Assembly: GCA_035503055.1 (NCBI GenBank)
Contig: DATJTV010000072.1
Coordinates: forward strand, 1 to 56,877
DNA from: Acetobacteraceae bacterium
Lineage (GTDB): Bacteria > Pseudomonadota > Alphaproteobacteria > Acetobacterales > Acetobacteraceae
DNA: 56,877 nt
Direction: 5' to 3'
Of this stretch, positions 1 through 56,877 are shown piece by piece. The position numbers were made by a program, and so were the translations under genes. Below the pieces are notes generated by a model. It did not search any database. It had not been told where the DNA came from and saw only the letters and a list, made by a program, of their open reading frames with translations. Position 1 is the stretch's first letter. Each line of letters opens with the position of its first letter.

Positions 1-2
1 CC

Positions 3-122
3 GCCATGATCGCCGCCGGCAAACCCCCTAAGCTCGCCATCACGGCTCTCATGCGCAGGCTCGTCATCCTCGCCAACGCCCTCCTGCGCGACGATCGCAC
101 CTGGACCAAAATCCCCGCTTGA
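3..122 (+). mobile_element. IS110-family (DEDD) transposase, C-terminal 39 codons; the rest lies left of the window
   Basis: Frame 3 reads AMIAAGKPPKLAITALMRRLVILANALLRDDRTWTKIPA*, stop TGA at 120-122. The GKPxK(V/L)A..A(L/V)MR(K/R)L..LANALL...R.W tail is typical of IS110-family transposases. Confidence 0.65.
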
Positions 123-134
123 TCACAACGGATA

Positions 135-266
135 CTCTAGGTCGTTGTTTTCCCGCGCGATTCGCGCCTTCGGTTACACCACCTTCGGCGATCGCGCTCT
201 AGGCCTTTGTTTTTCCCGCGCGATTCACGCCTTCGGTTACACCACCTTCGGCGGTCGCGCTCTAGG
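135..266. repeat. Tandem 62/63-bp repeat: units 135-196 and 197-259 plus the first 7 bp (CTCTAGG) of a third
   Basis: Hand alignment of the two units gives 4 mismatches and 1 indel. It starts 13 nt after the IS110 stop codon. The partial third unit contains the stop codon of the permease gene (262-264). An inverted copy lies at 50520-50587. Confidence 0.9.
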
Positions 267-1263
267 CGCGGGTGCCGCTCAGCAGCCGCTCGATCAGCAC
301 CGCGGCGATGATGATCGAGCCGATCGCGGTGCCCTGCCAGTAGGGCGAGACGTTGAGAAGGTTCAGCCCGTTGCGGATGAACACCATGATGAAGACGCCG
401 AAGAGCGTGCCGATGATGGAGCCGCGCCCGCCGAAGAGGCTGGCGCCGCCGATCACCACGGCGGCGATCGCGTCGAGCTCGAGGCCCTGACCGCCGATCG
501 GATCGATCGAGAGGATGCGCGAGGCGAGGAAGATGGCGGCGACCGCGCTCATCAGCCCCGAGATCACGTAAGCGAGGATGCCCCAGCGGACGATCGAGAG
601 GCCGGCGACGCGCGCGGCCTCGAGGTTGGAGCCCATCGCGTAGAGCGTGCGGCCGCCCTTGGCATAGGTGAGGAACCACCAGCAGATCGCGTAGGCGAGG
701 ATCAGGCAGCAGAAATCGACCGGCACGCCGGCAATCGAATCCGCCGAGAGCTGGCCCAAGCCGGCGGGAAGGCTGCCGATCGAGTTGGCGCCGCTCAGCA
801 CATAAGCGAGGCTTCGCCCGACCGACATCATGCCGAGCGTGACGACGAAGGGCGCGACGCGGCCGAAGGTGATGATCGCTCCGTTCACCAGCCCGGCGAA
901 CGCGCCGGCGGCAAGGCAGAGCACGATGCCGCCATAGAGCCCGAAATGGGGAAAGGAAAGGCCGAGGATGATCCCGGTGACGCCGGCGAGCGAGCCCACC
1001 GACAGATCGATCCCGCCGATCAGGATCACCAGCGTCTGCCCGAGCGCGACCATGCCGGCGACGACCGACTGGTCCATCATGTTGAGCAGGTTGTTGATGG
1101 TGAGAAAGTAGGGCGAGATCGCCGAGAGGGCGGCGATCACGACCGCGATGACGAGCAGCATGCGGAGCTCGATCTGGGTCGCGAGCAGCCGCCAGAGGCT
1201 GCGCCTTGCATCCGGCCGCGCGGCGGCGGCTCCGGCCTCGAGGTTGCGTCCGGCGCCGCTCAT
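262..1263 (-). CDS. Sugar ABC transporter permease (RbsC/CUT2 type)
   Basis: 333-aa ORF, multi-TM, with motif GGIDLSVGS typical of ribose-type permeases. Its start overlaps the upstream ATPase stop (ATGA, 1260-1263). Confidence 0.9.
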   Translation of the reverse strand: MSGAGRNLEAGAAAARPDARRSLWRLLATQIELRMLLVIAVVIAALSAISPYFLTINNLLNMMDQSVVAGMVALGQTLVILIGGIDLSVGSLAGVTGIILGLSFPHFGLYGGIVLCLAAGAFAGLVNGAIITFGRVAPFVVTLGMMSVGRSLAYVLSGANSIGSLPAGLGQLSADSIAGVPVDFCCLILAYAICWWFLTYAKGGRTLYAMGSNLEAARVAGLSIVRWGILAYVISGLMSAVAAIFLASRILSIDPIGGQGLELDAIAAVVIGGASLFGGRGSIIGTLFGVFIMVFIRNGLNLLNVSPYWQGTAIGSIIIAAVLIERLLSGTRA

Positions 1264-3173
1264 GCCGAAAGCCCAACCCGGGCGGGCGCGGGTGCGGGCG
1301 CGGGCGATTCGCTGAGCGCGCCGGCGATCGCGGCGCGCACGGCGGCGGCGTCGAAGCCGGGTGCCGGGCGCGGCAGGGTGAGCCCGACGATGCCGAAGCT
1401 GTGGCCGCGCTGGCCGTGGATCGGAACGAGGAGCGTCGGCCGCGCGCCGGAGGGCGCCGCGAGCAGGCCGCCGGCCGGCGAATTCACCGCGTGGACGATG
1501 TTCGTCTCGGCGAGCCTCGGAAAGCCGCCGGCGACGAAGCCCGGGTCCGCGGCCGGATCGGTCCCGACACGATCGAAGCAGAAGACGCGCTCGCCCTCGA
1601 CGACGATCCAGTAGGCGATGCCGCCGTGGCGCGCGACGAGCTGCTCGAGCACGGTGTGGGTGCGCTCGGCCGAGGTGCGCGGGGCGGCGAACATGCCGAG
1701 CTTCTCGATATCGACGAGGTCGCTCGGCAGCTCGGTGACGTTGACGCCGTCGCTCAGCACGGTGATGCGATCCGCAAGGCCGATCAGCTCCTCGAAGTCC
1801 GACGATACGACAACGCAGGCGACGCCTTCGGCCGTGACGCGGCGGAGCAGCGCGTAGATGCTGCTCCTGGTGCCGATATCGACGCCGCGCGTGGGCTCGT
1901 CGAGCAGAAGCAGGCGCGGGGCGAGCACCAGCCAGCGCGCGAGCAGCACCTTCTGCTGCATGCCGCCGCTGAAGGTGAGCATGTTGGCATCGAGCAGGCG
2001 GCGCTCCGGCAGATCGAGCACGCCGAGCAGCGCGCGGATGGCGTCCGTGCGCGTGGCGTAGCCGAGCCCGAAGCCGACATGGGCGCCGAGATGGGCAAGC
2101 AGGAGGTTCTCGCGGACCGAGAAATCGGGGACGATGCCCTGGTTGCGGCGGTCCTCCGGGATGAGGCCGATACCGGCGCGGATCGCCTCGCGCGGCGTGT
2201 GGGCGAGGAAGGGCTTGCCGTCGAGCTCGACGGTGCCGGAGCGGGCGCGGCGCAGGCCGAAGATGGTCTCGAGCGTCTCGGAGCGGCCGGCGCCGACGAG
2301 CCCGGCGAGGCCGAGGATCTCGCCGTCATGCACCTCGAAAGAGACGTCGCGGGCGAGCGGCGGACAGCAGAGGTTGCGCACGCGCAGCACCGGCGTGCTG
2401 CCCTGGGGGATGGCGCGGCGCGTTTCGGTGCGCTCGTAGATGTTCTGCAGCTCCTGGCCGACCATCAGCCGCACCAGCTCGCCCTGGCGCAGCCCGGCCG
2501 TTGCCAGGCCGGCTTCGACCACCCTGCCCTCGCGCAGCACGGTGACGCGATCGGCGATGGTGAAGATCTCTTCGAGCCGGTGGGAGACGAAGATCAGCCC
2601 GCGCCCGCGCGCGACGAGGCCGCGCATGATCGCGAACAGCCGCTCGCTCTCGTGCGGCGAAAGCGGCGCCGTGGGCTCGTCGAAGATGATGATGCGGCTG
2701 TCGAGCGCGAGCGCCTTGAGGATCTCGACGAGCTGGCGCTGGCCGATGCTGAGCGCGCCCACCTGCGTGTCGAGGTCGAGGCCGGCTTCCTGGCCGAGCT
2801 CGTCGATCAGTGCCCGGCCATGCGCCCGCATCGCCCGCCAGCGCAGCCGGCCGGGCATGGCGATGCGCGGGAGCATGATGTTCTCGAGGACCGAGAGATC
2901 GGGCGCGAGCGAGGTTTCCTGCGTCACCATCGCAATGCCGGCGCGGATCGCCTCGCGCGAGCCGGCATGGCGGATCGGGACGTCGTCGAGGCGGATCTCG
3001 CCCTGATCGGGGCGGATATGACCCGAGACGATACGCGAGAGGGTGGATTTGCCGGCGCCGTTCGCGCCGACCAGCGCATGGACCTCGCTCGCGCGGAGCT
3101 CGAACGCGACGCCGGCCAGGGCCTGCGTCGCGCCGAACCGCTTCCAGATATTCTCGAGAGCGAGGAGGCCCAT
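1260..3173 (-). CDS. Sugar ABC transporter ATP-binding protein (RbsA-like, duplicated NBD) with extra ~135-aa C-terminal domain
   Basis: NBD1 has GANGAGKST / LSIGQRQ / IIIFDEPT. NBD2 has GLVGAGRSE / FSGGMQQK / LLLLDEPTRGVD. The protein is 637 aa, versus roughly 500 aa for RbsA-like ATPases as I recall them. Confidence 0.9.
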   Translation of the reverse strand: MGLLALENIWKRFGATQALAGVAFELRASEVHALVGANGAGKSTLSRIVSGHIRPDQGEIRLDDVPIRHAGSREAIRAGIAMVTQETSLAPDLSVLENIMLPRIAMPGRLRWRAMRAHGRALIDELGQEAGLDLDTQVGALSIGQRQLVEILKALALDSRIIIFDEPTAPLSPHESERLFAIMRGLVARGRGLIFVSHRLEEIFTIADRVTVLREGRVVEAGLATAGLRQGELVRLMVGQELQNIYERTETRRAIPQGSTPVLRVRNLCCPPLARDVSFEVHDGEILGLAGLVGAGRSETLETIFGLRRARSGTVELDGKPFLAHTPREAIRAGIGLIPEDRRNQGIVPDFSVRENLLLAHLGAHVGFGLGYATRTDAIRALLGVLDLPERRLLDANMLTFSGGMQQKVLLARWLVLAPRLLLLDEPTRGVDIGTRSSIYALLRRVTAEGVACVVVSSDFEELIGLADRITVLSDGVNVTELPSDLVDIEKLGMFAAPRTSAERTHTVLEQLVARHGGIAYWIVVEGERVFCFDRVGTDPAADPGFVAGGFPRLAETNIVHAVNSPAGGLLAAPSGARPTLLVPIHGQRGHSFGIVGLTLPRPAPGFDAAAVRAAIAGALSESPAPAPAPARVGLSA

Positions 3174-3204
3174 CCGCCGCAGGCGCGCCCCGGTCCGGCC
3201 CCGG

Positions 3205-4194
3205 TCAGCTCAGGCCGAAGGTGGTCTTGCGGACGATCGGCGCCATCTGCTTCACGTTCTCCTGATCGACGACGATGATCGGGACGAGGATGCGCTTCGG
3301 CGGCGTCTGGCCGGCGAAATGCCGGAACATCGCCTGGGCGGAGTCCTGCCCGAAGAGATAGGGCTGCTGCATGCCGGAGGCCACGATCTGCCCGCTCTCG
3401 ATCAGCGTGATGAACTCCGGGATGCCGTCGAACGCCGCCAGCAGCACGTCGTTCTCGCGCCGCGCCGCCTTGAGCGCGCGCAGCGCGCCGATCGAGGGCT
3501 GATCGGTCTCGATGAAGAGGCCGCGCATGTCGGGATGCGCGGTCAGCATGTCCTGAACGAACTTGAAGGTCTCGTCGGCCGTGTAGGTCTGCATCTGCGA
3601 AAGGCCCGCCTGCTTGATTCCGGCCTCGGTCATCGCCTTCATGAAGCCGGCCGTGCGGTCCTTGCCGTTCTGGCGGGCGAGCGAGATCGTCACCAGGCCG
3701 ACCGTGCCGTGGCCCCAGCCTTTTGCGAGCATCTTCTGCGCCAGAACCTTGCCAGTCTCGTAGGCGCCCTTGTAGTTGTCGGAGATCACGAAGGTGAGGT
3801 ACTCGCCGCTGGTGGTGCCGATATCGGCGATAACGACGGGGATGTTGGCGCGCTTGGCGGCGGCGAGGACCGAGGGCGCGGTGGAGCTGTCGGTCGGCGA
3901 GAGGATGATGCCGTCCACGCGCTTGGCGATCGCATCCTCCGTATTCTGGATCTGCGTCTGCGCCGAGTTGTGGCTGTCATAGGTGGTCGAGCTCGCGCCC
4001 TGCGCCTTCGCCGTGTCCTCGATGCCCTGGGCGAGCGTGCGCCAATAGGGGAGATCGAGCCCCGGGGTGATGTAGGCGAGACGCTTGCCCGCGGCGAAGG
4101 CGAAGCGCGGCGCGAGGCCCGCGGCGAGGGCGGCCGCGCCGGCCATGCGGCCGAGGCTGCGGCGGGTGAAGGTCTTGCTGTTCACATGGATCAT
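3205..4194 (-). CDS. Sugar ABC transporter periplasmic substrate-binding protein (PBP1/ribose-binding type)
   Basis: Start moved to ATG 4194 (MIHVNSKTFTRRSLGRMAGAAALAAG.. signal peptide), preceded by GGAGGA. The upstream part of the 431-aa ORF is R/P-rich off-target read-through. Confidence 0.85.
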   Translation of the reverse strand: MIHVNSKTFTRRSLGRMAGAAALAAGLAPRFAFAAGKRLAYITPGLDLPYWRTLAQGIEDTAKAQGASSTTYDSHNSAQTQIQNTEDAIAKRVDGIILSPTDSSTAPSVLAAAKRANIPVVIADIGTTSGEYLTFVISDNYKGAYETGKVLAQKMLAKGWGHGTVGLVTISLARQNGKDRTAGFMKAMTEAGIKQAGLSQMQTYTADETFKFVQDMLTAHPDMRGLFIETDQPSIGALRALKAARRENDVLLAAFDGIPEFITLIESGQIVASGMQQPYLFGQDSAQAMFRHFAGQTPPKRILVPIIVVDQENVKQMAPIVRKTTFGLS

Positions 4195-4247
4195 GATTTC
4201 CTCCGGGGTTTGTACTTTGCGCTCGCGCGCGGCGGACGGGCTTGAGC

Positions 4248-5033
4248 TCAGACGGGTTGGGCGGCTTGGTTCCGTTCTGCTTTCAGAATGGATAGGGTCG
4301 TCGTGTAGATGCGCTCGAGATGCACGGTGAAGGCGGCGACCACGGCATCCGGGTCGTGGGCGCCGAGAGCGGCGACGATGCGCCGATGGTCGTCGTAGCT
4401 GCTGCGGATGGCGCCGGGCCGGGAGACGGCCTTGCGGCGATGCTCCATCATGTAGGTGTAGAGATCGCCCACGAAGTCGGCCAGCGCGCGATTGCCGCAC
4501 GCGCGGTAGATCGTGAAATGAAAGGCGCGGTCGCAGATCAGGAAGCGGACCGGGTCGGTCATCGCCGCGTGCTGAGCGGCGAGCGAGTCCGCGAGGCGAT
4601 CGAGCGCCGGCGCGTCGATGCGGGCGGCGGCGGCGGCAACCACGCGGCGCTCGACGAGGAGGCGCGCTTCGTGGACCGCCTCGATATCGTAGCTATTGAC
4701 GCGCTTGGGTTCGCGCAGCCCGGTGGCGACGGCGCCGACATCGGCGCTGATCACCCGCGTCCGCGCGCCATGGATGACCTCGATGATGCCGTGAGTGGCG
4801 AGGATCTGCATGCCGCCGCGCACCGTTTCGCGGCTGACCTGCAGGGCCGCGGCGAGGTCGCGCTCGCCCGGCAGGAGGTCGCCCGCCTGCAGCACGCCGT
4901 CGGCGATGAGGGCGGCGAGCGTGTCGGCGACGATGCCGCGCACGTTGCGCCGCACCACGCTCTCGCGCAGCTCCGGAATGTGTTCGAGCACGGGGGACGC
5001 ACCCGGGACGGACATGGGCAGGGCGGGCGGCAT
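4248..5033 (-). CDS. GntR-family (FadR/FCD-type) transcriptional regulator, first gene of the SBP-ATPase-permease operon
   Basis: N-terminal winged HTH (LPGERDLAAALQVSRETVRGGMQIL) plus a helical C-terminal domain. The start could be ATG 5033 or Met7 at 5015. Confidence 0.85.
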   Translation of the reverse strand: MPPALPMSVPGASPVLEHIPELRESVVRRNVRGIVADTLAALIADGVLQAGDLLPGERDLAAALQVSRETVRGGMQILATHGIIEVIHGARTRVISADVGAVATGLREPKRVNSYDIEAVHEARLLVERRVVAAAAARIDAPALDRLADSLAAQHAAMTDPVRFLICDRAFHFTIYRACGNRALADFVGDLYTYMMEHRRKAVSRPGAIRSSYDDHRRIVAALGAHDPDAVVAAFTVHLERIYTTTLSILKAERNQAAQPV

Positions 5034-5037
5034 CTGA

Positions 5038-5058
5038 TCTGCTGGACCATCCAGCAGA
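5038..5058. promoter_or_regulatory. Perfect 9-3-9 inverted repeat TCTGCTGGA-CCA-TCCAGCAGA, candidate GntR operator
   Basis: Read directly from the sequence. It lies immediately upstream of the GntR start, inside the divergent GntR/SorC intergenic region. Confidence 0.45.
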
Positions 5059-5156
5059 CCACCGCATTCATGCGCGGGCCCGGAATCGTGTCAAGGGCGG
5101 GAAGAGCGTGATGCGCAGCGCGCGGCGCGGCCGACCTCGGCCGTCTGCGTGGGGGG

Positions 5157-5185
5157 TTGACATGCGTCCGCGGGTGAAAAAAAAT
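5157..5185 (+). promoter_or_regulatory. Candidate sigma70-type promoter TTGACA-N17-AAAAAT for the SorC-regulator operon
   Basis: Perfect -35 hexamer, 17-nt spacer and an A/T-rich -10. It lies in the only AT-rich patch of this intergenic region, about 25 nt before ATG 5212. Confidence 0.3.
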
Positions 5186-5211
5186 GCAGTCGATAAAAAA
5201 TTTTTCAATGA

Positions 5212-6222
5212 GTGAAGATGCCCGAGGGAGAACGCCCAGCCATCGACGAGGAAGCCGTGCTCGCGGCGCGGGCGGCGTGGCTCTACTACGCCGGCTCCCT
5301 GACCCAGTCCGAGATCGCGCGGCGGCTCGAGATCACGCTCGCCAAGGCGCACCGCCTGATCGCCCGCGCCGCCCGCGAGGGCCTGGTGCGCGTCTTCGTC
5401 GAAGGCCCCTCGGCCGGCTGCATCGCGCTCGAGGACCGGCTCTCGGAGCGGCACGGGCTGCGCTTCTGCCGTGTCGTTCCCGACCTCGGCGAGAAGGGGC
5501 TTCCGCTGCAGGCGCTCGGCCGGGCGGCGGCTTCGTTCCTCCAATCCGTGCTCGAGCGCGGCGAGCACCGCGTCATCGGCGTCGGCCACGGCCGCACGCT
5601 CGCGGCGATGGTCGACAACCTGCCGCGCGGGACCCACGGGGCGGTCTGCTTCGTCTCGCTGCTCGGCGGCCTGCCGCGGCGGACCAGCGCCAACCCGTTC
5701 GACGTGATCCATCGGCTCGCGGAGAGGACGGCGGCCGCCGCCTATCTGCTGCCGGTGCCGTTCTTCGCCGACGTCGCCGCCGACCGCGAAGTGCTGGCGC
5801 GCCAGCGCGGGGTCGCGGAGGCGCTCGCGCTTGCCGCCCAGGCCTCCCTGTTCCTGGTGGGGATCGGCGAGGTCGCGGGCGATGCCTTGCTGCCGGCCAG
5901 CGGGATCATCTCCGGGGCCGAGGCGGACGCGGTCCTGCGCGCGGGCGGGGTGGGCGAGGTCCTCGGCCGCTTCCTCGACCGCGAGGGCAAGGAGGTCGCG
6001 ACCGAGCTGCACGGGCGCGTCATCGCGCTGGCGCCGGCGGCGATGGCGGGCCGCGAGGTGGTCGCGGTCGCCGGCGGGCCGCGGAAGACGGAGGCCATCC
6101 GCGCGGTCCTGGCAAGCGGCCTTGTCACCGCATTGATTACCGACGAGCGAACGGCGCGGCGCCTCGTCGGGTCACTTCCCTGCCGCGCGGCAACGATCGG
6201 GAGAGGAACGGACGATGAGTGA
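5212..6222 (+). CDS. SorC/DeoR-family sugar-binding transcriptional regulator (EryD/SorC-like)
   Basis: N-terminal HTH (AAWLYYAGSLTQSEIARRLEITLAKAHRLI) plus a sugar-phosphate-binding SorC domain; 336 aa. Confidence 0.85.
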   Translation: MKMPEGERPAIDEEAVLAARAAWLYYAGSLTQSEIARRLEITLAKAHRLIARAAREGLVRVFVEGPSAGCIALEDRLSERHGLRFCRVVPDLGEKGLPLQALGRAAASFLQSVLERGEHRVIGVGHGRTLAAMVDNLPRGTHGAVCFVSLLGGLPRRTSANPFDVIHRLAERTAAAAYLLPVPFFADVAADREVLARQRGVAEALALAAQASLFLVGIGEVAGDALLPASGIISGAEADAVLRAGGVGEVLGRFLDREGKEVATELHGRVIALAPAAMAGREVVAVAGGPRKTEAIRAVLASGLVTALITDERTARRLVGSLPCRAATIGRGTDDE

Positions 6223-7654
6223 CAAAGCGAAGGACCTCTGTGAGCAGCGAGTCGCGGGAAGGATCGGCCGGCGCGAGTTCGCAAGGTGGATCGCCGCTCT
6301 CGGGATCGGCGCGGCGGCCGCCGACGGGCTGCTCCAGGCGAGCACCACGCGCGCCATGGCCGCCGGGTTCGACTGGAAGCAGCAGCAGGGCAAGACGGTG
6401 CGCTTCCTGTTCGACAAGCATCCTTATGCGAACGCGATGATTGCGGACCTTGCCCAGTTCAAGGATTTGACCGGCATCAACGTCGAATACGACATCATTC
6501 CCGAGGACGTGTATTTCCAGAAGGTGACGTCCGCCCTGTCCTCCCGCAGCCGCCGCTATGACGGCTTCATGACCGGCGCCTACCAGACCTGGCAATATGG
6601 CCCGGCCGAGTGGATCGAGGACATGAAGTCCTTCATCGAGGATCCTACGAAGACCTCGCCCGATTACGACTGGCAGGACATCATCGCCAATCTCCGGACG
6701 TCCGACGCCTGGTCCGGCGTCCCGGGCGAGGCGCTGGGGACGAAGGACGCCAAGCAATGGGCGATCCCGCTCGCCTTCGAGCTCTACAATGTCAGCTACA
6801 ACAAGCGCATCTTCGACAAATTGAAGCTCGAGCCGCCGAAGAACCTGCCGGACATGATCGAGGTCGCGAGCAAGATCAGCAGGGACGCAGGCAACGGGAT
6901 CTACGGCGTCTCGGTGCGCGGCAGCCGCTCATGGGCGACCATCCACCCGGGCTACCTCTCCTCCTATGCGAATTACGGCGCGCGCGACTTCGAGATGAAG
7001 GGCGGCAAGCTCAACTCCGCCGTCAATTCGGCGGTATCGAAGGAGATGAACAAGCTCTGGGTCGAGATGATCCAGAAGGCCGGGCCGCCGAACTGGTCGA
7101 CCTACACCTGGTACGAGGTTGCGCAGGACCTCTGCTCCGGTCACTGCGGCATGATCTACGATGCGAACATCATCGGCTTCTTCGAGAACAGCCCCGGGAC
7201 CACGGAGGCGGGGCATATCGGGTTCGCCGGCTTCGTCCCCGACCCAAAAATGTCGCATCCGACCTCGAATGTGTGGATCTGGTCGCTGGCGATGAGCAAA
7301 TTCTCCGACAACAAGGACGCGGCCTGGCTCTTCATCCAGTGGGCGACGGGCAAGCGGTTCGGGATCTTCGGCGGCGTGAAGCAGGAGCTGGTCGATGCGG
7401 TCCGGACGACGACCTGGAGCGACCCGGGCTTCAAGGCGCGGCTGGCCAAGAGCTATCCGGGCTTCTACGAGGCGTTCGAGGCGAGCCTGCCGGACGCCAG
7501 GATCTACTTCACGCCGCAGCCGCTGTTCTTCAACGTCACCACCGAATGGGCGGCGAGCTTGCAGGAGATGGTCGCCAAGCAGGTGACGGTGGATGACGGG
7601 CTGGACCGGCTCGCCGCGAACATCGACCGGCAGATGAGGAGCGCGGGCATCTGA
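6215..7654 (+). CDS. ABC transporter substrate-binding protein (family 1/CUT1), Tat signal
   Basis: Twin-arginine motif GRREFARWIAALGIGAAAA; 479 aa of SBP_bac_1-like sequence; 8-nt overlap with the regulator gene. Confidence 0.85.
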   Translation: MSDKAKDLCEQRVAGRIGRREFARWIAALGIGAAAADGLLQASTTRAMAAGFDWKQQQGKTVRFLFDKHPYANAMIADLAQFKDLTGINVEYDIIPEDVYFQKVTSALSSRSRRYDGFMTGAYQTWQYGPAEWIEDMKSFIEDPTKTSPDYDWQDIIANLRTSDAWSGVPGEALGTKDAKQWAIPLAFELYNVSYNKRIFDKLKLEPPKNLPDMIEVASKISRDAGNGIYGVSVRGSRSWATIHPGYLSSYANYGARDFEMKGGKLNSAVNSAVSKEMNKLWVEMIQKAGPPNWSTYTWYEVAQDLCSGHCGMIYDANIIGFFENSPGTTEAGHIGFAGFVPDPKMSHPTSNVWIWSLAMSKFSDNKDAAWLFIQWATGKRFGIFGGVKQELVDAVRTTTWSDPGFKARLAKSYPGFYEAFEASLPDARIYFTPQPLFFNVTTEWAASLQEMVAKQVTVDDGLDRLAANIDRQMRSAGI

Positions 7655-7685
7655 GATGCCGGCGTTGCGTCATCTTCGTTGCGTT

Positions 7686-7719
7686 CCCGCCGGCGGAGGG
7701 ACAATTTCCCGCCGGCGGG
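7686..7719 (+). other. Intercistronic stem-loop (11-bp GC stem CCCGCCGGCGG / CCGCCGGCGGG, 12-nt loop) after the SBP gene
   Basis: Read directly. Its position after an SBP gene fits the common mRNA-stabilising or attenuating hairpin that raises the SBP:permease ratio. Confidence 0.5.
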
Positions 7720-7729
7720 GTCTCCCCCC

Positions 7730-7770
7730 GGGATCCGATGACGGGGATCCGATGACGGGGATCCGATGAT
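7730..7770. repeat. Three tandem copies of a 13/14-bp unit (G)GGGATCCGATGA(C/T)
   Basis: Read directly: GGGATCCGATGAC GGGGATCCGATGAC GGGGATCCGATGAT. It lies between the hairpin and the permease start (7784). Confidence 0.9.
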
Positions 7771-7783
7771 GAAGATCTGAGCC

Positions 7784-8713
7784 ATGAACGACGCCGTCGC
7801 AACCGCCGGGAAGCTGGCGCCGGAGACCTTCCGGGCGCCGCGCAACCGGCTGCCCTACCTCCTCAGCCTGCCCGCCCTCTTCGTCTGCATCTGGATCCTG
7901 GTGCCGTTCTTCACGGCCGTGTGGTACAGCCTCGAGCACTACAACATGTCGTTCCCGGCGGGCCGGAGCTTCGCCTGGTTCGCCAACTACATCGATCTTT
8001 TTACCGATCCTGCCTTCTGGCACACGGTCGCGGTCTCGCTGATCTATGTCGGCGGGAGCGTGGCGTTCGAGCTGATGCTCGGGCTCGGGATCGCCATGCT
8101 GCTCCGCGAGCGGACACTGATCAACAACGCGATCGCGGTCGCACTCCTGCTGCCTTTGATGGTGGCGCCCGTCATCGCCTCGCTGATCTGGAAGCTGATG
8201 ACGAACCCGGATTTCGGCGTCTATGCCTGGATGGCGAGCGAGCTTGGATTCCGCCATTTTCGCTGGGCATCGGACCCGAGCACGGCCATGTTCACGGTCG
8301 TGCTGATCGATATCTGGGTCAACACGCCCTTCATCATGATCCTGCTGCTCGCCGGGCTGCGCAGCCTGCCTTCGCAACCCTTCGAGGCGGCCGCGCTCGA
8401 CGACGTGCCCGGCTACCTCGTCTTCTGGCGCATCACCCTGCCGATGCTGATGCCCTACATCCTGACCGCGACGTTGTTCCGGATGCTGCTCGCACTTCAG
8501 GAATTCGCGATCGTCTATGGGATGACGCAGGGCGGGCCGGGAAACGCGCTGATGGTGTTCCAGGTCGACGCCTACAACGAATTCTACCAGAACATGAATG
8601 TCGGCCGCTCGGCGGCGGTCCTCGTCATCCTGTGGGCGATCACCTTCGTGCTCTCGAAGCTGTTCGTGAACCAATGGTATCGCCTGCGGGCGAGAAATCG
8701 CGGGGAGATCTGA
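7784..8713 (+). CDS. CUT1 sugar ABC transporter permease (MalF/UgpA-like)
   Basis: 309 aa, 6 TM-like segments, EAA-loop region (EAAALDDVPGYLVFWRITLP). Confidence 0.9.
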   Translation: MNDAVATAGKLAPETFRAPRNRLPYLLSLPALFVCIWILVPFFTAVWYSLEHYNMSFPAGRSFAWFANYIDLFTDPAFWHTVAVSLIYVGGSVAFELMLGLGIAMLLRERTLINNAIAVALLLPLMVAPVIASLIWKLMTNPDFGVYAWMASELGFRHFRWASDPSTAMFTVVLIDIWVNTPFIMILLLAGLRSLPSQPFEAAALDDVPGYLVFWRITLPMLMPYILTATLFRMLLALQEFAIVYGMTQGGPGNALMVFQVDAYNEFYQNMNVGRSAAVLVILWAITFVLSKLFVNQWYRLRARNRGEI

Positions 8714-8714
8714 A

Positions 8715-9557
8715 ATGGCCGGCAAGGCCGCGCGGTCCCTGGCGAAGGTTCTCGTCGTGCTCTTCTTCATGTTCCCGATCTTCTGGATCCTCGTCATGTC
8801 GTTTCAGACGAACGGCGAGATCCTTTCGCTGCCGCCCAAGCTCGTCTTCACGCCGACGCTGCTGAACTACGCCTCGCTGCTGGTCGGACACCTCAAGACG
8901 TCGGTCGGCATGCTGACCATCACGTTCATGCGCAACGTCATGAACTCCTTCATCCTTTCCGCGGGTTCCGTGGCCCTCGCCCTGGTGCTCGGCGTGCCGG
9001 CGGCCTACGCCTTCGCACGTTTCAAGTTCCGCTTCAGCGAGGACATCGCGTTCACCCTGCTCTCGCTCAAGTTCGCGCCGGCGCTGCTGGTCGTGCTGCC
9101 CGTGGCGCTCGAGTTCCAGCAGATCGGGCTCGACAATACCTATGTCGGCCTGATCTGGATCTATCAGCTGATCACCCTGCCCTTGATTCTCTGGATCGTG
9201 CGCAGCTACTTCGAGGATGTGAGCCCGGACATCGAATATGCCTATCGGGTGGACGGGCATTCATGGCTCGGCGGTTTCGTCAAGATCGCGATCCCGCTCG
9301 CCGGCCCCGGCATCGCTGCGGCCGGCCTCCTGGCGTTCATCTTCGCCTGGAACGATTTCATCTTCGCCCTTGTCCTCGCCTCCGGCCCGAAACAGCCGGT
9401 GACGGTGGGCGCGCTCGCCTTCGTGACTGCCTCGGGGATCCAGTACGGGCAGATCGCCGCCGCGGTCGTCCTCTCGATCATCCCGACCTTCGCGATTGCG
9501 CTCTACGCGCAGCGCTGGCTCGTCGAGGGCCTGAGCCTGGGAGCGGTCAAGGGGTGA
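8715..9557 (+). CDS. CUT1 sugar ABC transporter permease (MalG/UgpE-like)
   Basis: 280 aa, EAA-like loop (EYAYRVDGHSWLGGFVKIAIP), tightly packed with its neighbours. Confidence 0.9.
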   Translation: MAGKAARSLAKVLVVLFFMFPIFWILVMSFQTNGEILSLPPKLVFTPTLLNYASLLVGHLKTSVGMLTITFMRNVMNSFILSAGSVALALVLGVPAAYAFARFKFRFSEDIAFTLLSLKFAPALLVVLPVALEFQQIGLDNTYVGLIWIYQLITLPLILWIVRSYFEDVSPDIEYAYRVDGHSWLGGFVKIAIPLAGPGIAAAGLLAFIFAWNDFIFALVLASGPKQPVTVGALAFVTASGIQYGQIAAAVVLSIIPTFAIALYAQRWLVEGLSLGAVKG

Positions 9558-10648
9558 GCGCGCTCGATGTGACATCCCTCTCGGTCGGGTTCGGCGATCG
9601 TCAGGTGCTGCGCGGTGTCTCCTTCGATGTGGGCGCCGGCGAGACCGTGGTTCTTTTCGGCCCCTCGGGTGTCGGCAAGACGGTGATGCTGCGGGCGATC
9701 GCCGGGCTCGAGCCGCGCGCGCGCGGACGGATCGTCCTCAATGGTCGCGACGTCAGCGCCGCGCCGCCGGAGGCGCGGCGGATCGGGATGGCGTTTCAGA
9801 ATTTCGCGCTCTATCCGCATATGACGGCCTTCGAGAACGTCGCGAGCCCGCTCAATGCCCAAGGGATCGCGGCGCCGGCGATGGGCGAGCGCGTGCGGGC
9901 GCTCGCCAGGCTGCTGAAGATCGACCATGTGCTCGAGCACCTGCCGCGGCAGCTTTCGAACGGCCAGAAGCAGCGCACGGCGCTCGCCCGCGCCCTCGTG
10001 GGCGAGCCGGATCTCGTGCTGTTCGACGATCCGCTGCGCAATGTCGATGCCAAGCTCCGCTACGAGATGCGGATCGAGCTGCCGCGGCTCCTCGCGCGCC
10101 GGGCGACGCCTTCGCTCTACGTAACGCAGGATTTTCGCGAGGCGATGGCGATCGGCGAGCGCGTCGCCGTGCTGGTCGAAGGCGGGATCGCACAGCTCGC
10201 CTCCGGGGCGGAGGTTTACGAGCGGCCGGCGACGCTCGCCGTGGCGCGGTTGTTCGGCGATCCGCCAATGAACCTCGTTCCGGCGCAGGCCGAGGCGCGG
10301 GGCGGCGGCGTGCTGGTGCGGGCGGCGGGGCTCGGCTTCGGGTTCGCGACGGAAATGCCGGACGACCCCATCTTCGGGATCCGGCCGGAAGGGCTCGTGC
10401 TTCATCGGGATTCCGGGCCGGGCCGAACGGCGGCGAAGATCCTTGCCGTGACGCCGGCCAGCGAGCAGTACGTCGTGCTGGCGCGGACGGAGGGCGGGAT
10501 CGAGCTTCTCCTGAGCCGGGAGACGCCGCCGCCGTCCGAGGGCACCGAGGTGTGGATCGGCGCGGCGCGCGGCTCCGGCGCCCTGTTCGACCGGACGAGC
10601 GGGCTCTGCATGAGCAACGCTCCCGTGATGGAAGAAGCGGTCGCATGA
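9554..10648 (+). CDS. MalK/UgpC-like ABC ATPase with degenerate catalytic motifs
   Basis: GTG start at 9554 overlaps the permease stop (GTGA). Walker A GPSGVGKT is intact. The signature is LSNGQ, Walker B is LVLFDD (Asp for the catalytic Glu) and the H-loop position is Gln (YVTQDF). A TOBE-like C-terminal domain is present. Confidence 0.8.
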   Translation: MSALDVTSLSVGFGDRQVLRGVSFDVGAGETVVLFGPSGVGKTVMLRAIAGLEPRARGRIVLNGRDVSAAPPEARRIGMAFQNFALYPHMTAFENVASPLNAQGIAAPAMGERVRALARLLKIDHVLEHLPRQLSNGQKQRTALARALVGEPDLVLFDDPLRNVDAKLRYEMRIELPRLLARRATPSLYVTQDFREAMAIGERVAVLVEGGIAQLASGAEVYERPATLAVARLFGDPPMNLVPAQAEARGGGVLVRAAGLGFGFATEMPDDPIFGIRPEGLVLHRDSGPGRTAAKILAVTPASEQYVVLARTEGGIELLLSRETPPPSEGTEVWIGAARGSGALFDRTSGLCMSNAPVMEEAVA

Positions 10649-11730
10649 GTCTCGCCCTCGCTGCGGTGAGCAAGCTCTACGGCGCGGGCTCGGCGCACGC
10701 GGTGCAGGCGGTGCGCGACCTCGATCTCGAGATCGGGGAGGGCGAGATCATCGCGCTGCACGGCTCGTCGGGCTGCGGCAAGACGACGACGCTGCGGATG
10801 GTGGCGGGATTCGAGAGCGTAACGAAAGGCGAGATCCGTCTGCGCGGGCGGAGGATCGACCGGCTGGCGCCGGCCCGGAGGCGGGTTGCCATGGCGTTCG
10901 AGGGCTATGCGCTCTATCCGCCGCTGACGATCGCGGAAAATATCGGCTTCGCGCTGCGCGGGAAGAAGTCGGCCGCGAAGGCCGAGGTGCGGGAGATCGC
11001 CGAGCTTCTCGAGATCGGCCCCATTCTCGATCGCCGGCCGAGCGGCCTCTCGGGCGGGCAGCAGCAGCGCGCCTCGCTCGCCCGCGCGCTGATCCGCGAC
11101 GCCGAGCTTCATCTGCTCGACGAGCCGATGGGCCAGCTCGAGCCGCAGCTTCGCGCGGTGCTGCGCGGGCGGGTGAAGGCACGGATCCGCGAGCGCAACT
11201 ATACCGCGGTCCTGGTGACGCACGATCAGGGCGAAGCCAACGCCATGGCCGACCGGATCGCGGTGATGGAAGCGGGCAGGCTGGAGCAGTTCGGCACGCC
11301 GGACGAGCTGCACGAAAGGCCCGCGAACCTTTTCGTCGCGACCTTCTTCGGCGAGCCGCCGATGAACACCTTGCCCGCGGTGGCGAGCGAGGATGGCTAC
11401 GACGTGCTCGACGAGGACGCGGCCGTCGTGATGCGCGTGCCCGCCGCGGAGCGGGCGGCACCGAAGGGGACGCGGGTGGTGCTCGGGTTGCGTCCGCGCC
11501 GGCTCGAGCTCGGCGGCACGATGCAGCAAGGCACCGTGGTCTCGAATCAGTGGCTGGGCAACCAGGCGCATGTCGCGCTCGAGGTGGCGGGACGGATGCT
11601 GATCGCCGTTCGGCCGGCGCGCGTCGCGGCGCGTGTCGGCGAGACGATCGGCCTCGGCTTCGATCCCGCGCATCTTCATGTCTTCGACGCGGCGAGCGGC
11701 GCCGCGCTCGCGCATCGCCGCGAGGCATGA
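10645..11730 (+). CDS. MalK/UgpC-like ABC ATPase, canonical catalytic motifs
   Basis: ATGA overlap with the preceding gene. Motifs are [23 protein letters not shown] and LVTHDQ. The Q-loop Gln is replaced by Glu (MAFEGYALYP). Confidence 0.85.
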   Translation: MSLALAAVSKLYGAGSAHAVQAVRDLDLEIGEGEIIALHGSSGCGKTTTLRMVAGFESVTKGEIRLRGRRIDRLAPARRRVAMAFEGYALYPPLTIAENIGFALRGKKSAAKAEVREIAELLEIGPILDRRPSGLSGGQQQRASLARALIRDAELHLLDEPMGQLEPQLRAVLRGRVKARIRERNYTAVLVTHDQGEANAMADRIAVMEAGRLEQFGTPDELHERPANLFVATFFGEPPMNTLPAVASEDGYDVLDEDAAVVMRVPAAERAAPKGTRVVLGLRPRRLELGGTMQQGTVVSNQWLGNQAHVALEVAGRMLIAVRPARVAARVGETIGLGFDPAHLHVFDAASGAALAHRREA

Positions 11731-13292
11731 GCATGCGCCGCGTTCTTCTCGCCCTCGACGCCGGCACCTCGATGATCAAGGCGGTGGCGTTCGATCTCGA
11801 GGGAAGGGCGGTGGCGAGCAGGACGCGCGCCAACGCCTACGCGGAGGCGCCGGGCGGGGTTGCGGAGCAGGACATGGCGTGGACGTGGGAGGCCGCGTCG
11901 GCGACGCTGCGCGCGCTGGTGGCCGAGCTGGACGGGGCGGAGATCGTCGGGCTCGCCGTCACCGCGCAGGGAGACGGGACCTGGCTCGTCGATGCGGCGG
12001 GAGAGCCGGCCGGCCCGGCGCTGCTCTGGCTCGATGGCCGGGCCGGCCCCATCGTCGAGCGGATCCGCGCCGGCTCGGCGGGGCGCGCGGTCTTCGAGGA
12101 GGCGGGCACCGGGCCGGCTTCCTGCCACCAATCGGGCCAGCTCCTCTGGCTCGGCGAGAACCGGCCCGATCAGCTCCGCCGCGCAGCGACGGCGATGCAC
12201 TGCAAGGACTGGCTCTACTTCAAGCTCACCGGCGTGCGCGCGACGGATCCCTCCGAGGCCTGCTTCACCTTCGGCTCCTGGCGCCGGCGGGACTACTCGG
12301 ATACGACGATCGCGGCGCTCGGCCTGAACTTCCGCCGGCATCTGCTGCCGCCGATCGTCGACGGCACGAGGACGCATCACGGGCTCACGGAGGAGGCCGC
12401 GGCGCGGCTCGGCATGAAGCCGGGCATGCCCGTGGTGCTCGGTTACGTGGACGTGCTGTGCGGCGCGCTCGGCGCCGGCATTTACGGCACGGGGGAAGAG
12501 TGCGGCATTTCGATCGTCGGCAGCACAGGCATGAACATGCGGCTCGCCGACGAGGATTTCGAGCGGCCGGCGGATGCGCCGCTGAGCGGCTACCGGATGG
12601 TCATGCCGGTTCCCGGCAAGACGGCGCTGATGCAGTCGACCCTTGCGGCGACGCTGAATATCGACTGGCTGAGCGGCATCGCGGAGCAGGCCGCGCTTCT
12701 CGCGGGGCACGCGAGCGAGCGCGCGGCGATGCTCGCTTCGCTCGATGCCGCCGTGCTGACGGCGCCGCCGGCGCGGGCGATGTACCATCCCTACATATCG
12801 GCCGCCGGCGAGCGCGGCCCGTTCACCGATGCGCGGGCGCGGGCGTCCTTCGCGGGGATCGACCGTGGCCTGGATCTCGCCGGTCTCATGCGCACCGTCT
12901 ATGAGGGCCTCGCCCTCGCGGCGGGCGACTGTTATGCGGCGATGGGCGGCGCGCCTCGCGTGGTGAGCCTGACCGGCGGCGCGGCGCGGTCCGCAGCGCT
13001 GCGCCGGATCCTTGCGGCCATGCTCGATCGTCCCGTGCGCACGGTGCGCGAGCCCGGCGGCGGCACGCTCGGGGCGGCGATGATCGCCGCGGTGTCCCTC
13101 GGGATCGTTCCGGACATGGCGACGGCGGCGAGGCGCTGGGTGGCGCCCCTGCTCGCGGAGCCCGAAGCGCCCGACCCGGCGCTCGCACGAGCCTACGCGC
13201 CGCTGCCGCCGATCTTTCGCTCGTTGCAGAGCGCGATGACGGAGTTCTGGCATCGTTTCGGGGAGTATCGGGAGAGCCGTGATGTCTTCTGA
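11727..13292 (+). CDS. FGGY-family carbohydrate kinase
   Basis: ATGA-coupled start. N-terminal LALDAGTSMIKAVAFD phosphate-1 motif; 521 aa, a typical FGGY length. Confidence 0.85.
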   Translation: MSMRRVLLALDAGTSMIKAVAFDLEGRAVASRTRANAYAEAPGGVAEQDMAWTWEAASATLRALVAELDGAEIVGLAVTAQGDGTWLVDAAGEPAGPALLWLDGRAGPIVERIRAGSAGRAVFEEAGTGPASCHQSGQLLWLGENRPDQLRRAATAMHCKDWLYFKLTGVRATDPSEACFTFGSWRRRDYSDTTIAALGLNFRRHLLPPIVDGTRTHHGLTEEAAARLGMKPGMPVVLGYVDVLCGALGAGIYGTGEECGISIVGSTGMNMRLADEDFERPADAPLSGYRMVMPVPGKTALMQSTLAATLNIDWLSGIAEQAALLAGHASERAAMLASLDAAVLTAPPARAMYHPYISAAGERGPFTDARARASFAGIDRGLDLAGLMRTVYEGLALAAGDCYAAMGGAPRVVSLTGGAARSAALRRILAAMLDRPVRTVREPGGGTLGAAMIAAVSLGIVPDMATAARRWVAPLLAEPEAPDPALARAYAPLPPIFRSLQSAMTEFWHRFGEYRESRDVF

Positions 13293-14358
13293 GCCAGCGA
13301 CCGAGTGCGCGGTGATCGGCGACAATTTCATGCAGCCCGGGATGTTCGAGGCGGCGATCCGCGCCCGCTGCGGCGCGCGCGTTTCTCTGCGCTGCATGAC
13401 GCTGCCTTGGCCGGATGCGCCGATGAAGCACGGCTATGCCGAGCATGGGCTCGACGGGCTCAAGGAGTATCAGGGCGATCCGGACGAGATCGTGCGCTTC
13501 GTCGGCGCCGCCGCGATCCTGGTCACCCAGCTCGCGCCGGTCTCGGCGCCGATGCTGGCGCGGATGCCGGCGCTCCGGCTGATCGCGGTCTCGCGCGGCG
13601 GGCCGGTGAATATCGACATGGACGCCGCCGACGCGCACGGCGTGCGGGTGGTCAACACGCCCGGGCGCAATGCCTCGGCGGTCGCCGAGTTCACGATCGG
13701 CGCCATCCTCGCGGAGACGCGATTGCTGAGAAGCGGCCACGAATCGCTCCGCGCCGGGGTTTGGCGCGGCGATCTCTACCGCGCCGACCTCACCGGGCGC
13801 GAGCTCGGCGAGCTCAGCGTCGGCGTGGTCGGGTACGGCCATGTCGGCACGCGCGTCGTGCGGCTGCTCAAGCCTTTCGGCTGCCGCGTGCTCGTCGCGG
13901 ACCCCTACGTCCAGCTCAGCCGGGAGGACCGCGACGATGGCGTCGAACAGGTGGCACTCGCGCGGCTGCTGGGCGCGGCGGACGTGGTCAGCCTGCATGC
14001 GCGCGTCACCGCCGAGACGACGGGCTTCATCGGCGCGGCCGACTTCGCCGCGATGCGCCCGGGGGCCTATTTCATCAACACCGCGCGCGGCCCGCTGGTC
14101 GATTACGAGGCGCTGATCGCGGCGCTTCAATCCGGCCGGCTCTCGGGCGCTGCGCTCGACACGTTCGCGATCGAGCCCGCGCCGGCAGGATGGAAGCTCC
14201 TCGGCCTGCCGAACGTGACGCTCACGCCGCATATCGCCGGCGCCTCGGTGCGCACCGTGAAGGTGGCGGCGGAGGCGGTGGCCGAGGAGGTGCGGCGCTT
14301 CGTCGCGGGCGAGCCGCCGCGCCATCCCTGCAACGGCGCTTTATCAGCGAAAGGGTGA
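13279..14358 (+). CDS. D-isomer-specific 2-hydroxyacid dehydrogenase family, NAD-binding
   Basis: GVVGYGHVGTRV Rossmann motif and the C-terminal LTPHIAGAS catalytic-His region. The start is GTG 13279 or ATG 13282. Confidence 0.85.
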   Translation: MMSSEPATECAVIGDNFMQPGMFEAAIRARCGARVSLRCMTLPWPDAPMKHGYAEHGLDGLKEYQGDPDEIVRFVGAAAILVTQLAPVSAPMLARMPALRLIAVSRGGPVNIDMDAADAHGVRVVNTPGRNASAVAEFTIGAILAETRLLRSGHESLRAGVWRGDLYRADLTGRELGELSVGVVGYGHVGTRVVRLLKPFGCRVLVADPYVQLSREDRDDGVEQVALARLLGAADVVSLHARVTAETTGFIGAADFAAMRPGAYFINTARGPLVDYEALIAALQSGRLSGAALDTFAIEPAPAGWKLLGLPNVTLTPHIAGASVRTVKVAAEAVAEEVRRFVAGEPPRHPCNGALSAKG

Positions 14359-14362
14359 ACGC

Positions 14363-15019
14363 ATGACCGAAGCCAAGATCCGGCAAGCCATCGTCGAAGC
14401 CTGCCGGCACATGAATGCGATCGGCATCAACCAGGGCATGTCGGGGAATATCAGCGTGCGGGAGGGAAAGACCATGCTGATCACCCCTTCGGCCGTGCCC
14501 TACCACGAGATGCGCGCCGAGGACATCGCGGCGATGCCGATCGAAGGCGAGTACGGGCAATGGAAAGGCCGGCTCAAGCCGTCGACGGAGTGGCGATTCC
14601 ATCTCGACATCATGCGCGCGCGGCCGGAGGCGGCCGCGATCGTGCACACCCACGCCACCCACTGCACCGTGCTCGCGATCGCGCGCAAGGAGATCCCGGC
14701 CTGCCACTACATGATGGCGGCGTTCGGGGGAACGAGCGTGCGTGTCGCCGACTACGCGACGTTCGGCACGAGCGAGCTTTCGAGGAACGCGCTCAAGGCG
14801 CTCGAGGGCCGCTCGGCCTGCCTGCTCGCCAATCACGGGATGATCGTGTTCGGATCGAGCCTGGCGCGGGCGATGTGGGCGGCGGTCGAGCTGGAGACGA
14901 TCGCCAAGCAATACTATCTGAGCCTTCTCATTGGTGGTCCGCAGATCCTGAGCGATGAAGAGATCGCCGAGACGGCGCGCAAGTTCGGGTCCTACGGCGC
15001 GCAGGACAAGGCCGCGTGA
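14363..15019 (+). CDS. Class II aldolase/adducin-family protein (fuculose-P aldolase / ribulose-5-P 4-epimerase-like)
   Basis: 218 aa. Metal-binding VHTHATH motif and N-terminal NQGMSGNISVR motif. Confidence 0.85.
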   Translation: MTEAKIRQAIVEACRHMNAIGINQGMSGNISVREGKTMLITPSAVPYHEMRAEDIAAMPIEGEYGQWKGRLKPSTEWRFHLDIMRARPEAAAIVHTHATHCTVLAIARKEIPACHYMMAAFGGTSVRVADYATFGTSELSRNALKALEGRSACLLANHGMIVFGSSLARAMWAAVELETIAKQYYLSLLIGGPQILSDEEIAETARKFGSYGAQDKAA

Positions 15020-16539
15020 ACCAGGGCCGGGCGGATCGGGGCTCGGCGAACGGCGCCTACGACCTCGTGATCATCGGCGGAGGGATCAACGGCGCGGGCA
15101 TCGCCCGCGACGCGGCCGGGCGCGGGCTGAAGGTGCTGCTGGCCGAGAAGGGCGATCTCGCGGAAGGCACGTCCTCGCGCTCGGGGAAGCTCGTGCATGG
15201 CGGGTTGCGCTATCTCGAATATTACGAGTTCCGCCTGGTGCGGGAGGCGCTGATCGAGCGCGAGGTGCTGCTCGCGGCCGCGCCGCACATCATCCGGCCG
15301 ATGCGGTTCGTGCTGCCGCACGCGCCGAACCAGCGCCCGGCGATCCTGATCCGGATCGGGCTCTTCCTCTACGACCATCTGGGCGGGCGGCGGACGCTGC
15401 CCGGCTCCCGCCGGCTGGACCTCGCGCATGCGCCGGAGGGTGCGCCGATCCGGGACGATTTCCATGTCGGGTTCGAATATGCGGATTGCTGGGTCGACGA
15501 TGCCCGCCTCGTCGTTCTCAACGCGCTCGACGCCGCGGCACGTGGGGCCCAAGTGCTGACGCGGACGAAAGTGGCGCGGGCGCGGCGGGAGGACGGAGCC
15601 TGGCGCGTGGCGCTCCGGGCCGAGGACGGCGCCGAGCGGGAGGTCACGGCGCGCATCCTCGCGAACGCGGCCGGGCCTTGGGTCGAGCAGGTGCTGAACG
15701 AAGTGGTGGGCGAGAACGCGCGGCGGCATGTGCGGCTGGTCAAGGGCAGCCATATCGTCGTGCGAAAATTCTGGGAGGGCCCGCAAGCCTATATCCTGCA
15801 GAACGACGACCGGCGGGTGATCTTCGTCGTCCCCTACCAGGAAGATCTCTGCCTGATCGGCACCACCGACATCCCGTTCGCGGCGGCGCCGGAGGAGGCC
15901 GCGATCGAGGAAACGGAGCGCCGCTATCTCCTTGGCGTCGTCAACCGCTATATGCGCCGCGTCCTCACCGAGCGCGACATCGTGTACGAATATTCGGGTG
16001 TGCGCCCGCTCTACGACGATGAGGCTTCCAACCCCTCGGCGGTGACGCGGGATTACGTGCTGGATCTCGAGGGCGGCGCGGGCCGGCCGCCCCTGCTTTC
16101 CGTCTTCGGCGGCAAGATCACCACCTATCGCAAGCTGGCCGAGCACGCGCTCGCGAAACTGAAGCCCTTCTGTCCCGGTCTTGCCGGCCCATGGACGGCG
16201 CACGAGAAGCTGCCCGGCGGGGACATTCCGGGAGGCGAGCCGGAGAAGTTCGCGGGCGCGCTGGCACGGCAGTTTCCCGAATTGCCGGGCCAGCTGCTGG
16301 CGCTTTATGCGCGGCAATACGGGACAAGGGCGGCGGCGCTGCTCGACGGCGCGCGGACGGTGTCCGATCTCGGCCGGCACTTCGGCGGCCTTCTCTTCGA
16401 GCGCGAGGCCCGCTTCCTGCGCCGGACCGAATGGGCGAGGACCGAAGAGGACGTGCTGACCCGGCGCACCGCGCACCACCTTTCCTTGAGCCCGGCCGAG
16501 CGGGAGCGGTTCGCCGCGTGGTTCGCGAAGATGGGCTGA
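15016..16539 (+). CDS. FAD-dependent glycerol-3-phosphate dehydrogenase family (GlpD/EryB-like)
   Basis: GTGA-coupled start. DLVIIGGGINGAGIARDAAGRG dinucleotide fold, 507 aa, with a GlpD-type C-terminal domain. Confidence 0.85.
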   Translation: MNQGRADRGSANGAYDLVIIGGGINGAGIARDAAGRGLKVLLAEKGDLAEGTSSRSGKLVHGGLRYLEYYEFRLVREALIEREVLLAAAPHIIRPMRFVLPHAPNQRPAILIRIGLFLYDHLGGRRTLPGSRRLDLAHAPEGAPIRDDFHVGFEYADCWVDDARLVVLNALDAAARGAQVLTRTKVARARREDGAWRVALRAEDGAEREVTARILANAAGPWVEQVLNEVVGENARRHVRLVKGSHIVVRKFWEGPQAYILQNDDRRVIFVVPYQEDLCLIGTTDIPFAAAPEEAAIEETERRYLLGVVNRYMRRVLTERDIVYEYSGVRPLYDDEASNPSAVTRDYVLDLEGGAGRPPLLSVFGGKITTYRKLAEHALAKLKPFCPGLAGPWTAHEKLPGGDIPGGEPEKFAGALARQFPELPGQLLALYARQYGTRAAALLDGARTVSDLGRHFGGLLFEREARFLRRTEWARTEEDVLTRRTAHHLSLSPAERERFAAWFAKMG

Positions 16540-17562
16540 TCAGGCGGGGAGCGGAGCGTCCTTGCGCAACAGGCCTTCGTGCTTGAGCTCCGACCAGAGA
16601 TCGGCGGGAATGCTTTCCGACATCAGGGAAATGTTGGCGACGACCTCGCCCGCATGCGCAGCACCGGGGACGATGGCGGCGACGACGGGATGACCGAGGG
16701 GAAACTGGATCGCCGCGGCGGCCAGGGTTACGGAGTGGCGCAGGCAGATCTCCTCGATGCGCCTGGTCTTCTCGAGAATCGCAGGCGGCGCCGGCTTGTA
16801 GTTGTATTTCGCACCCGCGACCGGGCCGGTGGCGAGGATGCCGGAATTGAAGGGGCCGGCGAGGAGGATGCTCACGCCCTTCCGCTCGAGCAGCGGCATG
16901 AGCTCGTCGAGCGGGTCCTGCTCGAGCAGCGTGTAGCGGCCGGCCAGCATCAGCGCGTCGATGTCCGTTTCCGTAACGAACCGGCGAGCCGCGGCGATCT
17001 CGTTCACCCCGACGCCGACCGCCTTGATGGTGCCGCCGGCGCGGAGCTCGGCGAGCGCGCGGTACGCGCCGCCGGCGGCCTCGCGGAAGCGCTCCTCGAA
17101 GGCGGCCTCGGTGCCGTGGGTCCAGACATCGACGTCGTGGATCAGGGCGATGTCGATGCGCTCGATGCCGAGCCGCTGAAAGCTCTGCTCGAGCGCGCGC
17201 ATCGTACCGTCGTAGCTGTAGTCGAAGCGGGGCTGCATGTTGAGCCCGCCGGCCCATTGCCCGCGATCGATCTCGGCCGGGGCGGTCGGGACCAGGTAGC
17301 GCCCGACCTTGGTGGAAAGCACGTAGCTGTCGCGCGGCTGGCGGCGGAGGACGTGACCGAAACGATGCTCGGAGAGGCCGTAGCCGTAGAAGGGCGCGGT
17401 ATCGAAGAGACGGATGCCGCGCTGATAGGCGGTCTCGATCGTTGCGAGCGCGCGGTCCTCCGGGAGGCGCTCGTAGAGATCGCCGAGCGGCGCGCCGCCG
17501 AGACCGAGACAGGGGACGGCCATGCCGCGGCGGCCGAGAGGGCGGTGGTGGGCGATGTCCAT
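16540..17562 (-). CDS. Aldo/keto reductase (aldose 1-dehydrogenase-like)
   Basis: Start moved to ATG 17562 (MDIAHHRPLGRRGMAVPCLGLGGAPLG), preceded by AAGGAAAAGG. AKR motifs DTAPFYGYG..E are present. It is the last gene of the minus-strand sugar ABC operon. Confidence 0.85.
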   Translation of the reverse strand: MDIAHHRPLGRRGMAVPCLGLGGAPLGDLYERLPEDRALATIETAYQRGIRLFDTAPFYGYGLSEHRFGHVLRRQPRDSYVLSTKVGRYLVPTAPAEIDRGQWAGGLNMQPRFDYSYDGTMRALEQSFQRLGIERIDIALIHDVDVWTHGTEAAFEERFREAAGGAYRALAELRAGGTIKAVGVGVNEIAAARRFVTETDIDALMLAGRYTLLEQDPLDELMPLLERKGVSILLAGPFNSGILATGPVAGAKYNYKPAPPAILEKTRRIEEICLRHSVTLAAAAIQFPLGHPVVAAIVPGAAHAGEVVANISLMSESIPADLWSELKHEGLLRKDAPLPA

Positions 17563-17584
17563 GCTGCCTTTTCCTTTGCTGCCG

Positions 17585-18544
17585 TCAGCCCCGCGCGCCG
17601 AGGCGGACAAGATTCTGCGCGGTGACCGAGGCGATCAGGATTACGCCGATCACCCCGGCCTGATAGATGGGATTGAAGTTGTTGTAGCTGAGCCCGTAAT
17701 CGACGACGGCGATGACGATGGTGGCCAGCGCCGAGCCGACGACCGAACCGTCGCCGCCGAAGATATCGGCCCCGCCCAGCACGACGATGGCGATGCTGAG
17801 AAGGTTTCCGGTTTCCATCGCGTCCGGGCGGGCGGTGCCGAGACGCGCGGCGGAGACAATGCCGGCGAGGCCGGAGAGCAGGCCGGCGATGACGAAGGTG
17901 AGGCAACGGATGCGCCCGGCCCTGATGCCCGCGAGGCGCGCGGCGAGATCGTTGGTGCCGGTGAGATAGAGCCGCCGCCCGTAGGCGGTGAAGAGTTGCA
18001 GATAGGCGCAGAAGAGGAAGGCCGGCAGGTAGATGAACAGCACCTGGAAGGGGATGCCCGCGACGGTGCCCTGGCCGATGGCGAGGAAGGGGTGGGGGCT
18101 CGTCGTGAGATCGATATTGACGCCGCCGGTGAAGACGAGGGCGAGGCCGTAGAAGGCGAACATCGTGGCGAGCGTGACGATGATCGCGGGGATGCCGAGC
18201 GCGGCATAGGCGAGGCCGTTCACGAGCCCCATGACGAGGCCGGCGGCGAGGCCGATGGCAACCGCGAGCGGCCAGGGCAGGTGATGCGCGAGCGCGAGGC
18301 CGAGGAACACCTGCGAAAGCGCGGCGATCGCGCCGACGGAGAGATCGACGCCGCCATCGCCGCCGCAGACGACGAAGGTCTGGCCGAGGGCGAGGATGCC
18401 GATGCCGACCGCGAAGACCGCCATCGAGGCGAGGTTGCCCGGGGCGAGAATTCCGAGATCGAGCGAGGCGAAACCGCCGAGTGCGACGGCGAGGAAGAGG
18501 ACGAGGAGCGCAAGGCGCGAACGGTCGATGCCGATGCCGCCCAT
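17585..18544 (-). CDS. Sugar ABC transporter permease (CUT2/RbsC type)
   Basis: 319 aa, multi-TM, GGVDLSVGA motif. Confidence 0.9.
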   Translation of the reverse strand: MGGIGIDRSRLALLVLFLAVALGGFASLDLGILAPGNLASMAVFAVGIGILALGQTFVVCGGDGGVDLSVGAIAALSQVFLGLALAHHLPWPLAVAIGLAAGLVMGLVNGLAYAALGIPAIIVTLATMFAFYGLALVFTGGVNIDLTTSPHPFLAIGQGTVAGIPFQVLFIYLPAFLFCAYLQLFTAYGRRLYLTGTNDLAARLAGIRAGRIRCLTFVIAGLLSGLAGIVSAARLGTARPDAMETGNLLSIAIVVLGGADIFGGDGSVVGSALATIVIAVVDYGLSYNNFNPIYQAGVIGVILIASVTAQNLVRLGARG

Positions 18545-18547
18545 GGC

Positions 18548-19558
18548 TCAGGCCGCTCCGGCAGGGCGGCGCCAGGCGTGGCTGAGGCCGACGGAGGCGA
18601 GGATGATGAAGCCGAGCAGCACGCCGCTCCAGAAGGGCTGGATGTGCAGAAGGACGACGCCGTCTTCGACGAGCTGAACGATGAGCGTGCCGAGCAGGGT
18701 GCCGAGGATCGTGCCTTTGCCGCCGGCAAGCTCGGTGCCGCCGAGGACGACCGCGGCGATGACGGTGAGGACGAAGCCGGAGCCGGTGGAGGTTTGCACG
18801 AGCGGGCTCTGGCCGAGCGTGAGGAGGGCCGCGAGGCCGGTGAAGACGCCGATCAGGACGTAGGAGGCGCGCTTGATGCGACGCACGTCGAGGCCGGCGA
18901 GGCGCGCGGCCTCCTCGTTGTTGCCGAGCGCGTAGATGTGTCGCCCGGCGCGGAAGAAGCGGAGGAAGGCGGCGAAGCCCGCCATGACGAGCAGTGCCAG
19001 CAAGGTTGCCATCGGCAGCGGCCCGAGCCTGGTTGTCACGAAGATTTTCGTGAGGATGGGCGGAATATCGGTGAGCCAGGTGCTGCCGAGGGCGATGAAG
19101 ACGAGCATGCGGTAGATGGAGAGCGTGCCCAGGGTGGCGACGATTGGCGGGACCGCGCCTTCGATGATGATGACGGCGTTGACGAGGCCGAAAAAAGCCC
19201 CGAGCAGGAGGAAGGCGGGCACCGCGACGGCGAGGCCCCACCCGGCGGCGAGGAGCTTGCCGCCGAGGGCGGCGATGAGGCCGAGCATCGAGCCGGTGGA
19301 GACATCGATCCCGCCGGTCAGGATGACGATGGTCATGCCGGTGGCGGGGATGGCGGTGATCGCGAAATTGACGAGAAAATTGGTGACGTTGGCGGGATAG
19401 AAGAGCGCGCCGTGCGAGCCGAGGTCGATCGCGAGCCCGAGCAGGACGAGGGTGACCAGCAGCACGCCTTCGCGGCCGGAGAGGAAGCGCGCGAGGGCGA
19501 TCGCGGTGGGCGCGGGCCGCGCGGCGGGGCGGGCGCGATCGGCGGCGATCGGGGTCAT
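18548..19558 (-). CDS. Sugar ABC transporter permease (CUT2/RbsC type)
   Basis: 336 aa, multi-TM, GGIDVSTGS motif, ATGA overlap with the ATPase. Confidence 0.9.
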   Translation of the reverse strand: MTPIAADRARPAARPAPTAIALARFLSGREGVLLVTLVLLGLAIDLGSHGALFYPANVTNFLVNFAITAIPATGMTIVILTGGIDVSTGSMLGLIAALGGKLLAAGWGLAVAVPAFLLLGAFFGLVNAVIIIEGAVPPIVATLGTLSIYRMLVFIALGSTWLTDIPPILTKIFVTTRLGPLPMATLLALLVMAGFAAFLRFFRAGRHIYALGNNEEAARLAGLDVRRIKRASYVLIGVFTGLAALLTLGQSPLVQTSTGSGFVLTVIAAVVLGGTELAGGKGTILGTLLGTLIVQLVEDGVVLLHIQPFWSGVLLGFIILASVGLSHAWRRPAGAA

Positions 19559-21075
19559 GCGGTGGCGCGGGCGGGCGCCTTGCCGCCGACCGCGGCGGCG
19601 AGGATGCCCTCGGCGTCCAGCTCCTGCGGCAGGCCTTCCGTGACGACGCGGCCTTCGCGCATGACGATGACGCGATCGGCGAGCTCGAGAATCTCGGGAA
19701 GGTCCGAGGAGATGACGGCGACGGCGACGCCGGAGGCGGCGAGATTGCGGATGAAATCGTGGATCTCGGCCTTGGTCTGCACGTCGATCCCGCGCGTCGG
19801 CTCGTCGAGGATGAGCACGCGGAAAGGGCGGCTGGCCCAGCGGGCGAAGAGGCCTTTCTGCTGATTGCCGCCGGAGAGGGTGCGAATGACGGTGAGCGGG
19901 TTCGGCGCCTTGATGTCGTATCTTTGCATGACGCGGCGCGCTTCCTCCCTGAGTGCCGCGAAGTCGAGGCGAAGGGGCGCGGCTGCAAAGCGGGCGAGCA
20001 CGTTGGCGGTGAGATTGCTTTCGAGGGGCTTGTTGGCGAAGAGGCCCTGGAGCTTGCGATCCTCGGGGAGATAGCCGATGCCGAGGCGGATCGCCTCATC
20101 CGGGCTCCGGGGCGAGACGCGCTTTCCGTCCAGCCATATTTCTCCGCTCGCCGGATGGAGGAAACCGAAGGCGGCGAGCGCCACCTCGGAGCGGCCGGAG
20201 CCGACGAGGCCGTAGATTCCGGTGACCGTGTGCGCGGGAATGCGCCAGCTCACGTCGGTGAAATGGGGCGGGAGGGAGAGATGGCTGACGGCAAGAACCG
20301 GTGGGGCGTCGGTGGTTGGAGGGCGCGGCGAGGCGGGGGCCCTGGTGTGCCTTTTCCCGCCGGCCATCAGCGTGAGCAGCCGCTCGGCGGAGATCTCCTC
20401 GCGCGGGAAGGCGCCGCTGATCGCACCGTCGGTCAGCACGGTGACGCGATCGGCGATGCGCGGCACTTCCGCGAGGCGGTGGGTGATGTAGACGATGGCG
20501 CGGCCGCCGGCGCGCAGGCGGGCGATGATCGCGAAGAGGCGATCGGCTTCCGAAGCGGAAAGGATGGAGGTCGGTTCGTCGAAGATAATGATGCGGGCGT
20601 TGCGCAGGAGCGCTTGCGCGATCAGCACGAGCTGCTGATAGCCGATGCTGAGGGAGGACATCGGGCGGGCGAGCCATGCGGGATCGAGATCGAGTTCGCG
20701 AAACCAGGGGAGCGCCAGCTCTTCCATCGCGGCGCGGCGGATGACGCCCCCCGGACCGCAAAGCTCCTGGCCCACGAACATGTTTTCGCGGACCGAGAGG
20801 TGGCGGTAGATCAGCGGCTCCTGATAGACCGCGGCGATACCGAGCGCCTGCGCGTCTTGCGGGCTGCGGAAGACGCGGGGCGTCCCGCCGATGCGGATCG
20901 TGCCGGCATCGGCTTGGATCGCGCCGGTCAAGATGCGGATGAGGGTGGATTTGCCGGCGCCGTTCTCGCCGAGCAGCACGTGGGTCTCGCCTGCCTCGAT
21001 GGCGAGATCGATGCCGGCGAGCGCGCGCACTCCCCCGAAATGCTTGGCGATGGCGGAAAGTTCGACGAGGCTCAT
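19555..21075 (-). CDS. Sugar ABC transporter ATP-binding protein (duplicated NBD, RbsA-like)
   Basis: GENGAGKST / LSIGYQQ / IIIFDEPT in the first half and LSGGNQQK / VLILDEPTRGID in the second; 506 aa. Confidence 0.9.
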   Translation of the reverse strand: MSLVELSAIAKHFGGVRALAGIDLAIEAGETHVLLGENGAGKSTLIRILTGAIQADAGTIRIGGTPRVFRSPQDAQALGIAAVYQEPLIYRHLSVRENMFVGQELCGPGGVIRRAAMEELALPWFRELDLDPAWLARPMSSLSIGYQQLVLIAQALLRNARIIIFDEPTSILSASEADRLFAIIARLRAGGRAIVYITHRLAEVPRIADRVTVLTDGAISGAFPREEISAERLLTLMAGGKRHTRAPASPRPPTTDAPPVLAVSHLSLPPHFTDVSWRIPAHTVTGIYGLVGSGRSEVALAAFGFLHPASGEIWLDGKRVSPRSPDEAIRLGIGYLPEDRKLQGLFANKPLESNLTANVLARFAAAPLRLDFAALREEARRVMQRYDIKAPNPLTVIRTLSGGNQQKGLFARWASRPFRVLILDEPTRGIDVQTKAEIHDFIRNLAASGVAVAVISSDLPEILELADRVIVMREGRVVTEGLPQELDAEGILAAAVGGKAPARATA

Positions 21076-21092
21076 CGGGAAGCCATGAAGAA

Positions 21093-21119
21093 AGGGCCGG
21101 GCGGGCGGCGCGCCCGGCC
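21093..21119 (-). other. Intercistronic GC stem-loop (10-bp stem) between the SBP and ATPase genes
   Basis: GGGCCGGGCG-N7-CGCCCGGCCC, read directly. It sits just after the SBP stop codon. Confidence 0.45.
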
Positions 21120-21130
21120 CTCGCGCCGCA

Positions 21131-22123
21131 TCAGAAATTCAGGCTGACATTGTCCTTGGTGATGACCATCGGCGGGCCGAGAAGCAGGGTTTTCGTGTCG
21201 GGGAAGTACTGCACGGTGTGGAGGTTGGGGACGTCGTTCTTGGCAGCGAAGGGTTTCTTCTCGAGGATCTGCACGACGCCCCAGACGGTGAGATAGGCGA
21301 GATCGACGGGATTCCAGAGGACGACGCTCTTGACGGTGCCGTTGTTGACGTAGGGGCGGATGGTGTTGGGATCGGTGATGCCGGTGACGGCGACCTTGCC
21401 GGAGAGGCCGGCGGTGAGCACGGCCTGGGCGGCGCCGGGCACCGCGGTGGAGTTGACGCCGACGATCCCCTTGAGATGCGGATAGGCGGAGAGCAGCTGG
21501 CTGGTGACGGTGGTCGCCTGGGTGATGTCCTCGCCGGCATACTGGATCGAGACCAGCTTGAGGCCGGGATATTTTGCGGCCAGGCGATCCTTCATGTAGC
21601 CGATCCAGATATTGAGGTTGGTGGCGGTCGGCCCGCCGGAGACGAAGGCGACGTCTCCGGTCTTGCCGACCTGTTCGGCGAGCTGGTCGATGACGGTGTA
21701 GGAAAGCTCGCGAGGGTCGGCCTGATTGACGCGCAGACCGACGTTGGGCCCGTCGACCTGCGAATCGCTGGAATAGAAGAGGACCCCGGCCTGCACGGCC
21801 TTGGCGGCGAGAGGTTCGAGCGCCGTCGGCGAATTGGCGGAGACGCCGACGGCGTCGAGGCGTTTGTTGATCAGGCTCTGTACGATCTCGTCCTGGCCTT
21901 CGACCGACGCGGTGGTTGGGCCCTGGTAGATGATGGTGGCGCCAAAATCCTTGGCGCCTTTGTCGAGCCCCTGCTTCATCGCGTTGAAATAGGGGATGCC
22001 GATGAGCTTGGGCACGAAGGCGATGGTCCAGGTTTTCGCGCGGGCGACGGTGGGGGTGAGAGCGGCGGCGCCGGCGAGGGTGGCGAGCGCCAGCGTGTCG
22101 CGGCGTGAGACGGTTGAGGCCAT
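21131..22123 (-). CDS. Sugar ABC transporter substrate-binding protein (PBP1; rhamnose/AI-2-binding-like), Tat signal
   Basis: Start moved to ATG 22123 (MASTVSRRDTLALATLAGAAALTPTVARA), preceded by GGGAGGA. The mature part begins KTWTIAFVPKLIGIPYFNAM. Confidence 0.85.
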   Translation of the reverse strand: MASTVSRRDTLALATLAGAAALTPTVARAKTWTIAFVPKLIGIPYFNAMKQGLDKGAKDFGATIIYQGPTTASVEGQDEIVQSLINKRLDAVGVSANSPTALEPLAAKAVQAGVLFYSSDSQVDGPNVGLRVNQADPRELSYTVIDQLAEQVGKTGDVAFVSGGPTATNLNIWIGYMKDRLAAKYPGLKLVSIQYAGEDITQATTVTSQLLSAYPHLKGIVGVNSTAVPGAAQAVLTAGLSGKVAVTGITDPNTIRPYVNNGTVKSVVLWNPVDLAYLTVWGVVQILEKKPFAAKNDVPNLHTVQYFPDTKTLLLGPPMVITKDNVSLNF

Positions 22124-22418
22124 GGTTTTCCTCCCGATTTTCGGGCCCCGGGCTCGACATATCGCGGGGCCAGTGATCGCCGTGATGGCGACCGTGCCGG
22201 TTGGCGCCATCATCGGACCAACCGGGACGCACGGCAACTCGGGCTCGGGGGGGGCGGGCGAGTCGCGGCAGCGGGAGCGGGAGCGGGGGTTCCCGGTTCA
22301 GTGCCGGCGCACAACCATCACGGCTGCGCGCGATGGAAGCCGTTCATCGCGCCCCGCTTTCGGCTTTCCTCCTCATTTCATTCCGCGGCTTCACGCCGGC
22401 GACCCCCATGACGCGCGC

Positions 22419-23198
22419 TCAGCGGGAGACGGTGCGCATGAATCCCGTGCTGCGGTCGATCACGACGATGAGCAGGATGGTGACCGCGATCAACACCACC
22501 GACAGCGCCGAGACCTGGGGATCTGCCCGGTATTGTACATAGTGGAAGATCTGGATGGGCAGCGTCGTCAGGCGCGGACCAATGACGAAGAGGGTGATCA
22601 CCACCTCGTCGAAGGAAGCGAGGAAGGCCAGCGCCGCGGCGGCCAGGAGCGCCGGGCGGATCAGCGGAAGTGTCACCCTTCGGAAAACGGCGGCGGGCGG
22701 CGCGCCCAGGGTCGCGGCCGCCTCCTCCACTGAGGCCGGCACGCCCCTGATCGCCGTCAGCATCAGCCGCACGACGTAGGGTAGCGCGACCAGGCTGTGG
22801 CCGAAGACGAGGCCCGGCAGGGTCCCGAGCAGCCCGAGCTGGGCGAAGACGAGCAGCAGGGCGAGCCCGAGCACGATCGTCGGCATCAGGAGTGGCGCGG
22901 TGAAGAAGGCGAGCAGGCTGCCTCGCCCCGGGATGCTGGTGCGCGCGAGCGCCCAGGCGGCGGCCGTGCCGATGAGCAGCGTCACGGCGGTAACGATGCC
23001 GCCGAGCACCAGGCTCACCTCGAGACCGGACTGGAAGCCTTCGTTGCGCAGCAACCCGCCGTAGGCGGCGAAGCCCCAATGACGGGGCGGGAATGCAAGA
23101 TAGGCGTCGTTGCTGAAGGAGGATAGTACGACCACGATCATCGGCGCCAGCAGGAACAAATAGAGAAGCACGACGGCGGCGCGAGCAAGCGGCCTCAT
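22419..23198 (-). CDS. ABC permease, PotC/PhnV-like
   Basis: Start moved to ATG 23198 (ATGA overlap with the upstream permease). 259 aa, 6 TM-like segments, EAA loop (EEAAATLGAPPAAVFRRVTLP). Confidence 0.85.
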   Translation of the reverse strand: MRPLARAAVVLLYLFLLAPMIVVVLSSFSNDAYLAFPPRHWGFAAYGGLLRNEGFQSGLEVSLVLGGIVTAVTLLIGTAAAWALARTSIPGRGSLLAFFTAPLLMPTIVLGLALLLVFAQLGLLGTLPGLVFGHSLVALPYVVRLMLTAIRGVPASVEEAAATLGAPPAAVFRRVTLPLIRPALLAAAALAFLASFDEVVITLFVIGPRLTTLPIQIFHYVQYRADPQVSALSVVLIAVTILLIVVIDRSTGFMRTVSR

Positions 23199-24034
23199 GC
23201 GGCCCACCGCCGCGCGAAGCGCTCGTACGCGGCGAGGCAGGCACCGAAGACGACGACCAGGATGATCGAGATCGCCGCCGCGAGCGGCCAGTTCAGTGTC
23301 TCCAGCGCCTCCTGATAGATCGTCGTCGCCATCACGTAGACCCGGCCCCCACCGAGCAGGCTCGGCGTGACGAAGGAGCTCATCACCTGCACGAAGGTCA
23401 CGAGGCATCCGAGCACGATGCCCGGGGCGCTGAGCGGAATGGTGACGCGCAGAAACGCCCGCCACGGCGCGGCGCCGAGGCAACGCGCAGCCTCCTCGAG
23501 CGTCGGGTCGAGGCGAGCGAACCCCGCCATCAAGGCAAGGATCATCACCGGCATCTCGATCTGAACGAGGCCGATTTCCACGCCGAGCAGATTGTCCATG
23601 AGCGCGATCGGCCGGTGCACGAGGCCGAGCCAGATCAGCGCCTGGTTGACGAGCCCGTGATCGTCCAGGATCGTCATCCAGCTATAGGTGCGGACGACCG
23701 AACTGATCAGCATCGGTGAGACGGTGAGCACCGCCAGGACCGCACGCCAGCGCGAGCGCGTGCGGAAGAGGAAGAGGGCGATCGCATAGGACGCGACCAG
23801 GGTCAGCGCCGTGACCGTGACGCCGAGCTCGAAGGTGCGGAGGAGGATCCGTTGATAGAACGGGTCGCCGAGGAACTGGCCGTATTCTCCGGCACTGAGC
23901 GCCGGGACGAGAACGCCGCCATCCTCCGAGCGATCGAGCGAAAGCCGCGCGAGCCAGAGCATCGGCAAAAGGAACGTGAGCACCATGAGCGCGGTCGCGG
24001 GCGTCGCCAGCACCGCTCCGGTCCAGCGCCTCAT
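23195..24034 (-). CDS. ABC permease, PotB/PhnU-like
   Basis: 279 aa, EAA loop (EEAARCLGAAPWRAFLRVTIP). Confidence 0.85.
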   Translation of the reverse strand: MRRWTGAVLATPATALMVLTFLLPMLWLARLSLDRSEDGGVLVPALSAGEYGQFLGDPFYQRILLRTFELGVTVTALTLVASYAIALFLFRTRSRWRAVLAVLTVSPMLISSVVRTYSWMTILDDHGLVNQALIWLGLVHRPIALMDNLLGVEIGLVQIEMPVMILALMAGFARLDPTLEEAARCLGAAPWRAFLRVTIPLSAPGIVLGCLVTFVQVMSSFVTPSLLGGGRVYVMATTIYQEALETLNWPLAAAISIILVVVFGACLAAYERFARRWAA

Positions 24035-25104
24035 CGTGGGAAGATCATGGTGTCGGCGGGGTCCCAGCAGAGGGAGACATTGTCGCCTTCCGCGAAACGG
24101 AGCCCCTCGACAGGAGAAGTCGGGCTTTCGACGAGCAGGGTCGTGCCGGCGGCCTCGACGTCGTACTCGATCGTTTCGCCGGCGAAGGTCACCTTCCTGA
24201 TCCGCGCCGCAAGCACGTTGGCATCGCCACCCGAGGCCGTTTTCGCCAAGCGCATGCGGTGCGGCCGGATCATGGCGGTCACCGCGTGGCCCGCGCGCAA
24301 GGCGCCGCGGACCGTGAAAGTCTCATCGCCGGCCGCGAGCGTGGCGCCTTCCGCAGCACTCGCGCGAACGATCGCTTGCAGGCGGTTGGTCCGGCCGATG
24401 AAGCCCGCGACGAAGGGAGTTGCGGGCCGCTCGTAGATATCGACCGGATTTGCCACCTGCTCCACCCGGCCGCCTTCCATGACGACGATGCGGTCGGACA
24501 TCGTCAGCGCCTCGGACTGGTCGTGGGTGACGAAGATCGTCGTGATCCCGAGCCGCCGCTGGATCTCACGAATCTCGTCGCGCAGCTCCTCGCGCAGCTT
24601 GGCATCGAGGTTGGAGAGCGGCTCGTCCAGCAGCAGGACCGCGGGCTCGATCACCAGGGCCCGCGCGAGTGCGGCGCGCTGCTGCTGCCCGCCCGAGAGT
24701 TCCTTGGGCCTTCTTCCCCTGAAGGCGGAGAGGCGGACGAGGTCCAGCGCCCGCCCGGTACGCTCATGGGCCTTCGCGCCCGATATCCCGCGCATCTCTA
24801 GTCCGAAGGCGACGTTTCGCTCGATCGAAAGATGCGGAAAGAGCGCGTAGTTCTGAAAGACGAACCCCATGTTGCGCAGATGCGTCGGCCGCGCGGTGAT
24901 ATCCTCTCCCTTGAGCAGCACCGTTCCGGTCGTTGGGGCGAGCAGGCCCGCGATGATGCGAAGGACGGTCGTCTTGCCGCAGCCGGAGGGCCCGAGCAGC
25001 GTGATGAACTCGCCCGACATGACGGCGAGATCAAATCCCGCCACCGTCGGGGCCCCGTCGCCGTAGCTCTTAGCGATACCCTTCAGCTCGAGATAGGGGG
25101 GCAC
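24031..25104 (-). CDS. ABC ATP-binding protein, PotA/PhnT-like
   Basis: [32 protein letters not shown] and VTHDQSEA, plus a TOBE-type C-terminus. Confidence 0.9.
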   Translation of the reverse strand: MPPYLELKGIAKSYGDGAPTVAGFDLAVMSGEFITLLGPSGCGKTTVLRIIAGLLAPTTGTVLLKGEDITARPTHLRNMGFVFQNYALFPHLSIERNVAFGLEMRGISGAKAHERTGRALDLVRLSAFRGRRPKELSGGQQQRAALARALVIEPAVLLLDEPLSNLDAKLREELRDEIREIQRRLGITTIFVTHDQSEALTMSDRIVVMEGGRVEQVANPVDIYERPATPFVAGFIGRTNRLQAIVRASAAEGATLAAGDETFTVRGALRAGHAVTAMIRPHRMRLAKTASGGDANVLAARIRKVTFAGETIEYDVEAAGTTLLVESPTSPVEGLRFAEGDNVSLCWDPADTMIFPR

Positions 25105-25143
25105 AGACGCAGCAACGCGCGGCGATAACGCAAGAAACGTCGC

Positions 25144-26214
25144 TTAGTGTGTGGGAATCACCTCCCGCTGCCACATGCGGGTCCATTGGTCCTGCACACT
25201 CGCGACGTAGTTCCAGTCGATCGGGAGCATCTTGCTCAAGCTCGGCGGATAGGAGGAAGTCCGCGCCATGATGGCCGGCGGCAGAACGGCGTGCTCGTTC
25301 GTCGGGCCGTAGTACATCAGCTTCGCGTAGCGCTCCTGCGGTCCTGGCGCGAGCGCGTAATTGATGAAGAGCTGCGCCGCCGCCGGGTGGGGCGTGTGAG
25401 CCACCAGGTTGATCGTGTCGATGTCGAGGATCGAGCCCGACTTCATGACCACTGAGGCGAGCTTGCCGCCGGCCTTATCGATATAGGTCTGCGTCCGCGC
25501 GTTCCACGCGACGGCAAGATTGGCGTCGCCGTTGATCACCATCGCGTATTCGTCAGGCATCGGGTTCCAGGTCTGGACGTTCCGGGCGATCGCCTGGAGC
25601 GTCGCGATTTGCTGCGTCTGCAGCCCCTTGTAGTTGAGGCCGAGATATTTCGAAACGACGAGCTGCAGCGCGATGCCGATCACGTTCGGCGCGGGCGAAA
25701 ACACGACCTCGCCCTTGTTCGCCGGGTCGAGCAGGTCCTTGATGCCCGTGGGCGGAACCTTCATCGCGGTCGGGTTGTAGATCAGCACCAGACTGTCGAA
25801 GTCAATGCCCGGTCCCATGTCGCCGCCCATTTGGGCTTGCGGATAGATATCCGCGAGGTTCGTCACCACCTTGGGATCGAGCGGGCTGAAGAGTCCCTCC
25901 TTGTTGGCCACCCGCGAGACCGAGAAATCCATGATATCGACATCGACCTGCGGATGGGCTCTCTGCGCGCGCAGCATGCCGAGCATCTGCGCCGAGCTTC
26001 CGGCGGCGTCGTAGATGACCGTGATCCCCGGATATTTCTTCATGAAGGGTGCGACGACGGCCGCGGTGTAATTGTCCTTCACCACGCCCGAGTAGCCCAT
26101 GAGGACGATCTGACCGGTGGGGCCGGCGGCACGCGCCGGCTGAGGTGAAAGACCCGGCACCGCCGCGACGCACAACGCGGCCGCGGAAATCAACCGTCCC
26201 AGAAGCAAACGCAT
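25144..26214 (-). CDS. Periplasmic substrate-binding protein, PotD/PhnS-like
   Basis: Start moved to ATG 26214 (MRLLLGRLISAAALCVAAVPGLSPQPARA signal peptide). The gene order SBP-ATPase-permease-permease matches phnSTUV-type rather than potABCD-type loci. Confidence 0.8.
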   Translation of the reverse strand: MRLLLGRLISAAALCVAAVPGLSPQPARAAGPTGQIVLMGYSGVVKDNYTAAVVAPFMKKYPGITVIYDAAGSSAQMLGMLRAQRAHPQVDVDIMDFSVSRVANKEGLFSPLDPKVVTNLADIYPQAQMGGDMGPGIDFDSLVLIYNPTAMKVPPTGIKDLLDPANKGEVVFSPAPNVIGIALQLVVSKYLGLNYKGLQTQQIATLQAIARNVQTWNPMPDEYAMVINGDANLAVAWNARTQTYIDKAGGKLASVVMKSGSILDIDTINLVAHTPHPAAAQLFINYALAPGPQERYAKLMYYGPTNEHAVLPPAIMARTSSYPPSLSKMLPIDWNYVASVQDQWTRMWQREVIPTH

Positions 26215-26311
26215 CGTTTCGTTCCCCCGAAGTCGCCAGCGGCGCAAGATCACGCCCCCTAGCGCTTCATTTCGGTGTGTCCCGGCTGCAAGGCAGCGTC
26301 AACATGGCCTC

Positions 26312-27388
26312 TCAATAAAGGAGACTCTTGTCTAGCACATTTTTCATCGCCGCAAGATCGCCCCTGAGATAGCAGCCCAGATTGTAACGAAAGATGTCCG
26401 CGATCCTCGCATTCTCCGCACGCACCGTGCTCGCCGAATGCGGGCTGATCAGCACGTTGGGCATGTCCCAGAGCGCGCTCTCCGGCGGTAACGGCTCCTT
26501 GGTCGCGACGTCGAGCGCGGCGAAACCCACCTGCCCACTTCGCAGGCATGCGATCAGCGCCTCCTCGTCGATGACGATCCCGCGCGCGATATTGACGAAC
26601 GCGACGCCCCGCTTCATTGCGGCAAAGGCGGGTGCGTCGATGAGGTGTTCGGTCTCTTCCGTGTGCGGCACGGTCACGACGACGGCGTCAGCCGCCGCGA
26701 GCGCCTCGCGCAGCGCAGCGACCGGGACCACTTCGTCGAACAGCTCCCTATGCGCACGAGCCTTCGCCGGATCGCGCGCCACAGCGACGACGCGCATGCC
26801 GAAGGCGCGGGCGACGCGCGCCGCGCCGCGCGCGAGATCGCCGGCGCCAACCGCCACCAGCGTCCGGCCGGCGAGCTCCTCGCCGCAGTAGCGCTGCCAG
26901 CGATGCGCACGCTGCTCGGCGTCGAGATGGCGCAGGCGCTTGACGTGCAGCAGCAGGGCCAAAAACACGAATTCCGCGAGCGGCCCCGCGTGGACGCCGC
27001 GGGCGGTCGTCACAATTACGTTCGAGTCCGCCAGGCCGAGCTTCAGCACCTTGCGCCCGACGCCGGTGCTCGTTGTTTGGATCCATTTCAACTGCTTGCA
27101 GTGGGAGAGATCCTCGGCGCTTGGCGGCATGTCCCACAGGATCTCCGCCGCGGCCAGGCCCTGCTTCCAGCGCCGCTCCTGGTCCGCGCTGCGCACGAAT
27201 GGCGCCCCTTCGTGATCGGCGACATAGCGCGTGGGAGGCAGGATGTCGGGCTCGTAGATCACCTCGAGCCGCGTGCAAGCCACGTCGCGGATGCGCTCCA
27301 CCTGCTCGGGTTCGAGCGGGGTCGCAATGAAGATCCTGTGGACAGGCACCGGCGGCCGGGCCCTTTCATCAATCCGGAGAGGTCGCAC
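26312..27388 (-). CDS. D-2-hydroxyacid dehydrogenase family protein
   Basis: NAD-binding region TLVAVGAGDLARGAARVARAFGMRVVAV and catalytic-His region NVLISPHSAS. The exact start is uncertain. Confidence 0.8.
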   Translation of the reverse strand: MRPLRIDERARPPVPVHRIFIATPLEPEQVERIRDVACTRLEVIYEPDILPPTRYVADHEGAPFVRSADQERRWKQGLAAAEILWDMPPSAEDLSHCKQLKWIQTTSTGVGRKVLKLGLADSNVIVTTARGVHAGPLAEFVFLALLLHVKRLRHLDAEQRAHRWQRYCGEELAGRTLVAVGAGDLARGAARVARAFGMRVVAVARDPAKARAHRELFDEVVPVAALREALAAADAVVVTVPHTEETEHLIDAPAFAAMKRGVAFVNIARGIVIDEEALIACLRSGQVGFAALDVATKEPLPPESALWDMPNVLISPHSASTVRAENARIADIFRYNLGCYLRGDLAAMKNVLDKSLLY

Positions 27389-27469
27389 GCCGGCCGGCCG
27401 CGGGGCTCACCCGGCGCCCATGGTGCCGTAAGCGCGGCCGGCAGGAAACAGGGGTTAAAAGACCATTGC

Positions 27470-27498
27470 ACTATAGGCGCGACCCGCTGCCCGCGCAA
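27470..27498 (-). promoter_or_regulatory. Candidate sigma70-type promoter TTGCGC-N17-TATAGT (minus strand) upstream of the dehydrogenase gene
   Basis: The reverse complement of 27470-27498 reads TTGCGC GGGCAGCGGGTCGCGCC TATAGT, about 80 nt upstream of start 27388. Confidence 0.3.
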
Positions 27499-27650
27499 CC
27501 GAGCCCCTCCGGTAGTATGGCCACGGCAATCGTCCTTCGGCGAAAGCCGGTACACAGGTCGTTGTCCAAGCGCGCGCTTCACCCGACGTTTCGTGACCGC
27601 TACGCGAGCGACGCAGCTCTGCGATCGGGCACTGGGCGGCTTGGCCCTTC

Positions 27651-28640
27651 TCAGCCGCTCAGGTGGCACGCCGCCAGGCGGCCGCTCGCGATCGGGCGGA
27701 GCTCGGGTCGTTCCGTGCGGCAGCGGGGCATTGCGTGCGGGCAGCGCGGGTGGAATGCGCAGCCTGAGGGAAGATCGAGCGGGCTTTGCAGCTCGCCGCC
27801 GAGGGCGATTGCCTTGCTGCGGCCGGCGCCGATCTGCGGCACGGCCCTCAGCAGCGCGGCCGTATAAGGATGCATCGGCTCGGCGAAGATCGCGTCCGCC
27901 GGCCCGCTTTCGACGATGCGGCCGAGATACATGACGATGACGCGGTGGGCGATGTGGCGGACGATTCGCAGGTCGTGCGAGATGAACAGGATTGCGAGCC
28001 CCAGCCGCTCCTGCAGATCGATCAGCAGATTGACGATCTGCGCCTGCACGGAGACATCGAGGGCGGAGACGATTTCATCGGCGATCAGGATTTCCGGCCT
28101 GACCGAGAGCGCGCGGGCCAGGGCGACGCGCTGACGCTGGCCGCCCGAGAGGGCGTGCGGCAGGCGCGCCGCGGCCACGGCCGGCAGGCCGACCTCGCCC
28201 AGGAGCTCGGCCACGCGCGCGGCGCGGCCGGCCGGCGACACCATGCGATGCACGGTGAGCGCTTCGGCGAGCGTCTCGCCCACCGTCATGCGCGGATTGA
28301 GCGAGCTGTAGGGATCCTGGAAGACGAGCTGCGCGCGCCGATGATAGCGGCGGAGAGCCGCGCCGGCGAGCGCGCCGACCTCCTCGCCGTCGAAGATGAT
28401 CCGTCCGGCGTCAAGAGCGATCAGACGCACCAGGGCGCGGGCGAGCGTGGACTTGCCGCAACCCGACTCACCCACCACCGCCAGCGTTTCGCCTGCGCCG
28501 ATGGAGAAGCTCACGCCGTTGAGCGCGCGTATGGCAGGCGAATGGCCGCCGGAGAGCAGGGCGGCGAGGCCGTGCCGGATGGGGAAGGCACGCGTAAGGT
28601 TTTCGGCGGCGAGCAGCTTCGTCGCGGCGAACGCGTTCAT
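27651..28640 (-). CDS. Oligopeptide/dipeptide ABC ATP-binding protein (DppF/OppF-like)
   Basis: Start moved to ATG 28640 (ATGA overlap). Motifs GESGCGKST, LSGGQRQR and ILIADEIVSALD, plus the C-terminal oligo_HPY region with Cys residues. Confidence 0.9.
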   Translation of the reverse strand: MNAFAATKLLAAENLTRAFPIRHGLAALLSGGHSPAIRALNGVSFSIGAGETLAVVGESGCGKSTLARALVRLIALDAGRIIFDGEEVGALAGAALRRYHRRAQLVFQDPYSSLNPRMTVGETLAEALTVHRMVSPAGRAARVAELLGEVGLPAVAAARLPHALSGGQRQRVALARALSVRPEILIADEIVSALDVSVQAQIVNLLIDLQERLGLAILFISHDLRIVRHIAHRVIVMYLGRIVESGPADAIFAEPMHPYTAALLRAVPQIGAGRSKAIALGGELQSPLDLPSGCAFHPRCPHAMPRCRTERPELRPIASGRLAACHLSG

Positions 28641-29617
28641 GCCGGCGCGAGCGCGCGCGCGGTAAGCTCGCCGGCGCGCAGGCAAGCCGAGACCCGGCGC
28701 GGGCCGGCGGGGACGAGTGGCGGGACCGCCGCAAGGCAGGCCGGGATGGCGGCGGGGCAGCGCGGCGCGAAGGGGCAGCCGGCCGGCAGCTCCGTCGGAT
28801 CGGGCGGGCTGCCCGCGATCGGGACGAGCCTCTGCCGGGCGCGGCGCGGATCGGGAAGCGAGCGCAGCAGGCCCTCGGTGTAGGCATGCGCGGGCCGGGC
28901 GAAGATCTCGGCGACCGGGCCGCTCTCCTGCACGCGCCCGGCATAGACGATCACCACCCGGTCGCAGGTCTCGGCGATCACGCCGAGATCGTGCGTCACG
29001 AGCACCACGCTCATCGCCAATTCGTCGCGCAAGCGGAGGAGGAGCTTGAGGATCTGATCCTGGATCGTCACGTCGAGCGCCGTGGTCGGCTCGTCGGCGA
29101 GCAGGAGCTTCGGCTCGGCGGCGAGGGCGATCGCGATCATCGCCCGCTGACGCATGCCGCCCGAGAACTCGTGCGGGAAGCTGCCGAGCCGCTCTCTTGC
29201 CGCCGGGATGCCGACCCGGTCGAGCAGCTCCGCGGCGCGGGTCCGCGCAGCGGCGCCGCGGAGGCCGAGATGCGCGCGGAGGCTTTCCGTGATTTGCAAG
29301 CCGATCGGCAGCACCGGGTTCAGCGCCATCATCGGCTCCTGGAACACCATGCCGATCTCGCGGCCGCGCACCCCGGCCAGCGCGCGGGGCGAAAGTTGCA
29401 AAAGATCCTGCCCGGCCCAGAGGACGCGGCCCTCGACCGACGCCGAAGACGGCAGGAGGCCCAGGATCGCGCGCAGCGTGAGGCTTTTGCCCGACCCCGA
29501 TTCGCCGGCGATGCCCAGCATCTCTCCGGCGGCAACGTCGAAGCCGATGCAGGAGATCGGACGGAGCGGCCCGATCCGCACCATGAGGTCCTGGACGGAA
29601 AGCAGGGGGGCGGTCAT
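28637..29617 (-). CDS. Oligopeptide/dipeptide ABC ATP-binding protein (DppD/OppD-like)
   Basis: Start moved to ATG 29617 (ATGA overlap). Motifs GESGSGKS, FSGGMRQR, LLLADEPTTALD and VTHDLGV. Confidence 0.9.
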   Translation of the reverse strand: MTAPLLSVQDLMVRIGPLRPISCIGFDVAAGEMLGIAGESGSGKSLTLRAILGLLPSSASVEGRVLWAGQDLLQLSPRALAGVRGREIGMVFQEPMMALNPVLPIGLQITESLRAHLGLRGAAARTRAAELLDRVGIPAARERLGSFPHEFSGGMRQRAMIAIALAAEPKLLLADEPTTALDVTIQDQILKLLLRLRDELAMSVVLVTHDLGVIAETCDRVVIVYAGRVQESGPVAEIFARPAHAYTEGLLRSLPDPRRARQRLVPIAGSPPDPTELPAGCPFAPRCPAAIPACLAAVPPLVPAGPRRVSACLRAGELTARALAPA

Positions 29618-30459
29618 CCGCGCCGACGCAGCGCTGCGGCAACGCCGTCGCCCACCAGGCTGAAGCCCGCGCCGGCGGCGACGATGGCGAACCCGGGGAA
29701 GATCGACATCCACCATGCCGTCGTCATGAAGTTCTTGCCGTCCGCGATCAGCACGCCCCACTCCGCCGTCGGCGGCTGCGCGCCGAGACCGAGATAGCCG
29801 AGGCTCGAGCCGAGGAGGACGGCCAGTGCGGCGTCGGTCATCCAGTAGATGATCGCCGGCGTGACGACATTGGGAAGAAGATGGCGGAAGATGATGCGTG
29901 TCGGCCCGTAGCCCATCACCTCGGCCGCCGCGATATAGTCGCGCCGCTTCTGCACGAGGACCTCGGCGCGCACGATCCGGGCGTAGAAGATCCAGTCCAC
30001 GACGCTGATCGCGATATACATGTTGAGCAGGCCGGGCCCCAGGACGGCGACGATCGCGATCACCAGGACGAGGAAGGGCATGGTGATGATCATGTCGACG
30101 AGGCGGAGGAAGATCGTATCGCCGATGCCCCCGAAATAGCCGAGCAGGCAGCCGAGCGCCGTGCCGAACAGGAAGGGGAAGGAAGTGGAGAAGACCGCGA
30201 TCTGCATGTCGATGCGGGAGGCGTAGATGACGCGGGAGAGGATATCGCGGCCGAAATTATCGGTGCCGAACCAGTGCGCCGCACTCGGCGGTTTGAGGAG
30301 GGCGTGGTAGTCGAACGCGAGCGGGCTGTAGGGCGCGAGCGCTCCGGGGGCGATCGCGCAGAGAAGAAGGAGGCCCATCAGAACCGCCCCGATCGCGGGG
30401 CCCGGCGCCACCTTCCAGGCCCACCGGCGCCGCGACGCGACGGTGAGCGCCTGGCTCAT
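29614..30459 (-). CDS. Peptide/nickel-type ABC permease (DppC-like)
   Basis: 281 aa, multi-TM, tight operon packing. Confidence 0.9.
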   Translation of the reverse strand: MSQALTVASRRRWAWKVAPGPAIGAVLMGLLLLCAIAPGALAPYSPLAFDYHALLKPPSAAHWFGTDNFGRDILSRVIYASRIDMQIAVFSTSFPFLFGTALGCLLGYFGGIGDTIFLRLVDMIITMPFLVLVIAIVAVLGPGLLNMYIAISVVDWIFYARIVRAEVLVQKRRDYIAAAEVMGYGPTRIIFRHLLPNVVTPAIIYWMTDAALAVLLGSSLGYLGLGAQPPTAEWGVLIADGKNFMTTAWWMSIFPGFAIVAAGAGFSLVGDGVAAALRRRG

Positions 30460-31397
30460 GTGTGGGCGGCGCGGGGATCGAGCAGCGCCTGCAGCGTATC
30501 CACCGCCATGAAGATCACCGACACGAACACCGCGATCACCACGGTGAGCCCCTCCACCACCGCGTAGTCGCGCGCGAAGATGCTCTCGATCATGAGCTGG
30601 CCGATGCCCGGGACGGCGAAGACCGTCTCGGTGATGACCGCGCCGCCGACCAGCGAGCCGATCTGCAGCCCGAGCAGCGTGAGCGTCGAGACGAGCGCGT
30701 TGCGCAGCACGTGGCGGCCGAGCACGAGCCGCCGCGGCAGGCCCTTGGCGGTTGCGAAGGCGACGTACTCGGCCGCCAGCGCCTCGATCAGCCCCGCGCG
30801 GAGATTGCGCATCAATATCGCCGCGAGGCCGATTGCGAGCGTCAGCGCCGGCAGGATCATGTAGGGGATGTCGTCGAAGAAGCCATGGCCCATGCCGCCG
30901 ACCGGGAAGAGATGAAGCCCGGCAGCCAGCCCGATCAGCAGCACGAGGCCGATATAGAAGATGGGCATGGAGAGCCCGAGCTGGCAGAAGAGGCGGACGA
31001 AGATGTCGATCGCGCGCCCTTCGTAGAGCGCGGCGGCGAAGGCGAGCGGCAAGGCAATGACGATCGCGAGCAGCGCCGCCATCATGGTCAGCATCAGCGT
31101 GACCGGGAGCCGCGCCGCGATGAGCTGCGCCACCGGCACCTGCATGGTGACGGAATAGCCGAGGCGGAGCGTGAGGAGATGCTCGATATAGATACCGAAC
31201 TGGGTGAGGAGCGAGCGGTCGAAGCCCATCTCGTGGCGCAAGGCCGCCAGGGCGGCGGGCGTCGCGCGATCGCCGAGCAACGCCTCGGCCGGATCGCCGG
31301 GCAGCAGGTGCATCAGCACGAACACGATCACCGAGACCAGGAACGCCGTGCCGATGACTTGCGCCAGCCGCTGCCCGATACGGAGGAAAATCCGCAT
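30456..31397 (-). CDS. Peptide/nickel-type ABC permease (DppB-like)
   Basis: 313 aa, with the N-terminal RIGQRLAQVIGTAFLVSVIVFVLMHLLPGDP signature of DppB/OppB. Confidence 0.9.
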   Translation of the reverse strand: MRIFLRIGQRLAQVIGTAFLVSVIVFVLMHLLPGDPAEALLGDRATPAALAALRHEMGFDRSLLTQFGIYIEHLLTLRLGYSVTMQVPVAQLIAARLPVTLMLTMMAALLAIVIALPLAFAAALYEGRAIDIFVRLFCQLGLSMPIFYIGLVLLIGLAAGLHLFPVGGMGHGFFDDIPYMILPALTLAIGLAAILMRNLRAGLIEALAAEYVAFATAKGLPRRLVLGRHVLRNALVSTLTLLGLQIGSLVGGAVITETVFAVPGIGQLMIESIFARDYAVVEGLTVVIAVFVSVIFMAVDTLQALLDPRAAHT

Positions 31398-31408
31398 CCG
31401 GAGCGCCG

Positions 31409-33016
31409 TCAGGCGCCGGTGACGTAGACGCCGACGAAGATGTTGTCGCCGAGAGGGATCTGCACGAAGCCGTGCGCGCGCTTCAGCATGCCGACGGGGT
31501 AGGGCACCTCCAGAAGGAAGACGATGGGCGCGGCCGCGAGATAGCGCTCCTGGATCTCCTTGTACTGGGCGGCCCGCTTTGTCGGGTCCATCTCCTGCTG
31601 GCTGGCGAGGAAGAGCTTCTCGATGACCGGATCACGGAAGCCCGAATGATTGCATTGCACGACCGGGTAATAGCAGAAATAGGAGGTGATCTCGCTCGGG
31701 TCGTTGATGTCGTTGGTCCAGAGCGAGGTGCGCATCTGATAGTCGCCGGCGTCGAAGCGGGCGATGCGCGTCGCGTTCTCCAGCTGCTCGATCTTGAGTT
31801 CCACACGGATTTGCGACCACATCTGCTGTAGCGCCGAGAGCTGGGCGACGTCGTCGGCGTTGCCCGCGAGCGCCAGGCAGGTGACCTCGAAACCGTCCGC
31901 GTAGCCCGCCTCCTTGAGCAACGCGGCGGCCTTGGCGATGTTGTACGGATAGGGCTCGCCGCGGCCCCAGGCATAGGGCGTGGACATCGGCATGTAGCTC
32001 TGCTGCGGCACGCCGAAGCCGTAGCTCAGGACCTGGATCAGCGCCTTCTTGTCCGTGGCGTAATTGAGCGCCTGGCGCACGCGCGCATCCGCCATCGGAT
32101 TGATCTTGCCGTCCTTGAACTTCGGGCGGCAATTGAGATTGAAGTAGATGACCTTCTCCGAGGGGAAGAGGACCATATCGAGCTTCGGGTCGGCCTTCAG
32201 CTCGGCGACGCGCGAGAAGGGCACGAACTCGGTGGCGTCGATCTCGCCGGCCTTGAGCTTGAGGACGCGGGTTGCGTCATCGGGGATGACGGGCAAGCGC
32301 ACTTCGTCGACATAAGGGAGGTTCTTGCCGTCGGCGCCGAGCTTCCAATAGTACGGGTTGCGCTTCAGCACCAGGAGGGTGTTGCGCTGCCAGCTCGACA
32401 GGACGAAGGGGCCGGAGCCGATCGGGTGGTCGGCGAAGGCGCGGGACTTCGCGTTGATGTCGGCGCCGGGCGCTGCCATCAGCAGCTTTTGCGGCATGAC
32501 GCCGGCGTTGAAGGTGGCGAGCGCCTGCAGGATCGTCGGATCGGGATGCTTGAGGTGCAGGATCACCGTATCGCTGCCCTGGCCCTCGACGGAGGCGATG
32601 CTGTCGAGCAGGAACTGGAATGTCCCGCCCGTTGCCGGGTTGCTCGCGCGCGTCAGCGACCAGACGACGTCGCTCAATTCGATCGGCGAGCCGTCGGCGA
32701 ATTTCGTGTTCGGGCGCAGCTTGAGCGTGACCGTCTTGCCGTCCGCCGCGGTGGACCAGCTGGTGGCGAGCGCCGGCTGCAGGCCCTTTCCGTCCAAGGT
32801 CGGCAGGATGAGCAGGTCGTAGAGATTGAGGCAGATCCAGATATCGGCGTTCTGCGCGATATGCACCGGGTCGAGATAGAGGCTGTCTGCCGCACGGGCG
32901 AATATGTAGGCGCCGCCGCGCGTGGGTTCGGCCGCGTCCGCGCGGCGCATCATCCCCGGCATTGTCGCCGTCGCCGCGAGCGAGGAGGCAAAGAGGAGAA
33001 GGTTGCGTCTCTGCAT
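31409..33016 (-). CDS. ABC substrate-binding protein, family 5 (DppA/OppA-like)
   Basis: Start moved to ATG 33016 (MQRRNLLLFASSLAATATMPGMMRRADA), preceded by GGGGAG; 535 aa. Confidence 0.85.
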   Translation of the reverse strand: MQRRNLLLFASSLAATATMPGMMRRADAAEPTRGGAYIFARAADSLYLDPVHIAQNADIWICLNLYDLLILPTLDGKGLQPALATSWSTAADGKTVTLKLRPNTKFADGSPIELSDVVWSLTRASNPATGGTFQFLLDSIASVEGQGSDTVILHLKHPDPTILQALATFNAGVMPQKLLMAAPGADINAKSRAFADHPIGSGPFVLSSWQRNTLLVLKRNPYYWKLGADGKNLPYVDEVRLPVIPDDATRVLKLKAGEIDATEFVPFSRVAELKADPKLDMVLFPSEKVIYFNLNCRPKFKDGKINPMADARVRQALNYATDKKALIQVLSYGFGVPQQSYMPMSTPYAWGRGEPYPYNIAKAAALLKEAGYADGFEVTCLALAGNADDVAQLSALQQMWSQIRVELKIEQLENATRIARFDAGDYQMRTSLWTNDINDPSEITSYFCYYPVVQCNHSGFRDPVIEKLFLASQQEMDPTKRAAQYKEIQERYLAAAPIVFLLEVPYPVGMLKRAHGFVQIPLGDNIFVGVYVTGA

Positions 33017-33270
33017 GCAGTCTCCCCGGAGACGGATCGTCGTGCGTCCGTTCACGAGCCGAGCATGTCGAGCGCGCGTGTCGGGAGTCAAGCCGATTGT
33101 CGCGGAGCGCGGCCGTTTTTATCGTAACGAATCCTGCTTTGATGAGATTTTATGCAAAAGCCGCTTAGTTCCTAGTCAGATAGCCAAATTATCGGCACAC
33201 CCGAATGTCGGAAGCGCTCGCCTCGGGGACATGCCCGGTCTAACCTCGGAACAACACGGAGGAGAAGGCG

Positions 33271-34413
33271 ATGCCGCGCGACCCAAACGATCCACTGCTG
33301 TTGACCCCCGGCCCGGTCAGTGTCTCGGCCACGACCAAGGCGGTGATGTTGCGCGACCGCGCCTCCGGCGGAGAGGAGTTCCAGGCCGACATCGCCTTCG
33401 CGCGCGATTACATGGTGCGGCTGATCGAGGGCGCCGGGCGCTATGCCGCGATCCCGCTTCCCGGCAGCGCCACCTATGCGAACGAGGCGGTGATCGCCTC
33501 CCTCGTGCCGCCGGGCGGCAAGCTGCTCGTGCATAGCAACGGCGTGTACGGCGATCGGCTGATCGAGATCTGCGCGCATCTCAGCACGCCGTGCGCGGTG
33601 ATCCGCACGCCGCCCTTTGCGCCGCCGACCGCCGAGCAGTTCGAGGCCGCGCTCGCCGCCGACGCGGCGATCAGCCATGTGATGGCCGTGCACTGCGAGA
33701 CGAGCACCGGCGTCCTCAACCCGATCGCCGAGATCGCCGAGACCTGCCGGCGCTTCAGCAAGGGGCTCTTGATCGACGCGGTTGCGTCGTTCGGCGCGAT
33801 CGATCTCGATTCGCGCGCGCTTGGCTTCGACGCCGTCACCGTCTCGTCCAACAAATGCATGCAGGACGTGCCGGGCGTTGGCTGGGCGATCGTGCAGAAG
33901 CAGGTGCTGGAGAACGCGAAGGGCAACTGCCGCTCGGTGGCGCTCGATATCTGGGATCAGAATCAGCACATGGAGCGCACCGGCGCATTCCGGTTCACTC
34001 CGCCGACCCAGGTCGTGGCGGCGTTCGCGCAGGCCTGCCGCGAGCACGCGGCCGAGGGCGGCAGCCCGGCCCGGCTCGACCGCTACCGGCGCAACTGGCG
34101 GCGGCTGGTGCAAGGCATGCGGCAGATGGGCTTCAGGACGGTGGTCCCCGACGCCTGCGCCTCGCCGATCGTGGCGACGTTCCACAATCCCGACCACCCC
34201 GCCTTCAGCTTCGAGAAGCTGTTCGAGGGAATGAAGCGGCGCGGCTTCATCATCTTCCCCGGCCGGCTCGCGCTTGCGAACACGTTCCGCATCGCCTGCA
34301 TGGGCGCGGTCACCGAGGACGATATCGGCGAGGCCATGGCGGCCGTGGCGGAGACGATGGGAGAAATCGGCATCGAGGAGCTCGGCCGCGGCGACGCGCC
34401 GGTCGATCGCTGA
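33271..34413 (+). CDS. phnW: 2-aminoethylphosphonate:pyruvate aminotransferase-like class V aminotransferase
   Basis: Matches remembered PhnW blocks along its length: LLLTPGP, SNGVYG.R, HCETSTGVLNPI, D.V.SFG, SSNKCMQDVPG (PLP Lys), RFTPP, EGG...R..RY, SPIV.TF, GF.IFPG and FRI..MG. Confidence 0.7.
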   Translation: MPRDPNDPLLLTPGPVSVSATTKAVMLRDRASGGEEFQADIAFARDYMVRLIEGAGRYAAIPLPGSATYANEAVIASLVPPGGKLLVHSNGVYGDRLIEICAHLSTPCAVIRTPPFAPPTAEQFEAALAADAAISHVMAVHCETSTGVLNPIAEIAETCRRFSKGLLIDAVASFGAIDLDSRALGFDAVTVSSNKCMQDVPGVGWAIVQKQVLENAKGNCRSVALDIWDQNQHMERTGAFRFTPPTQVVAAFAQACREHAAEGGSPARLDRYRRNWRRLVQGMRQMGFRTVVPDACASPIVATFHNPDHPAFSFEKLFEGMKRRGFIIFPGRLALANTFRIACMGAVTEDDIGEAMAAVAETMGEIGIEELGRGDAPVDR

Positions 34414-34662
34414 GCCGCGGGAACAACCTGTCCAGATTTCGGATCTAGAACGGGACCGCCCGGCGCTCACCGATCCCGCTCTCGCTCGTTGCTTTCTCGC
34501 CTGATCGAACGCCTCCGGCGCCGGGGTGCCCGGATTCCGCCTCCGGCGATCACGCTCCGGGCAGCCGGTTTGGCGCGCGCGCGCAATTGATGATAGCATC
34601 CCGGATCGGTTCGACCCGGCGATGCCGGTGCACCGGGACGCCGTCGTGGGGAGGAGACAAAA

Positions 34663-36030
34663 ATGGCCGACGCGGCATATTCCCGCAGGCAGACTCTGAG
34701 GACGGCGGGGCTCGGCGCCGCGGGCCTGGTCATGGCGAGCGCTCTGCGACGGGGCGCCCTCGCGGCCGGTTCCCAGGATCCGATGCCCGGGGCCGCGGCG
34801 GTCGCCGGCCGGCTGGAAGCGTGGGATTGGTCGGATGCGCCCTACGTCCCGGGGGAGGAGGCGCAGGCGGACTTCTACACGAAGTACTTTCCATCCCTCT
34901 ACAAGAACCTGAAGTTCTCTTCGACGATCCTGGGCTACACCGACATGCTTCCGAAGCTCACGGTGGCATGGCGCGCCAGCAACCGCCCCGATGTCGCCCG
35001 GGTTGCCATTGCCTGGTCGCCCCAGTTCGTCGGCGCCGACCAATGCGCCGAGATCACCGAACAGGAGCTCGGCATTCCCTTCGACCAGTTCCTGCCCGGA
35101 GCTTTGCTCAGCGTTCGCCGCGACGGCGCCGGCACGGGGCCGCTCTACGGGCTGCCCACGAACAACGAGGTGATGTTTCTTCTCTACAACAAGGCGATCT
35201 TCTCGAGCGCGGGGCTTGATCCGGAGAAGCCGCCCGCGACCTGGGAGGACCTTGCCGCCTATTCGAAGACCATCCACGACAAGACCGGCAATTACGGCTA
35301 CGGGCTGTGCGCCGCGCAGAACAACGGCAACACGCCCTTCCGCTTCATGCCGGCGGCCTGGGCGTACGGCGGGCAGATTTTCGATGAGCTGAGCCCGCAT
35401 CCGACCTGGCGCACGATCGGCCTCGGCGATCAGGGAACCGTTGCGGCACTGGCGCTCTACAACCGCATGTTCAACATCGACAAGAGCGTCCAGCCCTCCG
35501 CGCTCAGCGACAACGAAAGCAACGTCGAGACGTTGTTCCTCGACGGCAAGGTTGCGATGTGCATCGACCATCCGAGCTTCGCCCAGCAGGTCCGCCAGCT
35601 GAAGCCGGATCTCCCCGTGGGCGGGGCCATGGTTCCGTCCGGGCCGGTGCGCCGCGCGGTCGTGCTCGGCGGCTCCAACATCCATATCCGCGCGACCAGC
35701 ACCAACAAGGCGGCCGCGCTGGCATTGATCCGGGCCTATCTCTCGCCCTACTGGAATGCGCGGCTCGGCACCGGGGCGGGTTCGGAAGCATCCACCGCCG
35801 CGGCGCGGCGATCGCACGAGCAGGGGCTCCTGAGCAAGGAGATCCCGTTCAACGACATCGTGTTCAAGATGCTGCCCTACGGCGTCAACGTCCCGCTCGT
35901 CGCCGAGGGCGCGCAGATCTGGAACGCGATCGTTCCGCAAATGATCCAGGAGGTCCTGAGCGGGAGATCGACTCCGAAGGACGCGGCGAGCGCGGCGGCC
36001 GGCCAGGTGCGCGAGCTGATGGCCGGCTAG
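34663..36030 (+). CDS. CUT1 ABC substrate-binding protein, Tat signal
   Basis: SRRQTLRTAGLGAAGLVMASALRRGALA signal peptide, 455 aa, RBS GGAGGAG upstream. Confidence 0.85.
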   Translation: MADAAYSRRQTLRTAGLGAAGLVMASALRRGALAAGSQDPMPGAAAVAGRLEAWDWSDAPYVPGEEAQADFYTKYFPSLYKNLKFSSTILGYTDMLPKLTVAWRASNRPDVARVAIAWSPQFVGADQCAEITEQELGIPFDQFLPGALLSVRRDGAGTGPLYGLPTNNEVMFLLYNKAIFSSAGLDPEKPPATWEDLAAYSKTIHDKTGNYGYGLCAAQNNGNTPFRFMPAAWAYGGQIFDELSPHPTWRTIGLGDQGTVAALALYNRMFNIDKSVQPSALSDNESNVETLFLDGKVAMCIDHPSFAQQVRQLKPDLPVGGAMVPSGPVRRAVVLGGSNIHIRATSTNKAAALALIRAYLSPYWNARLGTGAGSEASTAAARRSHEQGLLSKEIPFNDIVFKMLPYGVNVPLVAEGAQIWNAIVPQMIQEVLSGRSTPKDAASAAAGQVRELMAG

Positions 36031-36058
36031 AACGGACGCGCCCGGCTCGAGCGATCCC

Positions 36059-36997
36059 GTGACAACGCTCGCCGAGCCCGGTTCGGGCACGCCCGCCGCA
36101 TTCGGCTCCCTCCGCCTGCGCTGGGGCGAGCGCCTCGCCGGCTATCCCTACGTGCTGCCGGCCGTCCTCGTCGTCACCGCGGTGATGAGCTATCCTTTTG
36201 TCTATTCGATCTATCTGAGCTTTCGTGCGACGCCGTCATACACGACGAGGACGCACTTCAACGGGCTCGCCAATTACCACGCCGTCCTGCACGACCCGAT
36301 CTTTCTGCACTCGCTGCTCACCACGGTGATCTGGACGGCCGGAAGCACCATCGCCGATCTCCTGCTCGGCATGGGCGCGGCGCTGCTCGTCGATCGCCTG
36401 CGATGGTTTCGCGGACCGGCACGCGCGGCTCTCATGCTGCCTTACATCGTCGGCTACGTGGTCGCGAGCTATGCCTGGCTTTGGCTCTACCAGGCCGAAT
36501 ACGGCCTCTTGAACGATCTGCTTGCCTCTTCGCACCTCATCTCCCGCCCGATCTCGTTCCTGAGCTCGCTCACCTGGGCGCTGCCCGCGGTCATGCTCGT
36601 CAACATCTGGAAGACCGCGCCCTTCGCCATGATCATGTTCCTCGCCGGTCTTCAGGCGGTGCCCGAGCAGACGGTGCTTGCCGCGGGGCTCGACGGCGCC
36701 TCGCCCGCCCGCGCCTTCCTCGAGGTCAAGCTTCCGTACCTCCGCCGCGTCATCGTCATCACCAGCATCGTGCTCACCTTCCAGAACTTCAACACCTTCA
36801 CCATCCCCTACATCATGACCAGCGGCGGGCCGCTCAACCGCACCGAGATCGTATCGAACTACATCTACGACGTCGCCTTCACCAACCTCAATTTCGGCCG
36901 TGCCGCCGCCGCCTCGGTGGTGGTGATGATCATCCTCATGCTCTTCGCCATCGCCTATGCCGGCTCCTTGAGCCGGCGGCCGCCGGGGGTGGTATGA
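36059..36997 (+). CDS. CUT1 ABC permease (MalF/UgpA-like)
   Basis: GTG start; 312 aa; 6 TM-like segments with an EAA loop (LAAGLDGASPARAFLEVKLP). Confidence 0.85.
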   Translation: MTTLAEPGSGTPAAFGSLRLRWGERLAGYPYVLPAVLVVTAVMSYPFVYSIYLSFRATPSYTTRTHFNGLANYHAVLHDPIFLHSLLTTVIWTAGSTIADLLLGMGAALLVDRLRWFRGPARAALMLPYIVGYVVASYAWLWLYQAEYGLLNDLLASSHLISRPISFLSSLTWALPAVMLVNIWKTAPFAMIMFLAGLQAVPEQTVLAAGLDGASPARAFLEVKLPYLRRVIVITSIVLTFQNFNTFTIPYIMTSGGPLNRTEIVSNYIYDVAFTNLNFGRAAAASVVVMIILMLFAIAYAGSLSRRPPGVV

Positions 36998-37842
36998 GCG
37001 GACGGCGCTGGATCCGCGCGATCCCCGCGAAGATCGCGCTCGCCTTCTACCTTCTCTTCGCGCTGGTGCCGTTCGCCTGGATGGCGACGGCTTCGCTCGA
37101 ACCGCAGACCGCGCTCTACCGCCGCCATGTGAGCTATCTGCCGAACCCCTTCACGCTCGCCAATTACGCGGCGCTGCTGCGCGCCAACCCGATCGCGGGC
37201 ACGGATTTTCCGCGCTACTTCCTGAACAGCCTGATCGTCGTCTGCTGCACGGTCGTGCTCTCGCTCCTGATCGCCGTGCCCGCCGCCTACGGCTTCTCGC
37301 GCTATCGCTTCATCGGCAAGAGCACGCTCCTCTACGGGATTCTCCTGCAAAGCCTGTTCCCGCTCGTCAATTTCCTGATCCCGCTCTATATCGTCATGCA
37401 GGAGCTTGGCCTGCTCGACACCTATCCCTCCCTGATCATCGCCTATCTCACGTTCAGCATGCCGCTCAACATCTGGATCCTGAAGAGCTTCTTCGATGGA
37501 ATCCCGGTCGACATGGAGATGTCGGCACGGCTCGACGGCGCGGGCAGCTTTCGCGCCTTCGTCGAGATCGCCATCCCGCCGGCGGTGCCGGGGATCGTCG
37601 CCACCGCGATCTTCACCTTCATTCTGGCCTGGGACGAGTATCTCTATGCGCTGACGATGATCTCGAACTCCGCCATGCGCACGCTGCCGCTCGGCATCTT
37701 CGCCTATTTCTCCGAAGGCGTGCCGAACTGGAGCGGGCTCACGGCGACCGCGATCGCCATGAGCATTCCGGTGATCGTGGTCTTCCTGGTCCTGCAGAAA
37801 TACTTCATCGCGGCGCTCAGCAAGGGAGCGCTGAAGTACTGA
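36994..37842 (+). CDS. CUT1 ABC permease (MalG/UgpE-like)
   Basis: Start moved to ATG 36994 (ATGA overlap). 282 aa; EAA loop (EMSARLDGAGSFRAFVEIAIP). Confidence 0.85.
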   Translation: MSGRRWIRAIPAKIALAFYLLFALVPFAWMATASLEPQTALYRRHVSYLPNPFTLANYAALLRANPIAGTDFPRYFLNSLIVVCCTVVLSLLIAVPAAYGFSRYRFIGKSTLLYGILLQSLFPLVNFLIPLYIVMQELGLLDTYPSLIIAYLTFSMPLNIWILKSFFDGIPVDMEMSARLDGAGSFRAFVEIAIPPAVPGIVATAIFTFILAWDEYLYALTMISNSAMRTLPLGIFAYFSEGVPNWSGLTATAIAMSIPVIVVFLVLQKYFIAALSKGALKY

Positions 37843-37873
37843 TGCCCGCCCCGCTCCACACGACCGGCGTGCG

Positions 37874-39001
37874 ATGGCGGAGATAGCCCTCGCGGGCATC
37901 TGCAAGACCTACGTCGCGCGCCGGCGCGAGGTGAGAGCCCTGGCGCCGCTCGATCTGACGATCCGGGACGGCGAGTTCGTTACCGTCCTCGGCCCCTCCG
38001 GCTCGGGCAAGACCACGCTGCTCAGCCTGATCGTCGGCACCATCGCCCCATCGGGCGGGCGCATCCTGGTGGACGGGGCGGACGTCACATATGCCGACCT
38101 CCGCGCGCGCGACATGGCGATGGTGTTCCAGAACTACGCGCTCTATCCGGCGAAAACCGTGCGCGGCAACCTCGATTTTCCGCTCCGCATGCGCGGCGTG
38201 GCGCGGGCCGAGCGGGCGCCGCGGGTGGACGCGATGGCGAGGCTGCTCGGGCTTACGGAGCTGCTCGATCAATATCCCCGCCAGCTCTCCGGCGGGCAGC
38301 AGCAGCGCGTCGCACTCGGCCGCGCGCTGATCCGCCGGCCCAAGCTCTTCCTGATGGACGAGCCGCTCTCCAACCTCGATGCGAAGCTCCGCCTGCAGAT
38401 GCGTACCGAGATCAAGCGCCTGCACCGCGAGGTGCCGGTGACCACCGTCTACGTCACCCACGACCAGATCGAGGCGATGTCGCTCTCCGACCGCGTGGTG
38501 GTCATGAACCAGGGCCACGTCGTGCAGGTCGACACGCCGGAGGCCATCTACAACCGCCCCGCCGATCTTTTCGTGGCCGGATTCGTCGGCGCGCCGGCGA
38601 TGAACATGTTCCGGGTCAGCCTGCGGAGCGCGGGCGGCGGCCTGGTTTGCCGGCTGGACGGAGGCTCGGCGGCGGCAAGCCTCAGGCCGCACCCGCCGGT
38701 CGCCGCCGGGAACGGCGTTCTCGGGATTCGTCCGAAGCATGTCGAATGGCAAACGCAAGCCGGACCCGTCGAACCGCCCCGGCTCGGCGGCGTCGTCCGC
38801 GAGATCGACGATACCGGCGACGACAGGCTGATCTATGCGGACATCGGCCAAGAGCCCGTCACGATCCTCGAGACAAGGCACCGCTCGGTCGCGGTCGGCG
38901 AGCCGATCGCGATCCGCTTCCCCGAGCCCTCCGTGCATCTTTTCGTCGATGGCCGGCGCGTCGAGGCCGCGCCCGCGCCGGCTCCAGCGGACACGGCATG
39001 A
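37874..39001 (+). CDS. MalK/UgpC/MsiK-like ABC ATPase (canonical motifs)
   Basis: [33 protein letters not shown] and YVTHDQIEA, plus a TOBE domain. Confidence 0.9.
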
Positions 39002-39105
39002 TCGGAGCGCATTGAAGGGTTGCATCCGCGCGGCGTCGCCGCGCCGGGCGGATTGCCCGCGGAGCGCAACGGCGGATAGGCTCGGCGCGCCGGAGGGAAT
39101 CGCAA

Positions 39106-40302
39106 ATGAAGATCACCGACCTCAAATGCGCCATGATCGGGAAGAATCCGGTGGTGCGGATCGTGACCGACGAGGCGATCGACGGCTACGGCGAGGTGGA
39201 ATCGTACAAGCCCTATCTCAAGCCGTTCGTCCTCCATTTGCGCGAGGCCCTCATCGGCCAGGATCCGACGAATGTCGAGCGGGTGATGCTGCGCATCCGC
39301 CAGCGCGGCGCGTTCAAACCGTGGGGAAGCGCGGTGAGCGCCGTCGAGATGGCGCTATGGGACGTGGCGGGAAAGGCGGCGGGGCTGCCGGTGTACAAGC
39401 TGCTGGGCGGCAAGGTGCGCGACCAGGTGCGGACCTACAACGGCTCGCTCCGCGTCCCGCTGCCGGGGGTGGCGCCGGAGCATTACGCGGCGGATTGCCG
39501 GCGGATGATGGCGCTTCCCGAAGGCTTCACGATGATCAAGCAGGGAATCGCCTTCCATAGCCGGATGAAGCACGAGCTCCCGGATTTCTTTTATGGCGCG
39601 GCCGAGAAGAGCCCCTTCCACGGAGCGCTCGATTCGGGGCTGCTGACCGAACGGGGAATGGCGCACCTGATCGCCTGCGTGGCGGCAATGAAGGAGGCGC
39701 TGGGGGACAAGGTCGGGCTGGCGCTCGACTGCGGGCCGGGCTGGACGGTGCCGGACGCGATCCGCTTCGCCCGCGCGGTCGAGAAATTCAATCTGCTCTG
39801 GCTCGAGGACATGCTCACGGGAGACTATGTTCCCTACGTCAACGCCGACGTGTACCGGGACCTCACGCACGCGACAACGACGCCCATTCATACCGGCGAA
39901 CAGATCTACCTCAGGCAGAACTTCAAGGAGCTGATCGAGCGCCACGCGGTCAACGTGGTGGGGCCGGATCCGTGCGACGTGGGCGGTATCGCCGAGCTAA
40001 AGTGGATTGCGGAATATGCCGCCCTGCACGGCATCCTGATCGCGCCGCACGGCACCGGCAACGGCGTGCTGGGGCTCGCGGCCCTGGTCCAGGTATGCGC
40101 GACCCTGCCGCACAATTTCATCGCCTTCGAATATCCGAGCGGCGACCCGGCCTGGTGGTACGAGATCGTCGAGGGCCTGCCCAAGCCGATCGTGAGGAGC
40201 GGCTTGATCGACGTGTGGGACCGGCCGGGCATGGGGGTCGATCTCGTTCCGGAAAAGGCGCGGCGGCATCTGAAGGAAGAGGATGCCGGGTTTTTCGATT
40301 GA
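39106..40302 (+). CDS. Enolase-superfamily enzyme (mandelate racemase/muconate lactonizing family; acid-sugar dehydratase-like), paralog 1
   Basis: MR_MLE N-terminal capping domain (VEMALWDVAGKAAGLPVYKLLGG). Putative metal ligands lie in ALDCG, WLEDM and TGEQ. Confidence 0.85.
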   Translation: MKITDLKCAMIGKNPVVRIVTDEAIDGYGEVESYKPYLKPFVLHLREALIGQDPTNVERVMLRIRQRGAFKPWGSAVSAVEMALWDVAGKAAGLPVYKLLGGKVRDQVRTYNGSLRVPLPGVAPEHYAADCRRMMALPEGFTMIKQGIAFHSRMKHELPDFFYGAAEKSPFHGALDSGLLTERGMAHLIACVAAMKEALGDKVGLALDCGPGWTVPDAIRFARAVEKFNLLWLEDMLTGDYVPYVNADVYRDLTHATTTPIHTGEQIYLRQNFKELIERHAVNVVGPDPCDVGGIAELKWIAEYAALHGILIAPHGTGNGVLGLAALVQVCATLPHNFIAFEYPSGDPAWWYEIVEGLPKPIVRSGLIDVWDRPGMGVDLVPEKARRHLKEEDAGFFD

Positions 40303-40356
40303 GCCATCGTGGGCGCGGAAGCGCTTCGGGCGCGCCCCTGAGCGGGAGGATCGGCA

Positions 40357-41535
40357 GTGAGGATCACCAATGTCAGTACCGCCGTCATTCAAGGGAACTT
40401 CCCTTGGGTACTGGTGAAGGTGGAGACGGACGCGGGGATTACGGGCCTCGGCGAGGCCTACTGGGGCGCGGGCGTGGCGGAGCTCGTGCACCGGGCGAAG
40501 CCGCTGATCCTCGGGCAGGATCCGGTGAACATCGGCAGGCTCGTCGAGGTGATGGTGCGCTGCCTCTCCGGGGAGGGCTCGCAGGCGGGAGCGACGGTGA
40601 CGGCGATCAGCGGGATAGAGATCGCGCTTTGGGATCTGCTCGGGCGGGCGCTCAAGGCGCCGATCTCGACATTCTTCGGCGGGCGGTTTCGCGACAAGAT
40701 CCGCATCTATGCGGATTGCCATGCGGGTGAGACGCCGGATCCGGCGGACTACGCCAAGCGGGCGCGAGAGGTGGTGGCGGCGGGGTTCAGCGCGATCAAG
40801 TTCGATCTCGACACGCCCAATCCCTACACGATCGACATCTCGGACGATCCGCATCCGAGGCGGCGATGGTTCGAGCCGTTCAACCGCACGATCGGCTCGC
40901 AGGAGATGCGCTGGATGGTCGATGTGGTGCGGGCGGTGCGCGGCGCCGTCGGGCCGGAAATCATGGTGGCGATGGACGCCCACTGGAAGTTCGGGGTGAA
41001 CGACGCGATCCGGCTCGCGCAGGCGCTGGAGCCGTTCGATCTGCTGTGGCTCGAGGATCCGGTGCCGCCCGAGAATATCGAGGCGCAGCGGCAGGTGACG
41101 CTGAGCACGCGGACGCCGATCTGCACCGGCGAGAATCTCTATCGCAAGCACGGCTATCGGGAACTGATCGAGAAGCAGGCGGCGCGGATCATCGCGCCGG
41201 ATATACCCAAGATGGGCGGGCTGCTCGAAGCGAAGAAGGTCGCCGAGCACGCGGACCTCTACTACATCCCGCTCGCTCCGCATAATGTCGCGAGCCCGAT
41301 CGGGACGGCGGCGGGAGCGCAGCTGTGCGCCGCGATAAACAATTTCCTGGTGATGGAGTTCCACGCGTTCGACGTGCCATGGTGGGAGGAGCTGGTGGCG
41401 GGCGGCCCGACGATCGTCGGCGGCTACATCCATCTCGACGACCGGCCCGGGCACGGCCTGACGCTGAACGAGGACGTGGCGCGGGCGCACCTCAAGCCCG
41501 GCTCTAGCTTTTTCGGCGACGTCCCGTGGGCGTGA
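40357..41535 (+). CDS. Enolase-superfamily enzyme (MR/MLE family; dehydratase-like), paralog 2
   Basis: IEIALWDLLGRALKAPISTFFGG. Putative metal ligands lie in AMDAHW, WLEDP and TGEN. Confidence 0.85.
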   Translation: MRITNVSTAVIQGNFPWVLVKVETDAGITGLGEAYWGAGVAELVHRAKPLILGQDPVNIGRLVEVMVRCLSGEGSQAGATVTAISGIEIALWDLLGRALKAPISTFFGGRFRDKIRIYADCHAGETPDPADYAKRAREVVAAGFSAIKFDLDTPNPYTIDISDDPHPRRRWFEPFNRTIGSQEMRWMVDVVRAVRGAVGPEIMVAMDAHWKFGVNDAIRLAQALEPFDLLWLEDPVPPENIEAQRQVTLSTRTPICTGENLYRKHGYRELIEKQAARIIAPDIPKMGGLLEAKKVAEHADLYYIPLAPHNVASPIGTAAGAQLCAAINNFLVMEFHAFDVPWWEELVAGGPTIVGGYIHLDDRPGHGLTLNEDVARAHLKPGSSFFGDVPWA

Positions 41536-41539
41536 GGGA

Positions 41540-41565
41540 GAGCGGCGCGGGGCCGCTCATTTCTT
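41540..41565 (+). terminator. Stem-loop GAGCGGC-GCGGG-GCCGCTC followed by ATTTCTT, between convergent genes
   Basis: Read directly. It lies 5 nt after the enolase-paralog stop and overlaps the last codons of the convergent RraA-like gene. Confidence 0.4.
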
Positions 41566-42297
41566 CGGGTTGAGCGCGCGCCAGGCCTCGTATTCGGGGC
41601 GGGCGGCATCGGAGAGCGGGTAGTAGCGGCGCAGGTCGCCCCCCTCGCTCAGGCGGAGGCGGGAAAAATCCTCCCATTCGTGGTGGCTGCCGGCGCGTTC
41701 GATCACCTGCGCGGCGAGAGAAGAAGGGACGACGACGGCGCCGTCGTCGTCGGCGACGATGATGTCGCCCGGCATGACGAGGCAATTGTTCATCGCGATC
41801 GGCACGTTCACCGCGTAGGGAACAATGTTGGTCTGGGTGTGGAAGTTGGGGGTCACGCCGCGCAGCCAGAGGCCGAGGCCGAGCGATTTCGCATGCGGAA
41901 AATCGCGGATGCAGCCGTCGATGACGACGCCGAGCCCGCCGCGGCCTTTGAAGTAGGTGAGCATCATCTCCCCGAAGACGCCGCTTGCCATGTCGGCACG
42001 GGCGTCCACGACGACAACGTCGCCGGCTCTCGCGTGATAGAGCACGTGGCGATGGAGCTGCTTTTCTGGGTCGGTGTATTCGTCCTCACCGTACATGTCC
42101 TCGCGCTTGGGCATGAATTGCAGGGTGAGGGCGGGGCCGGCGATGGCACGGCCGGGAGTCCAGGAAACCGGGCCGATGATGTGGGCGTTGCGGATACCGA
42201 GGTGGGAGAGCGTGCTGCTGGCGGTCGCGGCGCCGATCTCGGCGAGGGCCGAGACGAGATGCGCGGGCGGGCGCGTGATGTCCGGTGTCTCGATCAT
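41557..42297 (-). CDS. RraA-family protein (4-hydroxy-4-methyl-2-oxoglutarate aldolase / oxaloacetate decarboxylase-like)
   Basis: 246 aa. Motifs GDVVVVDA....ASGVFGEMM and GGLGVVIDGCIRD are typical of RraA/HMG-aldolase proteins. Confidence 0.8.
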   Translation of the reverse strand: MIETPDITRPPAHLVSALAEIGAATASSTLSHLGIRNAHIIGPVSWTPGRAIAGPALTLQFMPKREDMYGEDEYTDPEKQLHRHVLYHARAGDVVVVDARADMASGVFGEMMLTYFKGRGGLGVVIDGCIRDFPHAKSLGLGLWLRGVTPNFHTQTNIVPYAVNVPIAMNNCLVMPGDIIVADDDGAVVVPSSLAAQVIERAGSHHEWEDFSRLRLSEGGDLRRYYPLSDAARPEYEAWRALNPKK

Positions 42298-42563
42298 CGC
42301 TCGTGTCCTCCGCGCGGAAGTACCGGACAGGGATCGACGTGGGTCAAGGGGGCGGCCCGCTCGCGGCGCCCGACATCAGCGGAGCGGTGCTGATCCGATC
42401 CCCGATTGTGCGTTCGCGGGGCGGCCTTGCGTCAAGGCCAAGCCGCGCTACGCGCGGGCGCTGCGCGCGCCTTGACTCAAGGCTGGCCCGCGAAGCCCTG
42501 CTCCTGATCGGATAACGCGCAGGTCTGCACCCTCCTTGCTTCCTCGACCGAGGCCCGATCGCC

Positions 42564-43598
42564 TCATCCCGACGAGGCGCGGGGATGGGGCGATTCGGCA
42601 TTGCCCGTGACGAGCGAGCGGCGCATCGCCTCGAGCACCCGCATCGCCTCCACGCCCTCTTCGATCGTCGGCGCGTCCGAAGGCTCGCCGCGCGCCGCGG
42701 CAAGGAAAGCGCCGAGCAGCGCGTGATACCCCTTGTGGTCCTCATTGGCGGCCGCGGTGAGATTCGGTTCCCAGGCCAGCGTGTCCAGGGCAGGATCGAG
42801 CGTCGCTGCGGGATCGTCGGCCTTGAAGGGCGGTGCGCGGAAATAGCGCACGCTGTGGACGTTGTGGATCTCGACACGGCGGTTATCGCCCATCACCTGC
42901 CAGAACTCCATCGGCGTGCCGCGCGACTGATGCGTGCCCATCACCACGGTGCCGAGAGCCCCCGAGGGGAAGGTGAAGCCGACATGGAGCGCGATCTTCC
43001 CCGGCCCGAGAGAAAAGCTCCGCGCGTGAACCGCTTCCACCCTTTCGCCCATCAGCCAGGGAACGAGATCCATTGCGTGAACGGAATGATGAAGGAAGAA
43101 GCCTTCGTAATCCGGATCGCGCGCGAAGTAGGTCGGCGCCGTCATGTATTCGCCGACCAGGCTCGCGGCGGCGCCGAACTCCGCGCCGCGCAGGATATTG
43201 GCGGCGATCCGATTGGCGGTGGAGTAGCGCTTCATGAAGCCGACGATGCAGGGGCGAGCGGCTTTCGCCGCGGCGGCGGCGACGAGCGCCGCGCCGGCCG
43301 CGGTTGCGGCGGGAGGCTTCTCGACGAAAACGGCGAGCCCGCGCGCCAGCGCGTGTTGCGCGAGCGCCTGATGCTGCGCCGGGCCGACCGCCATGCCGAC
43401 GGCGTCGAGCGCAACCTCGCCCAGCATCGCCGCCGCATCGGTGAAGGACGCTCCGGCGCCGAAGCGGCGCGCGGCCTCGCCGGCGCGCGCGGGATCGGTG
43501 TCGCACACCGCGGCGAGTGCCACCGGGAAGCGGGTGAGTTGCGGCAGCAGCATCTCGGAGGCATGGGTGCCGCACCCGATCCAGCCGAGGCGCAGCAT
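42564..43598 (-). CDS. Gfo/Idh/MocA-family NAD(P)-dependent oxidoreductase
   Basis: Start moved to ATG 43598 (MLRLGWIGCGTHASEMLLPQL Rossmann N-terminus), with a 1-nt overlap with the upstream stop. Confidence 0.85.
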   Translation of the reverse strand: MLRLGWIGCGTHASEMLLPQLTRFPVALAAVCDTDPARAGEAARRFGAGASFTDAAAMLGEVALDAVGMAVGPAQHQALAQHALARGLAVFVEKPPAATAAGAALVAAAAAKAARPCIVGFMKRYSTANRIAANILRGAEFGAAASLVGEYMTAPTYFARDPDYEGFFLHHSVHAMDLVPWLMGERVEAVHARSFSLGPGKIALHVGFTFPSGALGTVVMGTHQSRGTPMEFWQVMGDNRRVEIHNVHSVRYFRAPPFKADDPAATLDPALDTLAWEPNLTAAANEDHKGYHALLGAFLAAARGEPSDAPTIEEGVEAMRVLEAMRRSLVTGNAESPHPRASSG

Positions 43599-44482
43599 CA
43601 CGCCGCTGCCGCGTGCAGCGCGCCGCGCAGCAGGGCGGCGCTGGCGGCGAGATCGGCGTCCTCGTCCGCCTCGGGCGGGCGCCACTGCGCGAAGGGAGTC
43701 GAGAGCCGCCGGTCGCTGCGGCGGAACGGCTCGAGCGTGATCGGTCCCGAATAGAGGATCGCGGCGAGCGCGCGGGCGATGGAAGGCCAGTCGAGATGGC
43801 CGCTGCCGAGGAATCCGCGATGGTTCTCGTTGGCCTGGAAGTGCACGAGATGTGAGCCCGTGGCGCGGATGGCCCCCGGCAGGTCGTCCTCCTCCATGTT
43901 CATGTGAAACGTATCGAGCATCACGCCGACGGCGGGGTTGGCGACCTCGCGGACGAGGGCAACCGCCTGCGCGGCAAGATTGCAGAAATCGGTCTCGAAA
44001 CGATTAAGCGGCTCGACCGCGAGGACGATTCCGCGCTCCGCCGCGTAGGCGCCGGCCTTGCCGAGCCCGGCGACGACGCGGGCGATGCGTTGCCGGCGCT
44101 CGGCCTCCCCGATCGGCGCGGGCGCGCGGCCGGCGAAGACGAGCGGGCTGCCGTAGAGCGGGCCGCCGACGATGCGGGCGCCGGCGCGCACGGCGATATC
44201 GACCGCGTCGCGGAGATAGGCGGATGCAGCCTCCTGAACGGCGGGGTCGGCCGACGAGAGATCGCGCGCGAGGTTGACGCGGGCGGCGAGAACGAGAGAG
44301 AGCCCGGCGTCGGCGGCGGCGCGCCTTGCCTCCGCGGGGTCGAGCTCGCCGGGCTCGGGCACCAGCAGCTCGCAGAAATCCATCCCCGCCTCCTTCATGC
44401 GGGGAAAGAGGGAGAGATGCTCCGGCCCGAAGGGCCGCGCGTAGCTCATGGAAATCACGCCGATCGGCGAGGTCTTGCGCAT
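43598..44482 (-). CDS. Xylose isomerase-like TIM-barrel protein (sugar phosphate isomerase/epimerase, IolE/ketose 3-epimerase-like)
   Basis: Start moved to ATG 44482 (alternative ATG 44449). AP_endonuc_2-type motifs VEPLNRFET and DTFHMNMEE. The long 546-aa ORF is read-through across the upstream permease gene. Confidence 0.8.
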   Translation of the reverse strand: MRKTSPIGVISMSYARPFGPEHLSLFPRMKEAGMDFCELLVPEPGELDPAEARRAAADAGLSLVLAARVNLARDLSSADPAVQEAASAYLRDAVDIAVRAGARIVGGPLYGSPLVFAGRAPAPIGEAERRQRIARVVAGLGKAGAYAAERGIVLAVEPLNRFETDFCNLAAQAVALVREVANPAVGVMLDTFHMNMEEDDLPGAIRATGSHLVHFQANENHRGFLGSGHLDWPSIARALAAILYSGPITLEPFRRSDRRLSTPFAQWRPPEADEDADLAASAALLRGALHAAAA

Positions 44483-44484
44483 TC

Positions 44485-45327
44485 TCAGCCTTTCACTGCG
44501 CCGCCCGTGAGCCCGCTCACGAGATGCCGCTGCACGGCAAGGAAGAGTAGAACGACCGGCAGGGCGACGAGCGTGCCGCCGGCGGTGAGAAGGCCCCATT
44601 GCACCTGGTTCTCGCCGATGAACATCTGCAGCGCCACCGTGACGGTGCGCACGCGCTCGCCGGAGAGCATCAGCGCGAAGAGGTATTCGTTCCATGAGGC
44701 GATGAAGAGATAGATCCCGACGGCGATGACGCCCGGGAGCGCGAGCGGCATGATGACGAGGCGGATCGCTTGGAGGCGCGAGGCGCCGTCGATCATCGCC
44801 GCCTCGTCGAGATCGCGCGGGATCGATTCCATGTAGCCGCTCAGCAGCCACACGGCGAAGGGAAGCGCGAAGGTGGCGTCGGCGAGGATCAGGGCGAGAT
44901 AGGTGTCGAGCAGATGCAGCCCGCGAAAGATGATGAAGAGCGGGAGCAGCAGGAGGATCACCGGGAACATGTTGACGACCAGGAAGAGGATGCGGAAGGT
45001 CTTCCTGCTGCGGAAGCGGAAGCGGGAGAAGGCGTAGGAGGCGGGCACCGCGAGCGCGAGCCCGAGTGCCAGCGTTCCCGATGCGACGATCAGGCTGTTC
45101 TCGAGATTGGCGACGAAGCTCGTCTGGCCGAGCAGCTCCGCCACATGGACGAAAGTCAGCCGCGAAGGAAGCAGGCGAAGCGGCAGATGCGTCCAGTCCC
45201 CGCTCGGGCGGATGGCCGAGAGCATCATCCAGAGCCACGGCAGAAGGCCGAAAGCGAGGATCAGGCCGAGGGGAATCTCGGTGCCGAGAAGCAGCCGGAG
45301 CCGGCGCGCCCGTGCGCGCGTCATCAC
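44485..45327 (-). CDS. CUT1 ABC permease (MalG-like)
   Basis: 280 aa; EAA loop (DEAAMIDGASRLQAIRLVIMP). Confidence 0.9.
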   Translation of the reverse strand: MMTRARARRLRLLLGTEIPLGLILAFGLLPWLWMMLSAIRPSGDWTHLPLRLLPSRLTFVHVAELLGQTSFVANLENSLIVASGTLALGLALAVPASYAFSRFRFRSRKTFRILFLVVNMFPVILLLLPLFIIFRGLHLLDTYLALILADATFALPFAVWLLSGYMESIPRDLDEAAMIDGASRLQAIRLVIMPLALPGVIAVGIYLFIASWNEYLFALMLSGERVRTVTVALQMFIGENQVQWGLLTAGGTLVALPVVLLFLAVQRHLVSGLTGGAVKG

Positions 45328-46247
45328 CCGGAGTCCCGGAGGGTATAGATTGCGACGACGGCGAGCAGCAGCAGCGTCAGCATCACCGCGAGCGCCGATC
45401 CGTAGCCGTAGTCGAGCCCGGTCCAGGCCTTGAGGAACGCATAGAGCGGGAGCGTTTCGGTGGCCGTGCCCGGGCCGCCGCCGGTCATGATGAAGATGAG
45501 GTCGAGCGAATTGGCGACCCAGATCATGCGGAGCAGCAGCGCGGTCGCCATCACCGGGGCGAGCCCCGGCAGCGTGACGTGCCGGAAGGCGCCGAAAGCC
45601 CCGGCGCCGTCGATCGAGGCGGCCTCATAATGCTCGCGCGGAATCCCCTGGAGCCCCGCGAGCAGCGTGACGGCAAAAAAAGGAAAACCCTGCCAGGTAA
45701 GCGCGAGGATGACGGCGATCATCGCGGTGTCCGGCTGGGCGAGCCAGGCGATCGGGTGGGCGAAGAGGTCGAGCCGCACCAGGAGCGTGTTGATCACGCC
45801 GAGATTGAAATCGAGCATCCAGGTCCAGATCAGCCCGATGATGACGCTCGGCAGCGCCCAGGGAATGACGATGAGCGCTCGGGCGAGGCCGCGCCAGGCG
45901 AAGCGGCGGTTGAGCAGCAGCGCGGCCGCGAAGCCGAGCGAGAATTGCAGCGAGACGCCGCCCACGATCCAGACGAGCGAGCGGGCGAGGCTCGCCCAGA
46001 AGGTGGGATCGGCAATGACGGAGGCGTAGTTGGCGAGCCCGACGAACGGCGTCGTGCGCGGCTCGAAGAGCACGAAGCGATGCAGCGACATCCAGAGCGT
46101 GACCAGCACCGGAAGGAAGACGACGGCGCTCGTCGCAACCAGCGCGGGCGCGAGCAATGCCCACGGTGTCAGCGCCCGCGCTGAGGGGATGGCAAGGAGC
46201 GGCGCATGGGGCGCGGACGCCGGCCGCCCTGCCGCCGCGCTCCTCAT
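45324..46247 (-). CDS. CUT1 ABC permease (MalF-like)
   Basis: Start moved to ATG 46247 (ATGA overlap with the SBP stop). 307 aa; EAA loop (YEAASIDGAGAFGAFRHVTLP). Confidence 0.85.
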   Translation of the reverse strand: MRSAAAGRPASAPHAPLLAIPSARALTPWALLAPALVATSAVVFLPVLVTLWMSLHRFVLFEPRTTPFVGLANYASVIADPTFWASLARSLVWIVGGVSLQFSLGFAAALLLNRRFAWRGLARALIVIPWALPSVIIGLIWTWMLDFNLGVINTLLVRLDLFAHPIAWLAQPDTAMIAVILALTWQGFPFFAVTLLAGLQGIPREHYEAASIDGAGAFGAFRHVTLPGLAPVMATALLLRMIWVANSLDLIFIMTGGGPGTATETLPLYAFLKAWTGLDYGYGSALAVMLTLLLLAVVAIYTLRDSG

Positions 46248-47476
46248 CCGAAATAGAGCTTCTCGAAGCTCTGCATCATTGCCGCGGGCGTGATCTCGCC
46301 GAGCAGCGCCTTTTGCGTCATCTGCGGCCAGACGGTGCTCACGAACTCGGCGGTGGCGGGCACCGCGGGGAAGACGTGGGCGAGCGGCAGCGAAGCGAGC
46401 GTCGCCTCGACGAAGCGCTTCGGCTCCGCGGTCCAGTGCGCGGCCCCCGAGGTGGTGACGGTCACCTGGCCGGTGAGCAGGTTGAAGGCGACGTTGTTCT
46501 TGGCCGTGGAGAGGAACGAGAGCCATCGCCACGCCGCTTCCTTGTTGCGGCTGCCGGCGAAGATTGCGTTCGAGCCGTCGCCGAACGTGGCCCAGCCCGT
46601 GCCTTGCGGCCCGCGCGGCACCGGCACGGCGGTGATGCGATCGCCGAGCGCGGCCACGAGCGCGTTCGCCGAGCCGATATGGTGGATGGTCATGCCGGTG
46701 ACGCCCGCCTTCATGTTGTTGATGGTCTGAAGGAAGCCGTCGGTCGGCGCGGAGGGCGGGCAGACCTTCCATTTGCGGAAAAGGTCGATGAACCAGGCAT
46801 CGGCGGCGATCGCCGCCGGCGTGACGAGCCCGCCCTTGGCGAGCTTGGCGCCGCCGCCGAGGACGAAGGTGGCCCAGAAATCCTGCCCGCCGGATGCGCC
46901 GCGCAGGCCGAATCCCCAATGGCCCTTGGCCGTCATTGCCTGAGCGGCGTGGAGGAACTCGGGAAAGCTCGCCGGCGGGGCGAGGTGCGCGGCGTCCAGC
47001 CAGTCCCGCCGGACATAGAGATAGAGCATCACATACTGCACCGGCAGGTAGTAGCGGACGCCGGTGGGCGCGGTGTTGATGCGCCAGATGTCGGGATTGA
47101 TGTCGGCTTTCCCGGACCATGCGTCGATCATCGGGCCGAGATCCTCGAGCGCCTGCATTTCCATGAGCCGGCCGAGATTCTCGAGCTTCACCATCGCGCA
47201 GTCGGGGCCGCCGCCGGAGACCAGGGCGGTGTAGAGCCGGTTGTCGTAGTCGGCGCCGCCGCCCCAGGGGATGCTTTCCGCCATGATGCGGATGCCGGGA
47301 TTCGCCGCTTCGAAGGCGGCGACGAGGGCGGCCGGTGACGCCCGCGGATTGTCGAAATGGTACCACCAGTGGACGGTCGCGGGCGCGGCGGCGCGACCGC
47401 GGGCGAGCGGAGCGGCGGCGAGTGCGGCGGTGGCGGCGGTGGCGGCGGTGGCGGCGATCAGCGTTCTGCGCTTCAT
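46244..47476 (-). CDS. CUT1 ABC substrate-binding protein, Tat signal
   Basis: Start moved to ATG 47476 (MKRRTLIAATAATAATAALAAAPLARG), preceded by GGGAGA; 410 aa. Confidence 0.85.
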   Translation of the reverse strand: MKRRTLIAATAATAATAALAAAPLARGRAAAPATVHWWYHFDNPRASPAALVAAFEAANPGIRIMAESIPWGGGADYDNRLYTALVSGGGPDCAMVKLENLGRLMEMQALEDLGPMIDAWSGKADINPDIWRINTAPTGVRYYLPVQYVMLYLYVRRDWLDAAHLAPPASFPEFLHAAQAMTAKGHWGFGLRGASGGQDFWATFVLGGGAKLAKGGLVTPAAIAADAWFIDLFRKWKVCPPSAPTDGFLQTINNMKAGVTGMTIHHIGSANALVAALGDRITAVPVPRGPQGTGWATFGDGSNAIFAGSRNKEAAWRWLSFLSTAKNNVAFNLLTGQVTVTTSGAAHWTAEPKRFVEATLASLPLAHVFPAVPATAEFVSTVWPQMTQKALLGEITPAAMMQSFEKLYFG

Positions 47477-47507
47477 GGATGTCTCCCTCGGTCGTGTGGC
47501 CGCTTCG

Positions 47508-48134
47508 TCAGGCGGCTGCTTCGCGTTCGACGATCGTATCGAGATGTTCCGCGATCGTATGGATGAGAGCGGCGGCATCGCCCGCGCGCACGGCGGCGAG
47601 GATCGGGCGGTGGCGCGCGGCGGTGGCGGCGAGCGGGCGCTGGTGCCACGGCGCCCAGAGCTTGAAGCGATGGGTGTGCATGATGCAGCGGGCGAGGATG
47701 GGGGCGAGCGCGGGCACGCCGCCGATGCGGTAGAGGGCGAGGTGGAAGTCCGTGTCGCGCTCGATGAGCGCCCACGCATCTCCCGCCTGGGCCGCCCGGT
47801 CCATCGCCTCCTGCAAGGCCTCGAGGCGCGCATAGTCGCCGCCGGTGGCGCGGCGCGCGGCGTGGCGGGCGGCGCGGAGCTCGATCCGCCGCCGAAGGTC
47901 GAGAATTTCGCTCGCGGTTGCGGCGTCCAGGTCCGTCACCGTGGTGCCGGCGCGGCCGGCGCGGACCACGAGGCCCTCGCCGTCGAGACGGAGGAGCGCC
48001 TCGCGCACGGCCGCCTGGCTGCAGCGCAGGTCCTGGGCGAGGGCGAGCTCGGTCAGCACGGCCCCGGGGGCGAGCTGGTTCAGGACGATGCGGCGGCGGA
48101 GGGCTCCGAGCACGGCGGGCCCGCGGGCGGGCAT
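47508..48134 (-). CDS. GntR-family (FCD-type) transcriptional regulator
   Basis: 208 aa. HTH region LAPGAVLTELALAQDLRCSQAAVREALLRL plus an FCD-like C-terminal domain. It is the first gene of the minus-strand operon 42564-48134. Confidence 0.85.
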   Translation of the reverse strand: MPARGPAVLGALRRRIVLNQLAPGAVLTELALAQDLRCSQAAVREALLRLDGEGLVVRAGRAGTTVTDLDAATASEILDLRRRIELRAARHAARRATGGDYARLEALQEAMDRAAQAGDAWALIERDTDFHLALYRIGGVPALAPILARCIMHTHRFKLWAPWHQRPLAATAARHRPILAAVRAGDAAALIHTIAEHLDTIVEREAAA

Positions 48135-48142
48135 GACGCTTC

Positions 48143-48170
48143 CTCGATCTATTATCGATATTGGATCGAG
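48143..48170. promoter_or_regulatory. Near-perfect 28-bp palindrome CTCGATCTATTATCGATATTGGATCGAG, candidate GntR operator
   Basis: 24 of 28 positions are self-complementary by hand check, with perfect 7-bp outer arms and a TATCGATA core. It lies 9-36 nt upstream of the GntR start codon. Confidence 0.45.
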
Positions 48171-48367
48171 TTTAATCCCGATAGGCCGGCCGGATCAATA
48201 GGGACGCCCGGCCCTGTTTCGTCCCCCGGCAAGGCGAAGAACCATGGAAGGGCCGCGGCGTCCCGGCCGTTGGGAATCCGCGGCGATCCTCGAATCAAAC
48301 GGACATAGGCGAGAGCCTGGGGCCGAAGCGACTATTCGAGCGCTAATCGCAGCGGTTGGCGGCGAAT

Positions 48368-48406
48368 CCCAAAAGAAAGCGCCAAGGGGGCGGGACCCCC
48401 TTGGCG
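48368..48406 (-). terminator. Rho-independent terminator after the small secreted-protein gene
   Basis: On the minus strand, an 11-bp stem (CGCCAAGGGGG/CCCCCTTGGCG), a 5-nt loop, then CTTTCTTTTGGG. Confidence 0.7.
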
Positions 48407-48445
48407 TTCGTCATGTCGATGCTTGCGCGGGTCGGGAGGAACGCC

Positions 48446-48886
48446 TCAACGGCCACTGCCCGTCCTGTCCACCAGGCTCATATTGTTCATGTCGCTCACA
48501 GGGGCGATATTCACCGTATTGTTGGCGCAGCCTTGGCCCGTGAGCGTGGCCATGATGCGGCCATTGGGAGAGCGCGTTCCCGTGACGGTGCCGACCGGCC
48601 CGTTGCCGAGGGAAGTGCTCGCGAGCGTGAGCGTGAACTTCCCGTCGGGGTCCATCGTGCCGGTGACGGTGCTGATGCCGCTCAGATCCGAATATTCGGC
48701 GAACCCATGAATGGCCCCGTTCGTGTTGACCAGGCGCCAGCTGATGAAGGGGCAGCCGGGGACCGACGAGGCCGTGTTCCCCACGAATCCCGGTTCCGGC
48801 CCGGCAGCCTGCGCCGGCAGCACCGCAAACGTGCCGAGACCGATCAGCCCTGCCGCCACCATCCCAACCGAAGTCTTGACGTTCAT
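48446..48886 (-). CDS. Hypothetical small secreted protein (146 aa) with an internal repeat
   Basis: Start moved to ATG 48886, preceded by GAGGAGGA. Sec signal MNVKTSVGMVAAGLIGLGTFAVLPAQA. Duplicated motif TVTGTMDPDGKFTLTL / TVTGTRSPNGRIMATL. Two Cys residues. No family recognised. Confidence 0.65.
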   Translation of the reverse strand: MNVKTSVGMVAAGLIGLGTFAVLPAQAAGPEPGFVGNTASSVPGCPFISWRLVNTNGAIHGFAEYSDLSGISTVTGTMDPDGKFTLTLASTSLGNGPVGTVTGTRSPNGRIMATLTGQGCANNTVNIAPVSDMNNMSLVDRTGSGR

Positions 48887-49160
48887 TCTGTCCTCCTCAG
48901 AATCGCCGGCATGCACCTCGCGGCCGGGCTTCAGCGGCGACAAAGTGCCCAGTTTGGCGCTTGGCCGCAACGGTCTTTTTCGACACGAATCAAGGTTTTA
49001 TATGGAGAATTGCAAAATTCTCTGCCTTACGTTCAGTTAACGTAACGTGCAACGCCGCCGCAACAAGCAGAGACATCGCTCCGTGGGCGGCGGGAGCCCG
49101 CCGCTCCGGCGCGTGGGCCGACCAGTGAGAAAACGCAGCTCTTCTTCTTTTTGTTTTGAT

Positions 49161-49781
49161 TCACTGCAACGTGGGGTCGCTGAGCGGATAGATGATGCCA
49201 TTGGCGGCGTGAATTGGCTCTTCGGCAAGAGGCGAGGTGACAGTGTGGCCATCCGGCAGGTGATAGGTGATGGTGGTCGTCCCCTCACTCGCCCCGGTGA
49301 TCGATATCTGCTCACCGGACATGCTTGTCAGATTGAGCATTTGGTTAGCAAACTGATCCGGGGTGTAGATGCCGACCACCGCGTGGTCACGCATGTACTC
49401 GATCAGTTTCGCGGTGTTGGGGAAAGTCTGCGAGCCGCCCGGCACCAGTGTCTGATAGTAGGTCGGATATTTGGCGAACGCCGCGTTCGTCGGTGCGAAC
49501 ACGGTGACCGCCCTGATCGACCTGGCATTGGATGCCAACCCGGACTGGAGCAGCAGGCTGTAAAAAGTGCTGAACTCCGGATAGGATCCGAGGACCTGCG
49601 CTACGTCGAAGTTACTGTTGTCGATCATCGGCATGGCCGCGGCCGCGACGCGAGCCAGCAGGGGGGTGGCGCCTAATGCCAGCCCGAGGGTCAGCGCACG
49701 ACGGCGCGGCAGAAGACCATCAGCGGATATATTGCGGGACGACCGCACCGTCCCGGGAATGGCCGGACCCGGGCTTGGCAT
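49161..49781 (-). CDS. Fasciclin (FAS1) domain secreted protein, Tat-like signal
   Basis: RRRALTLGLALGATPLLARVAAAA signal, then FAS1 motifs (TVFAPTNAAF ... ANGIIYPLSDP). The start is uncertain (ATG 49781 or ATG 49865). Confidence 0.75.
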   Translation of the reverse strand: MPSPGPAIPGTVRSSRNISADGLLPRRRALTLGLALGATPLLARVAAAAMPMIDNSNFDVAQVLGSYPEFSTFYSLLLQSGLASNARSIRAVTVFAPTNAAFAKYPTYYQTLVPGGSQTFPNTAKLIEYMRDHAVVGIYTPDQFANQMLNLTSMSGEQISITGASEGTTTITYHLPDGHTVTSPLAEEPIHAANGIIYPLSDPTLQ

Positions 49782-49899
49782 CTTCGAGTCCACGGGATTA
49801 GCTGCGCTTCGATTTGTCACTGGACCCTCCTTTAGCGGGGTTTTCCAGGGGCAAGCCCACGACATCGGCGCCTCTAACCGAGGCTATTGGGCTGGCCTT

Positions 49900-50462
49900 T
49901 CAGTACCGCCCGCCTGCCGAGCATAAGCCCGCCTTCAGTTCTCCCGCAACCGTCAAACTGGAGACCGGCGGCAGCAGCCGGAATGCCATGATGCTGGCGA
50001 GGATTTCCTGGGACAGGCCGCGCGGCATCGCGACCTCAGCGATCTCGAAGGCGAACGACCGGCCATGCCGCGCGATCCTGGCGCCGATCTTCGCCAGCCG
50101 GTCCGCGGGGTCGTGAGCGACCACTGCCTAACCTCCTCGGGCAGCGCCGGGATGCGCAGGAAGTTGGCGAGGTTGTAGGCCAGTTCGTGCAGTTGCAGCC
50201 GAATCGCATTGGCGGCGAAGCGATGACAGGACAGCCGCATCCAGGTCACGGTGTTCTTGCCCTCTTTGATCGGCTGCTCCGCCGTGCCGCGGTGATTGTG
50301 GCATGCCACCACACGGCAGGCGCGGCTTCACGACCAGGCCTGGTAGCTGAAGCTGGCGTAGTAGCGGCGCACCCCGTGCGGTGGGCGACCCCCGGGGCGC
50401 CTGACAAGCCACGAGATGCTTTCTTGCAGGACCCAATTGGCCGGCAACCGGATCGTGTATTT
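49900..50462 (-). pseudogene. IS1380-family transposase remnant (5'-truncated, internal deletion, frameshift)
   Basis: Three frame pieces were found: KYTIRLPANWVLQESISWLVRRPGGRPPHGVRRYYASFSYQAWS*, then HNHRGTAEQPIKEGKNTVTWMRLSCHRFAANAIRLQLHELAYNLANFLR..LPEEV..WSLTT, then a shifted-frame tail ..LAKIGARIARHGRSFAFEIAEVAMPRGL. These match remembered conserved IS1380 transposase blocks. Confidence 0.7.
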
Positions 50463-50477
50463 CTAACCTACGGCCTT

Positions 50478-50587
50478 TCTAGAGCGTGATGGGTAAGCAC
50501 GAGCGATCCCATCCCGCTTCTAGAGCGTGATCGCCGAAGGTGGAATCACCGAAGGCGTGAATCACGCGGGAAAACAAAGACCTGGAG
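50478..50587. repeat. Inverted copy of the 62-bp repeat seen at 135-266 (full unit 50520-50587), plus an extra TCTAGAGCGTGAT fragment at 50478-50490
   Basis: The reverse complement of unit 135-196 aligned by hand to 50526-50587 gives about 8 mismatches in 62 bp. Confidence 0.85.
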
Positions 50588-50629
50588 CGGAACGGGCTCG
50601 AGGCGCTCGGTCGGTCAGCAGTGCTGTCC

Positions 50630-50649
50630 CATGTTTCACGTGAAACATG
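50630..50649. other. parS: parS-type centromere site: perfect 20-bp palindrome CATGTTTCACGTGAAACATG containing TGTTTCACGTGAAACA
   Basis: Positions 50632-50647 are identical to the chromosomal ParB-binding consensus TGTTNCACGTGAAACA. The site is intergenic. Confidence 0.75.
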
Positions 50650-50671
50650 AGCCTAATCAATATCGTAACGC

Positions 50672-50713
50672 AAAACCCGGGGGGACGGCGCCGAGGCGCG
50701 CGCTGTCCCCCCC
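50672..50713 (-). terminator. Rho-independent terminator after the M20 amidohydrolase gene
   Basis: On the minus strand, an 8-bp stem GGGGGGAC/GTCCCCCC enclosing a GC-rich loop, then GGGTTTTGCGTT. It starts 5 nt after the stop codon. Confidence 0.55.
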
Positions 50714-50717
50714 AAGC

Positions 50718-51890
50718 TCAACTCCGCGCCAGCTCCTGCTCGACGAGGCTGGCCCAATATGAAGCGCCGATGGGCAGAATCTCGTCGTTGAAATCATATT
50801 CGGGATGGTGCGCCGGCGTGCGCCCCGCGCTCTTGCCGCCCTGGCCGATGCGCACGAAGCAGCCCGGCACCGCGTTCGCCATGTACGAGAAATCCTCGCC
50901 CCCCATGCGCGGCGGCACGCGCCGGACGAGGTGCTCTTCGCCCACGATCTTCGCCGCGGCGCGGGCGGCGCGCTCCGTCGGCTCCGCCGCGTTCACCACC
51001 TGCGGATAGCCGCGGTGGTATTCGAGCACGCCCTCCGCGCCGTGCGCGGCGGCGATCGAGCGGACGATCTCGCCCATCTGCCGCTCGATCTCGTCCTGCA
51101 CGGCGGGTTTCAACGTGCGCACCGTGCCGTTGAGCGTCGCATCGGGGGGAATGACGTTGCCGGCGCTGCCGGCGTGGAACTGGGTCGTCGAGATCACTGC
51201 CGAATCGATCGGATCGACGCGCCGCGCGACGATCGTCTGCAGCGCGAGCACGATCTGGCTGCCCACCACCACCGGGTCGATCGCGTGGTGCGGCCGTGCC
51301 GCATGGCCGCCGCGGCCGCGCACACGGATCCAGAACCGGTCGGCAAACGCGTTGAGCGCGCCCTCCATCACCACCATCGTCCCCACCGGCACTGCCGGAT
51401 CGTTGTGCGCGCCATAGACGGCGTCGCAGGGGAAGCGCTCGAAGAGCCCCTCCTCCACCATCACCCGCCCGCCGCCGCCGCCCTCCTCGGCCGGCTGGAA
51501 GATGAAATGGACGGTGCCCTCGAAATTGCGCGTCTCGGCGAGATATTTCGCGGCCCCCAGCAGCATCGCCGTATGCCCGTCATGGCCGCAGGCATGCATC
51601 ACGCCCGGGTTCGTCGAGCGGTGCGCGAACTGGTTGATCTCCTCCATCGGCAGCGCGTCCATATCCGCGCGCAGTCCGATCGCGCGGGGCGAGCAGCCGT
51701 TGCGGAGCGTGCCGACGAGGCCGGTTCCGGCGATGCCGGTGGTGACCTCGATCCCCCATGCGGCGAGCTTCTCCGCCACCAGCGCGCTGGTGCGCCGCTC
51801 CGCGAAGCCGAGCTCCGGATGGGCGTGGAGATCCTGCCGCCAGGCGGTGACCTCGGGTGCCAGATCGGCGATGCGGTTGAGCACCGGCAT
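50718..51890 (-). CDS. M20D-family amidohydrolase (hippurate hydrolase / N-acyl-amino acid amidohydrolase-like)
   Basis: 390 aa. N-terminal WRQDLHAHPELGFAE and ACGHDGH metal-binding motifs. Confidence 0.85.
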   Translation of the reverse strand: MPVLNRIADLAPEVTAWRQDLHAHPELGFAERRTSALVAEKLAAWGIEVTTGIAGTGLVGTLRNGCSPRAIGLRADMDALPMEEINQFAHRSTNPGVMHACGHDGHTAMLLGAAKYLAETRNFEGTVHFIFQPAEEGGGGGRVMVEEGLFERFPCDAVYGAHNDPAVPVGTMVVMEGALNAFADRFWIRVRGRGGHAARPHHAIDPVVVGSQIVLALQTIVARRVDPIDSAVISTTQFHAGSAGNVIPPDATLNGTVRTLKPAVQDEIERQMGEIVRSIAAAHGAEGVLEYHRGYPQVVNAAEPTERAARAAAKIVGEEHLVRRVPPRMGGEDFSYMANAVPGCFVRIGQGGKSAGRTPAHHPEYDFNDEILPIGASYWASLVEQELARS

Positions 51891-51925
51891 GAGCCAACCC
51901 TCCTCTTTCGTTACAGCGCGTTTCC

Positions 51926-53155
<1,230 letters not shown>

Positions 53156-53332
53156 CGCCGCTTGCTCCGCCTCATCACCGCCGGTCGGGCGGAGTAACAA
53201 GCCGCCCTGGCCGCGGCAAGCGCGCGCCTCCCGCCGAGCCATGCGGGCGAGGCCAAAGGGGCGAGGAGGTTGCGGCGCGGAAGAAAATAGGGTTTGTCGC
53301 CCCGGTTCCCCTCCAAGGAAAGCCGCCTGGGC

Positions 53333-55939
53333 ATGACGCTTGCCACGCTGCTCGCCCGCCTCGTCGATTGGAGCCGCAGGCACGCCGCTCTTGTCGTCGG
53401 CGCGGGGGTGATCCTTGCCGTGCTCGGGTGCCTCTATTCCGCCGCCAATCTCGGCATCATCACCGACACCGACCAGATGTTCCCGAGCAGCCTGCCCTGG
53501 CGGCAGCAACAGATCGCGCTCGAGCGCGCCTTTCCCCAGTTCAGCAATCTCCTCGTCGTCGTGCTCGATTCGCGCGTGCCGGAGGCGGCGCAAGCCACGG
53601 CCGCCGCGCTCGTCAAGGCGCTCGACCAAGATCCCGGGCATTTTCGCTCCGCGCGCGATCCCGAGGCGCTGCCCTTCTACAGCCGCGAGGGCCTGCTGTT
53701 CCTTTCCGAGCCCAAGCTCCGGACGCTGCTCGATAATCTGATCACCGCCCAGCCGCTGCTCGGCCAGCTCGTCGCCGACCCGACCGGGCGCGGGCTCTTC
53801 TCGGCCCTCTCGCTGATGGCGCTGGGGCTCGCCCATGGGGGCGTCGATCTCACGCCCTACGCGCCCGCCTTCGACGCCATCCACCAGACGATGCAAGCCG
53901 CGCTGGCCGGCCATCCGGAGCCGCTTTCCTGGCTCAACCTCCTCTCGGGGCCGGCGCTCGCGCAGGCGGGGACCAGCCGCATCGTGCTGGTGCAGCCGAA
54001 GCTCGACTACAGCAAGCTCGAGCCCGGAGGTGCGGCGACCGCGGTGCTGCGCAAGATCGCCGACGGGTTGCCCTTCGTGCAGCAGGGCCTCGTCCATGTC
54101 GGCATCACCGGGCAGATCGCGCTTTCGGACGACCAGTTCGCGAGCGTGCTGAAAGGCGCCGTGGTCGGCACGATCGCGACCCTCCTGCTCGTCACGTTCT
54201 GGCTCTTCCTCGCCGCCCGGAGCTGGCGGATCGTCGTGCCGATCGCGCTCACCCTCCTGCTCGGCCTCGTGCTCACCACCACCTTCGCCGCCGTCGCGAT
54301 CGGCACGCTCAACCTCGTCTCGGTCGCCTTCGCCATCCTCTTCGTCGGCATCGCGGTCGATTTCTCGATCCAGTTCAGCGTCCGCTTCCGCGAGATGCGC
54401 TTTCTCACGGGCCAGACGCCGGCCGCACTCGCCGCAACCGCCGCCGGCGCGGGCAGCCAGATCCTGGTGGCCTCGCTCGGCGCCGCGGCCGGCTTCCTCG
54501 CCTTCGTGCCGACCCAGTTCCGCGGCGTCGCCGAGCTCGGGCTGATCGCCGGCGTCGGCATGCTCATCGCGTTCGTCTGCACGATGACCTTCCTCCCCGC
54601 GGCACTCAGCCTCTTTCATCCGCACGGCGAGCGCGCCGAGATCGGCTTCGCCGCCTTGGCGCCGCTGGAGAAGGGGCTCGCCAGGCGCGCCCGCGCCGTG
54701 CTCGGCATCTTCGCAGCCCTTGCCGTGCTCGGCGTCGCGGTGCTGCCGCGCGTCGCCTTCGACGGCGACCCGCTCGATACCCGCAACCCCCACTCCGAGC
54801 CCGTGATCGTGCTCCGGCGGCTGATGAAGAACCCGGTCACCAACCCTTACAGCGCTCAGATCCTGGCGCCGAGCGTTGCCGCGGCGGGCCGGCTCGCCGC
54901 CGGGCTCCGCAAGTTGCCGGCGGTCGACACGGTGCTCTCGGTGCAGTCCTTCGTGCCCGCCGACCAGAACCGAAAGCTCGGGCTGATCGCGGACGCGGCC
55001 GATATCCTGGCGCCCACGCTCTCGGCCGAGGACCGGACGACGCCGGTGACCGTGGCCGAGCTGAGGCTCGCCCTCCGCACCGCGCTCAGCTCGTTCGCCG
55101 AGGCGCTGCCGAAGCTGCCGCCGGGCGCACCGCTCGGCGTGCTGGCCCAGGATCTGCGGGCGCTCGAATCCGCGCCCGACCCGGTGCTGATGGCGGCGAA
55201 CGAATCGCTCACGCGCTTCCTGCCCGATCAGCTCGCCCGGTTGCGCGCGGCCCTTTCGGCCGAGCCGGTGACGCTGGCCGACCTGCCGGCCGCGCTCGAG
55301 CGCGACTGGGTGCTGCCGGACGGGCGCGCGCTGGTCGAGGCCCTGGCCAAGCCGGGCGAACAGAGCAGCCAGGGGCTCGGCCGCTTCGTCGCCGCCGTCC
55401 GCACGCTCGCGCCCAACGCGGGCGGGCCGGCGGTCAACATCGTCGGCAGCGCCGATATCATCGTGGGCGCCTTCCGCACCGCGGCGATCAGCGCGCTGAT
55501 CGCCATCGCCGTGATCCTCGGCCTCGCGCTCCGCCGCCCGCGCGACGTCGCGCTGGTGATGGCCCCACTCCTGCTCTCCGGGCTTCTCACCGCGATCCTG
55601 ATCGTGCAGCTCCCGCTGCCCATCAACTTCGCGAACATCATCGCCCTGCCGCTGCTGCTCGGCGTCGGCGTCTCGTTCAACGTCTATTTCGTGATGAACT
55701 GGCGCACCGGCGGGCGGCAGTTCCTCACCTCGGCCACCGCGCGCGCGATCCTCTTCTCGGCGCTCACGACGGGCACCGCCTTCGGCTCGCTCGCGCTCTC
55801 GGCCGACCGCGGCACCGCCACCTTGGGCACGCTCCTGCTCCTCAGCCTTGGCGCCACGCTGCTCGCGACCTTCTTCTTCGTCCCGGCGCTGCTCGCCGCG
55901 GTCACGCCCGATCGGCCGGAAACGCGCTCTCCTCCCTGA
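53333..55939 (+). CDS. hpnN: MMPL/RND-superfamily transporter, hopanoid-associated HpnN-like
   Basis: 868 aa from ATG 53333. It has two 6-TM bundles with large periplasmic loops. The assignment is supported by the adjacent hpnK-like gene and was not checked by search. Confidence 0.65.
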
Positions 55940-56825
55940 CGATCTCGGCCACCGCCTCGAGCGCCGTTCTCACCTCGGGGTCCAGCAGCGCCGCAAGCTC
56001 CGCCTCCTGGCGATAGCCGGGCATCAGGTCCCGCAAGGGCGGCTCCCGCCGTACCGCAGGATGGAAATAAAGCTCGGAAAGCCCCGCCGGCAGATGCGGC
56101 GCCAATGCCTTCACCCGCGCCGCATCCATCTGCCCGCTCCAGCGGAGGCCGAACACCGCGTCCGGCGCCCGCATCCCCGCCCGCCTCACTTGCCGCGCCA
56201 GCACCCCGCTCCACGACGCGAGCGCCCGCTCGCCCAGCCCTACCTGCTCGCCGCACGCCGCCAGCACCTCAGGCGGCTCCCGCGGCACCCGCACCCTCTC
56301 CAGCCCGAACTCGCGTCCGATCTCCACCATCATCCGCCCGACAACCGGATGCAGATGCATGTGCTTGTGCGCATCCGCATGATCGAGCCGAAGACCCGTC
56401 TCCACGAAGGCCGCGAACTGCGCCCTTATCTCGGCGGCCAACTGCCGCCAAAACACCAAATACCGAACCCCCAACCCCACCTGATCCGAGGAAAACCAGC
56501 CCCGCCCATCGACGAGACCGGGAATCCGCCACCGCGGCAACACCGCCTTCCCCTCGATCACCACGAGATGCAAACCAACCCGCAGGCCAGGCAAAGCCCG
56601 CGCCCGGCGCACGGCATCCAAGGCCGCCGGGCCGGCCACCATCAAACTCGCCGCCCCCAACACACCTTCCCGATGCGCCCGCTCAACCGCCTCGTTGACG
56701 CCCTCGGACAGCCCGAAATCATCGGCCGTCAGCAGGACGCGCCTGAGTAGAGCGGTGGGTGGTAAGGCCAAGGGGGCTCCGCCCCCCTGGACCCCCTGCC
56801 AGGGCCTGGAGGCCCTGGACCCCAT
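55902..56825 (-). CDS. hpnK: YdjC/ChbG-family deacetylase-like protein, hopanoid-associated HpnK-like
   Basis: [18 protein letters not shown]...G.L.AASLMV YdjC N-terminal motif and the [10 protein letters not shown] region. The start is uncertain (ATG 56825 or in-frame TTG 56771) because the first ~18 codons run through REP-like palindromes. Confidence 0.7.
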
Positions 56826-56877
56826 CCGTTTGGTGGCGGCAGAGGGCGGTCCGCCTGCGAGCGGTTCGCTCGCAGGC
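56772..56877. repeat. REP-like cluster of GC-rich palindromes at the window edge
   Basis: CCAGGGCC-TGGA-GGCCCTGG at 56799-56818 and a perfect 11-bp stem GCCTGCGAGCG-GTT-CGCTCGCAGGC at 56853-56877. The GGGGCTCCGCCCCCCTGGACCCC-type sequence resembles dispersed GC-rich repeats. Confidence 0.5.

What the first reader, a model, noticed from the sequence alone, without database searches (positions are those of the whole stretch)
50630..50649. Perfect consensus parS (ParB centromere) palindrome with no partition genes in sight
Positions 50632-50647 read TGTTTCACGTGAAACA. This is identical to the canonical chromosomal ParB-binding consensus TGTTNCACGTGAAACA. The flanking bases extend it to a perfect 20-bp palindrome, CATGTTTCACGTGAAACATG. 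A specified 16-mer is expected about 1e-5 times in 57 kb under uniform base composition, and less in DNA this GC-rich, so it is not a chance match. The site is intergenic. It lies exactly at the junction between mobile-DNA debris and apparently core genes. The debris is the IS1380 remnant, the 62-bp repeat and the AT-richer islet; the core genes are the M20 amidohydrolase, argG and hpnN. No parA/parB, dnaA, gidAB or rep genes occur anywhere in the window. It could be an origin-distal or outlying ParB loading site that affects SMC recruitment and local ParB spreading or silencing. Alternatively it could be a centromere carried in by mobile DNA.
Basis: partly seen in the sequence, partly recalled or inferred. 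Interest (0 to 1): 0.7.

Follow-up and report, generated by a model that had tools for sequence, protein, structure and literature searches.

The report
Lone chromosomal parS centromere site
A perfect copy of the DNA site that the chromosome-partitioning protein ParB normally binds sits alone, tens of kilobases from any partition gene, in an uncultured Acetobacteraceae bacterium; it is almost certainly a real ParB site, but isolated extra sites of this kind are already known in other bacteria.

Summary
CATGTTTCACGTGAAACATG is at 50630-50649, and its central 16-mer is the exact parS consensus. It is the only match in the window. No shuffle reproduced it, and about 1e-6 matches are expected by chance.

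The window is a metagenomic contig from an Acetobacteraceae bacterium. Related par loci use the same 16-mer: 15 of 17 informative loci carry a parS pair, 37 bp apart, at the 5' end of gidB just upstream of parA-parB. The host ParB is therefore expected to bind this site.

The window has no parA, parB, gidA, gidB, mnmE, dnaA or rep genes. In a sister genome (94% nucleotide identity) the same 20-mer lies at the same place. It is the only parS in 58 kb there, and no par genes are present.

The site lies on the conserved side of a rearrangement breakpoint at 50596/50597. It was therefore not brought in by the IS1380 and repeat debris. Relatives at 83-87% protein identity lack it.

Best reading: an extra, outlying ParB loading site. 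Its distance from parAB and from the origin could not be determined. This is a known kind of feature and of low to moderate interest.

The parts
50632..50647 (.). parS core: TGTTTCACGTGAAACA, an exact match to the chromosomal ParB-binding consensus TGTTNCACGTGAAACA
   Evidence: The identical 16-mer occurs at parAB loci of family relatives.
50630..50649 (.). Perfect 20-bp palindrome, CATGTTTCACGTGAAACATG, that contains the parS core
   Evidence: It is identical in the sister genome at L002 11238-11257. The two extra palindromic base pairs have about a 1/16 chance expectation, and the parS sites at L012 do not share them.
50597..50643 (+). Remnant of the 3' end of a second M20-family dipeptidase gene. 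The gene is intact (463-465 aa) in the sister genome. Its TGA stop (50641-50643) lies inside parS. The window copy has a 1-nt deletion and lacks the rest of the gene.
   Evidence: and the L163/L167 gene calls.
50596..50597 (.). Synteny breakpoint. To the right, 94% identical to the sister genome. To the left, unrelated DNA.
   Evidence: The junction is present in two independent assemblies that differ by 19 SNPs spread over both sides, so it is not an assembly chimera.
50667..50713 (-). G+C-rich hairpin (50679-50713) followed by GGGUUUUGCGUU, immediately after the M20 stop codon. This is the probable transcription terminator of the argG-M20 unit. parS lies 20 nt beyond it.
   Evidence: Fold (MFE -46.4 kcal/mol for the 101-nt stretch, z = -3.25). 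The simple consensus scan did not call it, so it is inferred. It is conserved in the sister genome.
50718..51890 (-). M20 amidohydrolase / aminoacylase gene. Its stop codon is 71 nt from parS.
   Evidence: Pfam PF01546/PF07687. TIGR01891 at 366.6 bits, above the cutoff.
51926..53155 (-). argG (argininosuccinate synthase)
   Evidence: NF001770, 624.6 bits.
53294..55939 (+). hpnN (hopanoid RND transporter)
   Evidence: TIGR03480, 923.7 bits.
55902..56825 (-). hpnK (YdjC-like hopanoid biosynthesis protein)
   Evidence: TIGR03473, 354.1 bits.
50477..50592 (.). Short interspersed (REP-like) repeat units that abut the breakpoint. The core at 50520-50583 is 89% identical to window 139-202 and 211-265.
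   Evidence: Copies are also in L004, L010, L011, L173 and L176.
49953..50312 (-). C-terminal remnant of an IS1380-family (DDE_Tnp_1_4) transposase
   Evidence: E = 6.5e-19; profile positions 325-392 of 435.

Best explanation
The palindrome is a genuine chromosomal parS. It is a nucleation and loading site for the host's ParB, and it lies apart from the family's usual parS pair beside gidB-parA-parB.

Inferred mechanism, from established ParABS biology and not tested here:
1. A CTP-bound ParB dimer recognises the 16-bp inverted repeat through its helix-turn-helix domain.
2. It closes into a clamp and slides onto a few kilobases of flanking DNA. Here that would be the M20-argG-hpnN genes on one side and the repeat/IS debris on the other.
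3. The resulting ParB patch can join the main partition complex or act as an additional SMC loading point.

Shown here: the sequence identity, its non-chance status, its isolation from par genes and from other parS sites, its presence at the orthologous position in a sister genome, use of the same 16-mer at par loci of the same family, and its position on the conserved side of a recent rearrangement.

Inferred: ParB binding, spreading, and any contribution to segregation.
For: - The match to the consensus is exact, is the only one in the window, and was never reproduced by shuffles. About 1e-6 copies are expected per window.
- Family-level positive control. In L012 (Acetobacteraceae), mnmE-gidA-gidB-parA-parB is confirmed by Pfam, with two exact TGTTTCACGTGAAACA sites at the gidA/gidB junction.
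- 17 metagenomic loci have a ParB at least 61% identical to L012's and enough upstream DNA. Of these, 15 have one or two sites with 0-2 mismatches at -1.45/-1.40 kb from parB.
- Background is essentially zero. No other site with up to 2 mismatches occurs in 1.38 Mb of loci fetched through the neighbouring gene.
- The same 20-mer is at the same position in the sister genome, which is 93.7% identical in nucleotides. The surrounding non-coding stretch is only about 88-89% identical.
- The site is isolated. Nothing else with up to 3 mismatches is in the window or in the 58.5-kb composite of the sister contig, and no ParA, ParB or DnaA domains are among the genes called there.
- Dispersed parS sites bound by ParB are documented. 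B. subtilis has 10 sites, 8 in the origin domain. P. aeruginosa has 9-10 sites, 4 near oriC (PMC7022226).
Against: - No ParB gene of this organism was seen, and no binding data exist.
- The site is absent from every relative at 83-87% M20 protein identity: L003, L004 and L180-L183. It is also missing from this position in a second strain of the sister species, where hpnN is truncated (L164). It is therefore young or dispensable.
- Conservation of 20 nt at about 88% local identity is only weakly significant (about 8% by chance).
- In Caulobacter and P. aeruginosa, extra parS sites are tolerated only within roughly 500-600 kb of the native site or origin (PMC5815017; PMC7333895). Whether this site lies in such a zone is unknown.
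Confidence: 0.72

Rival explanations
1. This is the lineage's principal or only centromere. In this reading, this clade has lost the usual parS pair at gidB, and ParB loads here, far from its own genes.
For: A related group of par loci (L107, L108, L119; G+C 0.68-0.69, like the window) has gidB-parA-parB without gidA. These loci have no parS with up to 3 mismatches within 6-10 kb on either side. Their GidB lacks the N-terminal motif that the parS site encodes elsewhere. Lineages with parS away from parAB therefore exist. In the sister genome, GC skew changes sign with origin polarity 5-8 kb from the site.
Against: Nothing links L107, L108 or L119 to the window's lineage: there are no shared repeats and no shared sequence. 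The skew switch has no DnaA-box cluster, no AT-rich stretch and no CtrA motif. Skew elsewhere on the same contig is patchy. The site is missing in close relatives and in one strain of the sister species. That is hard to reconcile with an essential sole centromere.
Confidence: 0.1
2. The site is a centromere remnant brought in by mobile DNA (plasmid, ICE or island). Any binding by the host ParB would be incidental.
For: The 3' flank of the M20 gene is a recurrent insertion and rearrangement hotspot:
- IS1380 remnant and repeats in the window.
- ParD, integrase, IS91, IS630 and toxin-antitoxin genes within 4-20 kb in the sister genome.
- A transposase, an integrase-like fragment or an antitoxin at the same spot in other relatives.
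The site occurs only in the window and sister lineage.
Against: The site is on the conserved side of the breakpoint. In the sister genome it overlaps the stop codon of an ordinary metabolic gene. No parA, parB or rep gene is nearby in either genome. There is no megablast match to 72,556 plasmids for 49800-51000. Secondary replicons characterised so far generally use their own divergent parS, for example Burkholderia chromosome II (PMC7022226 Table 1). The hotspot also exists in relatives that have no parS, so the site did not arrive with the debris seen today.
Confidence: 0.1
3. The site is not a ParB site at all. It would be a chance palindrome, an RNA hairpin or terminator between convergent genes, or the operator of another regulator.
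For: It lies between two convergent stop codons in the sister genome. It can fold as a 10-bp hairpin.
Against: The chance expectation is about 1e-6, and no shuffle reproduced it. The hairpin stem is A+T-rich and has no following T-run, and the terminator scan found nothing. A separate G+C-rich hairpin with a U-tract already follows the M20 stop codon. There is no Rfam match. The identical 16-mer marks par loci across the family.
Confidence: 0.05

Closest known systems
Dispersed or outlying chromosomal parS sites of Bacillus subtilis (10 sites, 8 in the origin domain; Breier and Grossman 2007, as cited in PMC7022226) and Pseudomonas aeruginosa (9-10 sites, 4 near oriC)
   Same: The same 16-bp consensus. 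Single sites lie tens to hundreds of kilobases from parAB and from each other. They are expected to nucleate ParB and, in B. subtilis, to load SMC.
   Different: Those sites have ChIP and genetic evidence and known map positions. Here binding is untested and the distance to the origin is unknown. The host is an uncultured alphaproteobacterium.
Alphaproteobacterial parS clusters: Caulobacter crescentus (at least 5 sites clustered about 8 kb from ori; PMC5815017) and Hyphomonas neptunium (2 sites, TGTTTCACGTGAAACA; PMC7022226 Table 1)
   Same: The core sequence is identical to the Hyphomonas and Caulobacter consensus. The taxonomic class is the same.
   Different: Those sites are tightly clustered beside parAB. 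This one is at least 28-50 kb from any par gene or other parS.
The parS pair of this family (Acetobacteraceae and relatives) at the 5' end of gidB, upstream of parA-parB (found here in L012, L084, L085, L089, L098, L099, L112 and others)
   Same: The same 16-mer, often exact.
   Different: The family pair lies inside the gidB coding sequence, has a fixed 37-bp spacing and is conserved across many lineages. The window site is single, lies at the 3' ends of metabolic genes and is restricted to one species-level lineage.

Membership tests
Chromosomal parS (ParB-binding centromere-like site) | 16-bp inverted repeat matching TGTTNCACGTGAAACA | tested here: met
   0 mismatches at 50632-50647.
Chromosomal parS (ParB-binding centromere-like site) | Occurrence beyond chance | tested here: met
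   0 of 100 shuffles. About 1e-6 expected per window. No stray sites in 1.38 Mb of control loci.
Chromosomal parS (ParB-binding centromere-like site) | A cognate chromosomal ParB (ParB_N + HTH_ParB + ParB_C) encoded by the same genome | not testable with these tools
   Only a 56.9-kb contig is available. No ParB was found in the window or in 58.5 kb of the sister contig. Family relatives do encode it.
Chromosomal parS (ParB-binding centromere-like site) | The same sequence is used at bona fide par loci of the host's relatives | tested here: met
   15 of 17 informative loci have sites with 0-2 mismatches at the gidA/gidB junction 1.4 kb upstream of parB.
Chromosomal parS (ParB-binding centromere-like site) | Location in the origin-proximal part of the chromosome | tested here: inconclusive
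   No dnaA, parAB or oriC signature was found in the DNA available. GC skew is patchy and contradictory between the window and the sister genome.
Chromosomal parS (ParB-binding centromere-like site) | Specific binding by ParB in vivo or in vitro | not testable with these tools
   This needs ChIP-seq, EMSA or BLI.
Chromosomal parS (ParB-binding centromere-like site) | Conservation at the orthologous position in related genomes | tested here: inconclusive
   Present and identical in the sister genome. Absent in six relatives at 83-87% M20 protein identity and in more distant ones.
Plasmid or mobile-element partition cassette (parA-parB-parS) | parS adjacent to its own parA/parB, or to rep or transfer genes, on the mobile segment | tested here: not met
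   No such genes are in the window or in the sister locus. The site lies on the conserved side of the breakpoint. There is no plasmid match.
Intrinsic transcription terminator | G+C-rich stem-loop followed by a T-run | tested here: not met
   The parS stem is A+T-rich with no T-run, and the scan found none. The neighbouring hairpin at 50679-50713 fits better.

The most novel reading that the evidence does not exclude
The site could be a recently created or relocated centromere. In this reading, a rearrangement at a recombination hotspot placed a perfect parS tens of kilobases or more from parAB in one Acetobacteraceae lineage. The site would then act either as the main ParB/SMC loading point or as an ectopic one that reshapes chromosome arm alignment. 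That would be a natural counterpart of the engineered ectopic-parS experiments in Caulobacter and Pseudomonas. The origin-polarity GC-skew switch 5-8 kb away in the sister genome would then mark a nearby origin of unusual composition.
Probability: 0.1. Interest if true: 0.55.

Novelty: new member of a known kind. Interest (0 to 1): 0.25.

Why it matters
If ParB binds here, this bacterium has a ParB/SMC loading point well away from its partition operon. In the alphaproteobacterial model Caulobacter, parS placement is tightly restricted, so a naturally outlying site in a relative could show how much freedom exists. The comparison also shows how a centromere-like site survives next to a rearrangement hotspot. 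On present evidence, however, it is one more predicted parS site. Its significance depends on its map position relative to the origin, and that could not be obtained.

Tried and rejected
- **GC skew to place the origin.** The window changes from + to - at about 50.6 kb. The sister contig changes from - to + at 1.191-1.194 Mb. Other samples of that contig are patchy, and no DnaA boxes, AT-rich stretch or CtrA motifs are present. Rejected as uninformative.\n- **L012's M20 gene 1.5 kb from parB as evidence of ancestral linkage.** Both neighbours differ from those in the window. One locus in 80 is about what chance would give. It succeeded through ids from the listing of cluster members and reached -28/+30 kb. 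No par genes were found.\n- **Finding the sister genome's ParB.** Not attempted. The 120-hit limit of the homologue search made success unlikely, and none of the retrieved par loci shares repeats with the window.\n- **Other searches.** Plasmid megablast gave no match. Rfam gave no match. Livny et al. 2007 (PMC2168934) is not held.\n- **Flanks of the site compared with flanks of the gidB sites.** There is no similarity beyond the 16-mer, so no sign of a duplication from there.

Full report
**1. Observation**

Window 50630-50649 reads CATGTTTCACGTGAAACATG, a perfect 20-bp palindrome. Its central 16 bases (50632-50647) match the chromosomal parS consensus TGTTNCACGTGAAACA exactly.
- It is the only match in the 56,877-base window, even with three mismatches allowed.
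- None of 100 dinucleotide-preserving shuffles gave the 20-mer, or the 16-mer with up to one mismatch.
- From the window's composition (68% G+C), about 1e-6 copies are expected per window and about 8e-5 per 5-Mb genome.

**2. Source and gene content**

The window is a metagenomic contig. An almost identical contig, ENA ERZ27256462 k141_1915954, differs by 19 SNPs over the 16 kb that could be compared. The SNPs lie on both sides of the site, so the local arrangement is not an assembly artefact. The nearest relatives of its genes are Acetobacteraceae MAGs.

To the right of the site:
- M20 amidohydrolase, 50718-51890, minus strand
- argG, 51926-53155, minus strand
- hpnN, 53294-55939, plus strand
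- hpnK, 55902-56825, minus strand

To the left:
- short interspersed repeats, 50477-50592
- the C-terminal remnant of an IS1380-type transposase, 49953-50312
- a lower-G+C stretch with a fasciclin-domain gene and a hypothetical gene
- about 48 kb of ABC uptake systems and sugar or acid catabolic genes

tblastn with MnmE, GidA, GidB, ParA and ParB from a relative found nothing in the window. No DnaA or replication-initiator domain appeared in any likely gene.

**3. What ParB recognises in this family**

One relative fetched through the M20 gene (L012, Acetobacteraceae) happens to carry mnmE-gidA-gidB-parA-parB. All five were confirmed by Pfam. It has two exact TGTTTCACGTGAAACA sites, 37 bp apart, at the gidA/gidB junction.

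Using its ParB to fetch par loci from metagenomes, 17 loci had a ParB at least 61% identical and enough upstream DNA. Fifteen of them carry one or two sites with 0-2 mismatches at -1.45 and -1.40 kb from the parB start. The longer loci show no further sites within 6-10 kb.

The family norm is therefore a tight pair inside the 5' end of gidB, made of the very sequence seen in the window. This is the best available evidence that the host ParB binds the window site. It remains an inference, because the host's own parB was not seen.

L012's M20 gene has different neighbours on both sides, and one locus in 80 is roughly what chance would give. I therefore do not read its position next to parB as ancestral linkage.

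**4. Comparison with close relatives**

The sister genome is MAG CAVUZJ01, contig_25210 of ENA ERZ25039540, 1,425,084 bp. It is 93.7% identical in nucleotides over window 50596-56850. It has the same 20-mer at the same place.

Similarity stops at window 50596/50597, 35 bp to the left of the site. In the sister genome the DNA beyond that point is an intact second M20-family dipeptidase gene, convergent with the first. Its TGA stop lies inside parS. The window keeps only its last ~47 nt, with a 1-nt deletion.

So the site belongs to the conserved side of the junction and predates the event that brought in the repeats and the IS1380 remnant.

However, the site is young or dispensable:
- Six relatives at 83-87% M20 protein identity, and all more distant ones, lack any site with up to 3-4 mismatches there.
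- Almost every one of them has different DNA directly after the M20 stop codon. Examples are a transposase, an integrase-like fragment, an antitoxin gene and other genes.
- A second strain of the sister species has hpnN truncated and lacks the argG-M20-parS block at this position.

The 3' flank of the M20 gene is thus a rearrangement hotspot, and it is one even where no parS is present.

**5. Is it just outside a par locus?**

I walked the sister contig and assembled 58.5 kb, record positions 1,157,770-1,216,227, with no conflicts between the overlapping pieces. The site at 1,185,781-1,185,796 is the only match with up to three mismatches.

The called genes run in this order:
- left of the site: purM, purN, a proton-pumping pyrophosphatase, ABC transporters, hipBA, a RES/Xre pair, IS630, IS91, an integrase, an HPP-family gene, a ParD antitoxin and the dipeptidase
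- the site itself
- right of the site: M20, argG, hpnN, hpnK, hpnJ, hpnI, an opp-type transporter, mlaC, dxs, ispH, hpnH, parC, recO, era, rnc, lepB, acpS, relA, rpoZ and folK

No partition genes or dnaA are among them. Three further 21-kb samples of the same contig have no parS. With the window's 50 kb on the left, the site is at least 28-50 kb from any par gene or other parS. It is not part of a tight cluster just outside the window.

**6. Position relative to the origin**

This could not be settled.
- In the window, GC skew is positive for 1-50.6 kb and negative for the last 6 kb. That is terminus polarity, and the change falls exactly at the synteny break.
- In the sister genome the skew is negative for 33 kb up to about 1,191 kb and positive for the next 23 kb. 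That is origin polarity, 5-8 kb to the right of the site.
- That stretch has no DnaA-box cluster, no window below 52% G+C and no CtrA motif.
- Other samples of the same contig have inconsistent signs.
- The genome is rich in IS elements; the IS630 transposase is recorded on 42 contigs.

I treat the skew as a patchwork left by rearrangements, not as a map of the origin.

**7. Local anatomy**

On the minus strand, the M20 stop codon is followed at once by a G+C-rich hairpin (50679-50713) and then GGGUUUUGCGUU. This is the probable terminator. The fold is significant, but the simple scan missed it. The parS palindrome follows 20 nt later.

The parS hairpin itself is A+T-rich and has no T-run, so a terminator role for it is unlikely. 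There is no Rfam match anywhere in the window. No promoter-like site was found nearby, so silencing of a promoter by ParB is not an obvious consequence.

**8. Mechanism**

The best-supported reading is an additional, outlying ParB loading site. From the literature:
- ParB nucleates on the 16-bp site and spreads over neighbouring DNA as a CTP-dependent sliding clamp (PMC7053999 and PMC8367383, as listed).
- It drives ParA-mediated segregation and recruits SMC (PMC7333895).

Single sites away from the main cluster are known. B. subtilis has 10 sites, of which 8 are in the origin domain. P. aeruginosa has 9-10, of which 4 are near oriC (PMC7022226). In Caulobacter and P. aeruginosa an extra parS is tolerated only within roughly 500-600 kb of the native locus or the origin (PMC5815017; PMC7333895). 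This predicts, but does not show, that the present site lies within such a zone.

**9. Rivals**

- **Sole or relocated centromere.** Kept alive by a related group of par loci (L107, L108, L119) that have no parS within 6-10 kb. Nothing ties that group to this lineage. The loss of the site in close relatives also argues against an essential role.
- **Relic of a mobile element's partition system.** Disfavoured by the site's position on the conserved side, by its overlap with an ordinary gene's stop codon, by the absence of par or rep genes, and by the lack of any plasmid match.
- **Chance, a hairpin, or another regulator's operator.** Excluded for practical purposes by the statistics and by the family-wide use of the same 16-mer.

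**10. Verdict**

The identification as parS is sound, and so is the claim that there are no partition genes nearby.
- 'Origin-distal' is unproven, and 'brought in by the visible mobile debris' is not supported.
- This is a new instance of a known kind of element. Interest is low to moderate unless a whole-genome map shows it to be far from the origin or to be the only site in the genome.

Noticed in passing
L012 6066-6081 and 6103-6118; the same arrangement in L084, L085, L089, L090, L098-L101, L103 and L112: In this family the two canonical parS sites lie 37 bp apart inside the 5' end of gidB (rsmG). In L012's gidB reading frame, the first is read as FHVKH and the second as DVSRET. The centromere sequence and the N-terminal protein sequence therefore constrain each other.
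   Followed up: partly
L107 (8660-10813), L108 (5116-7275), L119 (2-1524): A related high-G+C lineage has gidB-parA-parB with no gidA or mnmE upstream. It has no parS with up to 3 mismatches within 6-10 kb on either side. In L108, the one copy translated, GidB lacks the DVSRET start. Its ParB must load elsewhere or recognise something else.
   Followed up: partly
L106, L109 and L110, about 0.87-1.0 kb after the parB start: A variant palindrome, TGCTTCACGTGAAGCA, lies just downstream of parB, with three copies in L110. It may be a lineage-specific parS variant.
   Followed up: no
window 139-202, 211-265 and 50477-50592; also L004 5510-5721, L010, L011, L173 and L176: A 64-76-nt interspersed repeat (ctagagcgtgatcgccgaaggtgg...aaacaaagacctagagcg) occurs in tandem units in intergenic DNA of several Acetobacteraceae. 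One block abuts the rearrangement breakpoint beside parS.
   Followed up: partly
window 56772-56833; L003 6443-6503; L004 11199-11255; L002 4952-5000: A second, G+C-rich intergenic repeat (…ccctgccagggcctggaggccctggacccc…). In L003 and L004 it occupies the spot directly after the M20 stop codon where the window has the hairpin and parS.
   Followed up: no
window about 50.0-50.6 kb; sister contig_25210 about 1,191-1,194 kb (hpnK/hpnJ): GC skew changes sign close to the site in both genomes, but with opposite polarity: terminus-like in the window and origin-like in the sister genome. No oriC features are present. This is unexplained and probably reflects rearranged segments.
   Followed up: partly
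L003, L004 and L180-L183, directly after the M20 stop codon; L167 4742-11065: The 3' flank of the M20 gene carries different mobile or accessory DNA in nearly every relative: a DUF772 transposase, an integrase-like fragment, an AbrB-type antitoxin, or ParD/integrase/IS91/IS630. It is a recurrent insertion hotspot.
   Followed up: partly
L164 5349-6329 (ERZ25039473 contig_30459): In another strain of the sister species, hpnN is truncated to 326 aa at the position equivalent to window 55185. The argG-M20-parS block is replaced by unrelated genes (TfoX, OEP, NMT1).
   Followed up: no
L166-L175 (sample ERZ25039540): One IS630-family transposase (354 aa, identical protein) is recorded on 42 contigs. 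Four copies are on the 1.4-Mb sister contig, which indicates a recent IS expansion in that community or genome.
   Followed up: no
window 1-48200: At least seven ABC uptake systems with GntR/FCD or SorC-type regulators and sugar or acid catabolic enzymes are packed into 48 kb. Only the operon at 42.6-48.2 kb is syntenic with a relative (L082, 85% identity), where its flanks are different.
   Followed up: partly
L002 10001-11230 compared with window 50718-51890: In the sister genome the M20 open reading frame is 409 aa instead of 390 aa. It diverges after residue about 377 and reads through the hairpin to within 13 bp of the convergent gene's stop codon. This could be a real frameshift or a long-read homopolymer error.
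   Followed up: no
(protein cluster look-up): The window's M20 protein is filed in a 90%-identity cluster whose representative and other listed members are argininosuccinate synthases, the product of the adjacent gene. Its own near relatives therefore did not appear in the homologue search. This looks like a database clustering oddity, not biology.
   Followed up: no
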